Shown piece by piece: positions 1 to 64,000 of a DNA stretch of 64,000 nt. Origin of the DNA: Thermoproteota archaeon (lineage in GTDB: Archaea > Asgardarchaeota > Njordarchaeia > Njordarchaeales > Panguiarchaeaceae); assembly GCA_024720975.1 (NCBI GenBank), contig JANJXX010000001.1, forward strand, positions 159,408-223,407, read 5' to 3'. Numbering within the stretch: the stretch's first letter is position 1; every line of letters starts with the position of its first letter. The position numbers and the translations under genes were made by a program. Below the pieces are notes generated by a model. The model was not told where the DNA came from. It saw only the letters and a program-made list of their open reading frames with translations, and made no database searches.

Positions 1-128
1 ATACTGTTTAGCTCTTCCAGCTCAAAAACTTCGACGTTTCTATTTTTTAGCTCCTTTTTCAGTATCGAGAAGTAATAGTGATCCTCTATAGTGAACTCCT
101 GATGACTTATATCCCATGCTATCCTCAT
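1..128 (-). CDS. Partial CDS (runs off window start): DUF4350/GldG/IFT52-like alpha/beta domain protein
   Basis: Hand translation from ATG at 128 gives MRIAWDISHQEFTIEDHYYFSILKKELKNRNVEVFELEELNS. The (I/V)x(W/F)DxxH start is typical of this domain. The ATG overlaps the nucS stop (ATGA). Confidence 0.65.
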   Translation of the reverse strand, partial: MRIAWDISHQEFTIEDHYYFSILKKELKNRNVEVFELEELNS

Positions 129-892
129 TCTTTATTACCACCTAAAATGTCCTTTGGATCGAGTTTCCTGAACTCTAGACCTTTTTCTTTTAGAGCTAAT
201 AAGGCGGTTTCACTGACTCCGGGGGCGACAAGGATTCCACGAACATTCCGGCCTGTAGTTTTTTGAACTGACTCAACGTATAAGGCAAGCTGACCTACAT
301 CTTGAATGTCAGCCACTCTTCTCTTGAACTCACATATTAAAATGTTTCCATCTTTATCATAGCCATATAAATCTACGACTCCAAATCTTATTCTATATTC
401 TCTGGAAATTGGTGTAAATCCATCTTCAATTATTGAGGGATTTTTCCAAACGTAGTCAACCATCTGGGATTCAGACATGAATAGCTCAAATTTACCGCTC
501 TTTGTGCTCATTCCGAGGATTAGATAGACATCATAACAATTTATTACCACTATCTCCTTCGGGTAGTGCCTCCGGCTTCTAATTACGAGTTTATCTCCCT
601 CAACATAGCTAGTAACAATTGCGCCAGGGGGATTCCAATTTATTGGTTCGCGTTTTTCTGGACCGTGTACCATAAGGGTTCCGTCTGGTTTGGTAATTAT
701 AAAGTGGTCGCTAGGAGATAGTTGAGAAGCTGCTCTCCCTCTATAGTTCACACTACAAAAAGCAAAAATAAGAATAACACAATGCCTCCAATTTCTTCTT
801 ACAAATTCAGCAGCTTCTTCCAGACTCGGCTTTTCAAGTATAACATACTTTTCTAAGTCTCTTATGTTTGCAATTTCGTTTAATGCGCCCAA
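125..892 (-). CDS. nucS: Endonuclease NucS/EndoMS
   Basis: Motifs YRGRAAS, KPDGTLMVH, PINWNPPG, VDLYGYD, ICEFKR, VGQLALYV, VRGILVAP. Confidence 0.93.
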   Translation of the reverse strand: MGALNEIANIRDLEKYVILEKPSLEEAAEFVRRNWRHCVILIFAFCSVNYRGRAASQLSPSDHFIITKPDGTLMVHGPEKREPINWNPPGAIVTSYVEGDKLVIRSRRHYPKEIVVINCYDVYLILGMSTKSGKFELFMSESQMVDYVWKNPSIIEDGFTPISREYRIRFGVVDLYGYDKDGNILICEFKRRVADIQDVGQLALYVESVQKTTGRNVRGILVAPGVSETALLALKEKGLEFRKLDPKDILGGNKE

Positions 893-895
893 AAA

Positions 896-1447
896 TCACC
901 CACCAGTCCATTCACTGCCGTACTTTTCAATGTGAACAACTTTCTCAAGCGGCAATCTTGGTGTTGGTGCTGGTTTTTCCGCAGGTCTGCCTAGGGGAAT
1001 TATTGCAACAGGTCTTACATGCGAGGGAAATCCTACAATTTTTGCAACTTCTTCATCATAAAAAGCTCCAACCCAGCACGTACCATAACCTAATGCGTGA
1101 GCTGCGAGCATCAAGTTCATTATTGCTGCTGCTGTATCTTGAATGCAGTATAGGGTTGCCCCTCGTTCTCCATACCTTGAGCTTGATCGTTGAATATTTG
1201 CGCCCACGACAACTACTACGGGAGCCTCAACAATGAACATCTGACCTAATGCTGCTCTAGCCAAAGCCCTCTTTCGCTCGAGATCACGCACTATGACAAA
1301 TTCCCAGCTTTGTCTGTTGCCTGCACTGGGAGCCCATCTAGCGGCATCGAGTATTTTTCTGAGATCCTCCTCGCTTACAGGATCTTCTTTGAATCTTCTG
1401 ATACTTCGACGTGTCTTAATTGCATCAAATACATCCATCATGATCAC
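896..1447 (-). CDS. Nitroreductase family protein
   Basis: RRSIRRF, APSAGNRQSW, AAHALGYGTCWVG. The real start is probably one of the ATGs at 1441/1438 after GGTGA. Confidence 0.9.
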   Translation of the reverse strand: MIMMDVFDAIKTRRSIRRFKEDPVSEEDLRKILDAARWAPSAGNRQSWEFVIVRDLERKRALARAALGQMFIVEAPVVVVVGANIQRSSSRYGERGATLYCIQDTAAAIMNLMLAAHALGYGTCWVGAFYDEEVAKIVGFPSHVRPVAIIPLGRPAEKPAPTPRLPLEKVVHIEKYGSEWTGG

Positions 1448-1501
1448 CTACTAGTATACCAAAACCTGAATGTTAATAAGCAATGACCTAGCGAGAAATC
1501 A

Positions 1502-2338
1502 TCATAATGCTCTATACCTCACTCCGTTCCTCAGTTTATTCATTCTGCTCTTAATAATGGGTTCAAGATGTTTAAGCATTCCTCTCACAGATGACAAGCT
1601 CCTCGGAATTTTTCCTTCCACGAGTAGAGATGCTAGAGAAGCAGCATATAAACAAGCTTCAATCAAATCTTTGTTCCTTAGATATTCAGCAATAAAGGCC
1701 ACCATGAAAAAATCACCTGCACCCGTTGGGTTTCCATCCACTCTATATGCTGGTATATAATATTCTCTCTGTCCAAGCCTAACCTTTGCGCCATTTTCAC
1801 CAAAGGTTATTACTGTCAGTGGTTTTTGAGGAAGAACATCAAATGCAGGAAGTTCATCTACAGAAATGTGTATTGCCCAGCAGCTTTCAATAATATTAAA
1901 CTCCTCTTTACTAATTGTAGTTACTTCTATTCTGTCATCCCTAGCTATCCTCACAAGTCCTTGAGCGTCTATAACGGCTCGTGCATTGTTCACAACTGAT
2001 TTCATAAGCTTTGCTTCAAATTCTCTATAGACCGGATTTATAAACACGGCGTCAAAATTCGCCGGATTAGGTAAAACACTATTATATATTCCTGGCACCC
2101 TCAGCAATTTTGATATCCTTGAGTTGCTTTCGTACTTATGTTCAAATACTGGGCCATCTGATTGCAAAAAATGACCTCTTGGAACTTCCCAGCGGTATTC
2201 CTTAGGTTTTATTCCACAACAAAAATAGTCTAATCCTAGGAGTTCTGCGGCGAGTGAGCAGTAGAGCGCAGGTCCTCCGCTTGCCAGTCTTCCTTCAATA
2301 ATGTCGATGGTAAGAGATCCTAGAATCAATATCTTCAT
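1502..2338 (-). CDS. PfkB/ribokinase family carbohydrate kinase
   Basis: LGSLTID..GGPALY at the N-terminus, ITFGENGA, and C-terminal PTGAGDFF anion-hole motif. Confidence 0.85.
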   Translation of the reverse strand: MKILILGSLTIDIIEGRLASGGPALYCSLAAELLGLDYFCCGIKPKEYRWEVPRGHFLQSDGPVFEHKYESNSRISKLLRVPGIYNSVLPNPANFDAVFINPVYREFEAKLMKSVVNNARAVIDAQGLVRIARDDRIEVTTISKEEFNIIESCWAIHISVDELPAFDVLPQKPLTVITFGENGAKVRLGQREYYIPAYRVDGNPTGAGDFFMVAFIAEYLRNKDLIEACLYAASLASLLVEGKIPRSLSSVRGMLKHLEPIIKSRMNKLRNGVRYRAL

Positions 2339-4644
2339 TTCCTCATCAACGCCATGGCAAAATATGCTTGGCCTAGAGCTAATCCACCATCGCCTGGTGG
2401 TACCCAGCTGTTAATTACTACATCAACACCATTAGCACCATCAATTATACCCTGTATAACATAGTCATTCACAGCTGCACCACCAGAGACGAATATCGCT
2501 TGAACATTAGCGCTAGAAGTGTATTTTGATGCAATCGAACCCAGTCCGAAGCCCAATAAGTATTGGGTTGTCTTTGCGATGTCCTTTGGTTTGAAGTCCC
2601 CTGAAACTATAGATTCAAATAAATTACTCACATCTACTACCCACTCATTGCTACTTCTAATCACCTTGACATCAATCTCATCAAGAATAGACCCCTCCCT
2701 CGAGAATGCCTCTAATTTCATTGCAGGCTCTCCCTCATAAGTTCTTTCAGAACAAATGTTGAGCAGACTTGACACAGCATCTAGAACCCTACCTAAGCTC
2801 GATGTTCTTATTTTTTCCTTCCTCGAAAGTTGGATCATAACTTCCAATTCCCGGGGAGATTTGAATTTACTGATCAATCCATTTTTCCTGAAAAACTCGG
2901 CTATCTCATAATCAGACATAAATGTACTTAGAATACCAACGAGCATTCTAGGGGGATATCTTGTAGCTAAATCACCACTCGGCATTGGACTATAAGATAA
3001 ATGACCCACTCTATTCAGGTTCATTATTTCTCCATAAAAAACTTCTCCTCCCCAGACATTTCCGTCATCACCATAACCAACACCATCAATGGCTATACCA
3101 ACTATTTTATCGGTCGGGTCAAGGCCTTTCTCTGCTACTACACTGAGGATATGTGCTCTGTGATGCTGCAGATAAACTATCTCACTGGAACTCCTTTTAG
3201 CCCATTCTTCGGCAAGTCTTCGGGATGCGTATCTTGGATGTTTGTCAGCTACAATTATACCCTTGCTTGGATCTAAGTTGTAAGACCTCACTAAGAAATT
3301 TAGAGCTTCCTCTAGGAACAATAGATTTTCAAGCTCATCGAGGTCACCAACGAATTGAGTAAGTATTACCTTATCATCGAAGGCTACAGCTCCTGCATTT
3401 TGAAGATCCGCACCAAACGCTATTGCTGGCCTTGGTGATTTCATAGGGACTCTTAGCCACCTTGGGGCATATCCTCGACTTCTCCTTAGGAACACTGGCT
3501 TTCCATTTGTAAATCGCAGCACGCTGTCATCTGCCCTATTTACAATCCTTCTATTGTGTAGCACTATGTAATCTACTATGGCACTAAGTTTCTTTATTGC
3601 TTCATCGTTGGTCCTTACAATTGGCTTTTCGTGATGATTGCCACTAGTCATTATCAGAAACCTATCCCTTGTAGCTTTAAGGAGAATGTAGTGGATCCCA
3701 GAATAAGCTATCATCACTCCGTACTTATCAAGACCTGGTGCTACATACTCTGAGATGGAACTATTCTCTCTCTTAGGCAGTAACACAATTGGTCTAGCAG
3801 GAGACATAAGCAATTTTGCAGCTTTTTCGTCTATTTCGACGATTTTTGACGCAATCTCTATGTCCAGTGCCATTAGTGCAAATGGCTTTTGGGGTCGGTT
3901 TTTCCTTCTTCTTAACTCAAGTACAACCTCATCATCTGTAGCCAATGCTGCTATATGAAAACCGCCTATACCTTTCAAAGCAACTATGCTTCCTTCGTCT
4001 ATAAGTCTTGCCGCCGTCTTTAAGGGATCCTTATCATCAATCACATTCCCGAATCTATCAACTAACCAGAGCTTTGGTCCGCATGTTGGGCACGAAATTC
4101 CTTGAGCATGAAAGCGCCTGATATTATCTTTATCTTTATACTCACTTTCACAAAGTTCACATAGAGGAAAATCTGACATTGATGTGTTTTCTCGATCATA
4201 GGGTATTCTTTCTATTATCGTAAACCTAGGCCCACACCAAGCACATGAATGAAATGGGTATTCAAAAAAGCGTGATTGAGGGTTCTCAATGTCTTTTAGG
4301 CAATGCTCACATATCGCGAAGTCTGGAGGAATCTGGGAGTAAATCTCAGCATCATCTTCACTTGGTAGAATTTGAAATTCGTCCATACCTTTAGGTTCAG
4401 CGCTTGTGATAATGATCTCTTCTATTTCTGCAGGTGGAGGCCTTTCCTCTTTTAAACCCGCTATGAAGGAGTTTATATTCTCATGGTTTCCTTCCAGGAA
4501 TATTTCTACTTCTGAGCCTCCTCTATTCCTAACGTATCCGCGAAGATTGTTCTTCTTAGCTAGTCTGTAGATGAATGGTCTGAAACCTACTCCTTGAGTT
4601 AACCCTATTACTATAAGTTTCTTTGCTAAGGCTATGACGAACAC
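2335..4644 (-). CDS. hypF: Hydrogenase maturation carbamoyltransferase HypF
   Basis: QGVGFRPF acylphosphatase domain, two CxxC..CxxC Zn fingers, RFHAQ, KGIGGFH, QHHRAH, DGVGYGDDG, PPGDGGLALGQ. The true start may be ATA at 4635 (see findings). Confidence 0.96.
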   Translation of the reverse strand: MFVIALAKKLIVIGLTQGVGFRPFIYRLAKKNNLRGYVRNRGGSEVEIFLEGNHENINSFIAGLKEERPPPAEIEEIIITSAEPKGMDEFQILPSEDDAEIYSQIPPDFAICEHCLKDIENPQSRFFEYPFHSCAWCGPRFTIIERIPYDRENTSMSDFPLCELCESEYKDKDNIRRFHAQGISCPTCGPKLWLVDRFGNVIDDKDPLKTAARLIDEGSIVALKGIGGFHIAALATDDEVVLELRRRKNRPQKPFALMALDIEIASKIVEIDEKAAKLLMSPARPIVLLPKRENSSISEYVAPGLDKYGVMIAYSGIHYILLKATRDRFLIMTSGNHHEKPIVRTNDEAIKKLSAIVDYIVLHNRRIVNRADDSVLRFTNGKPVFLRRSRGYAPRWLRVPMKSPRPAIAFGADLQNAGAVAFDDKVILTQFVGDLDELENLLFLEEALNFLVRSYNLDPSKGIIVADKHPRYASRRLAEEWAKRSSSEIVYLQHHRAHILSVVAEKGLDPTDKIVGIAIDGVGYGDDGNVWGGEVFYGEIMNLNRVGHLSYSPMPSGDLATRYPPRMLVGILSTFMSDYEIAEFFRKNGLISKFKSPRELEVMIQLSRKEKIRTSSLGRVLDAVSSLLNICSERTYEGEPAMKLEAFSREGSILDEIDVKVIRSSNEWVVDVSNLFESIVSGDFKPKDIAKTTQYLLGFGLGSIASKYTSSANVQAIFVSGGAAVNDYVIQGIIDGANGVDVVINSWVPPGDGGLALGQAYFAMALMRK

Positions 4645-5670
4645 CTAGCAGATTCTTGGAGTAAGCTCTCCTCTTAGTTCTTCGACTATGCGGTATCCAC
4701 CAACTTCCGTCTCCATTATTACATACCCTGGCCTCTCTTTCCGTACCTCACCTATTATCCGTGCATCTATGTATCCTGCTGAGTGAAGAGCATCTAAGAT
4801 GCTCTCGGCTCTCTCAGGATCAACTACTAAGACAACTCTACCTTCACACGCCAGGTAGAGGGGGTCTATTCCTAGGAGCTCTGAAATGACCCTGACGCTT
4901 TCTCTGATGGGTATTTCATCTTCGCGTATCCATATCGAGACGCCACTTTTTTCTGCAATCTCATTTAAAGCCATTGCAAGCCCACCTCTTGTTGGATCCT
5001 TGGCGGCATGAATTCCACCTATGGCTCGAGCAATCCTCATTATCGGAAGAACCGACGCGCAGTCAGAGGACAAACCCTCCTTCTCGGGATCTAGTCCGTA
5101 ACGGTATGCAGTAATAACTGCTCCATGATCACCTATTGGCCCAGAGACTATTACCTTATCTCCAGGTCTTGCCTTACTATCGAGTATAGGGTCTCCATTG
5201 AGAAACCCGATCACAGTTGTAGTTATGATGATTCTGTCCACCTGACCCTCTGGCATTACCTTAAAGTCCCCTGCAATGACAGTTACATTGTTTTTATTGA
5301 ATGCATCTAGCATCGATGTTATTATCTTCTCTAAGTCACTTAAGGTAAAGCCCTCCTCAACAACAATTGCATCGAGAGCAAAAAGTGGATCTGCACCAAT
5401 GACAGCTACATCATTTATACTCCCAAATGCTGCTAAAGTTCCAATATTGCCGCCGGGAAAGAATATCGGGTCAACTGTTGCAGAATCCGTAGCGATGACT
5501 ATATGCTCATTATTACCGCTATTTAGTATCACCGCGGCATCATCCATTGCTTCCAAACCTATAACGTTCTTAGGTGTTATAACGCTTGAGAACATATACT
5601 TTATTAAGTCTTGCATTTCCTTACCGCCAGTACCGTGTGCGAGTGTGATTCTACGGTCGTTCATTTTCAT
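4645..5670 (-). CDS. hypE: Hydrogenase maturation protein HypE
   Basis: LAHGTGG, DDAAV, PIFFPGGNIG, DPTRGG, and the diagnostic C-terminal PRIC. Confidence 0.96.
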   Translation of the reverse strand: MKMNDRRITLAHGTGGKEMQDLIKYMFSSVITPKNVIGLEAMDDAAVILNSGNNEHIVIATDSATVDPIFFPGGNIGTLAAFGSINDVAVIGADPLFALDAIVVEEGFTLSDLEKIITSMLDAFNKNNVTVIAGDFKVMPEGQVDRIIITTTVIGFLNGDPILDSKARPGDKVIVSGPIGDHGAVITAYRYGLDPEKEGLSSDCASVLPIMRIARAIGGIHAAKDPTRGGLAMALNEIAEKSGVSIWIREDEIPIRESVRVISELLGIDPLYLACEGRVVLVVDPERAESILDALHSAGYIDARIIGEVRKERPGYVIMETEVGGYRIVEELRGELTPRIC

Positions 5671-5884
5671 TCACTTGGGTTAGCTCAGAAAGTGTTTTTA
5701 TTATGCTCTCAAAAGCTTCCTTATCAATCTTACCAATGATTGTTCCGGCGTGAACTATAACATAATCTCCCTCTTGAACATCTACTAGAAGGGCATCAAC
5801 AACACGTCTTACTCCACCAAAATCTACTAGTGCTTCCATGTCGGATAATTTCTTAACAACTACACCAGGTATCCCTAAACACAT
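5651..5884 (-). CDS. hypC: Hydrogenase maturation chaperone HypC
   Basis: MCLGIP start, VDFGGV, GDYVIVHAG. Confidence 0.95.
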   Translation of the reverse strand: MCLGIPGVVVKKLSDMEALVDFGGVRRVVDALLVDVQEGDYVIVHAGTIIGKIDKEAFESIIKTLSELTQVNENERP

Positions 5885-5977
5885 GCAGGAGCACCAATAA
5901 GCTAGAGGTATTGCATCAATAAAAGAGCCAGATATTTGCTCTAGAAATAGTTAATGTTGCAGCTTTTAGTTATTCGA

Positions 5978-5991
5978 TTCAAAAAACAAAG
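5978..5991 (-). terminator. Putative oligo(T) terminator after ileS
   Basis: TTTGTTTTTTG on the minus strand about 30 nt downstream of the ileS stop. Confidence 0.4.
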
Positions 5992-6020
5992 TAGCTATTG
6001 TATTTCAGGTCGTATCGTTA

Positions 6021-9000
6021 CTACTTTTGCTGAACTTTTTCAACGCCAATTTTGACGCTGTAGTCTTCTATATCCCACTCCTTTACAAAACCAACTGGTT
6101 CTCCAAATACGATCTCTGTTGCCCTTGTTTCATTCATTATATAATTCAGGTGACGTTTAATGAGAGTTAGGAAATCTTCAGGGGCATTTATGTATACTTT
6201 GATGAAATCTTCTATGTTTAGGCTCATTTCTTTTCTCATTTGCTGTATCCTTCGCACAACATCTTTCGCCAGACCTTCTGCTAACAATTCCTCATCGAGT
6301 TCTGTTGTTATTGCAAGATGTCCATACTTAAACTCCACAATTGACAACCCCTCATGTTGCTTAAGGTTCACTTCTAAATCATCCGGTTCTATGATTACTT
6401 CATTACCATGTATCTGGAAAGAATACTTTCCCTCAGTACGCAGGGTCTGAACAATAACTTTTGGATCGGTCTTGTTTAGAAAGTCAACTATCATCGGAGT
6501 TAAGCTCTTATACTTCTTCCCTATGTTTTTGACTTTAGGACTGACCTCGTAATCCTTCTCTAGCTGTTTTATTATTATATCTTTAGCATTCGCTTGTTGC
6601 AATAGTAAAGTTCGTAAACTTTTTATGGTCTCGTGAACTATAGGAACACTTGAGTCAACTATAATCATCTTTACGGGCCATCTGGCCTTTATTCCGACTT
6701 GTGTTCTTGCTGCACCCACTGCACTCACAATTTCCCTCACAACCTCCATCTTTTCTTCTAGCTCTTTATTGACGTAATCAATTTTGGGCCAATCTAATAG
6801 GAAAACGCTTTCTGGTAGTGACCCGTCGAGTTTGCGCAATAAGTTGAGGTATATATATTCAGCAATAAACGGAGCGTAAAGTGCGATTAGGGGGAGCACT
6901 TTGATAAAGACGTTAAACAATGTGTAATAAGCAACGTTCTTTACGGGATCATCCTTCTCTATCCACAACCTCCATCGAATTATTTTACCATACCATCGGC
7001 TTAGGTCTTCAGCTATATAATTGAGTATAAGCCTACCTGCCCTTGCAAAATTAAATCTTTCGAGTTCTTGTTCAACTGATGAAATTAGACTGTTTGTTCT
7101 GGAGAGGATCCACTTATCCTCTTCTTGGGCGTATTTTTCGAAGAACTTGTCATTGTAATGCTTTGGATTAAATTTATCGAGCTCCATGTAAGTTTTGGCC
7201 ATTATATAAACGTTCCACAATATGTCCAGGATACTATTTACTTCTTTTACGTCATCCCAATTGAATCTTATGTCCTCCCATGAGGACACTGTAGTTGTTA
7301 AGTAAAATCTGAGGGTATCTGCTCCATATTTCTTTATAACCTCTTCTGGCATAACAATGTTACCTAGGGACTTTGACATTTTTGCTCCAGCTGCGTCGAG
7401 GACAAAACCATGCATCACTACTTTGTTGTAGGGCGGTCTATTGAAAACTATGGTACCTAGTACCTGTTGAGCGTAAAACCATTTCATGACCTGGTCCTGT
7501 CCCTCTATGATCAGGTTTGCTGGGAAGAATCTCTCAAATTCATCTTTTCTCTTTGGATAATGCATGCTTGCCCAGGCGCAAACCGCCGAATCAAACCAAA
7601 CATCTAGGACATCAGGAACTCTTCGCATGTTTCCACCACATTTTGGACACCTTAGGATAACAGTGTCAATGAATGGCCTGTGGGGATCTATTTTATCCGG
7701 GAGTTTGCTTGCAGCGAGTTCTCTTAATTCATCAAAGGATCCTATAACAACCTCATGACCACATTTTTCGCATACCCATAGAGGTATTGGCGCATTCCAA
7801 TAACGTTGTCTTGATATAACCCAATCACCAACACTAGCTAGACCATCTCTGTATCTCTTTCTTACCCACTCTGGATACCATTCAACAAACTTTTCATCTC
7901 CTTCAATGATCCTATTCTTGATCTTAGAAACTGTTAGAAACATTTGTTTTGTGGCTCTAAATAGCAGTGCAGACTTACACCTCCAACAGGTTGGATATCT
8001 ATGTTTAATCGTGCCGGAGAATACCAGCAGACCTTTTTCTCTCAGTCGTTCAATTATCAACTTATCAGCATCTTTAACGAAAATTCCCTTCCATATACCT
8101 TCTGTGAATTTGCCCTCCTCGTCAACCGGACAATATATTGGAATATTGTATATCTTTCCTACCTGCCAATCTTCTTGACCATGCCCCGGGGCTATGTGAA
8201 CGAACCCTGTACCTTCTGTTGTTCTAACAAATTCGCCCATTACTATGGTATGTGCACGCATGTACTTACTGTCGAATTCCCTTTGCAGCGGCATCTCTTC
8301 GGCTAAGGGATAATTATATTTTATGCCATCGAGCTCGGAACCCTTTCGGAGTTCAACAATTCTGTATTCTTTTATGCCAATTTCTCCCACTACGGGTTGA
8401 ACTCTCTCCTCAAGCAGCCAATAGTATTCTATATGTCCATTCACCCTGACTTCCACTTTAGCGTATTTGAGGTCTGGATGAGCGAGAACTGCCAAGTTTG
8501 CCGGTAGTGTCCAGGGTGTAGTTGTCCAGATGAGTATGTATTCATCCTTTTTGTTTGCAATTGGCAGCTTGACATATATCGATGGATCAACTAACTCTCT
8601 ATACTCTATCTCATGTTCTGCAAGCGCGGTTTCACAGCGAGGACACCAATGAACGACCTTAAAATCGCGCGATATTAATCCCAATTCCCATGCTTTCTTG
8701 AACGCGAACCACTCGCTTTCAATGTATTCAGGATCAATCGTTCTATACGGCGACTCCCAGTTCATGAAGACGCCTAATCTTTTGAACTGTTCTTCCATTA
8801 TCGATAGATTCTTCAGAGCAAGTTTTTTGCACTCTTCTATGAATTTGTCTATACCGAATCTCTCTATGTCCTTCTTCGTCTTGAATTTGAGTTTTTTCTC
8901 GGTCAGCACCTCTATTGGCAGACCATGCATGTCCCAACCAGGTTGAGCTCTGACGTAATAGCCCTTAAAGGTCAGGTATTTTATGATTACATCCTTCAAG

Positions 9001-9179
9001 ATCTTATTCCAAGCTGTGCCTAGGTGAATGTAGCCGGAGGTGTATGGGGGACCATCTAGAAAGTAGAATTCCTTGCCATGGCTCCTATGCTGAAACATCC
9101 TGTTATGAATTTTGTGCTCATACCAAAATTTTAAAATTTCCTCCTCGAGCCATGGACCATATCTCCTTTGCTCCACCAA
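6021..9179 (-). CDS. ileS: Isoleucine--tRNA ligase (archaeal/eukaryote type)
   Basis: DGPPY..HLGT (HIGH), GWDMHGLPIE, WTTTPWTLPAN, GTGFVHIAPGHG, DWVISRQRYW, KMSKS, C-terminal RRIQQMRK domain. Confidence 0.97.
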   Translation of the reverse strand: MVEQRRYGPWLEEEILKFWYEHKIHNRMFQHRSHGKEFYFLDGPPYTSGYIHLGTAWNKILKDVIIKYLTFKGYYVRAQPGWDMHGLPIEVLTEKKLKFKTKKDIERFGIDKFIEECKKLALKNLSIMEEQFKRLGVFMNWESPYRTIDPEYIESEWFAFKKAWELGLISRDFKVVHWCPRCETALAEHEIEYRELVDPSIYVKLPIANKKDEYILIWTTTPWTLPANLAVLAHPDLKYAKVEVRVNGHIEYYWLLEERVQPVVGEIGIKEYRIVELRKGSELDGIKYNYPLAEEMPLQREFDSKYMRAHTIVMGEFVRTTEGTGFVHIAPGHGQEDWQVGKIYNIPIYCPVDEEGKFTEGIWKGIFVKDADKLIIERLREKGLLVFSGTIKHRYPTCWRCKSALLFRATKQMFLTVSKIKNRIIEGDEKFVEWYPEWVRKRYRDGLASVGDWVISRQRYWNAPIPLWVCEKCGHEVVIGSFDELRELAASKLPDKIDPHRPFIDTVILRCPKCGGNMRRVPDVLDVWFDSAVCAWASMHYPKRKDEFERFFPANLIIEGQDQVMKWFYAQQVLGTIVFNRPPYNKVVMHGFVLDAAGAKMSKSLGNIVMPEEVIKKYGADTLRFYLTTTVSSWEDIRFNWDDVKEVNSILDILWNVYIMAKTYMELDKFNPKHYNDKFFEKYAQEEDKWILSRTNSLISSVEQELERFNFARAGRLILNYIAEDLSRWYGKIIRWRLWIEKDDPVKNVAYYTLFNVFIKVLPLIALYAPFIAEYIYLNLLRKLDGSLPESVFLLDWPKIDYVNKELEEKMEVVREIVSAVGAARTQVGIKARWPVKMIIVDSSVPIVHETIKSLRTLLLQQANAKDIIIKQLEKDYEVSPKVKNIGKKYKSLTPMIVDFLNKTDPKVIVQTLRTEGKYSFQIHGNEVIIEPDDLEVNLKQHEGLSIVEFKYGHLAITTELDEELLAEGLAKDVVRRIQQMRKEMSLNIEDFIKVYINAPEDFLTLIKRHLNYIMNETRATEIVFGEPVGFVKEWDIEDYSVKIGVEKVQQK

Positions 9180-9363
9180 AACACTTCACCAGAGTGTCGA
9201 ATAGTATGTTCTGCAAAATAGACCTATTTAATTTTGAGTTGATCGTCAATGACCAGTCGTTACGTAATATAAGCCAACTGAGAATATTGTATATCATATA
9301 GTTCAAAAAAGACATATTTGATTCTAACCTGCTAATATTGATAGACATGAATGAGGCAGACAC

Positions 9364-10179
9364 ATGACGGGAAACGAAGCAAAATTTGAGACACTTGAGT
9401 ACCTAACAACAAGAATACACGGACTTGGTAAAATAACGGCTGAAATATTCGATGAAATCAAAGCATTGGGTTTAACTAATTTGGTTAGTTATTGCGAGAG
9501 CGCAAACTTAAGGTTGGAGGAAATACTTAGCCTCCTTGGATATTACTCACCCCCAATTGGATTTCTAGTGCTCCAGTTGAATGCTCCTAGAATTCTGGTT
9601 GGTCTTGATTCTGATGACACAGTTGTTGGATTCCTAGAGCCGACTTATATTGCTACGCATCTTGGAACAAAAATAAGACTGAGAAAAGAGTACACTATGC
9701 TCGGCACCAAATTGATCACACATTACGAGCTTATTAACCGCATAGTAGCATCCGCTAAAATTGGAAGAGAAGTGGCTCTTGTATGCATTGACAAGAAAGA
9801 CCTCACGATACCGTACGACATAAGACTTCGTGGACTCGCTACATCAATAAGTTATGTTAGTATCGATTCCTACAATGTTCAAGAGTTCAATACCATAAAA
9901 CTGGAAGACTACAAGACAATTCTCATGGAGTACTTACTTATGATTGATTCTCTCATGTCAGGGTTGAGAAACCGCCTAGCCGGGTTTTTGAGAGATATCA
10001 CAGACGAGAAAGTCAATCCGGACTTAGAAACAATCATCGACGCTTTCGGAATTTATATCCTTAATGAGGAATCATTCGTTAGATTCTATATGGACGCATA
10101 TATTGAACTGAAAGCAGTTAGCGCCGTTTTAAGAGAAACCATTAAACATATTCGGAAGCAATTGGCAGGGAAAGCCTAG
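9364..10179 (+). CDS. Hypothetical protein
   Basis: 271-aa ORF with GAGG RBS, divergent from ileS. No family motif recognised. Confidence 0.7.
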   Translation: MTGNEAKFETLEYLTTRIHGLGKITAEIFDEIKALGLTNLVSYCESANLRLEEILSLLGYYSPPIGFLVLQLNAPRILVGLDSDDTVVGFLEPTYIATHLGTKIRLRKEYTMLGTKLITHYELINRIVASAKIGREVALVCIDKKDLTIPYDIRLRGLATSISYVSIDSYNVQEFNTIKLEDYKTILMEYLLMIDSLMSGLRNRLAGFLRDITDEKVNPDLETIIDAFGIYILNEESFVRFYMDAYIELKAVSAVLRETIKHIRKQLAGKA

Positions 10180-10214
10180 AATAAAAAGTTAATTATAGCC
10201 TTAACAGGCGATTG

Positions 10215-10856
10215 CTAGGCTGACAAGGCTTCTACGAGCTTTTTTGCGAAGATTGGCATGTCCTTAATAAAGTTTATTGCCTTTTCAGAATCCGTTCCTC
10301 GATACGTAATGTCTATTTTGAGCCGAGAGCTCTCCTGGAATGGTACTAGAACTGGGGATACATTTACAACTATGAATTCGTGGGGGGCCGCTGGTATCCC
10401 TCTATAGAACGCTACGCCAAGTGGCCTTACATCCTGACCCAAATGGACATTAATTTTATTCAAGATGGAATCCTTAATTATCCTGCCCGGTAGATTCTCT
10501 GCTGCTTTCATTATGTAAATAAGCTCGTAGATACCCGTAATATCGACCTGCACATATTCTACGTAATCTCTCATCATGTTTTCGTATATATCATATGCTA
10601 GTGCAATTAGCTCAAGAGCATAGTTTAAGTCTTTAGAGTCAACTACGAATCCCTTTCTAGAGACAACTATTACATCACGAAGATACTTGGGTTCTGTCAT
10701 CACATACTCTTTCAGAGGTCCTTCTGGTGTAGGTATTATGCGCTCGCTTTCCCTGAATTTTCTTTCAAGGAGTTTTGCCCTAAAACGCTCAAAGTTAAGT
10801 TCTGGGCCCATTCTTATTATGTGCTTATATATTATTGCCACGCGCTCAATCATCAC
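10215..10856 (-). CDS. Hypothetical protein
   Basis: 213-aa ORF with typical soluble alpha/beta composition. No motif recognised. Confidence 0.7.
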   Translation of the reverse strand: MMIERVAIIYKHIIRMGPELNFERFRAKLLERKFRESERIIPTPEGPLKEYVMTEPKYLRDVIVVSRKGFVVDSKDLNYALELIALAYDIYENMMRDYVEYVQVDITGIYELIYIMKAAENLPGRIIKDSILNKINVHLGQDVRPLGVAFYRGIPAAPHEFIVVNVSPVLVPFQESSRLKIDITYRGTDSEKAINFIKDMPIFAKKLVEALSA

Positions 10857-10921
10857 ATACCACTCTGCAATTTATCTGGGGAAATTTAGTCTCGGAGAAT
10901 CCTACATTCCCTGCTAATTGT

Positions 10922-11971
10922 TTAAAGCTCGCTTTGAAACACATTAGATAAAATCTTCTTATTAATGTTCAGGTAGAGGACACAACCAAACTCCATACTG
11001 AGTAGCTTGAAGACTTCTAAAAGAAATTCTGGGAGCATTTCTATTGACAACTTAGCACCTGCTGCGCATTTGTGTCCGCCTCCACCGAAGAGACTTAGAA
11101 ATTGACCAGCATTAATATTTGCTTTCCTCACTCTCATCGATATTCTCGCTGACTGCTTGCCTATATCAGTAGCTAAAGACGGGCAGTATATATCATTTTC
11201 ATGAATGGTATTTATCAGTACTATTGCTTGTCCTCCAGCCTCTAGAAAATCATGGAGGATATCATTAATGCATACTCTCGGAATACCAGACTCTACGTGA
11301 AGCACAACAGCCCTACTATCTCGCTTTTTAATAGTCTCATCGATAATATAACTAGAGAACTTACTACATTTTTCGAGAAGAGGTTCAAGCCTAGACACCT
11401 GACTCCTAAGCCAGAAATCTTTGAGGAACTCGTCTCCATACTTAGCTATTGCAAGTGCGATTTTCATGAGAGCATCTGGATCCCTGGAATGACACTTGAT
11501 TACTTTGTCAATCAAGTAAATCTCTTCCGTAAACTCATTTAGGTCCGCTAGGTTTGCAATGTTGGTGATTTTTCTTATGTGATCGTCGTTCTCCAGATTG
11601 AAATATTTAGCTAGTAACTCCGTTGCTGAAGGTGCATTTGGATCCACAAGATCCTTCTCCTCCAGCAGATTATACTTAGAAAGATACTCATAATTGGTCT
11701 CATGATGATCTATGTTTATAGCATTTCCAATTTTGGGTAAGTCCACGACGAGGTCATATATAGCTGGCGCTTTTTTAGCCTCAGTAACCGACAGGAAGTC
11801 TATCTTTATTGATTGCGAGAGTAGTAGAAGAATTGCAGCTGAACAAATTCCATCTAAGTCGCCGGAGTGAACAGCCACTCTTTTTATGTTTTCTAGTATC
11901 CTTCTGGCTTTTTCGCTGACAATAACACGCGGTATTGATTCCGGCTCTATCTGATCACACATACTCGACAC
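10922..11971 (-). CDS. DHH/DHHA1 family phosphoesterase
   Basis: HSGDLDGICSA, VVDLP, IDHH, C-terminal ISMR..GGGGHKCAAG. Confidence 0.88.
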   Translation of the reverse strand: MSSMCDQIEPESIPRVIVSEKARRILENIKRVAVHSGDLDGICSAAILLLLSQSIKIDFLSVTEAKKAPAIYDLVVDLPKIGNAINIDHHETNYEYLSKYNLLEEKDLVDPNAPSATELLAKYFNLENDDHIRKITNIANLADLNEFTEEIYLIDKVIKCHSRDPDALMKIALAIAKYGDEFLKDFWLRSQVSRLEPLLEKCSKFSSYIIDETIKKRDSRAVVLHVESGIPRVCINDILHDFLEAGGQAIVLINTIHENDIYCPSLATDIGKQSARISMRVRKANINAGQFLSLFGGGGHKCAAGAKLSIEMLPEFLLEVFKLLSMEFGCVLYLNINKKILSNVFQSEL

Positions 11972-11984
11972 AAAAGATAGATAA

Positions 11985-12653
11985 CTAGAATTCGTACTTT
12001 TCTCCAGGCTTTAAAACTACAAGCCTTGTTGAAACACCTAGCGTTTTTAAGTATTTTTCAAACTCCTCCGGCGATCCAGATATTACAGGGAAAGTACCAT
12101 AATGCATAGGAATAACAACTTTGGGGTTTATCATTTTCGTTGCCCATGCCGCCTCATACGGACCCATCGTAAAATGTCCGCCAATAGGTAATAGGGCTAT
12201 ATCAATGCTATACATCTTTCCTATGAGTTCCATTGTTGCAAATACGCCTGTATCGCCTGCATGGTAAATGGAAGCCTCGGAGCCCCTAATAATAACACCA
12301 GTAGGACTACCAGCAGTTGAAGAATGCACAGCGGGTGTTAATATAATCGTCAGATCCTTTGCCTTTATCGGGCCTCCAATGTTTGCTCCAATACTATCAA
12401 TTCCCTGCCCACGCATTTCATTTGCTAATTCAAATGTTGTCACCACGGAGGAATTAAATTTCTTTGCTATTTCTACGGTTTCTCCCAAGTGGTCATTGTG
12501 GTCATGAGTCACGATTATTAGATCTATCTTTGGTAGTTCGTTTATATATTTGAGTGGAGACTTAGGATTTTTTATCCAGGGATCTATGAGAACTACTTTA
12601 TCATCCACTTTTATCTCAAACGCCGCATGACCATACCACTTCACGTAACCCAT
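11985..12653 (-). CDS. Metal-dependent hydrolase, metallo-beta-lactamase fold (UPF0173-like)
   Basis: WYGHAAF, IDPW, THDHNDH, YHAGDT, LPIGG, IPMHYGTF. Start reassigned to the ATG 8 nt after GGTG. Confidence 0.9.
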   Translation of the reverse strand: MGYVKWYGHAAFEIKVDDKVVLIDPWIKNPKSPLKYINELPKIDLIIVTHDHNDHLGETVEIAKKFNSSVVTTFELANEMRGQGIDSIGANIGGPIKAKDLTIILTPAVHSSTAGSPTGVIIRGSEASIYHAGDTGVFATMELIGKMYSIDIALLPIGGHFTMGPYEAAWATKMINPKVVIPMHYGTFPVISGSPEEFEKYLKTLGVSTRLVVLKPGEKYEF

Positions 12654-12815
12654 ACTTCCATCACCATCACTACTCATTTTATTTAGTATATAACTCGGGA
12701 AGTGGTCAACAACATTAGTCTCCGTTCATACAAGAAATCTCTCAACTGACTAAAAAGACGATAGCAAGAACATGCTAAAAAAGAATCATATAATCATTCG
12801 GAAGATTAGAAAGAA

Positions 12816-13820
12816 TTATGCGGCTTTTTCTTCAGCAAATAGCCAACAATATACCCAGCGATCGCGCTCGACTTGGGTCATTGGGGGTTCTTTCCTTCTA
12901 CACACATCCATTGCCCATGGACATCTAGGCCAGAATCTACAACCACTTGGAATAAAGATGGGGCTTGGTATTTCACCTTTTAGTATGATTCTTTCTCTCT
13001 TAACAGTAGGGTCAGGCACGGGCGTCGCGCTTATTAATGCCTTACTGTAGGGATTCAGCGGTTCAAGTAGCACTCTCCTTGTTGGACCCATCTCAAATAT
13101 TTTTCCTAAGTACATTACAGCGATTCTATCTGCAACGTATCCTGCTGTCGCTAAGTCATGCGTTATGTAAAGAATTGTTGTATTCCTCCTCCTTCTTGCC
13201 CTCTCTAGAATTCCAAGAATGGAGGCCCTCATCGATACATCAACCATCGATACTGGCTCATCAGCAACTATAAATTCAGGATCTACAATTAATGCCTTCG
13301 CTACAACAACCCTTTGTCTCTGACCCCCCGAGATCTCTATGGGGTGTTTGTGTAGAAATTCCTCCACAGGAACTAAGTTAACCTCCTGCAGTGCCTTTAT
13401 TACTTTCTCTAATCTCTTATCAGCATCCGAATCTGTAAGGAATATCAGAGGCTCCTCTAGGATCTCCTTCAGGGTCATCTTCGGGTTTAGTGCTCCATAT
13501 GGATCCTGCCATACTACTTGTAACTCCCTCCTAAATGGTTTCAACTCGGCCTCCGTCATAGCTGCAAGATTCCAAGTGTTCTTGTATATTATACGCCCAC
13601 TTGTCGGTGTTTCCAACCTTATTAGAAGCCTTCCAGTTGTTGTTTTACCCGAACCACTCTCGCCTACTAATGCGAAAATTTCCCTCCTCCTTATATCAAA
13701 GCTAATTCCATCTACTGCTCTAACGTATAGTTTTTCTCTTCTTCTCAGGACATCGAATATAGTTCTTCTCACAGGAAACCATTTGACTAGGTTCTCCACT
13801 TTAAATATTAGTTCCGACAT
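12816..13820 (-). CDS. oppF: Oligopeptide ABC transporter ATP-binding subunit (OppF/DppF-like)
   Basis: GESGSGKT, ISGGQRQR, ADEPVSM, C-terminal PSGCRFWPRCP oligo_HPY domain. Confidence 0.92.
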   Translation of the reverse strand: MSELIFKVENLVKWFPVRRTIFDVLRRREKLYVRAVDGISFDIRRREIFALVGESGSGKTTTGRLLIRLETPTSGRIIYKNTWNLAAMTEAELKPFRRELQVVWQDPYGALNPKMTLKEILEEPLIFLTDSDADKRLEKVIKALQEVNLVPVEEFLHKHPIEISGGQRQRVVVAKALIVDPEFIVADEPVSMVDVSMRASILGILERARRRRNTTILYITHDLATAGYVADRIAVMYLGKIFEMGPTRRVLLEPLNPYSKALISATPVPDPTVKRERIILKGEIPSPIFIPSGCRFWPRCPWAMDVCRRKEPPMTQVERDRWVYCWLFAEEKAA

Positions 13821-13864
13821 CTTTTACCCCTCAGTATAGCATAAATTCCCTTTAAAAGATTATG

Positions 13865-14521
13865 CTAGACTTCTAGTCTGCGCCTCCAGAAAAGCATCCC
13901 TATCAACACAAATCCAAGGAACACCAACAATGAGTGAAATCCGCCTGAAAGTATTAGCGAAGCTCCTATAAAATGCGATTTTGGATTCATCAGTCCTTCT
14001 ATCAAAGCTACTAAAGCCCCCAGTTTACCTATAGAAACCAGCGAGAATCCGAACAACTGATACGCACCCCTCTCACTTTTGATCGCTGAATACATGCCCG
14101 TAAAACCAAATACCATAGGTACCGCTAGTAAGATTAGTTGAAATCCTCTAATTTCAGAAACTATCCTTAGCACCATTAGAGTTGTCTTCCCAAATGTGTC
14201 AAGAAGGCGCATTGGAATAATTAAATTCACTACCCCGGCAATAAAACCTAGTAGACACACAATTGATCCTATATGAGCGAATCCTTTTTTACCCATTAAA
14301 TAAAATCCAGTGCTTATAACGAAGTACAATACTCCGAGGAGTACAAATACAACCACCGTCAACATTAAAGCACTTTCTATGGGTTTAGGACTCAGCCAAT
14401 AATCTAGGTCATCTAGTGTCTTGTTAAGCATCGAGAGGCAGAAGGTTTCTATTATTGCTATGAAGAAAGCTGCTATACTTGAAGCCATAAAGGCTATCGC
14501 GCTGCGATTCAAGACTATCAT
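13865..14521 (-). CDS. Hypothetical multi-pass membrane protein
   Basis: About 6 hydrophobic segments; GGTG RBS 7 nt upstream of the ATG. Confidence 0.7.
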   Translation of the reverse strand: MIVLNRSAIAFMASSIAAFFIAIIETFCLSMLNKTLDDLDYWLSPKPIESALMLTVVVFVLLGVLYFVISTGFYLMGKKGFAHIGSIVCLLGFIAGVVNLIIPMRLLDTFGKTTLMVLRIVSEIRGFQLILLAVPMVFGFTGMYSAIKSERGAYQLFGFSLVSIGKLGALVALIEGLMNPKSHFIGASLILSGGFHSLLVFLGFVLIGMLFWRRRLEV

Positions 14522-14800
14522 CTACGTTCACCCGGAGATGTAAATTACGATAAAACAATTATATATTGATAATATATTCAGGAGGCACCTAAGCGACGAT
14601 CTTTGGACTATACTAAAACCCATTAAAGAAAACTACCATCCTTTGTTATGTCCATGAAAAATGAACAATAACCAAGTAAACTTAGCTGGTTAGATAGTAC
14701 CGAGGAGAGGGATCTTCGCCCAAAAGCCTCTGTAACAAGTTAATTAGAGGAACCTAGCTAGAGTTATTCTTAAGCAAACACATTATAACAAGCTCTGGAC

Positions 14801-15136
14801 TTATTCTTCACCGCCGGCAATGTCTTCTCCTGATGACGTATCATCCCTCCGAGATTCAGCAGTACTCTTTTTCAGTCTCTCCTTGATTTTTTCCTCAAGT
14901 TCTACTTCCTGAAATCTTGCAGCTATTGCACCATATGTTGCTAGTCGCGCCGTTATAGGAATCAATGCCAACGTTGAACTGAGAAATATCAACAAACCCC
15001 ATATGAGCAAACCATAAATGCCAAATGACATTCCGAAGTACGCCATTATGCCGCCAGATGCCATCATTATCAACACGAATAAGAGCCCCCTCTTCCTATA
15101 AGTGAGTCGAGGTCCGGATTCAGAATCAGAAGTCAT
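14801..15136 (-). CDS. Small membrane protein
   Basis: Two hydrophobic helices followed by a charged tail. Confidence 0.6.
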   Translation of the reverse strand: MTSDSESGPRLTYRKRGLLFVLIMMASGGIMAYFGMSFGIYGLLIWGLLIFLSSTLALIPITARLATYGAIAARFQEVELEEKIKERLKKSTAESRRDDTSSGEDIAGGEE

Positions 15137-15194
15137 TATACTTACGCCTCAAGAAAGAAAAAATTAAAGTGAGGAAAAATGATTAAAAGAGAAG

Positions 15195-18100
15195 CTATGC
15201 TCTTCTGCGCATTATAACTATTGCTGCAATTACTCCTATTATCACTACTACAGCGAGAAGCACATAGTTCGGTATTGTTGGCACTCTTGATACAGGTATG
15301 ACTCCCTCCTCGGATGGACTCCACATGGCCTCCTTTAGAGGTTTCTCAAAGGTATCACTTGTGAATGTACCCCAGACTTCCTCGGGGTCCATTGGATCGC
15401 CGATCTCCTCCCTCTCAGGTGGCGTATTATCTACACCCCACCAGTTATAAGATGCATTGATAGTTATGTTAGCCGTTGAGTAAATGCCGTGCATCCTGTT
15501 TGAGTATATACTGCAGTAGTGTACCTCGACTGCAGTCACATTTCCTGTCACTGATATTCCATGCTCTGCACTCATTAAGATTACTGAATTCATTACTTCT
15601 AGTTTACCGCCTGTAAAACCGATGATTACGATACCGAATCCATTCTGGTAGAATTGAGTCTTGTTGACGAATACCTCTGAGTCCTCGGCAAGAATACCGT
15701 TTGCTGAATATCTTATGTCTCCACTTTCAACCGTTACCTTTGATCCTACCCTTGCAAGCACGCCTCTCTCAGCATGGAAGATCTTGCTACCTCTGATCGT
15801 GACATTTGACCCAGCCGTGTAAACCCCATATTTGACACTATCAATTGACACCTTATCCACGATTATATTGCCTGAGAAGGCTATCGTTATAGCAGCAGTA
15901 ACATCAAGGAACTTCAGCCCGCTTATAGTTATATTACTCGTACCTGCCAGGATTATCGCTGCATACTCCTCAGTTATTTGTTTGTTCGTCTCATTCACTA
16001 AGTACAATATGTCCTTTCCATTAACCTTATTACCCTCAATCTTATGCGTTGAGAAGTGCTTGAGCTCAGTACCAATGAAAACTGGCGATAGACCCGTCAT
16101 AGTATTGTTTACTAGCGTTACATTCTCCATGCCGACGAAGTATATTGGGAACTCTATCGTTTTCTCAAACGAACAACCAATTATCTTCACATTTGCTGAA
16201 TATGAAGCATCAATGTTAAACTCCCTGATGTTCTTAAACACACATCCCTCGATCAATATCTCGCCTCCAACACCGGATCCACCGCCTATTCCCATAGCTC
16301 TCGTGTTATCCTTGAAAACACAGTTCCTTACCACAGCATTCTTGACGCTCTGCAAGACTAGGGCTGTATCGAAGCCAAATAACGTGACGTTCTCTATGTA
16401 TACTGAGTCTTGGTTGCATGTAAGTCCATAGAAGTATGTTTCCCCACCAATAATGCTATTTGTAATATTGTACACACCTGGGACCGCAGGAGTATATGGC
16501 ATTGAGACAAGTACAATCACTGAACCTCCATATGCGTACATCAAAACTTTAGAGTTGTCAATTATCACAGTACCTCCTCGCATGTAAACCATTGTATATA
16601 TGAGTGAAACGCCAAAGCACCGGGCGAGCACATATGAGTTAAGTAATTTGAATGTACCAAGGAATGGATAGGCGAAGGCATATATTGTTGATGCACCATC
16701 ACACTTTATGTCTATGGTTGAGTTACCAAATACAACTGGTTTTCCGTATGCGAGTGCGAAGTAGTATATGAAAGATTCTTCATAACATTCGACGTTCAGG
16801 ACCGATGTTGTAAATTCGACTGTTCCGGCACCACGTCCATATATGAAGTAGTATACGAATGCGAAGCCTCTTAGCTTGGTATTAACAATCACATTCTTGA
16901 AAGATATGCTGCCTGGGTAAGCGTAAAATGGTATTATAAGATATGACTCGTACTCAACGTCACCTCCATATCCGTAGGCATCTATAAGTATCTCAGTACC
17001 ATCAAAGTTAACTGTACCGGCGGCTCCGTATATGAATACTATCGAAGCCCATGACGTTCCCTCGTATGGGTGGAATTTGATGATACCACCAATTACGTTT
17101 ATTGTCGCTAAGTAGGGAGCTATAATGTCTCCTGAAGAAAGTCCGTAGGTCCACATTTCTATTTGTGGATTCTCTAGAGTCACGGTTGCTGTGTCTACCG
17201 CTAGACCGTTAACATACGATTCGTTGTAGGCTTTGACGATCATATTTATGCCAGTCATTGTGCCGTCTGTCCCATATAAGGTGATACCGCAAAGCATTGC
17301 AGCTCCATAGGCTTCTCCATCAAAGTTTACATTCTCTAGAGTTATAGTTGCTGTGTCTATAATCAAGCCATAAGCAGCTGATGATTCGTAGGCTTTGACG
17401 ATCATATTTATGCCAGTCACCGTGCCGTCTGTCCCATACAGGTAGATACCGTAAAGCGTTGCGCTTCCATAGACTTCTCCATCGAAGTTTATATTTGCGA
17501 TGTTAACCATTGAATTTTCTGCTGTAAAACAGATAATATCGCTGTAGGCTTTAGCGGTTATAACTACATCATTTACTGTTACCTCGGAGTACATTGCATA
17601 GAGTGGTGTATCAATGAGCTTGGAGTTCTTAATTGTTAGGGTTGCTCTCACTCCTATATCCTCATAGTTGTGGCCGGTGGAGAAGTCAGTACAGCCGACT
17701 ATTTCTCCTCCTTCTACAGTGATTGTAGTGTTGGCTTCTGCCTCTATAATGTATGTCGGTGTTTGATCATATGTTATTTTGGAGTTGACTATCTTGACAA
17801 TGCTTCCATTCTTTGCAATTATTCCACTAGTCCCATTGAATATTACATTTGCATCAACTATTGTCAGGTTGCCATATACCTCGAATCCAGTATCAGTGTA
17901 TGTCTGATTACCAGTAATTATTGTTGTGTTACCTGCAGGAATCACTATGGTGTTGGGGAATGGACTCGTTAGACCCTTTGGTTCTGTCGGCGGATTTGGT
18001 TTTGATAGGCGTCCAATTGGGGCTTGCTCAATCTTGGTATCAAGGTCATCGAGGTTTCTTAGTTTTGGAAGAGGTATTTCCCTTGGTGCTTTAGTGGAGT

Positions 18101-18251
18101 ATAATGCACTTTCTGTGTTGATTGGTTCATGTGTGATTGTTGTTGGAATTGTTTTCTCTGGTGTGTTATATGTGGCTGCAACCGTTTGTAGGGGCATCAA
18201 TACTAAGGCCACGAGCAGTGATAATGCTAGAATGCGTACTTTATTATTCAT
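15195..18251 (-). CDS. Membrane-anchored right-handed parallel beta-helix (NosD/CASH-like) surface protein
   Basis: Signal peptide; NxT-rich beta repeats; NKVNGKDILYL and INASYNWWG motifs typical of archaeal beta-helix proteins; C-terminal TM followed by RRR. Confidence 0.85.
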   Translation of the reverse strand: MNNKVRILALSLLVALVLMPLQTVAATYNTPEKTIPTTITHEPINTESALYSTKAPREIPLPKLRNLDDLDTKIEQAPIGRLSKPNPPTEPKGLTSPFPNTIVIPAGNTTIITGNQTYTDTGFEVYGNLTIVDANVIFNGTSGIIAKNGSIVKIVNSKITYDQTPTYIIEAEANTTITVEGGEIVGCTDFSTGHNYEDIGVRATLTIKNSKLIDTPLYAMYSEVTVNDVVITAKAYSDIICFTAENSMVNIANINFDGEVYGSATLYGIYLYGTDGTVTGINMIVKAYESSAAYGLIIDTATITLENVNFDGEAYGAAMLCGITLYGTDGTMTGINMIVKAYNESYVNGLAVDTATVTLENPQIEMWTYGLSSGDIIAPYLATINVIGGIIKFHPYEGTSWASIVFIYGAAGTVNFDGTEILIDAYGYGGDVEYESYLIIPFYAYPGSISFKNVIVNTKLRGFAFVYYFIYGRGAGTVEFTTSVLNVECYEESFIYYFALAYGKPVVFGNSTIDIKCDGASTIYAFAYPFLGTFKLLNSYVLARCFGVSLIYTMVYMRGGTVIIDNSKVLMYAYGGSVIVLVSMPYTPAVPGVYNITNSIIGGETYFYGLTCNQDSVYIENVTLFGFDTALVLQSVKNAVVRNCVFKDNTRAMGIGGGSGVGGEILIEGCVFKNIREFNIDASYSANVKIIGCSFEKTIEFPIYFVGMENVTLVNNTMTGLSPVFIGTELKHFSTHKIEGNKVNGKDILYLVNETNKQITEEYAAIILAGTSNITISGLKFLDVTAAITIAFSGNIIVDKVSIDSVKYGVYTAGSNVTIRGSKIFHAERGVLARVGSKVTVESGDIRYSANGILAEDSEVFVNKTQFYQNGFGIVIIGFTGGKLEVMNSVILMSAEHGISVTGNVTAVEVHYCSIYSNRMHGIYSTANITINASYNWWGVDNTPPEREEIGDPMDPEEVWGTFTSDTFEKPLKEAMWSPSEEGVIPVSRVPTIPNYVLLAVVVIIGVIAAIVIMRRRA
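17170..17495. repeat. 162-bp in-frame tandem duplication within the beta-helix gene
   Basis: GTAGGCTTTGACGATCATATTTATGCCAGTCA occurs at 17226 and 17388 (offset 162). Flanking similarity continues (TTCTCTAGAG..GTTGCTGTGTCTA and GTGCCGTCTGTCCCATA). Confidence 0.9.
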
Positions 18252-18591
18252 GATAAATCCCCCCTAAGTTCGCTTTCTGTATAAAGGCTGTAAAACGGAC
18301 TTAATAATGACGATATATACCTTCTATATGCTCATTTTCGTGGCTTGATTCGAGTTAATTATGCGTTTTTATGACCAAATTTAAGTTGATATTATCTGAT
18401 ATATAGCTTCAGTTAGTTCACTGCTAAATATCTAACTTGGAGGAACTGCGTTTTCAGATGGATAATAAGAAGTCGCTGAGAAATGGTGATTATTAAAAGT
18501 AGTGTTTATAATCGTGCGTCTTCATTTAACGGATTATCAGCGCCTTTCTTCTTATAAAAAAGTTAAAGGAAAAATGAGCATCTTGTTTCGC

Positions 18592-21500
18592 TCAACTTGC
18601 TGGTTTCCTGGGTTTCTTAAGTATCTTTAGCATTACAAGCGCAGCTACTGCAACAACTGCTGCGGCGGCTATAGCAATGATATGTGCCGGGATTGGATAC
18701 ACATTGTTTATCGTCACTTGAACGATAGCAATACCCTTATTGCCGGCTTTGTCGTGGGCCTCTACTTTCACTATGTACTTTCCGTTCTTGTACGTTGTCG
18801 TATCTAGCTGTATTGTCAATTTAGACTCCGTTGTTTTTGCGAGCACTGTGCCATCTATATATACTGTCACATTTTGTATAAGCATGTTATCGCTTATTGA
18901 TACATTGAATGTAACATTTCCACGAAGTATACTGCCATTAGTTATTCCCTGTATTGTTATCTTTGGAGCTGTATTGTCGAAGTATACTGTTATGTTCTTC
19001 CAACCTATATTTCCGACGTTATCTGTAGATTTGATGCTAATGACATGTGCTCCATCTGGGTACTTTGTTGTGTCGAGTTTAAACATATACTGAGAAGCAG
19101 CAATTGTTTGTCTGTGATAGTTGTTGACGTAGAGCGATATGGATGAGACTCCTGAGAGCGCGTCTGATGCCCTCACGGATATTCCGATTGTTCCTCTCAG
19201 GTATTCGCCTTCGGTAGGTGCTAGTATTGTTATTGTAGGGGGCTCATCATCGATGTAGACTTTGAGTATTTTCTCCTCTTGTCCTAGTTTTCCAAAGAGG
19301 TCTTCAACGCGGACGCTGATTGTGACTGATATTACCTTGTATCCGCTACTGTACATTTGCATTATTAGTGAATTGGGTATTTCGATATCTAATTTGTAGG
19401 AGAACATATCTATCATTGACGTTTTGATGCTGTATTCTGAGATGTTTAGTGCGAGGTATAGAGATGTTATATTCACCGCTGTATCATCAAGTAGTTTGAG
19501 ACTTGTTTTTACTGATGCATTAGGACCTATAACAATATTGTCTGGTTCGAGGATTGTTGTCGGTGGTGAGAAGTCTCTCATTATCGTTCCAGCTCTTACT
19601 ACGTAATACGTTGTTCCGCTAACTTCAAAGCTTGCCTTGACTTTAATCATCAGCTGGCTTGTTGTAATTGTTGAAATGTCTATTGTTGTTGTCCATTGCC
19701 CACTAATGGGGTCATAAGTAAATTCACCAGTAAGATTTTTATCCCCCGCTGATAATTCCCACGTAACACTCATGAGGGATGTTGAGTTCTTGGTTGTTAG
19801 GTTTAATGATGTCAGGCTTTTATCGATGAATATTGTTGATGAGCCATACTTAATGTACTCAGCATTAACTATTCTAATCTCATCGAGTATTTTACTCCAA
19901 TTTGCTGCCATTTCGATTATGTTCTTAGCAAACGTAGGAACGTATTGACTTCCAGGGTATTGACCACAAAATGCCCAATTGTCAAACATAAAGTTCGAAC
20001 CAAGAGCCATCACATAACCGCCTGCAAAGCCTTGATGGATTATTGCGAGTTTGTAGTCAGAATACTTAAGAAATGCCTCTGATGGGAAGCCCTTGTAGAC
20101 TAGAATACCATAGTACGGGAGATTGAGAACATCCTTGATTATTATGTGATTACCCTCAGTCTCCGCTGACACAACAGCGATAGCCCCATCCCAACTTAAA
20201 TTGTAGAGGTATGATCCAGTTGGTTTTAGGAGCTCATTTATGTTCGTTATGTTGTGATAGAAGGCGTCAAGCGCGAACGTTATTAAAGAGCCCCCATCCT
20301 TGATGAACTTGTATATAGATAATATCTCTTCCCACCAGATTCTTGTTGTTTGAAATTCGTAACCAGGAATTCTTCCGATCTCATCAAATATTGGTACTGC
20401 TGATACCGTATCTGGCATGAATAAGAGATCATATTTTGAAAGGATCTCAGAAGATAGCTTTGTACCAAACCCAAATGGTAAGGTGTCTATTGATGCACCA
20501 AGTTTTTCCCAGTTAGCAAATAGTAGCCTAAACTGTCCGTATTTTATATCGGTTGACCAGTCAGTGTGCTTTAAGTCAAGTAAAACCCTGAGTTTGGGTT
20601 TTTCAACGAGGAAGGATATTGGAATTCTCTTTTCTAGATTATAGGTCGTATCTCTAAAGATTATTTCTCCATTATAGAATCCTTCAGGGGTATCTTCTCG
20701 AACTGTAAAGTTGAATTCCCAGCACTTTGATGGTTCATCAACGCTTAATGATGTGCTTGAGTGCATAATTAATGCATTTGTGAAGTTTCCATAAAAGCTT
20801 ATGTTCATTGTTGTTGGTCTGCTAGTTATTATTGTAAAGTTCATGAATATTGTCTGTCTGTTGAATACTTTGTCAAAGTATGGGAAGTATGACTTATGCA
20901 GCTCTGCAGTAGAGTTACTTATACCTACTGGGACCTTTGTTGGTAGGATATAAATCCATTGTGGATAATCACTTCCGCTTATTGCTGAATTTTCAAGTAG
21001 GTTGAGCGCGTTCCTCATGCTAACTGCCCCAGCTCCTACAATTAGATCTTCATACTTGACTTTCTGGGAAGCATATGTACCGTTTAGAGGTATAGCTGTT
21101 ACCATCAGAACGGTTTTTACAATCCAGGGCATATCAGGTTTGCTAACATTGTGTTTCCTTAGGTAATCAACCAGCAAGGCTGCAAATCCAGCTACATGAG
21201 GCGATGAAAAGCTCGTGCCATGCCAGGCTGTGCCTGTGTATCCACCTTCTAGACTTAGGACTAATGTTCCAGACGGAGCAGCTATATCGGGTTTAACTGC
21301 GTATAGAATCGTGGGGCCAACTGAGGTGTATTCATTTCTAAGTGCTCCACTTCCTACGTAGTCTAGACCTGAATAATATGGATCAGTGGCTCCAACAGTT
21401 ATTGCCCAGGGAGCGTCCCCAGGATTTCCAACAGACATAGAACCAATTTGATTATCTCCTTCATTTCCTGCAGCGATGCACACAACAACACCGAGTTCTG

Positions 21501-22398
21501 TTGCCTTCTTTATAGCTAGCCAGATGGGGCAATTGTATATTCCTCCACCTCCAAGAGACATGTTTATAACATCAGCTTCATCACCAGTATTTGGTTGGTA
21601 ATCTGGACCAAGTGCGGACCATTCAATTGCAGCAATTATGGCGGCTAAAGTTGCCCCACCAGTTCTTGGGAAGACTCTTGCATTCATTAAGAGTGCATTT
21701 GGTGCCATCCCCTGTCCACGTGGGTCGAGACCTTTTCCAGCAATGATACCAGCACATGCTGTTCCGTGGCCATTCTCGTCGCTAGGTGATGGTACGTCAG
21801 AGCTATAACCGTAGTAAGTAAGCACGAAAGATTTTTCAGCTACCACCTTACCCGACAGCTCAGGGTGGTCTTTGTTTATGCCTGTATCAATAACAGCTAC
21901 TTTGATGTTTTCCCCTTTATAATTGCGCTCCCAAAACAGGTTAGCCCCCGTTAGATATGCTGTATGATTAGTCGTAGGTGCCACTTGGGCGGGTACTACG
22001 AAGTATTTTGGCAGGGAGTACAATCTATTTGCATAGACCCCATTTATTGCACCAGAGGACCTTTTTGCAATTTCTAGTAGACCGTAGAACTCTCCTTCAA
22101 CGAACAATGCTGGTATGAGTTTATACTTATGCAGTACCTTATAGCCGCTTGACATGAGTTGTTGTTCTAACAGCCTCTGCGCTTCGAAGTTCTCTAGAAC
22201 TACTAGGAATTGCGTCTGAGGTTTTTCTGCTCTTAGTAGCAGGGGATCTACGTAGAAGGCTAACGATCTCGTGATATCAGACGCAATCAGTTCTTTTCCT
22301 TGGTCGTTTGGAATATTTTTATAATACCAACCAAAGACGCTTGAGTAACCCATCAGGATTAGTACGATAAGGAGAATTACATACGGCCTCTTTAACAT
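18592..22398 (-). CDS. Membrane-anchored S8 subtilisin-like serine protease with DUF4350/GATase-like domain and Ig-like repeats
   Basis: Catalytic D (VIDTG), H (HGTACAG), oxyanion N (AAGNEG), S (GTSFSSP). Signal peptide, prodomain, RVLLDLKH..DGGSL domain, two DxxxP-led Ig-like repeats, C-terminal TM plus KKPRK. Confidence 0.9.
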   Translation of the reverse strand: MLKRPYVILLIVLILMGYSSVFGWYYKNIPNDQGKELIASDITRSLAFYVDPLLLRAEKPQTQFLVVLENFEAQRLLEQQLMSSGYKVLHKYKLIPALFVEGEFYGLLEIAKRSSGAINGVYANRLYSLPKYFVVPAQVAPTTNHTAYLTGANLFWERNYKGENIKVAVIDTGINKDHPELSGKVVAEKSFVLTYYGYSSDVPSPSDENGHGTACAGIIAGKGLDPRGQGMAPNALLMNARVFPRTGGATLAAIIAAIEWSALGPDYQPNTGDEADVINMSLGGGGIYNCPIWLAIKKATELGVVVCIAAGNEGDNQIGSMSVGNPGDAPWAITVGATDPYYSGLDYVGSGALRNEYTSVGPTILYAVKPDIAAPSGTLVLSLEGGYTGTAWHGTSFSSPHVAGFAALLVDYLRKHNVSKPDMPWIVKTVLMVTAIPLNGTYASQKVKYEDLIVGAGAVSMRNALNLLENSAISGSDYPQWIYILPTKVPVGISNSTAELHKSYFPYFDKVFNRQTIFMNFTIITSRPTTMNISFYGNFTNALIMHSSTSLSVDEPSKCWEFNFTVREDTPEGFYNGEIIFRDTTYNLEKRIPISFLVEKPKLRVLLDLKHTDWSTDIKYGQFRLLFANWEKLGASIDTLPFGFGTKLSSEILSKYDLLFMPDTVSAVPIFDEIGRIPGYEFQTTRIWWEEILSIYKFIKDGGSLITFALDAFYHNITNINELLKPTGSYLYNLSWDGAIAVVSAETEGNHIIIKDVLNLPYYGILVYKGFPSEAFLKYSDYKLAIIHQGFAGGYVMALGSNFMFDNWAFCGQYPGSQYVPTFAKNIIEMAANWSKILDEIRIVNAEYIKYGSSTIFIDKSLTSLNLTTKNSTSLMSVTWELSAGDKNLTGEFTYDPISGQWTTTIDISTITTSQLMIKVKASFEVSGTTYYVVRAGTIMRDFSPPTTILEPDNIVIGPNASVKTSLKLLDDTAVNITSLYLALNISEYSIKTSMIDMFSYKLDIEIPNSLIMQMYSSGYKVISVTISVRVEDLFGKLGQEEKILKVYIDDEPPTITILAPTEGEYLRGTIGISVRASDALSGVSSISLYVNNYHRQTIAASQYMFKLDTTKYPDGAHVISIKSTDNVGNIGWKNITVYFDNTAPKITIQGITNGSILRGNVTFNVSISDNMLIQNVTVYIDGTVLAKTTESKLTIQLDTTTYKNGKYIVKVEAHDKAGNKGIAIVQVTINNVYPIPAHIIAIAAAAVVAVAALVMLKILKKPRKPAS

Positions 22399-22563
22399 AG
22401 GACTCCCCACGATTGCTGCTATTGGATTATTTGAGAAATTAGGATTATATATAAGCTTCTAGGGCTAGACCTATTCTATGGTTCCTAATTAGTTAGAAAG
22501 TTTCATCTTAAACAAAAAAGAAAGCCAATCAAAAAAGTTTAAGAGCTGTTACTTACGTATTCT

Positions 22564-23454
22564 CTATACACGTACTAGTCTGAGCCTTCTTTTCCCGCGA
22601 TAAAACTTATAAGTATATGCGATTGCTATCATTGCTGCTATTACTGAAGCCACTGTGTAATAGAAAATGTTGTGTGGAATTATTTTTGTATCAGTAATCC
22701 TCGCTAATATCTCAAATGATTCCGTGGCGGAGTACTCCCAGTAGATTCTAAGGTAACCTACAAAACCGTACTCCTTGTCAATAGTGAAGTCTATTTCAAC
22801 CATGCTTGCTTCTACAACTATGTTCTCAGTTGTGTTAAGGTATTTTGCTGGAAGAAACATCTCTACGTAGTATACATCCCGATATGTTCCCAAAACTATA
22901 TCCCAGCTAGAATAGATTATCCCGCACTCCTTCTTGACCAAGCCAAACTGTATCGTCATGAAATCCTTTAGCCAGACAGTAAAACCACTCCTTGGGGAGT
23001 TTAAGAATAGGAGAGGCGTAACAGGGAAGGATGCGTTAAATCCCCATTTGAGATTACCTAATAAGTAGCGATAGTCGGTGCTTGAAAATTCCACCGTTGC
23101 ATAAGAAGACTCACCAATCCCTTGTTGTATTCTATCTGAAGTATCTTGTGCTGTATATTTTGATTTCACCACATGAGTGTAGTTCATTACATACTTATAC
23201 TCAAGCATAAACTTTCCATCAAGCGGTTTGACTGTTATTATTTCTAGGCGGAGAGATCCCTCCCAGAGCAGCTCTTTTAAAGCTCTTATACCAACTTGTA
23301 CTCCTTTTAGGTATCTCCAGAGTGCAATACTCCACTCAAAGTACGAGTCGGGCTTGAATATTACTGATTCACACATACTTCCCGTGGGCGACAACGCAAG
23401 CAATAATAGAAATATTATTGTTACCGTGCATACTCTCTTAACGCGGCCGGACAT
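22564..23454 (-). CDS. Secreted, C-terminally anchored hypothetical protein
   Basis: N-terminal signal-like segment, beta-rich body, C-terminal TM followed by RGKRR. Confidence 0.75.
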   Translation of the reverse strand: MSGRVKRVCTVTIIFLLLLALSPTGSMCESVIFKPDSYFEWSIALWRYLKGVQVGIRALKELLWEGSLRLEIITVKPLDGKFMLEYKYVMNYTHVVKSKYTAQDTSDRIQQGIGESSYATVEFSSTDYRYLLGNLKWGFNASFPVTPLLFLNSPRSGFTVWLKDFMTIQFGLVKKECGIIYSSWDIVLGTYRDVYYVEMFLPAKYLNTTENIVVEASMVEIDFTIDKEYGFVGYLRIYWEYSATESFEILARITDTKIIPHNIFYYTVASVIAAMIAIAYTYKFYRGKRRLRLVRV

Positions 23455-23465
23455 TTTTATCCCGC

Positions 23466-24500
23466 TTAGTATCTAACGCGAGGATCTAGTAGTGCATATG
23501 ATATGTCAGCTATTATATTTGCAAATATTGTTGCTAGGGCTATGAAATAAAACGTAGCCTCAACTAGTGGATAGTCGAGCTGTATAATTGCCTGGAAAAG
23601 TAAGTAGCCAATGCCTGGAATTACAAATATTGTCTCTGTTATCACTGCACCGGTCCATACAAAAGCTAATGCTAAAATAACTCCTGTCACTACCGGAAGT
23701 ATAGCATTTCTGAAGGCGTGTTTGTACAGGATTGTAGCTTCATCTAGACCCTTAGCCTTTGCCGTCAGTATGTAATCCTCTCCCATAACTTCCATTAAGC
23801 TATTCCTCATAAGAAGCATCCATCCTGCGAAGCCAGCTATGACCAAAGTCATAATTGGTAGAATTAACATGAAGAACATATCCAAAGCATTTATGAGAAT
23901 ATCACTTGTGGACTTACCATAGTAAAATAACCCACCGGCAGCAGGCCAGATAGTCCAATTGACGGTAAACAGTAGCTTGAAGATCAACTGCAACCAAAAT
24001 GTAGGTATGGAATATAACATCAACGCCACGGCCATCATTATTACATCAAACTTGCCACCAGGTCTCGCACCTAGTCTGGCACCGATCGCGATTCCTATCC
24101 CTATGGCTATCAGCGTTTCTGGCAGTATTAGATACACCGAGACTGGAATACGTGCTGCTAGAATTTCCACTATTGGTCGTCCTGAGTATAAGAACAGGTC
24201 CTCGCCAAGATTAAATGTGAACATATTAATCATGTACATTATTAGGTGATCCAACCAAACGCCAATAGGTGCATGAAGGCTTGGAATTCTCCAACGCTGT
24301 TTAAAAGAAAGTAGCATAAATACCATTCTTTCAGCTGTGAAACTGCCTGCAGCGACACGGGAGTAAACATAGTACCAACTAGGGTCCGAACCCGTTACAA
24401 TTGATGGCAGTCTAAATAGAAACCAGTTGAAGATCATGACCACAATCAATGTTATCATACCAGTAACTACGCGTCTGGCTGCATATGATCCCAATCCCAA
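23466..24500 (-). CDS. oppB: Oligopeptide ABC transporter permease (OppB/DppB-like)
   Basis: SIPTFW, EDYILTAKAKGL, HAFRNA, ETIF..PGIG, LDPRVRY. Start reassigned to the TTG 6 nt after GGTG. Confidence 0.92.
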   Translation of the reverse strand: MGLGSYAARRVVTGMITLIVVMIFNWFLFRLPSIVTGSDPSWYYVYSRVAAGSFTAERMVFMLLSFKQRWRIPSLHAPIGVWLDHLIMYMINMFTFNLGEDLFLYSGRPIVEILAARIPVSVYLILPETLIAIGIGIAIGARLGARPGGKFDVIMMAVALMLYSIPTFWLQLIFKLLFTVNWTIWPAAGGLFYYGKSTSDILINALDMFFMLILPIMTLVIAGFAGWMLLMRNSLMEVMGEDYILTAKAKGLDEATILYKHAFRNAILPVVTGVILALAFVWTGAVITETIFVIPGIGYLLFQAIIQLDYPLVEATFYFIALATIFANIIADISYALLDPRVRY

Positions 24501-24683
24501 GGATGACACCTAATGGCCAAATGGCAAATCAGCAGGAATCACAATATAATGTTGACTATTTAGGTTATAAAGGATTATGCGATACGCCGCCTTTAGTTTG
24601 GTCAAAAACTTAAAGAAGTTTTTTTGAGCATCAGCATTCAATTTATTATCATATAAAAAATCTAAAAACAGATAATACTGCCA

Positions 24684-25934
24684 CTATCTGGTAGGTCTAA
24701 ATAGTGAGAGAGCCTGTGCTATTATTAAGATTGCTAATAATTTTGCTGAGAATGTTGTGCTAAATATCCCTCCTGCTTCCTCGATTTCTATAGCTATTGA
24801 TTCCACCGCAAATCCAAATCCATGCACAAGGAACAAGTACATTAGCGCGATAATTATGAAAGCGAGTATAGAGAGTTTCAGACCCATTAAGCGATGCCAC
24901 TCAGTTACAATTGGCAGCATCTTATGCCTCCGCGCTAGTTCATCGTCCGGCAGTGTAAGGGAGATAAATGGTGTCGCCAACATTAGATATTTCGATGGGA
25001 GAGATTTCGCACCTAAAGTAAATACCACATAGCTCCAAGCAGCCAATATCAAAATCATGAGTAAAATGCCCATCGGAGGTAACATTGACACTATGTGTGG
25101 AATATCACTTACGTTCACAACAATTACTGATAACGGAGACCATATGTAATAACGCATCTTAAAAACGCCCAGGAAGCCAGATGGAACTATAGACTCCGCT
25201 ATTGGTAAAGCAGCACATATTAATGATAACAAGGTCATATGACCGCGGAATCTCCACCAATTAGAAAGATTGTATTTCTCGACGAATACATACTTATCGA
25301 CCCACATAATTAAGTTGCTTATCACGCAGATGAACAGTAGTATTAAACCAACTCCCCAGTCGATATTGTAGTTGTAACTAGCGCATTTATACGTCGACAT
25401 CAAGCTTTTAGCTTGTCGCCATAGATCCACTTTAAAAGCACAAACGTTCGTTTCGCCTACTGGCAAAAGGTTGTTAGCATAAACATAAGCAACAAGAAGT
25501 GCTAGACCTAACAATGTGTTAAATAATTCCATCCGCCTATACATAGCTAGTACATGTTTAATTGGTTTAAACTCTACTAGCAACAGAAGTATATTTATTA
25601 TAACTAATGCGATTGCAAATAGACCAAATATAGTTATAAATCCTGCAAAGAGTACATCCAGTAAGTATACAGGATTCTTATTCAAGCCAGTAATGTCATA
25701 TAAGTCCACATGTGTCTCATTGTGGATTATTCCTATCGGATATACTCGAAACTGGAGGTAGCCCTCTATAGCGTTACTCTTGAGACTAGGCGGCACGAAA
25801 CTTACTGTCATTTGCGTCCATGGGAGCACTAAAGATGCCGAGAGCATTAATACAATGGCTATTCGATAAATAGCTAGCAGAGAGATTTCTCGACCTAGGA
25901 TCTTAACCATTCTCTTAGGTTTAACAGCTTGCAT
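24684..25934 (-). CDS. Hypothetical multi-pass membrane protein
   Basis: About 8 hydrophobic segments with extracellular loops. Lies between oppA and oppB. Confidence 0.7.
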   Translation of the reverse strand: MQAVKPKRMVKILGREISLLAIYRIAIVLMLSASLVLPWTQMTVSFVPPSLKSNAIEGYLQFRVYPIGIIHNETHVDLYDITGLNKNPVYLLDVLFAGFITIFGLFAIALVIINILLLLVEFKPIKHVLAMYRRMELFNTLLGLALLVAYVYANNLLPVGETNVCAFKVDLWRQAKSLMSTYKCASYNYNIDWGVGLILLFICVISNLIMWVDKYVFVEKYNLSNWWRFRGHMTLLSLICAALPIAESIVPSGFLGVFKMRYYIWSPLSVIVVNVSDIPHIVSMLPPMGILLMILILAAWSYVVFTLGAKSLPSKYLMLATPFISLTLPDDELARRHKMLPIVTEWHRLMGLKLSILAFIIIALMYLFLVHGFGFAVESIAIEIEEAGGIFSTTFSAKLLAILIIAQALSLFRPTR

Positions 25935-26059
25935 TATTATTCGCCCCCTATGTCACTGCAAATTATAGCTAAAACTAAAAGAGAAATTTAAAGCTGCGGC
26001 GGAGTCTAGTTTCTTATAGAACCTTAGTAATCTCTTGCCAGAAGTCTATGAGTCTCCTT

Positions 26060-26090
26060 AACAAAAAATAGAAAAAGGTCTAAAAAGATA
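26060..26090 (-). terminator. Putative oligo(T) terminator after oppA
   Basis: Clustered T-tracts on the minus strand (A-tracts on +) 25-50 nt after the stop. Confidence 0.4.
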
Positions 26091-26112
26091 AGGCAACCCT
26101 ACCTAGTTTTGT

Positions 26113-28134
26113 CTAGCCTGCAGGCTTCCTACGTATTAAGAATGCAACAGCTATCAATGCTATGTCTACGACTATTCCTGCAGCTATCCATAATGGAGCA
26201 TCTGGGGCGGTCAGTATTGATATTGTTATTGGACGAATAACGGGTGGGACACCTACTTTATATCCTATAGGTTTAACGGCTTTAAGCAACGTGTATGTGT
26301 TTGTTACCGGGGCTCCGGTAAGCTCTTCAAATACACCAACCCAACCATCGTCGCCAAACCTCTCAGCAGATCTATAAGCGCCGACTATTGTGTTCAGGTA
26401 AATCGGTATATCTGGATTCTCCCATACAAGGATTTGTTGCATTCTCCAAACTTTTTCGTAGATCCTTGATATGTTAGGCTCCTGGTAGAAGGACTCTTTC
26501 ACGAGCGTGTCAAACTCATCATTCTTCCACCCAGCATATCTTCCAATTGTTCCCCAACTAGCAAATCCCTCCAGAATTGTCGGCAGTCTTCCTAGACCAT
26601 ACCCAAAGAACATTAATTGGAATGCTCCTGTAGCTCTTAGTGACAACAATGTTCTAAAGTCTACGAATCTGGTTGTAACTTTGAAGCCACATGCTTCAAG
26701 CGATCTTGCTAATGTTGTGACTATGTCACGCACATCCTTTGTGTCTGTACCTATCATTTCAACTGTTACATCGGTACCGTCTTGATAGTCTAGATATGGG
26801 TCCTCATCCCAGAAGCTGATGTTCAGTTTTGCCAGCTCTTCTAGAGCCTTAGGCTTATTTGAGTCGAAGTATGACACGTTCTTCCTAAACTCTGCAGGAA
26901 CCTCGGGATGTTCAATACTCCAGCGACCCATTGACTTTGGTACTGGTGAGTCTAGGGGTTCAGCGTATCCAGCCCAGACTGTTTGACAGACTGCCCTCTT
27001 GTCGAATGCATATGCTATTGCCCTTCTAAATTCTGCTTTTTTAAATGGATCTGTTCTACAGTTAATAAGAACATGACCAAATCCCAGACGTGGAGCGTAT
27101 GCTAATGTTAGGTTTGCACGAGTAAACTCGCTGTGATAGCGTCCGAATCCAAAGTCTGCAGCCATGTCGATCTCTCCTTTAATCAGTGCGGTTGCTACAT
27201 CTGCTGTTTCGATTATGACTCTGTACTTTAGCTTCTTGATATATGGACCTCTCAGCGCATCTACGCCTTTTTCATCAACGTACTCTTTAGTTAGTGGACG
27301 CCAGGGTTCTACAACTTTCCCATCAACTATGGCTCCCATGAAATACTTTTCATTTCTTTCAAATTCAAATAGCGTTACCTCTGTGCACATAGCTCCTTCT
27401 GGATACCACCTTACTAACTTGAATGCTCCGTAACCTGTTAATATTGGATCAGTTGGACTTTTGGCTCTGTACTCAAGAACATCACTTTGAGTTAAGGTCC
27501 AGTTGGGGAATGTTTCAGCCTTCTCCGGAAAGCCCCAAGCACTCGCTTGTTCATAAATGTGCTTGGGGAATACTAGTATCAGTGCGTACCTAGCACTAAT
27601 GTAACCCATAGTATTTAAGAACACCTTTACTGTGAAATTATCCACCTTTGTGGCATTTATAAGTATCCTTGCTAACTCTAACCATGCTTCGCTATATTCA
27701 CCCAGCCACTTGATGAAGTCATAAGTGAACACAACATCGTCAGCAGTTAGTTGTTTTCCATCGAAGAAATATATATTATCTCTAAACTTGAAGGTCCAAT
27801 AGCTAATGTTCTGCTCGGATATGACAGTCCATGTTGGTTTTTCTGCGAGCATCCATGGGAAGTCTGCTTCTATGTCGAAGTAATTAAATGGATTTGGGAT
27901 TGTGAATCCATCGAAGATGAGGCCTAAAACATCCCAGTCATATGCTGTTACTGTCGAAGTTGGATTTAAGCTATCTACATAGTAGCCGAGTGCTAGTGTC
28001 ATTTCGGAGTCTGGGTTGGGTGTAATTTGTCCCTGCATTGTCGTAACGGTGTTTGGTTTGGCACCTATTGATGCGATAGCAAGCGACAGGGAGAACAAGA
28101 TTGCTAGGGATATTGCGATCAAGCTCTTTTTCAT
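26113..28134 (-). CDS. oppA: ABC transporter substrate-binding protein, family 5 (OppA/DppA-like), C-terminally anchored
   Basis: LNP, TFKFRDNIYFFDGKQLTADDVVFT signature, GYGAFKL, FRRAIAYAFDK; signal peptide and C-terminal TM. Confidence 0.9.
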   Translation of the reverse strand: MKKSLIAISLAILFSLSLAIASIGAKPNTVTTMQGQITPNPDSEMTLALGYYVDSLNPTSTVTAYDWDVLGLIFDGFTIPNPFNYFDIEADFPWMLAEKPTWTVISEQNISYWTFKFRDNIYFFDGKQLTADDVVFTYDFIKWLGEYSEAWLELARILINATKVDNFTVKVFLNTMGYISARYALILVFPKHIYEQASAWGFPEKAETFPNWTLTQSDVLEYRAKSPTDPILTGYGAFKLVRWYPEGAMCTEVTLFEFERNEKYFMGAIVDGKVVEPWRPLTKEYVDEKGVDALRGPYIKKLKYRVIIETADVATALIKGEIDMAADFGFGRYHSEFTRANLTLAYAPRLGFGHVLINCRTDPFKKAEFRRAIAYAFDKRAVCQTVWAGYAEPLDSPVPKSMGRWSIEHPEVPAEFRKNVSYFDSNKPKALEELAKLNISFWDEDPYLDYQDGTDVTVEMIGTDTKDVRDIVTTLARSLEACGFKVTTRFVDFRTLLSLRATGAFQLMFFGYGLGRLPTILEGFASWGTIGRYAGWKNDEFDTLVKESFYQEPNISRIYEKVWRMQQILVWENPDIPIYLNTIVGAYRSAERFGDDGWVGVFEELTGAPVTNTYTLLKAVKPIGYKVGVPPVIRPITISILTAPDAPLWIAAGIVVDIALIAVAFLIRRKPAG

Positions 28135-28171
28135 ACGTATCCCACCATGCAGCAGTTCTATAGTAACTAGG

Positions 28172-28190
28172 CTTATTTTATTTATAAATG
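28172..28190 (-). promoter_or_regulatory. Putative TATA box upstream of oppA
   Basis: TTTATAAA on the minus strand about 45 nt upstream of the ATG, ahead of a GGTGGG RBS. Confidence 0.4.
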
Positions 28191-28346
28191 ATAACCGCTC
28201 ACCAGCTAATATTAAAATTTTTGGACATGATCGTGGCGCTTCTCTGAGATTTCTGTAGTTGTGTGATTACTTCAGCTGTAAGTACAGAGAAAGCTTTGCT
28301 GTCTTCGGAATAAAGAAAAAAAGGTTTGGACAGTTAGCTTGGGGAT

Positions 28347-30386
28347 CTAGAACCTCCTCCTTCTTTTCGGATTGATTAACTCATCGTATGCATCGCTTAT
28401 TGCATAGAAGGCGTATGCGATTAGCATTAGTACCAATCCGGGGAAGAATAGCCAGTGAAATCTTTCCATCGCAAGTCCGCCGCCGCCTCCTGTTGCTGGT
28501 GATATACCGCTAGCCTCTTGGATCATTCTTCCTAGGGAATCCCATTTGGGTACAAGTACTCCCAGGAAAGTTAAGCCAGCTTCTGCTAGAATGTTTCCGA
28601 CGACACCCACCATTATGTACATTAGAACTAATGGCCATACTCCAGGTAGGATATGCTTCCTTATTACATAAAATGACGATGCACCAGATGCTTTCGCTGC
28701 TTCTACATATATGCTAGTTCTAAGTGCTAACACCTGTGATCTTATCGTTCGTGACATTCCAGCCCAGCCGAGTATTGATAGGACTATGATTATTGTCCAC
28801 AGCACATCTATTCCGATGTTATTGAAGATGAATGCTAAAACTAGGAGCAATGGAAATGTTGGTATTGACATGAAGAAGTCACAAATTCTCATTATCACCT
28901 CGTCTGTGCGGCCACCTTTATATCCGGCAACTAGGCCGAGTGAAACGCCAATAAATATGTTTGCAAATGCTGCAGTGAATCCCACGAACAGCGAGATTTT
29001 AAGTCCACTTATGATCATACTGAGAATATCCCTCCCTCTGTCATCTACGCCAAATACGCCATAGTACCTATCTTGTGCTTGTAGCTTAATGTCATCGAGC
29101 AATAACCGCAATACTAAAGGCTCTTTCATCATATTGCGGAGTTTTAGAGCATCCTCTGATGCGTATCTAAATTTCAGTATGAACTTAACTATGGTGATAT
29201 TGCCCCTCTGGAAGAAGTGCATATAGTAGTCCTTCTTGTTCATGAGCATTGTTGGCTCTGTTTCCCTCCCTATGTCGTAGCTCTCATTAACCCAGGTTTT
29301 TTCTATGGGTTTTTGCCTATACTGGATTAATCCTTCATGCGCATCTATTTCCACTTCAGGTATTACCACGCCATATTTTTCTCGAATATACTCCCTTAAC
29401 TCAGTCCCGTTAATTACTTTTCCTTTTACAGGATCCCAGAGTGACGTAATTATATATAGACCCGCATCTGCAATGCTAAACACTTCAGCGAGTTCTTCAA
29501 CTGCCCACGTAATTTCGACGTTTACGACTGCTTCTCCGGGTCCAGTGTTTAGTACACTAAACGCAATGTATTCTTTAGCTTTCACGTTTACTTCTACGTT
29601 TTGTCCACTGTAGCTTCTGGCTGGTTCGATATCACTGGTGATTGTTACGTTTAATGTTACAGGTGAACTTGCTTGTGCTTTAATAGTGAAAATCTTTGAG
29701 CTGCTGAGATACAGGTATATGTTGTCGCTAATGCTTCCCCCTTCTGAAATATTGCTGCTTAATTTATATATGGGAGGTACATAGAATTCGTATTTACGAG
29801 CAAACCACGCGTAGATCATATACGGAGGACCACGATACTCCCAGTGAATATTAAGGCAGAGACCTGCTGTCACGTATGAATAGTTTTCTGGCGGAAGTAT
29901 TCCAAGACTCTTACTAGTGTCATCGGTGATTTCTAAAACCGCTGCACCATCAGGAGTCTTAGCCCCAGTGCTTTTATCTATGTAGAGTTTATGCGAAAGA
30001 CTGGGCCATAGATATCCATTTGGGTTCACAAAATGTGGATAAACTACTCCGGTTGGGATTGATGGTATACTCGTCGGTGAAGTCTGTACATCGGAATCTT
30101 GGGAGAAATATGTCCTGACTACTTGTACGTCACCGCCTATTGACGTTGGGTCAAAAATTCTTGCCCATTCGGGATACGATAGTGGGGCATGCTTGAAGTC
30201 ATGAGGATGCGGTACTATCCATGGAGATAGAATAGAAAGTATCGTTAATGTAACTAAAATTGTGAATCCGAAAGATCCTCTTTTTATTTTGAAGAATTGC
30301 TTCACGACATATTTGCGTCTTTCTCTCCGGACTTTCTTATATCTCTCTAACATTTCCGTTACGGAAATTCTCTCGCTGCTCGACAT
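28347..30386 (-). CDS. oppC: Oligopeptide ABC transporter permease (OppC/DppC-like) with large extracytoplasmic insertion
   Basis: FGVDDRGRDIL, AGYKGG, YVEAAKASGAS EAA motif, EAGLTFLG. About 370 aa inserted after the first TM. Start reassigned to the ATG 6 nt after GGTG. Confidence 0.9.
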   Translation of the reverse strand: MSSSERISVTEMLERYKKVRRERRKYVVKQFFKIKRGSFGFTILVTLTILSILSPWIVPHPHDFKHAPLSYPEWARIFDPTSIGGDVQVVRTYFSQDSDVQTSPTSIPSIPTGVVYPHFVNPNGYLWPSLSHKLYIDKSTGAKTPDGAAVLEITDDTSKSLGILPPENYSYVTAGLCLNIHWEYRGPPYMIYAWFARKYEFYVPPIYKLSSNISEGGSISDNIYLYLSSSKIFTIKAQASSPVTLNVTITSDIEPARSYSGQNVEVNVKAKEYIAFSVLNTGPGEAVVNVEITWAVEELAEVFSIADAGLYIITSLWDPVKGKVINGTELREYIREKYGVVIPEVEIDAHEGLIQYRQKPIEKTWVNESYDIGRETEPTMLMNKKDYYMHFFQRGNITIVKFILKFRYASEDALKLRNMMKEPLVLRLLLDDIKLQAQDRYYGVFGVDDRGRDILSMIISGLKISLFVGFTAAFANIFIGVSLGLVAGYKGGRTDEVIMRICDFFMSIPTFPLLLVLAFIFNNIGIDVLWTIIIVLSILGWAGMSRTIRSQVLALRTSIYVEAAKASGASSFYVIRKHILPGVWPLVLMYIMVGVVGNILAEAGLTFLGVLVPKWDSLGRMIQEASGISPATGGGGGLAMERFHWLFFPGLVLMLIAYAFYAISDAYDELINPKRRRRF

Positions 30387-30562
30387 TTCTGACACCAAGA
30401 TAGTGGTTGAATTAAATCCAAAACCTAGAAGTCTATAAATACTCAAAATCCTATTTAATAGCTTCTTTGTTTTGAAAGCTCAATTGATAGGAACCAAAGC
30501 TGCCTACTACACCACAGGAGTATTAAATACCTTTTTGGTGCCCCTCTTATTGGTGAAGACTT

Positions 30563-31795
30563 GTGGCGGAACTCAAGCCTGCAATTCTTGGAGGAGAACC
30601 CGTCACAAAAAGAAAGATACCATTCACCCAAATCGTGCTCACGGATGATGAAAGCCAGGCTATTAGTGATGTTCTCAAAACAAAAATTTTCGTTTGTGGA
30701 GATTATACAGAGCTTCTTGAGAGAGAATTTGCTAGGTATGTTGGAACGAAGCATGCTATAGCCGTTAGTAATGGAACTGATGGACTTTTTCTATCTTTTC
30801 TTGCCTTGGATATAACTTTCGGATCAAGAGTTGTAACCACACCACTGACTTTTGTAGCTTCGGCTTCAACTATACTGCACACGGGTGCTGTGCCTGTATT
30901 TGTTGATGTTCTTCCCGACGGAAATCTAGATCCACGCAAGGTCTCTGAAGTAGACAATTTTAATGCCATTTGTTTAGTCCACCTCTATGGACTGCCAGTT
31001 GATTTTGATGACTTTCAAAGAATTTCTGTTGAAAGAGGCATTCCAATAATAGAAGATGCCTCTCATGCACACGGGGCAGAATATAATGGACGTAAGGTAG
31101 GAAGTCTTGGAGACATTGCTGTATTCAGCTTGTATCCTTCTAAAATTATTGCTGCTGGCGGTTGGGGCGGAATAATAACCACAAACGCCGATGAACTTAA
31201 TGAGAAGCTTAGGTTGTTACGCGCACACGGTGAGCTAAGGGTTCTTGCTGGGGAGAAGGGAGCTTATGAGTACATTAGATTAGGTTATAATCTACGAATG
31301 TCTGAAATTGAAGCTGCTGTAGCATATTTCCAGCTACGTAAGTTGGACAAATTCGTTGAAGCCCGGAGGAGACTTGCTAGTTACTTAACAGAACTGCTAT
31401 CGGATGTACCAGGTATAAAGCTCCCGAAGGAGCCTCCAGGGAAAAAGCATGCATTCTATATATATGCCATACAGATTGATCCTAGTGAGATCGGTTGGAC
31501 ACGCGATGCATTTGTCGATGCATTAAATGCTGAGGGAATATCCGCGCGTGCTGGCTATCATACGCCCCTTCATAAAACGAAGCTATTCCAAAACATAAAT
31601 GATCCAAGGATAAATCACTTTGCCCGCGTTGTAAGGTATCCCGACTACGCCTCCTTAAGTCTTCCACTGGCTGAGAGCTTGGCAAGAACCACTGTCTGGC
31701 TACCTATGTATCCAACGTTAAGTCTTGACGAAGTTGAACAAATAGCTAGAGCCGTAAAGAAACTTGTTGATTGGGGGATAAAGCATAAGACCTAA
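30563..31795 (+). CDS. DegT/DnrJ/EryC1/StrS PLP-dependent sugar aminotransferase
   Basis: AVSNGTDGL, VHLYG, IEDASHAHGA, FSLYPSK (PLP Lys), GYNLRMSE. Confidence 0.92.
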   Translation: MAELKPAILGGEPVTKRKIPFTQIVLTDDESQAISDVLKTKIFVCGDYTELLEREFARYVGTKHAIAVSNGTDGLFLSFLALDITFGSRVVTTPLTFVASASTILHTGAVPVFVDVLPDGNLDPRKVSEVDNFNAICLVHLYGLPVDFDDFQRISVERGIPIIEDASHAHGAEYNGRKVGSLGDIAVFSLYPSKIIAAGGWGGIITTNADELNEKLRLLRAHGELRVLAGEKGAYEYIRLGYNLRMSEIEAAVAYFQLRKLDKFVEARRRLASYLTELLSDVPGIKLPKEPPGKKHAFYIYAIQIDPSEIGWTRDAFVDALNAEGISARAGYHTPLHKTKLFQNINDPRINHFARVVRYPDYASLSLPLAESLARTTVWLPMYPTLSLDEVEQIARAVKKLVDWGIKHKT

Positions 31796-33819
31796 TCTAT
31801 TGACTTTCCAGGTTCCCACCTAACTTTCTTTATAGCTGCTATATTGTACTTTTTGATTATGTAGTCTGCTAATTCTTTGACAAGTTTCAGTCCACCTCTT
31901 TTAGCAGCCATGGATTCCTCTATGGTGTTTTCTGATACTATCTCATATACCCACGCAACCTTAGTCTTCTGGGGATCTAACCTTAAGACACGTCCAATGC
32001 GTTGGATAAACTCTCTTTCCTGCTTAGAACCTCCAGCAATTATAGCTACCGAGGCTTCACCTACATCTACGCCTTCCTCGGCTTTGCGGATAATTACTAA
32101 TGCTTGTAATAGGCACGATTTAAACTTCTCTATTATCTTTTCTTCCTCACTTTTCGAAGCCTCAGCTGTAAGTGCTGCCGCTGGGACTATCTTGTTAACT
32201 TCTTTTGCTATGCTCTTGGCAAATTTTATGGTTGGTGCAAATATGAATATCTTCTCGTCCTTATGCTTTTTTACAATTTCCTTTATCACTTCAATTTTGG
32301 CCGGGTTTTCCTGCGCTATTGCTATCATTCTGTTGACAAGAAGCTTACGTTTAATGTCATCGAGTTTTCCTTGGATCTCCCCTTCAACACTTCGATATTC
32401 CAGCATTTTTTCGAGGGGAAGCGGAACATAAATTAGCCTATAGACCATTGGAGCCACGAGTCCACGCCTAACTAACTCTGGATATGATACTGAATGTACT
32501 ATTTTACCAGCAAGCTTGAAGAGGAGGATCTCATTTTTATCCCTTCTCTTTGGAGTAGCTGAGAGAGCCATCTTGTATGGTGCTCGCATGTTCATTGCTA
32601 CTTTTTTAAACGTACGAGCTGGTACGTGATGACATTCGTCGTAGATCACCAGCCAGAACCTGCCGCTTAGGCTCCCGATGTTTTTTACTCCTGACTGGTA
32701 TGTTGCAACCGTTATATCTTTTATACTCTTCTCACCCCATCCTAACACTCCTATTTGATATTTTGGGATGCCAGTAAATTCAGCTATGCGCTCTCTCCAT
32801 TGTTCAAGAAGCCACACATTTGGGACAAATACTATAGTTGGAACTTTTAGGCGTGCGATAGCCGCAATGCCGACGATAGTTTTTCCGCCTCCCGTTGGTA
32901 GAACAATCGTACCCCTGCAGCCGTTTTCTATCCACTTTGCAAGGGCTTGTAGTTGATGAGGATATAGCTGAAAGTTCTCTTGCAAATTATCTAGTTTCTT
33001 ATCAGGCAGTTGGTAATCTACATTAATATCAACATTATACTTCCTAGCAACGTCCTCTACGAATCCTGCGGTGAATGGTGGTAAGTATATGTCTATGTAT
33101 TCGAACCTCTCAAAAAGTTTAAATGCTTCAGCTATGCGCTCTTCATGGCCACCTTCAGCAACTTCCACGAAGTAGTGTATAGTGCCAAGCTCCTTAAGAT
33201 CCTCCACAAGTTCACTTGGTATTGATTTCGGTACTCTAACTAGGATCCTGTTATTTTTCGTCACTTTCACGATAATCGTGGGCTTAGAGGGTTTCGGTTT
33301 AACCTCAAGTATGGCTTCTTTGAGTGCCGGGGGAAGTTTGTTTACTTCGCCTGAATTCACAACTTCAAGAATTTTTTTAGAATTCATTGCGAGGTATTTT
33401 ACAGTGATCTCTCCTATGTCATCAATGTGTACTTTCTTCTCTACTAATCTGATGGGTAAAATGCTCTTGTTCACTTGCTTAGATACTTCATATGAATCTA
33501 AATCTATTAGCAATGTATAGATTACACCATTCTCATCATCTACTATGTGTTTTGGCACTTTTTCAATAAGCTTTTCGATAATCTCCATGATCTTATAAGC
33601 GTATTGATTATCCGTGGTCATTAACTCTTTGTTTATGAATTCCAAAAATTCGCTTAGTCTGCTGAATATACGCCATGATACAATCCAAGTTCTTTGTTCG
33701 GGGTCCCATTTAGCTACCTTTTTCATATGCTCTGCGAGTTCCTTGATTTTACTCCATGGAAACTCCTTTGATGATTCTATTATTACATTTCCTATTTTCA
33801 CGCGCTGTTTCATATTCAT
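31792..33819 (-). CDS. XPB/Rad25-like SF2 DEAH helicase with long N-terminal extension
   Basis: LYPHQ, PTGGGKT, DECHH, LSATPKRRD, EGVDV, QRIGRVLR. Confidence 0.88.
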   Translation of the reverse strand: MNMKQRVKIGNVIIESSKEFPWSKIKELAEHMKKVAKWDPEQRTWIVSWRIFSRLSEFLEFINKELMTTDNQYAYKIMEIIEKLIEKVPKHIVDDENGVIYTLLIDLDSYEVSKQVNKSILPIRLVEKKVHIDDIGEITVKYLAMNSKKILEVVNSGEVNKLPPALKEAILEVKPKPSKPTIIVKVTKNNRILVRVPKSIPSELVEDLKELGTIHYFVEVAEGGHEERIAEAFKLFERFEYIDIYLPPFTAGFVEDVARKYNVDINVDYQLPDKKLDNLQENFQLYPHQLQALAKWIENGCRGTIVLPTGGGKTIVGIAAIARLKVPTIVFVPNVWLLEQWRERIAEFTGIPKYQIGVLGWGEKSIKDITVATYQSGVKNIGSLSGRFWLVIYDECHHVPARTFKKVAMNMRAPYKMALSATPKRRDKNEILLFKLAGKIVHSVSYPELVRRGLVAPMVYRLIYVPLPLEKMLEYRSVEGEIQGKLDDIKRKLLVNRMIAIAQENPAKIEVIKEIVKKHKDEKIFIFAPTIKFAKSIAKEVNKIVPAAALTAEASKSEEEKIIEKFKSCLLQALVIIRKAEEGVDVGEASVAIIAGGSKQEREFIQRIGRVLRLDPQKTKVAWVYEIVSENTIEESMAAKRGGLKLVKELADYIIKKYNIAAIKKVRWEPGKSID

Positions 33820-33908
33820 AGTTTTTTCTCCTATTAGATAAAGATTCCAAGCAGTAGTTAAACAAAGATATTAAAAGTGCATAAGGCATACCAATGATGC
33901 ACTGGATA

Positions 33909-35534
33909 CTACATTGTTACAGCGGGCGAGAGGCTAGAATACTTCTTTATGAATGCATATTTTATTTTATCCTCTACGTCGGTAAGCATTTGCAAGATTT
34001 TTCTCCTGAGAGTCTCAACACTTAAATTAGCTCTTTCCATAGCACTCTTTCTGATAAGAACTCTGAATACTGCTAGATCAGATATTCGCGCCCCGGAAAT
34101 TGCCCAGGCATTGGCTTCGCGGATACCTACAATCCTCTGTTTATCAACTTCCACTATTGGAAAAACGTTATGAGGCAAGTAAGGATTCAAAGGAAAGAAT
34201 TTTATTGGTGGAGAGTCTATTATGAGATCTTCCGAGGTTATTCCAAGACTATTTGCCATCTCTTCTCTAAACTTATTAACTATGCTGTCAAAATCTTCAA
34301 CACAAGCTATGCTTTTAGCCTCCGTTGGGTCAAGCGTTATTTCTAGGGAGAAGACTTCCCTTAGGTCAGGTCGACGGTAAAGAACGCGACTAGCAAGCTC
34401 AACTAGCTTTGGTTCTCTGCTTTCGAGAGCTTTGAACAGCAAGTAATTGTCATCTAATTTGGCTAGATGTTTCCGCGCTTCTTCTTCACCTCGAACCAAG
34501 CTAGTGATTATTTCCTCAAAGTCTATTATTCCGTATTCATACATACCTCGAATGAGATCCTTAACAGCGTAGTCCATAAGTCTTGAAAATTTGTGAAAGT
34601 ATACATTATTGAACAACCACACTCGAGAGTACAGGAAAGCCCTTAAGGCTCCTATAGCTTTCTTCTGAAGTCCTAGTACAATCCTCGATGAACCTGGGAC
34701 TATTCTTTCAAGAATTAGTGAAAATAGAAATAATCTATCAGCATCAATTTTACCATACTCCATAGCTCCGGTGAAGTATGAGTCCCTCAGACAAAAGTCG
34801 ACAATATCGGCTGGGTATAAAAATTCTCTCACAACGCTTCTCAGGGCAACATGTATTCTCTTTTTAGGTGCAGCGAATTTTTCACGTGGAAGCATTATCG
34901 CGTCAACTGTCTCGAGAAGTATATCTATATCCATGTACTTTTCATAGTTTTCCTTCTTTGCGAAGCTTCTTATGTCCTCACGAAGGTAATTCTTGTATAC
35001 GTAGTATCCAATGTCTTCATGTGAGTATATGCCGACACTTTTAACTTTCTTGCTATTGGCTATAATAGCCTCATCAAACGCGTGAGAAAAAGGCATGTGA
35101 CCAATGTCGTGTAGAAGTCCACCAATCCTGGTTGCAATCAAAACAGATAGTAGCGCAGAGGTTCCGTCTATTCCTAGATCCTCGAAGAATGGGACTCTGA
35201 ATATGACCTCCTCAGGAGCTCCTAGGACTTCTTGATTCTGAAGTGAATACGTTGATCGCAATAGAGCAAGGATAAATCTACCTGCTAGATGCATTACACC
35301 TATCGAGTGTAGAAATCTTGTGTGAGTCGCACCGGGGTATACAGTGTATGCTACTTGCAATTGATGAATTCTGCGTAGTCTCTGGAAAATGTCGCTATCG
35401 ACTATGAACTCTTCTAATCTCGTGAATGGTATGTAAGCATGAACTGGATCACGAATATATTTATGGATGAGCCTTGGCGGTAATCCGTGATCCTGAAGCT
35501 CAAGAATTTTTAAATCTTCTGCCATCGTCACCAC
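33909..35534 (-). CDS. HD-domain phosphohydrolase, SAMHD1/dNTP triphosphohydrolase-like
   Basis: RDPVH, FQRLRRIHQL, YPGATHTRFLHSIG, LLHDIGHMPFSH, DIVDFCLRDS, VYFHK. Confidence 0.9.
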   Translation of the reverse strand: MVTMAEDLKILELQDHGLPPRLIHKYIRDPVHAYIPFTRLEEFIVDSDIFQRLRRIHQLQVAYTVYPGATHTRFLHSIGVMHLAGRFILALLRSTYSLQNQEVLGAPEEVIFRVPFFEDLGIDGTSALLSVLIATRIGGLLHDIGHMPFSHAFDEAIIANSKKVKSVGIYSHEDIGYYVYKNYLREDIRSFAKKENYEKYMDIDILLETVDAIMLPREKFAAPKKRIHVALRSVVREFLYPADIVDFCLRDSYFTGAMEYGKIDADRLFLFSLILERIVPGSSRIVLGLQKKAIGALRAFLYSRVWLFNNVYFHKFSRLMDYAVKDLIRGMYEYGIIDFEEIITSLVRGEEEARKHLAKLDDNYLLFKALESREPKLVELASRVLYRRPDLREVFSLEITLDPTEAKSIACVEDFDSIVNKFREEMANSLGITSEDLIIDSPPIKFFPLNPYLPHNVFPIVEVDKQRIVGIREANAWAISGARISDLAVFRVLIRKSAMERANLSVETLRRKILQMLTDVEDKIKYAFIKKYSSLSPAVTM

Positions 35535-35563
35535 TTTTGTGAGCTGCTAAGTTGTGGTTACTC

Positions 35564-36415
35564 CTATTCCTCAATAATCTCAGGTTGAACTTTCTCGCTA
35601 ATTATCGTTTCTAAGTATTCTCTTGACATCAGCGCACCTTCTTTGTCCGAAACTTCAAATATCAAGGGCTTTCTTATATCCAGATCAAACAGAATACTGA
35701 TGAACTCATTCCAGTTTATTATACCTTCTCCGCAAGCCAACATGTCTTTGCCTATCTGTGGATTAACATCGCGAATGTGAAAGGAGACTATTTTCTCTTT
35801 GAACCTACTTATAACATCTCTCATAGGAAGTCTCGGAAAACCGGCTAATTGTGCAGTATCTATGACAACAGCAAGGAACTCATCGTTGTTAAAGTGATTT
35901 AAAATCTTTTCCAGAAGCGTTGGATGTCCTAGGTCAAAGAACCCACTCCTTAGTTCCATACCTATAATTATCCCAACATCCCTTGCTAGGGTGAGTATCT
36001 GCTTAAGCGAGTCGCACAAGTTTTCAAAAGCTTTTTTCCAGAGAACCTTCGTGGGATAAAATTTGAAGCCAAGGTGGATCGTTAACCATTCAGCTGATAA
36101 AAGCTGGGCAAAATGCAGACCATTTATTATCTCATCGATAGCAAATTTCCTAATACTGTTACTAAGGCTTGCTAAGTCAATGGAGTAGTAAGGTGCATGA
36201 ACGGACAATGTTATCTTACTCTTCTGAGCAAGATCTTGAACTGCACTTATATGATCATCACTTATGTAGGCGACATGCTGAAGTCCATCTGCAATTATCT
36301 CAACATGCTCGAATTTATGTTTTGCCGCAAATTCTAAGACGTCCACTATGTTTTCATATCTTGGATTTAATATCGACGTTGAAACACCATATTTAAAAAC
36401 GAATGACAAAGACAT
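35564..36415 (-). CDS. Sugar phosphate isomerase/epimerase (xylose-isomerase-like TIM barrel)
   Basis: SVHAPY..DLAS..IR, TIHLG, GME, IDTA, HIRD, GEGIINW, IFE. Confidence 0.85.
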   Translation of the reverse strand: MSLSFVFKYGVSTSILNPRYENIVDVLEFAAKHKFEHVEIIADGLQHVAYISDDHISAVQDLAQKSKITLSVHAPYYSIDLASLSNSIRKFAIDEIINGLHFAQLLSAEWLTIHLGFKFYPTKVLWKKAFENLCDSLKQILTLARDVGIIIGMELRSGFFDLGHPTLLEKILNHFNNDEFLAVVIDTAQLAGFPRLPMRDVISRFKEKIVSFHIRDVNPQIGKDMLACGEGIINWNEFISILFDLDIRKPLIFEVSDKEGALMSREYLETIISEKVQPEIIEE

Positions 36416-36644
36416 ACTCCACACCAATAGATATGCGGACCATTAATTAAAGTTAAACTGAGGATTAACTTTGTTTTCTGCAGCAATCTAACTGGCATTT
36501 AGAAGCCACTATACTGACCAACTATTGACCATTTTTTAATTAAATTAACTTGCAAACTCTGGACTCCAAGGGTAGAGCTTATCAAGGCATGTTTATTGAG
36601 TATATGTATGACTTAATCCAGAAGCATCATTTAAGTGAAAGAAT

Positions 36645-37901
36645 ATGCTGAGCGATGACTACGCAATTTGGAGGAAATTCATCCACGGAGCTAACCTAAG
36701 GCTTGATGAGTATAAAAATCTTTGCAATGCTATCATTAACAAAAAATACTCAAGCATAATGCTTGCAATGATCATTGCCAGAATTTATTACAGACCGCTT
36801 AATGCTAATGAAATTTATAAGGTTGTACAAGCGTTTGTTGAAACAGGATCGACACTAGAGTTCCGAGGAAAGTACATTGTTGACAAACACTCGATCGGCG
36901 GAGTGCCGGGGAATAAAGTTTCGTTAATTGTTGTACCAATAGTAGCCGCCGCCGGCTTAAAGATACCAAAAACATCAACGAAATCCATCACGACTATAGG
37001 AACCGCCGAGAGAATGTCCATATTCGCGCCTGTAGACTTAACTGCTGACGAAATAATTGAGGTTGTAGAAAAGACTAATGGATGCATAGCGTCATGTGAT
37101 AAGCTAAACTTAGCCCCTGTCGATGATATATTATTGAATATCCAAAGCGAGATACAATTGAACCCTGCCTCTCTCATGATTGCTTCAATTCTAGCAAAAA
37201 AGAAAGCGATGGGAATACGATATCTAGTTCTGGATATTCCCCAGGGACGCGGAACCAAAGTTAAAACAATGAAGGAAGCTATAGCACTGGCAAACAAATT
37301 CCTGATTGTAGCTAATCGCTTGGGACTAATGCTTAGGTGCGCCATAACATACGGCGATCAACCTGTTGGACATACAGTGGGTGTGGCGCTGGAGGCTCGA
37401 GAAGCTTTAGAAACACTAGAAGGTGGCAGGCCCTCAACATCACTTATTGAGAAATCTACTGGATTGGCGGGAATACTTTTGGAAATGTCGGGGATAACTG
37501 AAAATGGACAAAATTTAGCAAGAAGTTTACTGGAGTCCGGAAAGGCACTGAAGAAGTTTAGAGAAATAATCGAATCACAAGGAGGAAATCCTAATGTAAA
37601 AGCAGATGACATTCCTGTTGGACCATATACGGCTGAGGTATATGCGCAAGTTGATGGCTACATAACTCAAATAGATAATCAGTGCATTGTAGAAATTGCA
37701 AGGAGAGCTGGTGCTCCTCATGATATAGGCGCTGGAGTTGTTATACCATACAAGGGAGGCCGATATGTGAGACGCGGCGACACTATTCTCAGAATATACT
37801 CTAGTAATGAGGCGAGACTCGACGATGCTTTACATTTTGCTGAAGAAAATGCCCCGATTATAATAGAGGGCGCACTCCGAAAAGTAGTTTCGCTCCACTA
37901 A
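36645..37901 (+). CDS. AMP phosphorylase-like (thymidine/AMP phosphorylase family), N-terminally short
   Basis: DKHSIGGVPGNK, IPKTS, LAPVDD, ASILAKKKAMG, LDIP.G.GTK, YGDQPVG, EARE, ARRAGAP.D.GAG. Confidence 0.85.
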   Translation: MLSDDYAIWRKFIHGANLRLDEYKNLCNAIINKKYSSIMLAMIIARIYYRPLNANEIYKVVQAFVETGSTLEFRGKYIVDKHSIGGVPGNKVSLIVVPIVAAAGLKIPKTSTKSITTIGTAERMSIFAPVDLTADEIIEVVEKTNGCIASCDKLNLAPVDDILLNIQSEIQLNPASLMIASILAKKKAMGIRYLVLDIPQGRGTKVKTMKEAIALANKFLIVANRLGLMLRCAITYGDQPVGHTVGVALEAREALETLEGGRPSTSLIEKSTGLAGILLEMSGITENGQNLARSLLESGKALKKFREIIESQGGNPNVKADDIPVGPYTAEVYAQVDGYITQIDNQCIVEIARRAGAPHDIGAGVVIPYKGGRYVRRGDTILRIYSSNEARLDDALHFAEENAPIIIEGALRKVVSLH

Positions 37902-38028
37902 TCGTAGACATCTAGATTTTCGATGATAATTTACAGTGACTGACGAAAATAACAAATAGATGCGCTTTCAAAGTTAGTTTACTCAAAAATGTTAGAGAAC
38001 ATGTTAGTTAAATTGCATAATCATTGAG

Positions 38029-39069
38029 CTAGCTTTCAGTACCACCGAACTCTACTTTTTCCCAGTATTCACCCCAAAGGCTGAATGGATCTACGTCTGC
38101 AAGATCCTCAGCAAAATGACAGAATACAACTCTGCCGTCAATGACATGGTACTCAGGTAGTTTTTCTCGGCAGATATCCTTGGCTACTGGACAGCGTTCA
38201 ACGAATGGACAATGGTTTATTGGGAATCTTAAGTCTGGCGGGAATCCGGGTATGGCGGCAATTTTGCCCTCCCCAATTTTTGTGTGAGATGGGACTGCGG
38301 CGATCAAGCCTTTAGTATAGGGGTGCACAGGATGCTTGTATATGCTAACAACATCCCCCTTTTCAACGGCATAACCTGCGTACATAACAACTACATTGTC
38401 TGACATTTCCGCGACGCATGCTAAATCATGCGAAACGTAAATCATAGCCATTCCATACCTCCTCTGCAATTTTTTCAGTAGATCCAAAATTTGGGCCTGT
38501 ATTGTCACATCGAGCGCTGTTGTAGGTTCGTCTGCAATGAGTAATGATGGATTTAATGCGATTGACATAGCTATGACTGCTCTTTGTTTCATTCCCCCAG
38601 AAAGTTGGTGCGGATAATCGTTCATTCGCGCGGGATCGAGACCAACTTCTAGAAACAGCTCACGTACAATTTCGTATGCTTCTTCCTTAGATATACCCTC
38701 GTGGTATATCAGAGGCTCTGCTACCTGATCACCAACTTTGAAGACTGGATTAAGTGAATTCATTGAACCCTGGAATATCATGCTTATTCCACTCCAGAGG
38801 ATCTTTCTCATGCGTACTTCAGGTACTTTTAGTAAATCTTCGCCTTTGAATATTATCTGACCCCTCTCTACATAACCATTAGAAGGGAGTAGTCTCATTA
38901 TGGCTAAGACACATGTAGACTTGCCACAACCACTTTCGCCTACAAGTCCTAGGGTTTCTCCTTCATGCACTTTTAGACTGACACCGTTGACAGCGTATAT
39001 TGTGTATGGCCCGAGCTTGTATCGCACATGTAAATCTCGTATATCTAGAATAACACCCTCTTCTGACAA
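38029..39069 (-). CDS. oppD: Oligopeptide ABC transporter ATP-binding subunit (OppD/DppD-like)
   Basis: GESGCGKS, YPHQLSGGMKQR, ADEPTTALDVTIQAQIL, HPYT, CPF..RC. TTG start 6 nt after GGTG. Confidence 0.93.
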   Translation of the reverse strand: MSEEGVILDIRDLHVRYKLGPYTIYAVNGVSLKVHEGETLGLVGESGCGKSTCVLAIMRLLPSNGYVERGQIIFKGEDLLKVPEVRMRKILWSGISMIFQGSMNSLNPVFKVGDQVAEPLIYHEGISKEEAYEIVRELFLEVGLDPARMNDYPHQLSGGMKQRAVIAMSIALNPSLLIADEPTTALDVTIQAQILDLLKKLQRRYGMAMIYVSHDLACVAEMSDNVVVMYAGYAVEKGDVVSIYKHPVHPYTKGLIAAVPSHTKIGEGKIAAIPGFPPDLRFPINHCPFVERCPVAKDICREKLPEYHVIDGRVVFCHFAEDLADVDPFSLWGEYWEKVEFGGTES

Positions 39070-39217
39070 GATGTTCACCCAGATATTAACTTCAGAGCAA
39101 ATTCCTCTTAAATTAAGTTTGAGTTACAATTTGTCATCTAAATATAGAATAAAATACAGCCGAAGGTATATATATGAAGAATGGGGTGAAACGCCATCTT
39201 TAGCATTTTTGAATACT

Positions 39218-40036
39218 CTAAAGCGCACTACTTGCTTTTAAGATTTTTCTAGCTCTTTCCAAATCGTCCTGTGAGTAACCTATTATCAACACGGTACCTA
39301 CGCTTGACTTTAATTTCTCTATAATGTCGATTGCAAAATTCAGATAACTCTTATATTGTTCGCCGTTTAGCTTGTGTGGATAGTCCCAAGGATTCATAAA
39401 CTCAGAGAAGTATAGAGCTTGTACGTATGATCGCACCAAATTAAGTTCTGCATTGAGGTCTATTCTTCGCATCCTGTATATATCATAAAAGTGAGCTATG
39501 TTGAGTGCTAAGTAGACCTTTCGCTTCAGTGCTCTTGCCAATTCAATTATGCCGGATGGAAGTGTTACAACATCAAAAGGATACGGATAATTTTCGGCTA
39601 GTACTTTTATACCTTTCGAATTTGCTTCTTCTACTATTGGATTAAGACCCTCTACAAGTGTCCTAAATGCTTTATCTCTAAACACTTTCTCAGAGAAGAA
39701 AAACATTCCCACCCGCATTATAATGCTTGAACATCCTATGCTTTCTGCCACCGTAAGCCAATTTTTGATTTCCTCAATACTCTTCTTTCTCAGATTCGGA
39801 TTTGTAGCTGCTGGATTTATGGTATATCCCTGAATCCTCAGAGAACATTCTAGGCCATAATCAAACAGAGCATTGCGTACTTTTTTTATAAAATCTTCGG
39901 AGTCCTCCTTAAAGTGCGGTGGGAACACAAATATGTTTATGTGCCTGAATCCCATTTCTGCAGCAAGTTTAATTGCTTTTGTCACGCTCTTAGGATAGAG
40001 AAATATGGAAGATACACCGAGAACTGGCATCATCAT
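39218..40036 (-). CDS. Xylose-isomerase-like TIM barrel protein, degenerate
   Basis: INPAATNPNLRKKSIE and VLAEN motifs. Several expected metal ligands are substituted (LNIAH, YFSE). Confidence 0.75.
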   Translation of the reverse strand: MMMPVLGVSSIFLYPKSVTKAIKLAAEMGFRHINIFVFPPHFKEDSEDFIKKVRNALFDYGLECSLRIQGYTINPAATNPNLRKKSIEEIKNWLTVAESIGCSSIIMRVGMFFFSEKVFRDKAFRTLVEGLNPIVEEANSKGIKVLAENYPYPFDVVTLPSGIIELARALKRKVYLALNIAHFYDIYRMRRIDLNAELNLVRSYVQALYFSEFMNPWDYPHKLNGEQYKSYLNFAIDIIEKLKSSVGTVLIIGYSQDDLERARKILKASSAL

Positions 40037-40872
40037 GCACCGGGTTCATCTTTGGATCCACACTCAAATTCACTAAATAATACTTTGCTAATCTTTTCAA
40101 GCGTTTTTTCTCCTATTCCCTCAACATCAATATCCCATCTGTTAACTTTCATAATTGCGTTGTAGGGGGTCTTATATACGCTCAGAATTTTGCTTGCTCT
40201 GCTAACACTAATTCCTGGCAAGCCAGCAAGGAAGAAAATCTGCTGCTCCCTTAGGCTTCTTAATCTTGGTTTAATTCGTATTACTGCCCGCTCGTGTTCC
40301 GTCTGCTCGATTTTTTTACCCTTAGACTCCAGATAAAGGTCCCAGAGAATTTGCGCTCCATGGAATATATCGTACGTCTCCTCTATTCTTACACCCATTT
40401 CCTCAATAGCATTTAAAGCCCCAAGGTATGCGTTTGGATGTATTCCTATTCTCTCCTCAATAACTGAGTATATCCGCCCTCTTATATTCTTCTTTGTTAT
40501 GGGAATGTATATGGCCTTGTCGTGATAGTCCATTCGGATGGATAAGGATCCCTCCAGTAGAAGTATTGGATTTTTATAAGTTTCAACCAAATTCTTAACT
40601 TGTTCAAAGATGCGAACTTTCCCGTTCTTATTACCAATTATGGAGTTTAGAAAATCCCTTATTGATTTTCGCTCAATTGCGTATTGATTCGGAAGGATAA
40701 GATCTCCGACTTCTAGCTTTTCAACTCTGTAAGGTATCTTATGCTGCTGAACTTTTTCGAGAAAGAGTGTTATCGAATTCTTCTTGTCTTTGTCTACTTC
40801 GTGTACGTCTATTATTACCTCCGGCGCTCTGCCAAGTAGGTCCAATTGAATTGTCTCCTTTGGTCTTTCCAT
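40033..40872 (-). CDS. xpf: XPF/ERCC4-domain structure-specific endonuclease (short form with HhH motifs)
   Basis: IDVHE, LEVGD, IERKSIRDF, LLLEG, LPGIS and VEGIGEK HhH motifs. Confidence 0.88.
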   Translation of the reverse strand: MERPKETIQLDLLGRAPEVIIDVHEVDKDKKNSITLFLEKVQQHKIPYRVEKLEVGDLILPNQYAIERKSIRDFLNSIIGNKNGKVRIFEQVKNLVETYKNPILLLEGSLSIRMDYHDKAIYIPITKKNIRGRIYSVIEERIGIHPNAYLGALNAIEEMGVRIEETYDIFHGAQILWDLYLESKGKKIEQTEHERAVIRIKPRLRSLREQQIFFLAGLPGISVSRASKILSVYKTPYNAIMKVNRWDIDVEGIGEKTLEKISKVLFSEFECGSKDEPGA

Positions 40873-41026
40873 AGCTTTTCCCTAGTTATGAGATATAACA
40901 AAACACAAGCTATTGAAGTAAGAAAAAAGTAACAGCAGTATTATCAGAATTATAGATTTAGTTTCTTGGGATTAAGCATTTGCCTTGTTAATTCGGTGTT
41001 TTATTCTTGGGTTATATTAAGTGGTT

Positions 41027-41225
41027 GCCCGTGTCGCTTACTTGAGTTTGTTCAGGTGTTTTCGATTATCCTGGGTATTGTCGACACGGGCTTCTCCCTC
41101 GTCACCTGCTCACCGTTCGCAGGGTCATCAGGAGCTACATCGACGGGCACCACTGAGCCCGCCTCGAGGTATACATATATCCCCCGCCTCTGATGGCTAC
41201 CCAGCCGTCATTGAGGCGGGAGAAG
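41027..41225 (-). ncRNA. Putative TnpB-associated omegaRNA (right-end RNA) scaffold
   Basis: Inverted repeats GCCCGTGTCG (41027-36) / CGACACGGGC (41082-91), CCCGCCTC (41183-90) / GAGGCGGG (41213-20), CTTCTCCC (41091-98) / GGGAGAAG (41218-25), at the tnpB 3' end where these RNAs are known to lie. Confidence 0.45.
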
Positions 41226-41542
41226 AGGTTTAGGCAAGTTACCACATCAACAACCTTGTATCCCCTAGCTGAACAGTAACTTCTTAGTCTTTCAATCTGC
41301 CGCTCTAAGTTACCATCTATTTTCTGCTTATGCGATGAAACCCTAGCGTATATAGCGGCTCTAATCTCTCTTCTTTCAACACCACTCAGAATCCTCTTGA
41401 CTTCGCTTTCTGGAACCATCCACAGCTTTCCAACTCTGAGAGCACGCAGTCTTCTTCCCTGCTTTATCCACTTTTTAACAGTAGAAACACTAATGTTCGG
41501 TAACTCAGCAACCTCACTAGTTCTATAGAGCTTCTCGGACAC
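41135..41542 (-). pseudogene. tnpA: Truncated IS607 serine transposase TnpA
   Basis: LYRTSEVAE..ISVSTVKKWIKQG HTH, AAIYARVSSHKQK..NLERQIERL. The rest of the catalytic domain (D..SG, RDRL) is absent. GTG start at 41542 after GAGAGGT. Confidence 0.85.
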
Positions 41543-41600
41543 AGCATAGTACCTCTCTTGATTCCAAATACCCATAGTAGCTAAAACAGCTTAAAAACTT

Positions 41601-42638
41601 TTACGACAGACACAGTCTAGTATAGCTAGATAAGATGCTTCCGTGGATTCTACCTCCTGTTATCTGCGCGTTGTTGCCTATAATGGAGTTTCGAATACTA
41701 CTACTATTGACTATAGAACCACTCATAATTAGCGAATTTCTAATCTCTGAGCCAGAGACTATTGTGTTCGCCCCAATAATTGCATATGGTCCCACAACAG
41801 ATTTAGAGTCCACCTTGGCATTTACCTCTATGTAGACGGGATTAATAATTTTGCCCTCTATTTGAGCGTCTGGGTTTACATAACTCTCAGAAAGTAACTT
41901 GTTAAGAGCTAAAAGGTAGCCTTCAAGTGAGCCAATGTCGAACCAATATCCATCGAATTTGTAAGCATACACATCATATCTTTTAGAAAGCCATTCAAAG
42001 AAATATCCAGGAGCATCTGGATTCCTACGCTCTTTCAAATACTTGCCGATTAGATGAGTCATGTCTTTAGGTAGTACGTATATGGCCGTTGCTGCCAATC
42101 TGGATTTTGGCTCCTTCGGTTTTTCAATGAAATCTATGATCTTATTATTTTCATCTAGGTGGACCTCTGCCAATCCCTTCATGGCTTCAAGTGAATTTAC
42201 CTCAAAAACTGCCACTACTGGATTTCGTACTCTTCTGTAGAATGCAAGAAATGACTCAAAATCTATGGATGCTATATTATCGCCTGCTACTATTAAAGTA
42301 TCTCTTGCCGGTGAGTTTCTAAGTATGCGTTTAAGGTCGTAGTGAATTCCACGAATTGCCCCAAACTTAGCGTCCTCTCGTATTGATGGTTCAATTATCA
42401 ATTGGTAGCGACTTTTGTCCTTCAGGCAATTACTGCTTGCGAACCAGTCTTTAAAGTATTTCTCAAATGCTCTGTTTGTCGAGATGTATATTTTTCCTAT
42501 GCACTGTAACCTGTCTATTTTCTCTAATGTAAACTCGATAATTCTCTTCTTTCCAAGGGGAAGTAAAGGCTTTGGAAAATCCCTCGTCACAGGCCATAGG
42601 CGCGTCGCAAATCCTCCGGCTAGTATAAGTGCATACAT
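41601..42638 (-). CDS. NDP-sugar pyrophosphorylase (glucose-1-P thymidylyl- or mannose-1-P guanylyl-transferase family) with left-handed beta-helix tail
   Basis: ILAGGFATRLWP..PKPLL, AGDN, FIEKP, WFDIG, hexapeptide repeats. ATG 6 nt after GGTG. Confidence 0.9.
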   Translation of the reverse strand: MYALILAGGFATRLWPVTRDFPKPLLPLGKKRIIEFTLEKIDRLQCIGKIYISTNRAFEKYFKDWFASSNCLKDKSRYQLIIEPSIREDAKFGAIRGIHYDLKRILRNSPARDTLIVAGDNIASIDFESFLAFYRRVRNPVVAVFEVNSLEAMKGLAEVHLDENNKIIDFIEKPKEPKSRLAATAIYVLPKDMTHLIGKYLKERRNPDAPGYFFEWLSKRYDVYAYKFDGYWFDIGSLEGYLLALNKLLSESYVNPDAQIEGKIINPVYIEVNAKVDSKSVVGPYAIIGANTIVSGSEIRNSLIMSGSIVNSSSIRNSIIGNNAQITGGRIHGSILSSYTRLCLS

Positions 42639-42647
42639 TTGAGGCAC

Positions 42648-43787
42648 CTACAACTCACTTTTTATTGATGATATCTCTTCAATGTCAAATGTGCTTAGGT
42701 TTTTACTGTCTGCTAAAAAGACAGATAACACATCAGCAAATATTGTTGGTATCAGCAATGTTCTCCATGAAAACTTCTCGTCGTCAATCATGAAAATATA
42801 TGAGTCTATGTAAGCTAGCTTGTTTGTAACCACGTCAAGGTATCTTCTCATTAAGGGCTCCTCCGAATTTCTTCTCAGGATTATGTTGAATACTTTTTTT
42901 CTATCGAGCCCGCGAAGACCAACTATGAAATTATGCGCACCCTCGGGAATCTCAAAGTAAGTTGCAAAATGCTTGGCATTTTCGTTTAATTGGGCAATAA
43001 ATCTTCTAGCTACGGCAGCAAGTGTGCGCTCAGCGGCTATTATAACTATTTTGTCCCTAACTTTCATGACTAATTCATAAAGCTTTTGAAACGACTCCTT
43101 TGAGTTTAGTTTCGTGATATAGTCTCGAATTTTTGGATCCTTAAGTCCCTGAATCTCTTGTTCTAATCCGAGGATTCTAGCGAGTATAGAGAACGATATT
43201 GCTAGCCCGTATGGAAAGTGCGATCTAGACGTGTACCCGGCAGGTAGTTTAATGTGATAGACTCCTTTCTCTTTGGCCATACTTTCTAATTTTCCCCCTA
43301 GTGAAAGTGCTAATAGTACAGAGTTTTTATGCGGATTTTTTCTGCTCAAAATATTGAAAGCTTCTAGAGTCTCTAGAGTGTCTCCTGAGTAGCTATAGAA
43401 AATATAGACATCATACGGCATGCACAAAATTTGCTTAGACGGGATATCGCGGTAAACATTCATTATAACCTTGGGGCACAAGTTAGTGTAAAACAGATAA
43501 TTGGCTATATATTCCCCAATTAATGCTGATGCTCCCATGCCGAACCAAGCGACTTTAATGTACTCTTTATGCGCTATTCCCGCTTTTTCTGACAGATCGC
43601 AAACTTCTGGGTGTTTTTTCGAGGCGTCGATTCCCATATCTAGGAGATTACTAAACTCCAAAACTTGCCTCAACATTTCTATGTTGTCTCTTACTGCAAG
43701 TTGTTCATACAAGGGTCCACTATAGACTATAGCACACCACCGCGAAGATAAAAAGAATGAATTCTTCCCTGCCTTGTGATTGACCAC
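42648..43787 (-). CDS. Bifunctional phosphoglucose/phosphomannose isomerase-like double-SIS protein
   Basis: GMGAS, SYSGDTLET, GGKL, LNENAK, PEGAHN. The real start is probably ATA at 43730 (see findings). Confidence 0.8.
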   Translation of the reverse strand: MVNHKAGKNSFFLSSRWCAIVYSGPLYEQLAVRDNIEMLRQVLEFSNLLDMGIDASKKHPEVCDLSEKAGIAHKEYIKVAWFGMGASALIGEYIANYLFYTNLCPKVIMNVYRDIPSKQILCMPYDVYIFYSYSGDTLETLEAFNILSRKNPHKNSVLLALSLGGKLESMAKEKGVYHIKLPAGYTSRSHFPYGLAISFSILARILGLEQEIQGLKDPKIRDYITKLNSKESFQKLYELVMKVRDKIVIIAAERTLAAVARRFIAQLNENAKHFATYFEIPEGAHNFIVGLRGLDRKKVFNIILRRNSEEPLMRRYLDVVTNKLAYIDSYIFMIDDEKFSWRTLLIPTIFADVLSVFLADSKNLSTFDIEEISSIKSEL

Positions 43788-43824
43788 GAGTGACTTATTA
43801 GTTAGTTATCAGAAATATGCGCAA

Positions 43825-44895
43825 TCATCTTCGCCTTAGGTATGCCTCCTTGAGGATGTTTAGCCAATTTTTAAGCAGCTCTCTAGCCGCCATGTCCTCC
43901 CTACATTTTTCGATGAATCTTGCTATAGTCCATTTAGGAAACAGTAACTTGTATGTAGGATCAAAGAGCATAACATAGTCTCCTCCGAATTCAACAATAA
44001 TGCCCTCGGCTCTTAATTTTTCAGCAATAGTTTGCTCATCCTGGGATAAACTATCTTTTTTTATTAGACCTTCATTTCTGAATCTCTGTATGAGATTGTA
44101 TACATCACTTCTACCAATGAGTTCCGGTATTTTTTCAGCCTCAGCTTCCCATGTGGATATATACTCTGAGACGCGCTGGGAGTATAGCTCTTTTAGTGCC
44201 GGAACTCTCATGATAATATCAAACTTTGTAGGTTTTCTTTTATAGAAAACTACGTCCGATATTAAATATACCCTCTCTACAAGAGCTTTTTCGTCGAATC
44301 TTATCTCTAATACTCCTAGCGCCGAGAGTGCATATGCATAACTGATTAGGAGGTCTCGTGTAGTTGGAAAAGATATTTTTTCTCGTGCCTTTCTAACGAG
44401 ATCATCTAGCGTAAGCACACCTTCATCTACCATTGTTGAAAGAATTACTCTGGCCTCCACATCCCTAAATATGTCTGCAATCCGCTGTTCTATTGGCATC
44501 TTTGTATATGCTAACATCTGTGTCCATATATCCTCCCATTCTTCTTCTGCAGTTGGAATTTCACCTCTCCTGAATAATCTTAAAGCGATTCTTACCAGAG
44601 CTCCACGGTAGGGCTCAGGTTCTTCTTTTTCTTCGAGGATTAGTCCTACAAGTTGTTTGAGCTCTAGTCCAGAGAAGTAGCATACAAAGTTGCGCCCCGC
44701 GTATTTTTCGGAAAAAATTGCATTTTCGGGATAACTAACAATGTAGAATCCTTCATGAGGTTCTTCTTCCTCCCTTAGTATCAGACCAAATATATCTACA
44801 ATAAGGTTCGGGTCAAGATTTTTTTGCGGGTATGAGGCTAGAAGTCTAGGCACTCCTCTGGCCACCCACTGACTGACGAAAATTGTCTCCGGCAT
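43825..44895 (-). CDS. Putative longin/uDENN-like plus winged-helix protein (Asgard-type conserved protein)
   Basis: N-terminal beta-beta-alpha-beta-beta-beta-alpha pattern (W..RGVP.LLASYP; CYFSG; GLILE..EEP..Y..AL), then EQRIA.IF.D, EGV.T..DL and L...G.L helix-turn-helix/wing patterns. Confidence 0.6.
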   Translation of the reverse strand: MPETIFVSQWVARGVPRLLASYPQKNLDPNLIVDIFGLILREEEEPHEGFYIVSYPENAIFSEKYAGRNFVCYFSGLELKQLVGLILEEKEEPEPYRGALVRIALRLFRRGEIPTAEEEWEDIWTQMLAYTKMPIEQRIADIFRDVEARVILSTMVDEGVLTLDDLVRKAREKISFPTTRDLLISYAYALSALGVLEIRFDEKALVERVYLISDVVFYKRKPTKFDIIMRVPALKELYSQRVSEYISTWEAEAEKIPELIGRSDVYNLIQRFRNEGLIKKDSLSQDEQTIAEKLRAEGIIVEFGGDYVMLFDPTYKLLFPKWTIARFIEKCREDMAARELLKNWLNILKEAYLRRR

Positions 44896-45117
44896 TATAT
44901 TCACACCTTTAAGCACATACAAAACGTAGAAAAATACTTAAAAATTGCTACCATCGCCTTTGCGTAAATTCAGACCGTCCGAGGCTTGTTTCATTCTTAT
45001 GGGACCAAATGGAAATTTTAATTAAATTACCGTAGGGGCATGCAACACAATCTTATTTATATGTCCTCCTTTCTTTACTTAAGAATTTGGTAAGTTGCTA
45101 ATCAAAAGGTCTGTTGC

Positions 45118-46401
45118 ATGAGACTAGTTGGTCTTAATTCTGATCGCGCTTGCATTGCTGACATTGAAAATGACAATATTGAAGAGCTTGTGTATACAAA
45201 ACTTTCGGATATAATTATCTTAGACACTATTAGCAACAAAATCAAGCGCCAGATACATATAAAACCCCGAGCCATGAAGCAGAGGGCGGAATTCGATCAA
45301 GAAATCTACAGAGATATATCTACCGAAGATCACATAGACTTGCAAAGAACACCAAGCATTGCTGGAGAAGTTATATTAAAAATGCATGTGGAGGATGTTA
45401 ACGGCGATGGAAAACCTGAGATCGTGATACTTAGGGTGGATGGGATTATTGCATGCTATGATGTTGATGGACACGAAAAATGGTCCTTCTTTCTTGATCC
45501 ACACATTGTAGACTTGGCAACTACTGATAGAGGCGAACTTAGAGTAGTAGTGATTTCTGGATACGGATTTTTGTATGCAATTTCCATCGATGGTAAACTT
45601 TATAAGGTTGATCTAAAGGACTTCTCTGGCTCCCCCTTGGCATTAACTAGTGTAGATTCAAATGCAGGTTTATACGCAATACTTTCTCGGGAGGGAACTA
45701 TTCATTTAGTTAGGATAGAGCTTGCAAAGGAGGTCTTTAAGAAAGTTATTAAAGTGTCTTATATCGCAAATCTAGATTTACCCAAGCATGCAGAATCCAC
45801 ATCACTACATGCCATGAGTCTTAGTGGAGGCTCTACAAAAGAGGCACTTATTGCTGGATTGTCCGATGGAACAGTCCTAGTTATAGATCTCAAAAGTATG
45901 GAGATTAGAGCAAGAATAAAACTACCAGATAGAATAAGCCGCATATTCGAATTACCAGGAGCTGCAGATAACATTGGTATCGCTCTCGATTGGCTTGGCA
46001 ATTTAGCGATTATAAGAGACTACGATAAGATTGAAATGTATGAGGCACCAACAAGGAGAAGACTTGTTGACCTCGATTGCGACGGCACCGAGGAGGAGGT
46101 ATCAGTCTCTACGAAGAGTCTACGCATAAAAAAGCGTGGAGAATTGATAAATGAAATCGAGGGATATAGCTATATTTCATCCTATGCTGTCGATGATGTC
46201 AATCTGGACGGAAAGAGAGAGATAATTGTTGCTTGGAACTCCAAATCTGTAACAATATATGATTATTCAGGCCGTGTTCTAGATTCAACGAAAACTCTAG
46301 CAATTCCTAGGGCTCTCATGATCCTTGATATTAATAAAGATAACAAAAAGGAAATAATTGTTTGCAGCAACGACTCAATCGAAGTTTTTCTTATTGATTA
46401 G
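45118..46401 (+). CDS. FG-GAP/VCBS-repeat beta-propeller protein without signal peptide
   Basis: Five DxxxDxxxE(I/L/E) repeats: DIENDNIEEL, DVNGDGKPEI, DLDCDGTEEE, DVNLDGKREI, DINKDNKKEI. No hydrophobic leader or TM. Confidence 0.8.
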   Translation: MRLVGLNSDRACIADIENDNIEELVYTKLSDIIILDTISNKIKRQIHIKPRAMKQRAEFDQEIYRDISTEDHIDLQRTPSIAGEVILKMHVEDVNGDGKPEIVILRVDGIIACYDVDGHEKWSFFLDPHIVDLATTDRGELRVVVISGYGFLYAISIDGKLYKVDLKDFSGSPLALTSVDSNAGLYAILSREGTIHLVRIELAKEVFKKVIKVSYIANLDLPKHAESTSLHAMSLSGGSTKEALIAGLSDGTVLVIDLKSMEIRARIKLPDRISRIFELPGAADNIGIALDWLGNLAIIRDYDKIEMYEAPTRRRLVDLDCDGTEEEVSVSTKSLRIKKRGELINEIEGYSYISSYAVDDVNLDGKREIIVAWNSKSVTIYDYSGRVLDSTKTLAIPRALMILDINKDNKKEIIVCSNDSIEVFLID

Positions 46402-46422
46402 CTACCTCTAGTTCTTAATCAA

Positions 46423-49400
46423 TCAGACACCATCCCTAATGGCGCCCTCTTTTGCCAGGGATTCTAATAATTTTTCTGCTGATATAATCTGTCTTTCCCT
46501 GACTTTGTTAATAACCCTCTTAATGATAAAGGCTGCGCACGTGATAGCAATGATGCTTATTATCGCGTAAATAATGTGTCCTCCTAAAGAGCCTAAACTG
46601 GCACCACTAGACAGAGCCTGCATACTTCCACTCTGCTCGGATATTAGCAGAAGATAACTTGGACGTGTCTTGTTAGAATCAACTAATAAAGCTGTTGTAT
46701 TTAACAAGATGTTGTTATCTACGAAGACTCGAATGTCATAGCGCATATTTGTCTTTAACAATACTGTGATATAAGATTTCCTTTGAATCGAAGTAACTAA
46801 AGATGTTGACTCATTCGAGTATATCTCAACCAAGACCTCCTTCTCTAAATCATTTAGGATATTTATGGATCCCAACTTTACTAGGAGTCTAGTACTGCTC
46901 TCTATGAAAGCCACATTGCCTTCCAGTAAATTGCCCATCATATCCCAAACACTAATGAAAACTGTTGCTCCTGAAAGCGTCCAAAACTCAATAAGGCTTC
47001 TTTCCGTTGATACAGTGTTGTTTATCTTCACTTTGACAAGTCCATTATTAAGAGAGTTCGACGAGTAGTAATCAATAATCTCAATGACCCTCTTACTAAT
47101 TAGCGCTCTGTAAGCTGCCAAGACGGCGCCTTTATCCCGGAGACTTTCAAATCTCTGTCCATTTAGTAAGCAGTCTCTCACGGAAAGCAGCATCTTTTGT
47201 TTAAAATCGATATTTTTCCCGCATATCAGTAGTGTACCACTGAGCGCATTAAAGCTTATGGTCGCTCCACTGATGTCAGGCCTTGAAATTGTGACTAAGT
47301 AAGCACTTAGATCTATAAATAGATGCTCTAGTTCTAACTTTGTTGGATGAACTATTTTCAAAGCTGCATCTAAACTCCTGTTATTTATAGTAGCCTCGAA
47401 ATATAACCCGCTAAGAATTGTCACATTATGTAAGGCTGGTTTGAGACCTCCTATAATATGCATTAAATCAAAGCATACCGTTAAAAACTTCAGGTAACTA
47501 TTCACGCAGCCCCAAGAGCTCGTTAAGCATATCTCACCCGTCGCGAAGTTTATGACTATATTTAATAAGTTGCTAGCATACTTGATAGCAACAATTTTTC
47601 GGGAATGGTCAAATATAACTTCGTGTAGGAATTTATACATACAGCCAGTAAGAAAATCGAGTACGCGTATCGAATGCCTGAATATTTGGGACGCTTCCAT
47701 GAGTGCATTAACTATAGCCATTTGAGACTGATTTAGCTTAATGTAGTTTGGGCCGGAATCGTCTACATAGCTCAACCATCCCTCAGAAAAATTTATGCGG
47801 ACTAAAGTCACTGTTCCATAAAGCTTTACGTCCCCTACTAACTTAGTCACAAGTTCATCTAATTTGCTGAATTCGTATGCTAAGTAGTCACTTAGAGCTC
47901 TGTTACAGAGAGCGATTAAAGTTTCTGAGAATTGTATGGTGACCTTTGCTATGTCAGAGTAATTACAGGCACACAACATGATGACGCTCCTGTTCGGAAG
48001 ACCTGGATTGTCTAGTTCTCTATTCTCGACTAAACCAACAAATTTGATGCTGTCACACGACATGACACTTTCCAGGAAAGTCTCTAACGAGGTAACATCT
48101 ATCATAAACACTCCTGGCTCTAAGAAGTCAAGGATCATTATACTGAAGTTTCTTGAATCTGCTTCTAGGCAGCTTACAAGATAGGAGCCAGGCGATAATA
48201 CCAGGATCTTATTTCCAATTGTTTCTGATTCAAGCTTAAGACTTCTGTTCGGTGTTGATATGTAGAGCTCTTTCTTCGTGTTCCTACTATTCAGTAGTTT
48301 TATCACAGGTGTGCCTATATCGATAGTTACGTTAAAGCTACTCAGATTATTTAGGTCATTTTTAAGATAGAATGCTTCACTACCAAACTCATCAAAAATT
48401 CTGATCTCTACTATCGAATTTGGAGAAACAGTTATTTTTGACTCATTGAGTTTTCGCCAGGGAGTATCTATTAACTGGTATGTTATATTACATATCAGTG
48501 TACTTTCACTGATCTCAAGCGGGAAAATTTGTTGATCAATACTTTGGCTCCAGGACGCTACTGATATCTCGATGCCTGTTATGTTGCCAGCTGCTAGAGC
48601 CATATGCCAGCCAGATTTCATGAGATCAAAATCCACATCGACACTTGCTGTTAAACGCAAATTATCACTGCAAAAGAATGTATCAACATAAAGCTTAGCT
48701 AAGAGAGGCACAGCCTTAAAGGCTAGTATGTGATCAAGAGGATATCTAACATTTTCGTCGTAGTTCACATAGAGTAGTTTATCTGACCCATATCTCCTCT
48801 GTACGATCCTGATTTCAACCATACCTGACTGAATATCTTTCCTTAGAGTTAACTTTACGAAGTTTCCGCCATCTACATAAATAGGGTAGTACTCTACGAA
48901 CCAATATTCATTGAAGACCAGATACGAAGAAACACGGAAAACTCCTTCTGTAGTGCCACTGATACAGCCCAAGAAGATTGCCTTGGAGTATACAGGACTT
49001 ACTGAGTCCTGAAGAAATACTGCAGCAGTTCCCGAGTACTCATAGAATCTTGTAGATACGGATCCTTCAATTGCCATCCACAAGGATGAGCTTGCTATAT
49101 CTCTTAGTGAGTACCCAAAGCTACTTGCTGATAAGTTCTCGTGGGAGTTTATTGGCGCTCCTCCATAGCGAATCAATACAGGTTGCTTAGAAAAAGCCTG
49201 CATATGTGGGATTTTTAGGTAAAACGTTGCATCTCTTCCATCCCAACTTCGAAGATAGCTGCTAAGTTTTACTATTTGCGTTCCATTAATTATATAAAAG
49301 CACACGTCACCTAGGGTTTTATCAACTGAGAGCATGTTTATCCAACTGTTATTCACAACTACTTTAACGGGAGCACTAAATAGATCGTAAGGGTTAGGAT

Positions 49401-50427
49401 TGTGTAATGTAATCCAACACTCGTACAAAGGTGCTTCCGTGTTCACGTTAACAGGTTTTCGATAAGTTAACCTGTAGGAGGCGTTAACATCCTTAATATC
49501 GATCTTATTTGCCCCTGAGAATAGATTCAATGTGAGCTCCAAGTTATTTTCAACGCAGTTCCAAACATCATACCCGGTGAAGTATACCTCTAATGCGCCC
49601 TCACCTAATACATGCATCGAATGCTCTGAGAAATTCCAAGTTGTCGGTGGACCATAAACCCCCTCTAACTTCATAAACTTCGTCAAGTTTTCCATAACTA
49701 CTTTAGTTGCTGACCAGATATGGTCTATTGCTAGCTTATAACGAAGTTTATCCGGTGTCTCCAGACGATAATAAAGGGGTAAACTCAGGGAATGCGTTAT
49801 CCCAACTAAGTGATATAAGCTCACACTGAAGTACTCCGAGGATCTGAATTCTATCTTCATATTCAACTTTGTGACTCTATCTGTGAAATTGAAGACAGAC
49901 CCATTGAAGTAGCCGCTGAAGGTTATGTTTATTACATCAATGTATATTCCATAACTTGAATTGTACACTTTAACACTCAGATATGAACAATTACCTGAGC
50001 AACAGAGTACTATTTGCCCTTTGTAAATCAAGAGGAAATCAACTACTATCTCTACTAGATAATTTCCAGAGCGATTTTCTGAGGCAAATAAAATTGTTTT
50101 ATTGTCAAATCTATGGGCGCTCAGTATGTCACCGCCTAGTATACGCCCAGTTTTTACCGTCAAATTCTTTGGACACAACTCATAATGCAAGGCAAGCCAT
50201 CTATCTTTTGATCCAACCTCTTTGTGTAGGGAACAGTGTACATCTGAGGTTGATTTGGAGTAAAATCCTGTTGCCGAATTTCCTTGTATCAAAGACTTTT
50301 CAATCAAATTTTCTTGGCCTTTTGAATCTTTCTCTATATCACCTAAAGAGCACTTACACTTGCAAAACGCACTTAAGAGCAGCAATTGAATTAATAAGGT
50401 AAACAGAAAAACCTTTCGAAAATACAT
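46423..50427 (-). CDS. Large membrane-anchored surface protein with DUF2341-like domain
   Basis: Signal peptide, many NxS/T sequons, segment ITLHNPNPYDL..DVCFY..SWD..ATFYLKIP..IRYG resembling DUF2341, C-terminal TM plus KR. Confidence 0.7.
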   Translation of the reverse strand: MYFRKVFLFTLLIQLLLLSAFCKCKCSLGDIEKDSKGQENLIEKSLIQGNSATGFYSKSTSDVHCSLHKEVGSKDRWLALHYELCPKNLTVKTGRILGGDILSAHRFDNKTILFASENRSGNYLVEIVVDFLLIYKGQIVLCCSGNCSYLSVKVYNSSYGIYIDVINITFSGYFNGSVFNFTDRVTKLNMKIEFRSSEYFSVSLYHLVGITHSLSLPLYYRLETPDKLRYKLAIDHIWSATKVVMENLTKFMKLEGVYGPPTTWNFSEHSMHVLGEGALEVYFTGYDVWNCVENNLELTLNLFSGANKIDIKDVNASYRLTYRKPVNVNTEAPLYECWITLHNPNPYDLFSAPVKVVVNNSWINMLSVDKTLGDVCFYIINGTQIVKLSSYLRSWDGRDATFYLKIPHMQAFSKQPVLIRYGGAPINSHENLSASSFGYSLRDIASSSLWMAIEGSVSTRFYEYSGTAAVFLQDSVSPVYSKAIFLGCISGTTEGVFRVSSYLVFNEYWFVEYYPIYVDGGNFVKLTLRKDIQSGMVEIRIVQRRYGSDKLLYVNYDENVRYPLDHILAFKAVPLLAKLYVDTFFCSDNLRLTASVDVDFDLMKSGWHMALAAGNITGIEISVASWSQSIDQQIFPLEISESTLICNITYQLIDTPWRKLNESKITVSPNSIVEIRIFDEFGSEAFYLKNDLNNLSSFNVTIDIGTPVIKLLNSRNTKKELYISTPNRSLKLESETIGNKILVLSPGSYLVSCLEADSRNFSIMILDFLEPGVFMIDVTSLETFLESVMSCDSIKFVGLVENRELDNPGLPNRSVIMLCACNYSDIAKVTIQFSETLIALCNRALSDYLAYEFSKLDELVTKLVGDVKLYGTVTLVRINFSEGWLSYVDDSGPNYIKLNQSQMAIVNALMEASQIFRHSIRVLDFLTGCMYKFLHEVIFDHSRKIVAIKYASNLLNIVINFATGEICLTSSWGCVNSYLKFLTVCFDLMHIIGGLKPALHNVTILSGLYFEATINNRSLDAALKIVHPTKLELEHLFIDLSAYLVTISRPDISGATISFNALSGTLLICGKNIDFKQKMLLSVRDCLLNGQRFESLRDKGAVLAAYRALISKRVIEIIDYYSSNSLNNGLVKVKINNTVSTERSLIEFWTLSGATVFISVWDMMGNLLEGNVAFIESSTRLLVKLGSINILNDLEKEVLVEIYSNESTSLVTSIQRKSYITVLLKTNMRYDIRVFVDNNILLNTTALLVDSNKTRPSYLLLISEQSGSMQALSSGASLGSLGGHIIYAIISIIAITCAAFIIKRVINKVRERQIISAEKLLESLAKEGAIRDGV

Positions 50428-50586
50428 AAGTTTACCCCTCTGATGATCAACTAGAAAGTTTCAGCAGAAGGTTTAAGAGCCAGGGTTTCGGTCAGTTCAG
50501 CAAGATCCACTGACTCAATAAACTTCATGGCAATGAGTTCTCAATTTTATTTAGTCTTTTTCCTAAGCGATTTATGGTGGTATAGT

Positions 50587-51210
50587 ATGATATATAACAT
50601 AGTGATAAGCGGCGTTGGCGGATTAGGAATACTCACTTTAGGAAGAATTCTATGCCAAGCAGCACTGCTTAGTAATAAAAATGCATACATGAGTGAAATC
50701 CATGGTCTATCTCAAAGGTATGGAAGTGTAGTTGTAGATGTTCGCATAAGCGATAGCAAGTTACTAGCGCCGGTAGTTTCACCAGGCGAAGCTCACCTCT
50801 TAATAGGATTAGAACCGATTGAATGCCTACGCGTGATAAATTTCTCTGGTCCGAATACTGACATCATACTCAACACGAGCGCTATACCCCCGCCTACAGT
50901 AACGTTAGGCGTCGCAAAATACCCGCCATTGGGAGAGATAATAGAAACCCTGAGAAAAGTCTCAAAGCGAATTTTAGCCTGCGATATATTAGAAGAAGCC
51001 AGGAAGCTTGGCGATCCAAGACTGCAGAACACCATAATCCTAGGAATTGCTGCCAACATACCGGAGATACCAATTACCTCCAACTCACTTGAAGAAGCAA
51101 TCAAGCTTGCCTTCTCACGTGATAAAAGAGTACAAGAGCTTAATCTGAAGGCGTTTCAGAGGGGACTCGAGATAGGAAAGTTGCTTCTTGACGGCGTGAA
51201 GAGTTGCTGA
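50587..51210 (+). CDS. iorB: Indolepyruvate:ferredoxin oxidoreductase beta subunit
   Basis: NIVISGVGGLG, SEIHGLSQRYGSV, EPIECLR, NTIILG, NLKAF. ATG 7 nt after GGTG. Confidence 0.9.
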   Translation: MIYNIVISGVGGLGILTLGRILCQAALLSNKNAYMSEIHGLSQRYGSVVVDVRISDSKLLAPVVSPGEAHLLIGLEPIECLRVINFSGPNTDIILNTSAIPPPTVTLGVAKYPPLGEIIETLRKVSKRILACDILEEARKLGDPRLQNTIILGIAANIPEIPITSNSLEEAIKLAFSRDKRVQELNLKAFQRGLEIGKLLLDGVKSC

Positions 51211-51475
51211 ACACCGATAAAATTTTGAAGAAGTTGAGGACTGCTAGAAAAGCGTCCCTACGCAAACTTCTAAAAGATAAAATGGAAATCAACTCCCCAA
51301 AAGGATCCTTTTCTAGTAGAAGTTGTAACACATTCATGCCATTAACACTTACAATAACCGCGCTTTTACTAGATGAAATTTCAATAAGCTCTGATTTGAG
51401 TAAATATTTGAGATAGTTTTCAATGACCACCAATAACTCCCGAAAATTCCAGATATTCATACGGAGCCTCGCTAT
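51140..51475 (-). CDS. Small hypothetical protein
   Basis: Open frame directly downstream of the FAD oxidoreductase. Start uncertain (ATA near 51475 or ATG near 51460). Overlaps the 3' end of iorB. Confidence 0.35.
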   Translation of the reverse strand: MARLRMNIWNFRELLVVIENYLKYLLKSELIEISSSKSAVIVSVNGMNVLQLLLEKDPFGELISILSFRSLRRDAFLAVLNFFKILSVFSNSSRRQEATFLSRVPSETPSD

Positions 51476-51491
51476 GAGAATCCACTCACTT

Positions 51492-52856
51492 TTAGCCGCT
51501 CCAGAGGTTTTCTCTTCTGAGAATTGCTCTAGCAACCGCGACCCCTGACGCTGAAGATTGTGCTAGACCTCTAGTTATTCCGGCTCCATCCCCACACACG
51601 AATACATTTTTTATCCCTTCGACTTCTAAGTCCTCATTTACACTCACTCTTGATGAGTAGAATTTTGCCTCAACAGCGTATAGCAATGTATCATCTGAAT
51701 ATACACCAGGAGCTATTTTGTCAAGTGTCTGAAGGAACTCAAGTATGCTAACGAGATGTCTATGTGGAAGTGCGAATGATATGTCTCCCGGAACGGCATC
51801 CTCTAACGTTGGCTCTACAATAGATCTAGCGATACGGTCCTTCGTTGAGCGACGTCCCCTCCTAAGGTCGCCAAGACGCTGTATCAATACTGATCCACCA
51901 GCAAGAAGATTTGCTAAGCGTGCAATATGCTTGCCATAAGCAATCGGATCCTTGAACGGTTCCGTGAAGAAACTACTGACTAAGACTGCGAAATTTGTAT
52001 TTAGGCTCTTCTTATTAGTGTATGAATGACCATTAGTTGTTATTACGTCCTCATATTGCTCCTTTATCACATACCCTCTAGGGTTGACGCAGAAAGTTCT
52101 TACCCTCTCGTCGTATGTTGGAGCAGCGTAAACGAATTTAGGATCATAGAGAATATCTGTTATGTCCTTAAGTGTCTCATATGTTGCCTCAACTCGGACA
52201 CCTATGTCAACGGGATTTATTGACATTTTTGCGCCTAATTTCTCCAGTTCGTCTTTAAGCCAGTTAGAGCCGGTTCTACCCGGTGCCAACACCAGGTAGC
52301 GCGCAACAAACTCATCGTTATTTTCAGTAACCGCGACCCTTCCCATATTGTTAATTAGAATGTTCTTTACGGTGGTTTTAAGGTATATGTCGACATGAGA
52401 GTTAAGCAAATCATGAATTCTTCTTAGCACTCTGATAGTGTTATCAGAGCCCACATGACGAACACGATAAGGTATAAGATGCATATGGTATGTTCTGGCC
52501 CTACTTATGAGATCCTCAACAGCATCTCTATCGGGCTCAATGACTTTTGATTCCGGACAAAGTTCACTCCAAATTTTATCAACATACTCAATAAGTTGAT
52601 GAGTTTTCCTTTCTCCAATAATTTCTGAGAGCCATCCCCCAACTTGCGTGGATACTGTAATTTTACCGTCTGCAAATAAACCAGCACCACCCCATCCTTT
52701 TACATAATCACTATTTCTTAAACGCTCATCAATAAAACCTCCCTGCTCGATTATAGCCACTTTCAATTTATTTTTGGAGTTTTTTACGAGCTCGAAGGCT
52801 GCAAAAAGCCCTGCGGGACCGGCTCCAACTATGACAACGTCATAATAATGCCTCAT
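51492..52856 (-). CDS. NAD(P)/FAD-dependent oxidoreductase (COG2509-like)
   Basis: IVGAGPAG, GWGGAGLFADGK, DIGVRVE, RTFCVNPRG, TNGHS, NTNFA, EAKFYS, GDGAGITRGL. Confidence 0.9.
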   Translation of the reverse strand: MRHYYDVVIVGAGPAGLFAAFELVKNSKNKLKVAIIEQGGFIDERLRNSDYVKGWGGAGLFADGKITVSTQVGGWLSEIIGERKTHQLIEYVDKIWSELCPESKVIEPDRDAVEDLISRARTYHMHLIPYRVRHVGSDNTIRVLRRIHDLLNSHVDIYLKTTVKNILINNMGRVAVTENNDEFVARYLVLAPGRTGSNWLKDELEKLGAKMSINPVDIGVRVEATYETLKDITDILYDPKFVYAAPTYDERVRTFCVNPRGYVIKEQYEDVITTNGHSYTNKKSLNTNFAVLVSSFFTEPFKDPIAYGKHIARLANLLAGGSVLIQRLGDLRRGRRSTKDRIARSIVEPTLEDAVPGDISFALPHRHLVSILEFLQTLDKIAPGVYSDDTLLYAVEAKFYSSRVSVNEDLEVEGIKNVFVCGDGAGITRGLAQSSASGVAVARAILRRENLWSG

Positions 52857-53192
52857 CTGAACACCATCTGTATGATTCTTATAATGTACCTGGTACTAAA
52901 AGGAAGGACTCAGTAATAAGACATCAGGGCGGTTTTATTCTTAACTTCACCAATATATATCATGTGTTTACAAATTGGTCCATTAGGACTATATGAAAAC
53001 GAACCAAAGATACAAAGTCAGCAGCATTTAACATTAAAACCTTAAATAGCTCGGTGGAGATGCAAAAGTCTAAACGCTAAAGACCAGAAAGATGTAACAA
53101 GAGTCAAGTTATCCAGAGCTAAAAAAGTCTGTCGGATTAATAACTAACAGATAATTTAACTTTTCTCCTCAAAATAATGTTGGTGTCCAAAC

Positions 53193-55091
53193 TTGTCATC
53201 AATAATCGGAGAACCCGGCGAAAAAAGGTTTTTACTTGGAAATGAAGCAATTGCTAGAGGCCTCATAGAGGCTGGAGTTGGATTCTCGGCAGGATACCCA
53301 GGAACACCTGCTTCTGAAATCATTGACACGCTTCTCCAAGCAAAACACATTGGTAAGTTTGAATACTACGTTGAGATAAGTACCAACGAAAAAGTAGCTT
53401 ATGAGGCTGCTTTTTCGGCCTGCTTGGCGGGCGTAAGAAGTTTTACCGCCGCTAAGCATGTCGGCATAAACGTTGCAGCAGATGCTATAGCCACATCCGC
53501 ATACATAGGAACAAATGCTGGTTTCGCTTTTGTGAGCGCAGATGATCCCAACTGCTGGAGCTCCCAAAACGAGCAAGATAATCGATGGTACGCTCGTATA
53601 TTCGGGCTGGTAATGATAGAGCCATCAACTCCGATGGAAGCCAAAGAAATGACAAAAATTGCATATGAAATCTCAGAAAAAGTACGCCTACCTGTCATTA
53701 TCAGGACGACTACTAGAGTAGCTCATATGAGAGGCTTAGTTGAGCTTGGTGAAATTCCTTCAACAATCAAAACTAAGGGTAAATTCGAAAGAGACATTTC
53801 CAGGTATGTCGTAGTACCGGCAAATGCGCGTAGAAATCACAAGCTTTTGCTAGATAGGATAGAAACTGCAGAAAAAATCAGCGAGGAGAGCAAATTAAAC
53901 TTCATCACAAGCACATCCGGAGCTCTCAAAAAGAAACTTGGGATAATAACCTCTGGTGTGAGTTACTTGTACGTTATTGAAGCTGCAGAAAAACTCGGCG
54001 TCGGCGTTGATATTCTAAAGTTGGGGTTTACTTATCCACTTCCTAGGAGGAAAATCGTGGACTTCCTGTCGAACAAAGACGCTGTATTAATTGTAGAGGA
54101 GGTCGACGGTATTCTCGAGAAGGAAATCAAGGCAATTGCTCATGAAAACGACCTGAGGATCCCAATACATGGAAAGGACTTAATCCCAAAACTTTATGAG
54201 TTAAATACTGCAATCGTTGACGGTGCTATAGCAAAGATTCTTGGACTTCCGTATAGTCCATACTCAGTGCAAATTAAGGCTCCAGATATTCCCTCAAGAC
54301 CTCCAATTCTATGTCCTGGTTGCCCTCACAGAGCTACATATTTCGCACTAAAGATGGCTTTAATCCGTGAGAAAATAAAACCAGAGGACGTTATCTACAC
54401 AACTGACATAGGTTGCTACACGCTAGGAATTAACCCACCGTACCAAATGGGCGATTTGCTGCTTTGTATGGGGAGCTCAATTGGAACGCTAAATGGACTC
54501 GCTGAGACAACTGACCAACTAATAATAGCTCTTATTGGCGATTCTACATTTTACCATGCGGGAATTCCAGCATTGATTAACATTGTATTTAATAAGCACC
54601 GGGCCTTTGTCATTGTACTTGATAACAGGATTACAGCCATGACCGGCTTTCAACCAAGTCCGTCTACTGGACTGACTGGCATGCTTGAAAGGACAAAGGT
54701 TGTTCCAATAGAGGACATTGCAAGAGCGATAGGTATCGACTACGTCAGCGTTATTGACCCTGTACTAAACATCAATGATGCCATAGAGAAACTCCAAGAA
54801 TCCATAAGACAGTACAGAATTGGTAAAACTGTTACAATTATATCGCGCTCACCGTGCGCACTTTATAATCTTAGAGTACAGGGCTATACAGGAAAAGGAG
54901 GGGTATATAATATAGACTCAGGTATATGCATAAATTGCGGAGTTTGTTATAAGCAATTCAATTGTCCTGCAATTCAATTCGATCCTGAACAAAATAAGCC
55001 ATTCATTCGATCAGACATATGCACTGGTTGCGGGGTATGCATGGACATATGTCCTGTTAAGGCAATTAAACGTGCAGATAAAAGTGTTTAG
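53193..55091 (+). CDS. iorA: Indolepyruvate:ferredoxin oxidoreductase alpha subunit
   Basis: GNEAIARG, YPGTPASEI, NEKVA, KHVGINVAAD, SSQNEQD, LCPGCPHR, DIGCY, IGDSTF, two C-terminal 4Fe-4S motifs. TTG start. Confidence 0.95.
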   Translation: MSSIIGEPGEKRFLLGNEAIARGLIEAGVGFSAGYPGTPASEIIDTLLQAKHIGKFEYYVEISTNEKVAYEAAFSACLAGVRSFTAAKHVGINVAADAIATSAYIGTNAGFAFVSADDPNCWSSQNEQDNRWYARIFGLVMIEPSTPMEAKEMTKIAYEISEKVRLPVIIRTTTRVAHMRGLVELGEIPSTIKTKGKFERDISRYVVVPANARRNHKLLLDRIETAEKISEESKLNFITSTSGALKKKLGIITSGVSYLYVIEAAEKLGVGVDILKLGFTYPLPRRKIVDFLSNKDAVLIVEEVDGILEKEIKAIAHENDLRIPIHGKDLIPKLYELNTAIVDGAIAKILGLPYSPYSVQIKAPDIPSRPPILCPGCPHRATYFALKMALIREKIKPEDVIYTTDIGCYTLGINPPYQMGDLLLCMGSSIGTLNGLAETTDQLIIALIGDSTFYHAGIPALINIVFNKHRAFVIVLDNRITAMTGFQPSPSTGLTGMLERTKVVPIEDIARAIGIDYVSVIDPVLNINDAIEKLQESIRQYRIGKTVTIISRSPCALYNLRVQGYTGKGGVYNIDSGICINCGVCYKQFNCPAIQFDPEQNKPFIRSDICTGCGVCMDICPVKAIKRADKSV

Positions 55092-55911
55092 AAAAGGAAG
55101 AGAAACATTCTTTGGTTTCTATTATACCGAACCTGATACTGTCTCCAGAGACACGATAGCTATCATAGGATCACTCTGCATATCGAAAAGCATACACCCC
55201 GCACTAGGCCAGGGGAGAGCTACTCAAGTTCTGAGAAAGCTATCTAGAGAGTTTTGCACACATGGTCTTCATGCGAAGGTCCTATTAGAGGACTATGACA
55301 TAGTTGACCTCGGCGACTTCTGTAACAAGAAATTGACTTCTGTTGTTACCCAAGTTCTAAGAAAGGGAGCTCGAGTGCTTGTTATTGGAGGAGATCACAC
55401 AACAACCCTATATGCGCTAAGAGACATCAATGTGGCTAATTTAACGGTCTTTGATGCTCACTTAGATTCAGAGGAGTGCAAAGAAGGAGTTCATCACGGG
55501 TGCGTCATCCGAAAGTTGATAGAGGAGAAAGACAGACTAGAAGTGACTCTTGTTGGAATGCGCGGATACTCAACATTGAAAGGTGAGATTGAATTCTTGA
55601 AACAACGAAGTCAGCGAATCTTTGCTTGGCCTGTAAGCGAGGAAACTGTTAAATTATGCTTCAGAGAGAGTGAGTATATCTCAATAGACTTAGACTTCTT
55701 CAATCCTAGCAGTTTCTGGGCTGTTCGTGCTCCCGAACCTTTGGGTTTTGATATAAATCACTTTATCTCAATCATTAATGAAGTCAGAAAAACCAACGCT
55801 AGGTATATTGATGTAGTCGAATATTCACCAGAAGCTGATCCCGGATACGTTTGTGGTAAACTATTACTCCAGTTAGTACTCGAGATTTTGTCGACTCTAA
55901 CGCAAAACTAG
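55072..55911 (+). CDS. Arginase/agmatinase (ureohydrolase) family protein
   Basis: GGDHT, FDAHLD, SIDLD, PEPLG, DVVEYSP. The N-terminus is divergent. Confidence 0.85.
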   Translation: MQIKVFRKGRETFFGFYYTEPDTVSRDTIAIIGSLCISKSIHPALGQGRATQVLRKLSREFCTHGLHAKVLLEDYDIVDLGDFCNKKLTSVVTQVLRKGARVLVIGGDHTTTLYALRDINVANLTVFDAHLDSEECKEGVHHGCVIRKLIEEKDRLEVTLVGMRGYSTLKGEIEFLKQRSQRIFAWPVSEETVKLCFRESEYISIDLDFFNPSSFWAVRAPEPLGFDINHFISIINEVRKTNARYIDVVEYSPEADPGYVCGKLLLQLVLEILSTLTQN

Positions 55912-56079
55912 ACGTTTTGAGCCTCACTTGTTAGGGCGAGAAATTCGGCACTAGTATAAGCAACTTTATTTTTTGTTGATAATCTACTGTAGAACCTCAA
56001 TCCACGACGCAAGCTCTACTAGTAGAAACGCGCACATGGCACTATACGTAGTACATAATTTCATTCCTTTACATTTGCT

Positions 56080-57027
56080 CTAACCTGATTTACAGTCAAT
56101 TAGCTCATTATATATGCTCAGTAGCCTTTCTACAACTCTATCAGGACTATGGTATTTCTCAAAGTATTCATACTCTTTCCTCCAGAGATTAATATCTGCT
56201 CCCATTATCGCCTCAGCTAGCTCTTCCTCCTCAATAAGATCCTTTAGGGGAAAGTCCCTGTATTCAGGGTATTTGGATGAAACATATGCTATAACTGGCC
56301 TACCGCATGCAATAGCCTCTAACGGAACAATTGGCAAATAGCCAACGAATGTACTCACTACAACATCTGCATTCCAATAATATTCACGAACTTTTTCATG
56401 CGGAACTTTTGGAAGTATATTTAAGCGCAAACCTAGAGAATTGGCTAGAGCTAAGGTTCTATCAAAATCTACTCCATATCTAATAATTGAGACTTCAACG
56501 TCGTCTCTGATTTTACTTAAAGCCCTTATCGCCTTGTCTGTACCCTTTGTAATCCAATTACACGCATCTGCTATGAGCACTCTCTTTTTTCCACTGTGCT
56601 CAATAGGAGGCTTCGGATAGAATACCTGAGTATCTACGGGATTCGGTAGGTATAACACGTCATCTCTAAATCTCCTAGCTATGGGTAATAGATCTGGTGT
56701 ACTAACTATAACCCTGTCACAATTCATTAGGTTATATCTAACTATTCTGCCCCAGACGCGATGCTTCATCGTCGTCCTTAAGTCACTACCATGGGCATGT
56801 CCAATTATAGGGCCCTTCTTAAGACGCAGCGTAAGGTAGCAATCTTGGAGAAGATAATGCACATGATAAATATCACTCTGTGTTCTTAGAATCTTATATA
56901 GTATACCAAAGGTTTTATCCCAAAGGCTTCTTGTTCGCTTGATATGCTGCTTTCTTATAGAGTTCGGCATATATTTGAGCAGAGTCTCACCAACGAATGA
57001 ACAATCATTTATCATAACTACTCTCAT
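56080..57027 (-). CDS. Glycosyltransferase family 4 (GT-B)
   Basis: HVHY, HAHGSD, LPNPVD, KGTD, LEAIACGRPVI. ATG 6 nt after GGTG. Confidence 0.88.
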   Translation of the reverse strand: MRVVMINDCSFVGETLLKYMPNSIRKQHIKRTRSLWDKTFGILYKILRTQSDIYHVHYLLQDCYLTLRLKKGPIIGHAHGSDLRTTMKHRVWGRIVRYNLMNCDRVIVSTPDLLPIARRFRDDVLYLPNPVDTQVFYPKPPIEHSGKKRVLIADACNWITKGTDKAIRALSKIRDDVEVSIIRYGVDFDRTLALANSLGLRLNILPKVPHEKVREYYWNADVVVSTFVGYLPIVPLEAIACGRPVIAYVSSKYPEYRDFPLKDLIEEEELAEAIMGADINLWRKEYEYFEKYHSPDRVVERLLSIYNELIDCKSG

Positions 57028-57090
57028 AAACTGCACCAAAGTTAATAGAACTTTGCTAAGTAAAATCACTGATATCTAGATTAATCACTG

Positions 57091-58905
57091 TTAATGCTCT
57101 TTTTGCATCGTAGCTACGTACTTAGTCAACTTTGGTGGATAATCAATAGTTTTTCCTCTAAGCATGCCTAGTTTTAGAGCCAGTCGTTGTAGTGGTAATG
57201 TATATAAAATCGGTTCAAGGAGGTCATGTATTCTGGGCACCCGCACAATATGTTTCGCAAATTTGCTTCCTAGCGTATCCTCTTCATCTGTTATTACCAG
57301 TATTTCACTGGCAAAATCTTTAATCTCATTCATCAACTCGTATGTATCTTCTCGTGCCTCTGGGTCCTGTGGCATTAGAAATATTACTGGATACCTGTAC
57401 TCCATAAGCGTTTTTGTTCCATGTCTAAATTCCCCAGAATCTAATCCTTCGGCGTGTATCTGAGCTACTTCCTTTAATTTGAGTGCTCCCTCTAGTGCTA
57501 TTGGATAATTTGCTGCACGCCCTAGAACGAATGCATTGTTAAATTTAAATACCCTCGAAGCAAAATCATCCACAACTGCCGAGCACGCGACCATTGTTTT
57601 TGCTGCTAGAGAAGGTAAGTTCTCAAGTTGATCCTCAAGTTCTTTCTTTACACTTTTTGATTCATCTAGAAGCTCAATAGTAAGCCTGGCAAAAGTTGCT
57701 AATTGAGCTATAAATGTTTTCGTAGCGGGGACAGCAACTTCTATACCTGCAGCAATGTGAAGGTAGACATTAGAAGCAAACATTAATGGCGTGCCCAATC
57801 GATTAATTAAACCTATTATTATTGCACCCCTCATTCTTGATTGAGTCACTGCTCTCATAACATCTGTAGTCATCCCGCTTTGTGAGTTTGCAATTACTAC
57901 ATCTCCTGGATTGACCTTTTGCAAATAGAAGTATATGAATTCCACAGCATTTTGAACGATATGTTGAATTTCCAGGAGCTCGCTTATAATGTATCCACCA
58001 TAGAGGGCTGAGTTAAATGACGAACCAGAGCCTATCACAAATAATTTCTCAGAACTCTTAATTAATCTCGCAGCAATCGCTAGATACTCTGGCGGTTGGG
58101 CATACTTCTGTGCAGCCAATACGAGTGGAATTTCAGATATCTCACGCTCCATGTGGTAGTCAAAACCACCAGGTATCTTTCCTAACCGAATTTGTGGCTT
58201 AATTAGTTCACCTGATATCACGTTTATTTTTCCATCAGAAATTTTGATAAGACCGTCTGCGATTGCGTACAGCTGCAGATTATGTCTAGCTATTACATCG
58301 GGCTCCGATGATATTATCAATTTCCCTGGTTCTCCCTCACTAATTCCTATATACTCCATTAAATTCTTCGTGAGGAGGTATACACTGCCGTCCTGTGCGT
58401 CACGCAGTAATACTGAAAAGACACCTTTGATGGAGTTATGCATATTTGCTAGAACCTTATCTACGCTTGACAAGTGCTTTGTATCCTCTTCAATTCTGTG
58501 TACTAATAATTCCGAGGGATCTTTCCCCTCAATCAGATGACCGATCTTTATCAATTCAAAATAGAGTTTAGTGGGATTGCAAACTAGTCCACGTGCTATT
58601 AGTAGAAATCTTTGCGTGCAATCTAAGGAAGGTGGCGTATTTTGTATGGCAGGACGTCCATGAATAGCATATCTGCAGACACCCATTGCAAGGTCAAACG
58701 AATCGGCTTCTCTTCGAAATTTGCCTATGATTTCATCAAGGTCCAAGTCCTTCCAAATTCTCACGTTTGAATCGAAACATATCGCTAAACCAAAGCCTTC
58801 GTTACCATAGTGTGAGAGTATTCTAAAGCAGTCCGTAATAGTTTCAAATGCGCCTTTTTCCCTCGTCGGATTTGTTATGAGAAAAAGCCCTCCGTATCCT
58901 ACCAG
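57091..58905 (-). CDS. GlmS paralogue with degenerate glutaminase domain and intact SIS domains
   Basis: The frame stays open upstream of the ORF-track start to a CTG at 58905, giving 604 aa. SQSGMT, VPATKTF, LEGALKLKE, EFRHG are retained; Cys1 and HTRWATHG are not. Confidence 0.8.
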   Translation of the reverse strand: MVGYGGLFLITNPTREKGAFETITDCFRILSHYGNEGFGLAICFDSNVRIWKDLDLDEIIGKFRREADSFDLAMGVCRYAIHGRPAIQNTPPSLDCTQRFLLIARGLVCNPTKLYFELIKIGHLIEGKDPSELLVHRIEEDTKHLSSVDKVLANMHNSIKGVFSVLLRDAQDGSVYLLTKNLMEYIGISEGEPGKLIISSEPDVIARHNLQLYAIADGLIKISDGKINVISGELIKPQIRLGKIPGGFDYHMEREISEIPLVLAAQKYAQPPEYLAIAARLIKSSEKLFVIGSGSSFNSALYGGYIISELLEIQHIVQNAVEFIYFYLQKVNPGDVVIANSQSGMTTDVMRAVTQSRMRGAIIIGLINRLGTPLMFASNVYLHIAAGIEVAVPATKTFIAQLATFARLTIELLDESKSVKKELEDQLENLPSLAAKTMVACSAVVDDFASRVFKFNNAFVLGRAANYPIALEGALKLKEVAQIHAEGLDSGEFRHGTKTLMEYRYPVIFLMPQDPEAREDTYELMNEIKDFASEILVITDEEDTLGSKFAKHIVRVPRIHDLLEPILYTLPLQRLALKLGMLRGKTIDYPPKLTKYVATMQKEH

Positions 58906-58932
58906 TTTTATTCACCCTAGCCCCTTCTTTCT

Positions 58933-60747
58933 TTATTTGACAGTAACACTCTTAGCCAAATTTCTAGGCTTATCCGGATCTAGACCTTTGCAAACTGCGG
59001 TGTGATACGCTAAAAGTTGTAGCGGAACCACATAAAGCATAGGAGCAACTTCTGGATCTAACCTTGGAATTTCTATCGTCAAGTCGGATAACTCTTGCGC
59101 TTCGGTATCGCCAGCCGGTATTAAGGATATGATCTTACCACCACGACATTTCATTTCTTGAATATTTGCAATTACAGCACTATGATTTTTATCCTCAAGT
59201 ACGATCACAACTACAGGAAATCCCTCCTCGACCAATGCTATGGGGCCATGTTTTGATTCGCCTGCGGGATACGATTCACTGTGAATGTACGCTATTTCCT
59301 TCAGTTTAAGCGCTCCTTCTAATGCTATGGGTTGGCCTAAACCTCGCCCGAGGTAGAATGCGTTTGTCTTTACCTTTATCCAGTTGGCTATAAAGAGGGC
59401 TCTGTTATTGAAATACTCCATATTCTCCGAGAGTACTCTTGGAACAGTTTGGAGTGATTGTATTTGTCTTTCGTAGTCTATACCTTGCAATTCAAGTACT
59501 TTCTTTAGAATTACGATAAAGCTAGCTATTTGCGTAGTGAAAGTCTTTGTTGCTGCGACGCCTATCTCTGGGCCCGCACCCATTACAATGGACTTGTCGC
59601 TAATCATCCTCAATGTACTTCCCATGTTATTAACTAGGCTAATAATCCTAGCTCCTTTACTTTTAGCAATCTTAACCGCTTGAATCGTGTCAAAAGTTTC
59701 ACCCGATTGCGAAACAGCAAGGATCACGTCATTCGGCTCTATCGCGCCTCCGACAAGATCTTCGAATTCTGAAGCAATAACTGCCATCGATTTTAGACCC
59801 CATTTTGCATACAAGTATTGAGCATATAGTGATGAATAATACGAAGAGCCTGCTCCGACAATATATAAAAAGTTTGCATTGAGGAGATCCGCTGCTACTT
59901 CACTAGCTTTATGCGACACTGATATTATTGTCCTCTGTATAGCATCTGGTTGCTCATAAATTTCTTTTAGCATAAAGAAGGGGAAGTTTCCCTTCCGGGC
60001 TTGATCAATATTCCATGGAACTTCAAAGAGTTCCGGGGGTTTCAGATTAGGATCCATGTAATTTTCGATATGTAATTCACTTCGAGACACGAAGCCTATG
60101 TCACCATCTCTCAGGACCAAAGCCTTTTTAGTCCACTCTAGAAATGCCGGTATGTCGCTAGCTACATAAAATTCATTATCACCAATACCAATGATTAGTG
60201 GTTGTCCATTCCTTGCAAAGAAAATTTTTTCGCTGTCATAGCTCGTCAAAATCGCGACTGCGTAGGTTCCCTTAAGCCTTTTTAAAGCTTTCTTCAACGC
60301 ATCTAGAATATTCCGCGATTCTCGATAGTAATGCTCTAGTAAATGCGGAATAACCTCAGTGTCTGTTTCGGATCTAAAAACATGTCCTTTGAGTTCTAGT
60401 TCCTCGCGGAGCTCTAGGTAATTATCAATTATGCCGTTGTGGACTACTGCAATAGTTCCGTGACAATCTACATGGGGATGCGCATTTATATCATTAACAA
60501 CACCATGCGTTGCCCAGCGTGTGTGAGCTATTCCGATCTCAGAGTTCTTTTCTTGAATTCGCGAATTCGCTAGAAAGTTATCTATGGTGCCCTTCGCTTT
60601 CATAACGGTTATAGACTTGCTATTGCAATCGAAAAATGCAAAGCCACAAGAATCATAGCCGCGGTATTCTAAGTTTTTGAGCATCTTGATGAGCTTAGGA
60701 ATGATGTTAAAGTAATTCTTAGAGACGATCCCAGCAATGCCGCACAT
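58933..60747 (-). CDS. glmS: Glutamine--fructose-6-phosphate aminotransferase (isomerizing)
   Basis: MCGIAG, LEYRGYDS, HTRWATHG, HNGII, SETDTE, SQSGET, LEGALKLKE, PRNLAKSVT. Confidence 0.96.
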   Translation of the reverse strand: MCGIAGIVSKNYFNIIPKLIKMLKNLEYRGYDSCGFAFFDCNSKSITVMKAKGTIDNFLANSRIQEKNSEIGIAHTRWATHGVVNDINAHPHVDCHGTIAVVHNGIIDNYLELREELELKGHVFRSETDTEVIPHLLEHYYRESRNILDALKKALKRLKGTYAVAILTSYDSEKIFFARNGQPLIIGIGDNEFYVASDIPAFLEWTKKALVLRDGDIGFVSRSELHIENYMDPNLKPPELFEVPWNIDQARKGNFPFFMLKEIYEQPDAIQRTIISVSHKASEVAADLLNANFLYIVGAGSSYYSSLYAQYLYAKWGLKSMAVIASEFEDLVGGAIEPNDVILAVSQSGETFDTIQAVKIAKSKGARIISLVNNMGSTLRMISDKSIVMGAGPEIGVAATKTFTTQIASFIVILKKVLELQGIDYERQIQSLQTVPRVLSENMEYFNNRALFIANWIKVKTNAFYLGRGLGQPIALEGALKLKEIAYIHSESYPAGESKHGPIALVEEGFPVVVIVLEDKNHSAVIANIQEMKCRGGKIISLIPAGDTEAQELSDLTIEIPRLDPEVAPMLYVVPLQLLAYHTAVCKGLDPDKPRNLAKSVTVK

Positions 60748-60893
60748 TTACTTCGCCCCGTCCACATATAATTAGGAGAAAATTGTTGAAAATTCAAATA
60801 TTCTTATGAATATCGTGCAACTGAGTGCTCTACCTCCACATTTAAAATAATCAAAATGCAATGATAAGACGAATATGAAGCTAGGTGAATGAT

Positions 60894-61160
60894 TTGCAGG
60901 TGCGCTCAAAACTTATCCTAAAGCTGATTTCAGAGGAGAAATTAAAACCAGTTGAGGAAAGCTCAAGATCATCCATAAAGGATTTGCCACTCAAACCCAT
61001 TAGATGTACCAGTTGCAACAAATTCATAGACTATACAGAGGAGGGTAACGTCATCTTCTTATGTCCAGTATGTAGGGAATCCATTATAGTACGCTGCAAG
61101 AAATGCCGTAGGATAGGAAGGAGGGTTAAATGTCCAACTTGTGGTACTGAATATCCATGA
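60894..61160 (+). CDS. Zn-finger protein, DUF1610/COG2888 (HVO_2753-like)
   Basis: CTSC, FLCPVC, RCKKCR, CPTCG..P: four CxxC pairs. TTG start 6 nt after GGTG. Confidence 0.8.
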   Translation: MQVRSKLILKLISEEKLKPVEESSRSSIKDLPLKPIRCTSCNKFIDYTEEGNVIFLCPVCRESIIVRCKKCRRIGRRVKCPTCGTEYP

Positions 61161-61183
61161 CTACAAGTCAATAGTGGCAAAAA

Positions 61184-62170
61184 ATGACTAAGCTAACCTC
61201 AAAACTGAAGGTAGTAGAAGATCTAAAGTTAGACGAAAATATAACAGTAGCTGAACTTGTTGATAGGTTCTACCTCGAATCCGGTTTTACTGCACGTAAG
61301 TTAGCAATGGCAGCCAAAATTTTGGAGAAAATGCTTAGAGACGATAAATGCATCAACATGCTCTCTTTCCCAGCGGCAATTATAGCAACTGGCATACGCG
61401 GAATTTTCGTTGAACTTATTAAACGTGGATACTTTGACATTGTTATTACCACATGCGGAACGATAGATCATGATCTAGCTAGAAGCTTTAAGGAGTACTA
61501 TCATGGATGGTTTGAGGCTGATGATAAGTTTCTCCATAGGAGCAATATTCACCGTATTGGAAACATATTCGTCCCCGCTGAAAGCTATGGATTGATTATA
61601 GAAGAGAAAACAAAAGCCCTTCTCGAGTATCTGTGGAATGAGGGAATAAGGTCTATATCTACGAGGGAACTTCTATGGAAACTAGCTGAGGTCATTATCG
61701 ATAAAAGCCCAAAGAAGGAAAACAGCATTCTGTGGTGGTGCTGGAGGAAAAAAATTCCGATTTATGTTCCGGGCATCGTAGATGGAGCATTTGGTTTTCA
61801 ATTGTTTATGTTTTATCAGGATCACAAATTCAACATCGACTTATTGAAGGACGAGAAAGAGCTCGCTGATATTGTCTGGTCATCAAAAAAGATTGGAGGA
61901 TTAATCATTGGGGGAGGCATTTCAAAGCACCATCTTATATGGTGGGCTCAGTTTGCAGGTGGATTACGCTATGCGATATATCTAACAACTGCCCCTGAGT
62001 ATGACGGCTCTCTTAGCGGGGCTAGACCAAAGGAGGCCATATCCTGGGGTAAAATTGCTGAGGAAGCAAAGCATATAGTTGTCGAAGGCGATGCCTCTAT
62101 TTTACTTCCGCTAATAGCCGCTTATGCTATCAATCGTATTCCAGAAAGAAAAAATAAGACTTTTTTCTAA
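61184..62170 (+). CDS. dys: Deoxyhypusine synthase
   Basis: GFTA, TTCG.IDHD, IHRIGN, GGGISKHH, DGSLSGARPKEAISWGK. Confidence 0.95.
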   Translation: MTKLTSKLKVVEDLKLDENITVAELVDRFYLESGFTARKLAMAAKILEKMLRDDKCINMLSFPAAIIATGIRGIFVELIKRGYFDIVITTCGTIDHDLARSFKEYYHGWFEADDKFLHRSNIHRIGNIFVPAESYGLIIEEKTKALLEYLWNEGIRSISTRELLWKLAEVIIDKSPKKENSILWWCWRKKIPIYVPGIVDGAFGFQLFMFYQDHKFNIDLLKDEKELADIVWSSKKIGGLIIGGGISKHHLIWWAQFAGGLRYAIYLTTAPEYDGSLSGARPKEAISWGKIAEEAKHIVVEGDASILLPLIAAYAINRIPERKNKTFF

Positions 62171-62218
62171 CATTCAAAGATTAATGCTAAAGAAATTCGA
62201 TTTGACTGGCGGATTCCT

Positions 62219-63310
62219 ATGAAGCACCAATTAAAATTGTTTACAGCGGGACCCGTAGCTTGTTTTCCTGAAGTTTTGCAAGTAATGTCTAGCCAAATGT
62301 TTAGTCATAGAAGCCCAGAATACCAAGAACTTCACTCAGAAACCGTTGAGCTACTCAAAGAATTCCTAGAAACAAAACAAACCGTGCTTCTTGTTCCAAG
62401 CTCAGGCACGGGGCTCATGGAAGCATCAATTCGCAATGCGGTATCACCGAACGGTAAGGTCCTAGTGACAGTTATCGGGGAATTTGGAGAGCGATACGCC
62501 AAAGTTGTAGAATCAAACGGAAGGACAGCTATAAGGCTTAAGTTCGATCTTGGGGACCCTGTTAACGAGGAGAAACTAAAGGAAGCGCTTGATAAATATC
62601 AGGATGTAGAAGCCGTCACAATAACTCATAATGAAACCTCAACCGGCGTTTTAAATGACCTACCTAGACTTGCTCAAATAGTGCATAAATACGGCAAGCT
62701 ATGCTTTGTTGACGCTGTGAGTTCCTGCGGCGGTACGGAGATAAAATTCGACGAGTGGAAAATTGATTTCCTATTTACAAGCTCCCAGAAAGCGCTAGGG
62801 ATTCCACCCGGACTAGCATTCTGCGCTGTGAGTGATAAAGTACTAGAAGTCGCCGAAAAAATACCCAATCGAGGATACTATTTCGATCTGCTACTCTACG
62901 TTAAGGAGCAAAAAGAAAGAAAGAGCACTCCAACAACTCCACCTATTCCCCAAATCATGGGCTTAAACGTTATGTTGAAGAAGATAAAGAGTATGGGCAA
63001 AGAGAATTGGTTTCACATTTATAAAAGAAGGGCAGAAAAAATCAGAAAGGGTGTCTTAGATATGGGCCTTAGACTTCTGGCAAAACCGGGATACGAGAGT
63101 CCAACAATAACTTGCGTTCTAACACCAGAAGGCGTTGGCCCCAAAATTTATGAGAAGATGCGAGATCGTGGATTTGAGCTAGCTGCTGGTTATGGTGAAT
63201 TGAAGAATCGCAGTTTCAGAATAGGACATATGGGATACATACTAGACGAAGACATTGATGCTATGTTAAATACTCTTGAGAGCGTCCTAAGAGAATTGAA
63301 TGTTATATAA
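62219..63310 (+). CDS. Class V PLP aminotransferase (alanine--glyoxylate/serine--pyruvate type)
   Basis: FTAGP, SHRS, SSGTGLME, HNETSTG, VDAVSS, SSQKALGIPPG, FRIGHMG. Confidence 0.92.
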   Translation: MKHQLKLFTAGPVACFPEVLQVMSSQMFSHRSPEYQELHSETVELLKEFLETKQTVLLVPSSGTGLMEASIRNAVSPNGKVLVTVIGEFGERYAKVVESNGRTAIRLKFDLGDPVNEEKLKEALDKYQDVEAVTITHNETSTGVLNDLPRLAQIVHKYGKLCFVDAVSSCGGTEIKFDEWKIDFLFTSSQKALGIPPGLAFCAVSDKVLEVAEKIPNRGYYFDLLLYVKEQKERKSTPTTPPIPQIMGLNVMLKKIKSMGKENWFHIYKRRAEKIRKGVLDMGLRLLAKPGYESPTITCVLTPEGVGPKIYEKMRDRGFELAAGYGELKNRSFRIGHMGYILDEDIDAMLNTLESVLRELNVI

Positions 63311-63452
63311 ACACTCTCTACTTGCTCTGAATAGCGACTCCTACTTTTTCTTAATTTCGCTGATCCGAGGAAGTAAAGTACATATCCCTTAAATAGAATA
63401 CACAATCAAGAAAATCCGCTAAAACTTTCTATTAGTATGTCTAGTGATTGTT

Positions 63453-64000
63453 ATGGAGCCGATTATTATTGATGGAAGCTATGGAGAAGGAGGCGGTCAG
63501 ATTTTTAGGAGCTCCCTCGCCTACGCTTCTGTTGTACTTAAGCCGGTGAGAATAATAAACATTCGCGCTAAGAGGGATAACCCCGGCCTTCGACCCCAAC
63601 ATCTGACTGTACTCAAGGCTTTAGCTGAAATAACGGATGCTAAAGTGCATGGTGCACAGATAGGGAGCATGAATGTAACATTTGAACCAAGACAAATTAA
63701 AGGTGGTAATCACAGATTCGATGTTGGAACGGCTGGCTCCATCTCGCTCGTACTTCAGGGGATATTACCCGTACTCTTATTTGCTGATAAGGAGTCACAA
63801 GTAGAAATACGTGGGGGTACCGACGTTCCTCTAGCCCCACCAATTGACGCCATTAGATTCGTTCTAAATCAAGGACTTAAATTAATGGGAGCTAACATTG
63901 AGATTGAACTCATTAGACGTGGACACTATCCCCGCGGAGGGGGCCTAGTCCGCGTTTATGTTGATCCAATAGACCACCTAAAACCTATAGTTCTCACAGA
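63453..64000 (+). CDS. rtcA: RNA 3'-terminal phosphate cyclase (partial, runs off window end)
   Basis: Hand translation gives MEPIIIDGSYGEGGGQIFR..NIRAKRDNPGLRPQHL..GTAGSISLVLQ..GGTDV..RGHYPRGGG. Confidence 0.93.
   Translation, partial: MEPIIIDGSYGEGGGQIFRSSLAYASVVLKPVRIINIRAKRDNPGLRPQHLTVLKALAEITDAKVHGAQIGSMNVTFEPRQIKGGNHRFDVGTAGSISLVLQGILPVLLFADKESQVEIRGGTDVPLAPPIDAIRFVLNQGLKLMGANIEIELIRRGHYPRGGGLVRVYVDPIDHLKPIVLT

Follow-up and report, generated by a model that had tools for sequence, protein, structure and literature searches.

Longin–winged-helix and FG-GAP propeller genes placed head to head in a Njordarchaeota genome

Two divergent genes in a Njordarchaeota (Asgard) MAG raise the question of whether the scaffold that GATOR1 (NPRL2) and KICSTOR (ITFG2) provide for small GTPases has an archaeal precursor. 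A sequence-only reading of the window, by which we mean the whole 64 000-nucleotide stretch of DNA analysed, had suggested that the products of this pair, P0001 and P0002, could be such a co-regulated complex. The features of the locus are as follows.

41601-42647, minus strand: NTP_transferase gene, a GMPPB-like sugar-1-phosphate nucleotidyltransferase (Pfam matches of orthologues)
42648-43787, minus strand: SIS/bact-PGI_C isomerase gene, 37 nt 3' of the P0001 gene (Pfam matches of orthologues)
43828-44895, minus strand (stop codon 43825-43827): P0001, 356 aa from ATG, longin plus two winged helices (ORF and translation)
43828-43935, minus strand: C-terminal helical hairpin of P0001, aa 321-356, basic, pI 10.2 (model)
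43936-44130, minus strand: winged helix 2 of P0001, aa 256-320, pI 4.7 (DSSP and ArsR/PH1932-type wHTH profile matches, E 2.6e-4)
44230-44499, minus strand: winged helix 1 of P0001, aa 133-222, pI 5.4 (Z 8.2-8.6 to cullin WHB, RosR, MarR and MecI)
44500-44895, minus strand: longin domain of P0001, aa 1-132, with the loop W10..R13-G14-V15-P16 just before beta2 (VIA-align and motif column counts)
44896-45117, no strand: region between the two divergent genes, with TATA-like, AT-rich boxes towards each of them (read from the sequence)
45118-46401, plus strand: P0002, 427-aa FG-GAP/PQQ-like beta-propeller (Pfam FG-GAP_3 and model)
46423-50427, minus strand: giant type-I surface glycoprotein, 1334 aa (translation and topology)

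The gene pair and the folds of its products

The two genes lie head to head, as had been described, with a spacing of 222 bp, or of 195 bp if P0001 begins at the alternative TTG at 44922, which would give 365 aa; the ATG start is favoured because the family consensus begins MP.G. The gene for the 1334-aa giant is tail to tail with that of P0002 and on the same strand as that of P0001. The isomerase gene is probably co-transcribed with the P0001 gene within the genus, and in one locus (L005) the two overlap. Among the window ORFs near the pair no GTPase or roadblock gene was seen, in agreement with the sequence-only reading, and the closest match in this genome (G000) to the Arf-like GTPases that adjoin other family members (see below) is on another contig, C27 (7478-8314 of locus L046).

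The AlphaFold2 model of P0001 (pLDDT 94.8, from a 60-sequence alignment) consists of a longin domain, two winged helices and a helical tail, and bears out the proposal of a longin N-terminus followed by winged-helix units. The N-terminal domain has the topology beta-beta-alpha-beta-beta-beta-alpha-alpha (DSSP: E4-9, E17-22, H29-42, E49-54, E69-74, E81-86, H95-110 and H117-130), and in VIA-align over 30 longin domains of solved structures match it, at Z 9-10.9 and with alignments of 100-140 residues. Longins occupy the best 30-40 structural matches, and NPRL2 chains (Z 10.0-10.9) rank 1, 2, 3, 5 and 10. Nominally, NPRL2 scores highest among the solved structures (Z 10.9 over 120 residues, rmsd 3.0), but it is tied with, and not separable from, SNARE (VAMP7), adaptor (AP sigma) and DENN longins, the matches at Z 9-10.9 including NPRL2, VAMP7, AP sigma, DENND1, a Lokiarchaeota longin and TRAPP. 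The winged-helix matches at Z 8.2-8.6 fall on aa 133-217, the wHTH profile matches cover aa ~242-323, and in the C-terminal hairpin W344-L345-N346 ... Y352 are conserved across the Njord clade. When the whole of P0001 was searched with Foldseek, no match reached E<=0.001, and NPRL2 chains were aligned over ~290 columns at TM 0.23-0.24 only. The C-terminal half was never aligned to NPRL2 by VIA-align; there the likeness is limited to the presence of winged helices.

P0002 had been described as an FG-GAP propeller without a signal peptide, and this holds. Pfam FG-GAP_3 (PF13517, 41.8 bits against a cut-off of 26.9, E 1.7e-10) and FG-GAP (PF01839, 28.1 bits against 22.1) are both above threshold, and the model (pLDDT 89.3) is a closed beta-propeller of 38 strands and about nine 40-residue repeats, with a helical insert of 30 aa (aa 53-84) and D-x-[DN]-x-[DN]-G loops at aa 93, 318, 360 and 404. 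The protein has neither a signal peptide nor an N-terminal hydrophobic segment, and its ORF is not extendable upstream; P0002 is a cytoplasmic propeller.

The suggested resemblance of P0002 to ITFG2 stood in part. ITFG2 is the best natural eukaryotic solved-structure match of the P0002 profile (E 1.9e-6) and aligns to the model at Z 20.3 over 273 residues (VIA-align, rmsd 3.4). However, the similarity is that of a single FG-GAP-repeat stretch, comparable to those with YesW and CRTAC1; designer and PQQ propellers equal or beat ITFG2 as profile matches; and its structural score, within a range of Z 17-21 to many propellers, is tied with those of the WD40 proteins RACK1 and Lis1 and also of BBS1. 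Pfam Itfg2 (PF15907) gave P0002 18.3 bits, under its cut-off of 27, and matched only aa 399-419, while BBS2_Mid gave 23.7 bits, likewise under a cut-off of 27. Beta-prop_BBS7 (PF23743, 299 positions) scored 36.8 against 27 for the whole protein, in 38-residue stretches only (the best being aa 84-121 on positions 219-256), and the kaptin profile matched at E 1.3. In KICSTOR, which recruits GATOR1, ITFG2 has KPTN, SZT2 and KICS2 as partners, and for none of the three is a counterpart known here. The repeats in the middle of P0002 are similar to PQQ/'Cake' blades (Cake10, E 4e-20). ITFG2, BBS2/BBS7 and P0002 are alike in being cytoplasmic beta-propellers with FG-GAP-type D-x-[DN]-x-[DN]-G loops, and the similarity between P0002 and ITFG2 stems from this generic FG-GAP motif. 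The nearest non-orthologous relatives of P0002 are secreted FG-GAP proteins with signal peptides.

Comparison of P0001 with NPRL2, C9orf72 and reported Asgard longins

NPRL2 and NPRL3, the GATOR1 subunits whose yeast counterparts are Npr2 and Npr3, have an N-terminal longin and then repeated winged-helix units (PMC3747258), and P0001 likewise has an N-terminal longin followed by at least two winged helices. Pfam NPR2 (PF06218) and NPR3 (PF03666) matched neither P0001 at E<=1 nor 60 family members at E<=0.01, Pfam Folliculin did not match them either, and a HMMER search of all solved chains with the longin-domain profile (alignment A6) returned only spurious SusG matches, NPRL2 being absent at E<=10. 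Because sequence-level homology of P0001 to any solved longin protein was not found, the likeness to NPRL2 is one of fold and architecture, with a short motif besides. Of the proposed NPRL2 resemblance, the longin–winged-helix architecture and a nominal first place among solved structures are borne out.

The motif lies in the loop before beta2. A GP motif at this place has been reported as specific to GAP-type longins (PMC12290439), and the P0001 family has a G-x-P / G-P element there. In 60 family sequences the loop columns are W10 (54/60), D11 (40/60), R/K13 (46/60), G15 (48/60), P/A/V16 (P in 21/60) and P23 (59/60); P0001 itself reads W-V-A-R-G-V-P, with G14-V15-P16, having lost the aspartate of WD. 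The longin loop of C9orf72 is W33-D34...G38-P39 (PMC12290439). Its W-D-x-x-x-G-P and the family consensus W-D-[ED]-[RK]-x-G-[PAV] occupy the same place before beta2 with identical W-to-G spacing, but the C9orf72 longin continues into a DENN module and that of P0001 into winged helices, and for P0001 no partner was identified like SMCR8, which carries the arginine finger in the C9orf72 CSW complex. In the NPRL2 longin the reference residue for the arginine finger is Arg78; a counterpart of the NPRL2/NPRL3 finger is not conserved across our family, the candidate R68 being present in 10 of the 60 sequences, all of the Njord clade. NPRL2/NPRL3 form a heterodimer of paralogues, bind DEPDC5 and show GAP activity towards Rag GTPases. 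Their TINI/INT inserts are missing from the P0001 family, and a DEPDC5-like partner was not identified for P0001.

Earlier reports (Liu et al. 2020/2021, doi 10.1101/2020.10.19.343400; Traffic 2025, PMC12290439) describe an Asgard family of the Thor and Loki lineages that combines a longin with the NPRL2 C-terminus, fusions to two-component domains, and 15 Asgard longins of the FLCN/SMCR8 type. It was suggested that these NPRL2-like or GP-motif longins act on Arf-related or Rag GTPases (doi 10.1101/2020.10.19.343400; PMC12290439). They resemble the P0001 family and are set apart from it by their descriptions only. Our literature searches turned up no description of a family with a longin and two winged helices, none of giant single-pass glycoproteins linked or fused to it, and none of a member from Njordarchaeota.

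Range and gene neighbourhoods

The longin–winged-helix family is Asgard-wide and so far unnamed. A search of 1.84 billion representatives at E<=1e-3 gave it at least 80 clusters (50% identity), it has matches in 26 of 41 Asgard genomes, and its matches in the ESM Atlas are only Promethearchaeota clusters annotated 'hypothetical protein'. The proteins, winged-helix units included, are acidic, with a median pI of 5.2. No stretch of 7-10 columns is conserved in the deep alignments A3 and A4, and a search for related loci with alignment A1 found four Njord loci only. In the window's genome, G000 (81% complete), only one gene of the family was found, and same-genus relatives carry paralogues; in the tree, the window gene belongs to a Njord-specific clade, sister to paralogues that are linked to giant genes. 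A 409-aa gene between two giants (contig C8 of G000) was considered as a divergent paralogue and rejected (hhalign probability 0.2).

A giant gene on the same strand adjoins 17 of the 33 longin–winged-helix genes, in seven GTDB families. These giants, of 1.35-2.2 k aa, have a signal peptide and carry 26-84 NxS/T sequons, and their one C-terminal TM helix is followed by a tail of 28-215 aa; giants of this type make up ~0.85% of the ORFs in G000. Beyond the linked loci there is one fusion lineage, with four clusters (P0046, P0089, P0084 and P0074), in which an ectodomain, TM helix and tail homologous to the neighbouring-gene giants (E 1e-33 to 1e-76) are followed by the longin–winged-helix module. 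The juxtamembrane tails of the giants are basic, in contrast to the acidic longin–winged-helix proteins. The window giant likewise has a signal peptide and carries 31 NxS/T sequons, and behind its one C-terminal TM helix comes a basic tail of 34 aa. No homology to the giants of other family members was detected by BLASTP, jackhmmer or hhalign, and all that it has in common with them is the topology and, in the tail, a short basic motif, its juxtamembrane helix resembling their I-N-x-x-[IL]-K. The predicted complex of P0001 with its 37-aa cytoplasmic tail had a score of 0.00, which speaks neither for nor against binding.

In five genomes the longin–winged-helix gene has as its neighbour the gene of a protein of ~280 aa whose domain is Arf-like (Arf, 7e-24); this gene lies directly downstream in G019, G029, G020 and G039 and is convergent in G031. 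The N-terminal extensions of these GTPases gave no significant hhalign match to the longin profile, and an ESM Atlas structure search gave a mere hint of a longin-like N-domain, at TM 0.32. The proposed small-GTPase association is found in other Asgards as a genomic link of the family. In being associated with small GTPases the family resembles NPRL2/NPRL3, but the linked GTPase is Arf-like rather than Rag, and the wiring of most family members to giant surface proteins is without a counterpart in GATOR1. Sister-family orthologues of P0001 have no adjacent giant or GTPase gene. Of all lineages of the family, the one to which the window belongs has the weakest links.

P0001 and P0002 are adjacent in one genus only. 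Even there, ATP-sulfurylase and phosphodiesterase genes split the pair in two of the four same-genus genomes (G004 and G001), and in the sister family, where five genomes contain the two genes, the orthologues are on different contigs. Four families (f5, f10, f11 and f17) have the longin–winged-helix protein and no FG-GAP match, and P0002 orthologues are confined to the order. In the sister family they adjoin unrelated multi-pass membrane proteins. Giant and propeller genes, however, are tail to tail in all same-genus loci, even where P0001 is displaced, and relative to the sister family they form a unit between POR and P0001, a comparison which indicates that the propeller came beside P0001 together with the giant gene. 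The sequence-only reading had itself named three findings that would speak against its proposal; two of them, a pairing that is not conserved and a propeller akin to secreted proteins, are what we observe, and the third, an N-terminus that does not model as a longin, is not. The pairing of P0001 and P0002 is a genus-specific accident of gene order, and not a forerunner of GATOR1–KICSTOR.

Possible function of the family

We hold it to be rather probable that the two genes form no conserved functional pair, P0001 belonging to an Asgard-wide family of longin–winged-helix GTPase platforms or regulators and P0002 being an order-specific propeller. The family members would be cytoplasmic proteins whose winged helices, two in number and followed by a helical tail, bind other proteins, and would serve an Arf-like small GTPase as platform or regulator on the cytoplasmic side of the membrane. 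Most lineages would have such a protein beside the tail, short and basic, of a giant surface glycoprotein of the single-pass type, and one lineage carries the module as a covalent fusion behind the tail. The folds, range, neighbourhoods, fusions and motifs are observed; that the family binds or regulates a GTPase and docks on the giant's tail is what we infer. In Njordarchaeales the gene has probably been duplicated, one copy keeping its tight linkage to the giant gene; the window copy would have lost it, and in this genus likely heads an operon with the phosphosugar isomerase and sugar-nucleotidyltransferase genes. P0002 probably descends from common FG-GAP/PQQ repeat proteins, most of them secreted, and would have reached the locus along with the gene of the giant glycoprotein, with which it still stands tail to tail.

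As a tentative extension, the longin–winged-helix proteins could be adaptors that dock on the basic juxtamembrane tails of the giants and couple them to the Arf-like GTPase as a GAP, a GEF or an effector platform. They may then be forerunners of the membrane-anchored longin GAP complexes (GATOR1, FLCN and CSW) or of longin-based cargo adaptors, the window paralogue having been released from the operon.

It seems unlikely to us that P0001 is instead a DNA-binding transcription factor, in which a longin/roadblock-like sensor and two winged-helix domains would regulate the neighbouring genes, namely giant genes elsewhere and the PGI/NTP-transferase genes here. Its winged-helix profiles do match the ArsR/PH1932/HlyU regulators (E 2.6e-4 to 0.02), the whole model has weak Foldseek matches to the sensor-plus-wHTH regulators CodY, CAP and SdiA, and local regulators are usually encoded beside their targets. 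However, the winged-helix units (pI 4.7-5.4) are acidic like the family as a whole, the fusions put the module behind a transmembrane helix, the linkage to an Arf-like GTPase is recurrent, and the loop motif is of the GAP-longin type; moreover, the same winged-helix fold binds proteins in NPRL2/3, ESCRT-II and cullins. More doubtful still is a genus-specific surface module, in which the giant, a propeller scaffold and P0001 would cooperate and the downstream GDP-sugar genes could feed the glycosylation of the giant. The constant tail-to-tail order of giant and propeller in the genus, the 31-52 N-glycosylation sequons of the giant, the PGI/PMI-like and GMPPB-like genes that follow P0001, and the tail motif of the window giant would all agree with it, but convergent genes are not co-transcribed, the sister-family propellers have other neighbours, and the conserved gene order may be mere shared ancestry, because close relatives share synteny over the entire block. 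A GATOR1–KICSTOR precursor is highly improbable, since the divergent arrangement, the cytoplasmic nature of both proteins and the NPRL2 and ITFG2 matches are set against an adjacency confined to one genus, different ranges of the two families (26/41 Asgard genomes versus one order) and an ITFG2 likeness shared with other propellers.

The longin-domain GAP complexes of eukaryotes (GATOR1, folliculin and C9orf72–SMCR8) are held on lysosomal membranes by membrane-protein anchors and control Rag or Arf GTPases, and where this wiring of longin GAPs to membranes came from is an open question in eukaryogenesis. The coincidence of NPRL2-like and ITFG2-like proteins in the window is not to be read as a conserved complex. 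What is added here is an Asgard-wide family with the architecture of NPRL2 and a C9orf72-like loop, repeatedly encoded beside Arf-like GTPases and giant single-pass surface proteins, and fused in one lineage behind the transmembrane tails of the giants. The family is thus a testable candidate for an archaeal module of membrane protein, longin and GTPase, with a link to the 'complex surface proteins' that have been seen on Asgard cells in culture (PMC9834061).

The locus and the fold of P0001

The window belongs to a Candidatus Njordarchaeota (Asgard) MAG, G000, of 1.36 Mb and 81% completeness. The two genes said by the sequence-only reading to lie head to head across about 220 bp, encoding the longin–winged-helix protein P0001 and the FG-GAP propeller P0002, were found in that arrangement, with 222 bp between them; the ATG was chosen as the P0001 start because the N-terminus of its family is M-P-x-G. 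The layout of the locus is as follows.

43828-44895 (-): P0001, 356 aa
45118-46401 (+): P0002, 427 aa
37 nt beyond P0001 (-): SIS/bact-PGI_C isomerase gene
next after the isomerase gene (-): NTP_transferase gene
46423-50427 (-): giant gene, 1334 aa, past the propeller gene and tail to tail with it

A 146-aa ORF adjoining the NTP-transferase gene, at 41135-41575 (-) of the window, looks like a truncated IS607-type transposase; its product combines an HTH with the N-terminal portion of a protein resembling serine recombinases.

P0001 matched no Pfam or NCBIfam family; an exhaustive profile search placed it in a family of 80 clusters at 50% identity, mostly of 340–410 aa. In an AlphaFold2 model built from 60 family sequences (pLDDT 94.8, pTM 0.89), the secondary elements of residues 1–132 follow the longin order, and exhaustive structural comparison of this domain returned almost only longin domains. 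The proposed longin-like N-terminus followed by winged-helix units is thus borne out. NPRL2 (8fw5_B) gave the highest score (Z 10.9, 120 aligned residues, rmsd 3.0), and NPRL2 chains hold ranks 1, 2, 3, 5 and 10 of the re-ranked Foldseek list (Z 10.0–10.9; NPRL3, Z 9.8). Further matches are Gse1 (Z 10.5), AP5 sigma (10.4), COPI (10.3), VAMP7 (10.3) and a Lokiarchaeota longin (10.1), together with sedlin, DENND1A, SRX, TRAPP, Lst4, Npr2, FLCN/FNIP and Mon1-Ccz1. These scores are ties, so the fold is that of a longin and the preference for NPRL2 is nominal only. P0001 resembles NPRL2/NPRL3 in architecture, a longin followed by two or more wHTH repeats (PMC3747258), and residues 133–217 are similar to the winged helices of cullin WHB, RosR, MarR and MecI (Z 8.2–8.6). 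Neither P0001 nor its 60-sequence set has an NPR2 or NPR3 Pfam match, the family's longin profile matched no longin among solved chains, and at the sequence level assignment to NPRL2/NPRL3 fails. The suggested NPRL2 resemblance is therefore one of fold, architecture and a short loop motif. Residues ~242–323 gave weak ArsR/PH1932 profile matches (E 2.6e-4), which favour the main rival to a GTPase-related role, namely that P0001 is a sensor-wHTH transcription factor.

A GTPase-facing longin, possibly catalytic, is plausible for the family because of a motif in the loop before beta2, which in the 60 sequences reads (counts in brackets) W(54)-D(40)-[ED]-[RK](46)-x-G(48)-[PAV], then Y(39)-P(59). 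A GP motif at exactly this position has been reported as specific to GAP-type longins (C9orf72 G38-P39, SMCR8, FLCN and NPRL2; PMC12290439); C9orf72 has its essential W33-D34 five residues before that motif, a W-to-G spacing identical to that of the family. The loop of P0001 itself is W10-V-A-R13-G14-V-P16, from which the aspartate is gone; R68, just before beta4, is a possible arginine finger confined to the Njord clade (10/60).

The propeller and its pairing with P0001

P0002 was correctly described as a cytoplasmic FG-GAP propeller: FG-GAP_3 (41.8 bits) and FG-GAP exceed their Pfam thresholds, and both P0002 and its orthologues lack a signal peptide, which its nearest non-orthologous relatives, P0018 and P0019, possess. 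From the strand pattern and acidic-loop spacing of the model (pLDDT 89.3, 38 strands), the propeller is inferred to have some nine blades of 40 residues, with the N-terminal strand closing the ring, and a helical insert at residues 53–84. The claimed resemblance to ITFG2 is explained by a common repeat type, since Itfg2 (18.3 bits), like BBS2_Mid (23.7), falls under the Pfam cut-offs of 27 and the structural scores are tied: BBS1N (Z 20.9) and ITFG2 (Z 20.3, 273 aligned, rmsd 3.4) rank with RACK1, Lis1 and UTP proteins, and an exhaustive structural search returned generic propellers only. Beta-prop_BBS7 reached 36.8 bits, spread over 38-residue stretches only. The P0002 profile matched best the designer 'Cake' and PQQ blades (E 4e-20), followed by ITFG2 (E 1.9e-6, profile positions 351–412 on ITFG2 residues 22–84), YesW (6e-5), CRTAC1 (9e-4), BBS2 (7e-3) and kaptin (1.3).

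Three loci, all of same-genus genomes, retain the arrangement giant – propeller – P0001 – PGI – NTP-transferase. In G004 (L004) and G001, genes for ATP-sulfurylase and a phosphodiesterase separate the propeller from P0001, and the propeller still adjoins the giant. In the sister family f3, propeller and P0001 orthologues are on different contigs in all five genomes that have both (G006, G008, G009, G012 and G013); the former adjoin unrelated multi-pass membrane proteins, and the latter have an HTH/POR/AP-endonuclease block on one side and genes for HEAT-repeat proteins and XPB helicase on the other. In the window's genus the locus is bordered by the same POR and HTH/AP-endonuclease genes, so the giant and propeller unit looks like an insertion beside P0001 (or a deletion in f3). 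The f3 HEAT-repeat gene (L049:7422-8999 (-), L053:6168-7028 (+)) lies after the P0001 orthologue on the same strand and occupies the place of the PGI/NTP-transferase genes; in L049 the XPB-type helicase gene (Pfam) comes next. Propeller orthologues were found in the order only; of 41 Asgard genomes, 26 contain the P0001 family, and some of these belong to families without any FG-GAP match. P0001 and P0002 are thus not a conserved pair, and the proposal that they are an archaeal precursor of a GATOR1–KICSTOR scaffold is not supported.

Giant surface proteins and an Arf-like GTPase

Neighbourhoods were mapped by ORF in 19 additional loci and seven sister-family loci. Of 33 longin–winged-helix family genes, 17 are abutted by a same-strand giant of 1.35–2.2 k aa; these 17 come from the GTDB families f1, f3 (in both, paralogues), f5, f9, f12, f15 and f17 and from one further MAG. 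About 11 of the 1298 crude ORFs of G000 are giants of this type, so chance adjacency would amount to a few percent. The linked giants form one connected homology network and have an N-terminal signal segment, 26–84 NxS/T sequons, Ig-like, CarboxypepD_reg and Invasin_D3 domains, one C-terminal TM helix and a 28–215-aa tail. Two gene orders occur, giant then family gene, or family gene, a 137–161-aa protein and giant. In four representative clusters (P0046, P0089, P0084 and P0074), which are one diversified lineage, ectodomain, TM helix, ~100–170-aa tail and longin–winged-helix module are fused, and the N-terminal parts are homologous to the neighbouring-gene giants (E 1e-33 to 1e-76).

The intervening basic protein (L027:6620-7042 (-), L029:5876-6289 (-), L038:6505-6990 (-)) has no Pfam family; it is encoded by Odinarchaeia-like genomes (f5) and by G024 (f15), and its conservation between them (phmmer E 1e-20) suggests a third module component in that subclade. 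Three G000 giants, at C23:27185-32323 (-), C26:55058-59005 (+) and C8:10042-11406 (-), are homologous to those beside relatives' paralogous longin–winged-helix genes (E 4e-107, 9e-42 and 3e-19, respectively); that on C26 reaches the end of its contig, and G000 may thus have another family gene just past the break.

Directly after the TM helix the giants share a juxtamembrane helix that is basic and has the pattern R-[IV]-P-x-x-[VI]-K-x-I-N-x-x-[IL]-K (tails in L033, L035-L037, L040 and L042-L044). The window giant's tail (46426-46536 (-)) reads K-R-V-I-N-K-V-R, and with its orthologues gives the related stretch K/R-R-[VI]-[IL]-N-K-[VL]-R, though its ectodomain has no detectable homology to those of the other linked giants. 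These basic helices contrast in charge with the acidic winged-helix units of P0001 and the acidic family (median pI 5.2). The linkage of P0001 itself is the weakest: its giant lacks this homology, and its f3 orthologues have neither partner nearby.

A ~280-aa protein, consisting of a ~120-aa N-terminal extension and an Arf-like domain (Arf 7e-24), directly follows the longin–winged-helix gene in G019, G029, G020 and G039, and is convergent with it in G031. The G000 orthologue (E 2e-42; 278 aa, with the same extension) stands alone on contig C27, away from P0001, at L046:7478-8314 (+). Past the two genes in G020 are three co-oriented genes (180, 303 and 157 aa; L020:2474-4375 (+)), and L021 and L028 have this set as well. 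DUF742/wHTH matches of the 303-aa protein are weak but recall bacterial conservon-type operons (roadblock / DUF742 / GTPase). In a maximum-likelihood tree with midpoint root and some long branches, GTPase-linked genes are nested among giant-linked genes, and the Njordarchaeales genes form a single clade (100/100) holding the giant-linked paralogues and the P0001 clade.

NPRL2-like and GP-motif longins of Asgards have been published (doi 10.1101/2020.10.19.343400; PMC12290439) and used as an ESP class (PMC9834061). Our literature search found no description of a longin + two winged-helix family, its linkage or fusion to giants, or a Njord member; the ESM Atlas labels the clusters 'hypothetical protein'. 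The family's most likely role is inferred to be that of a cytoplasmic longin platform, which would serve an Arf-like GTPase beside the tails of giant surface proteins.
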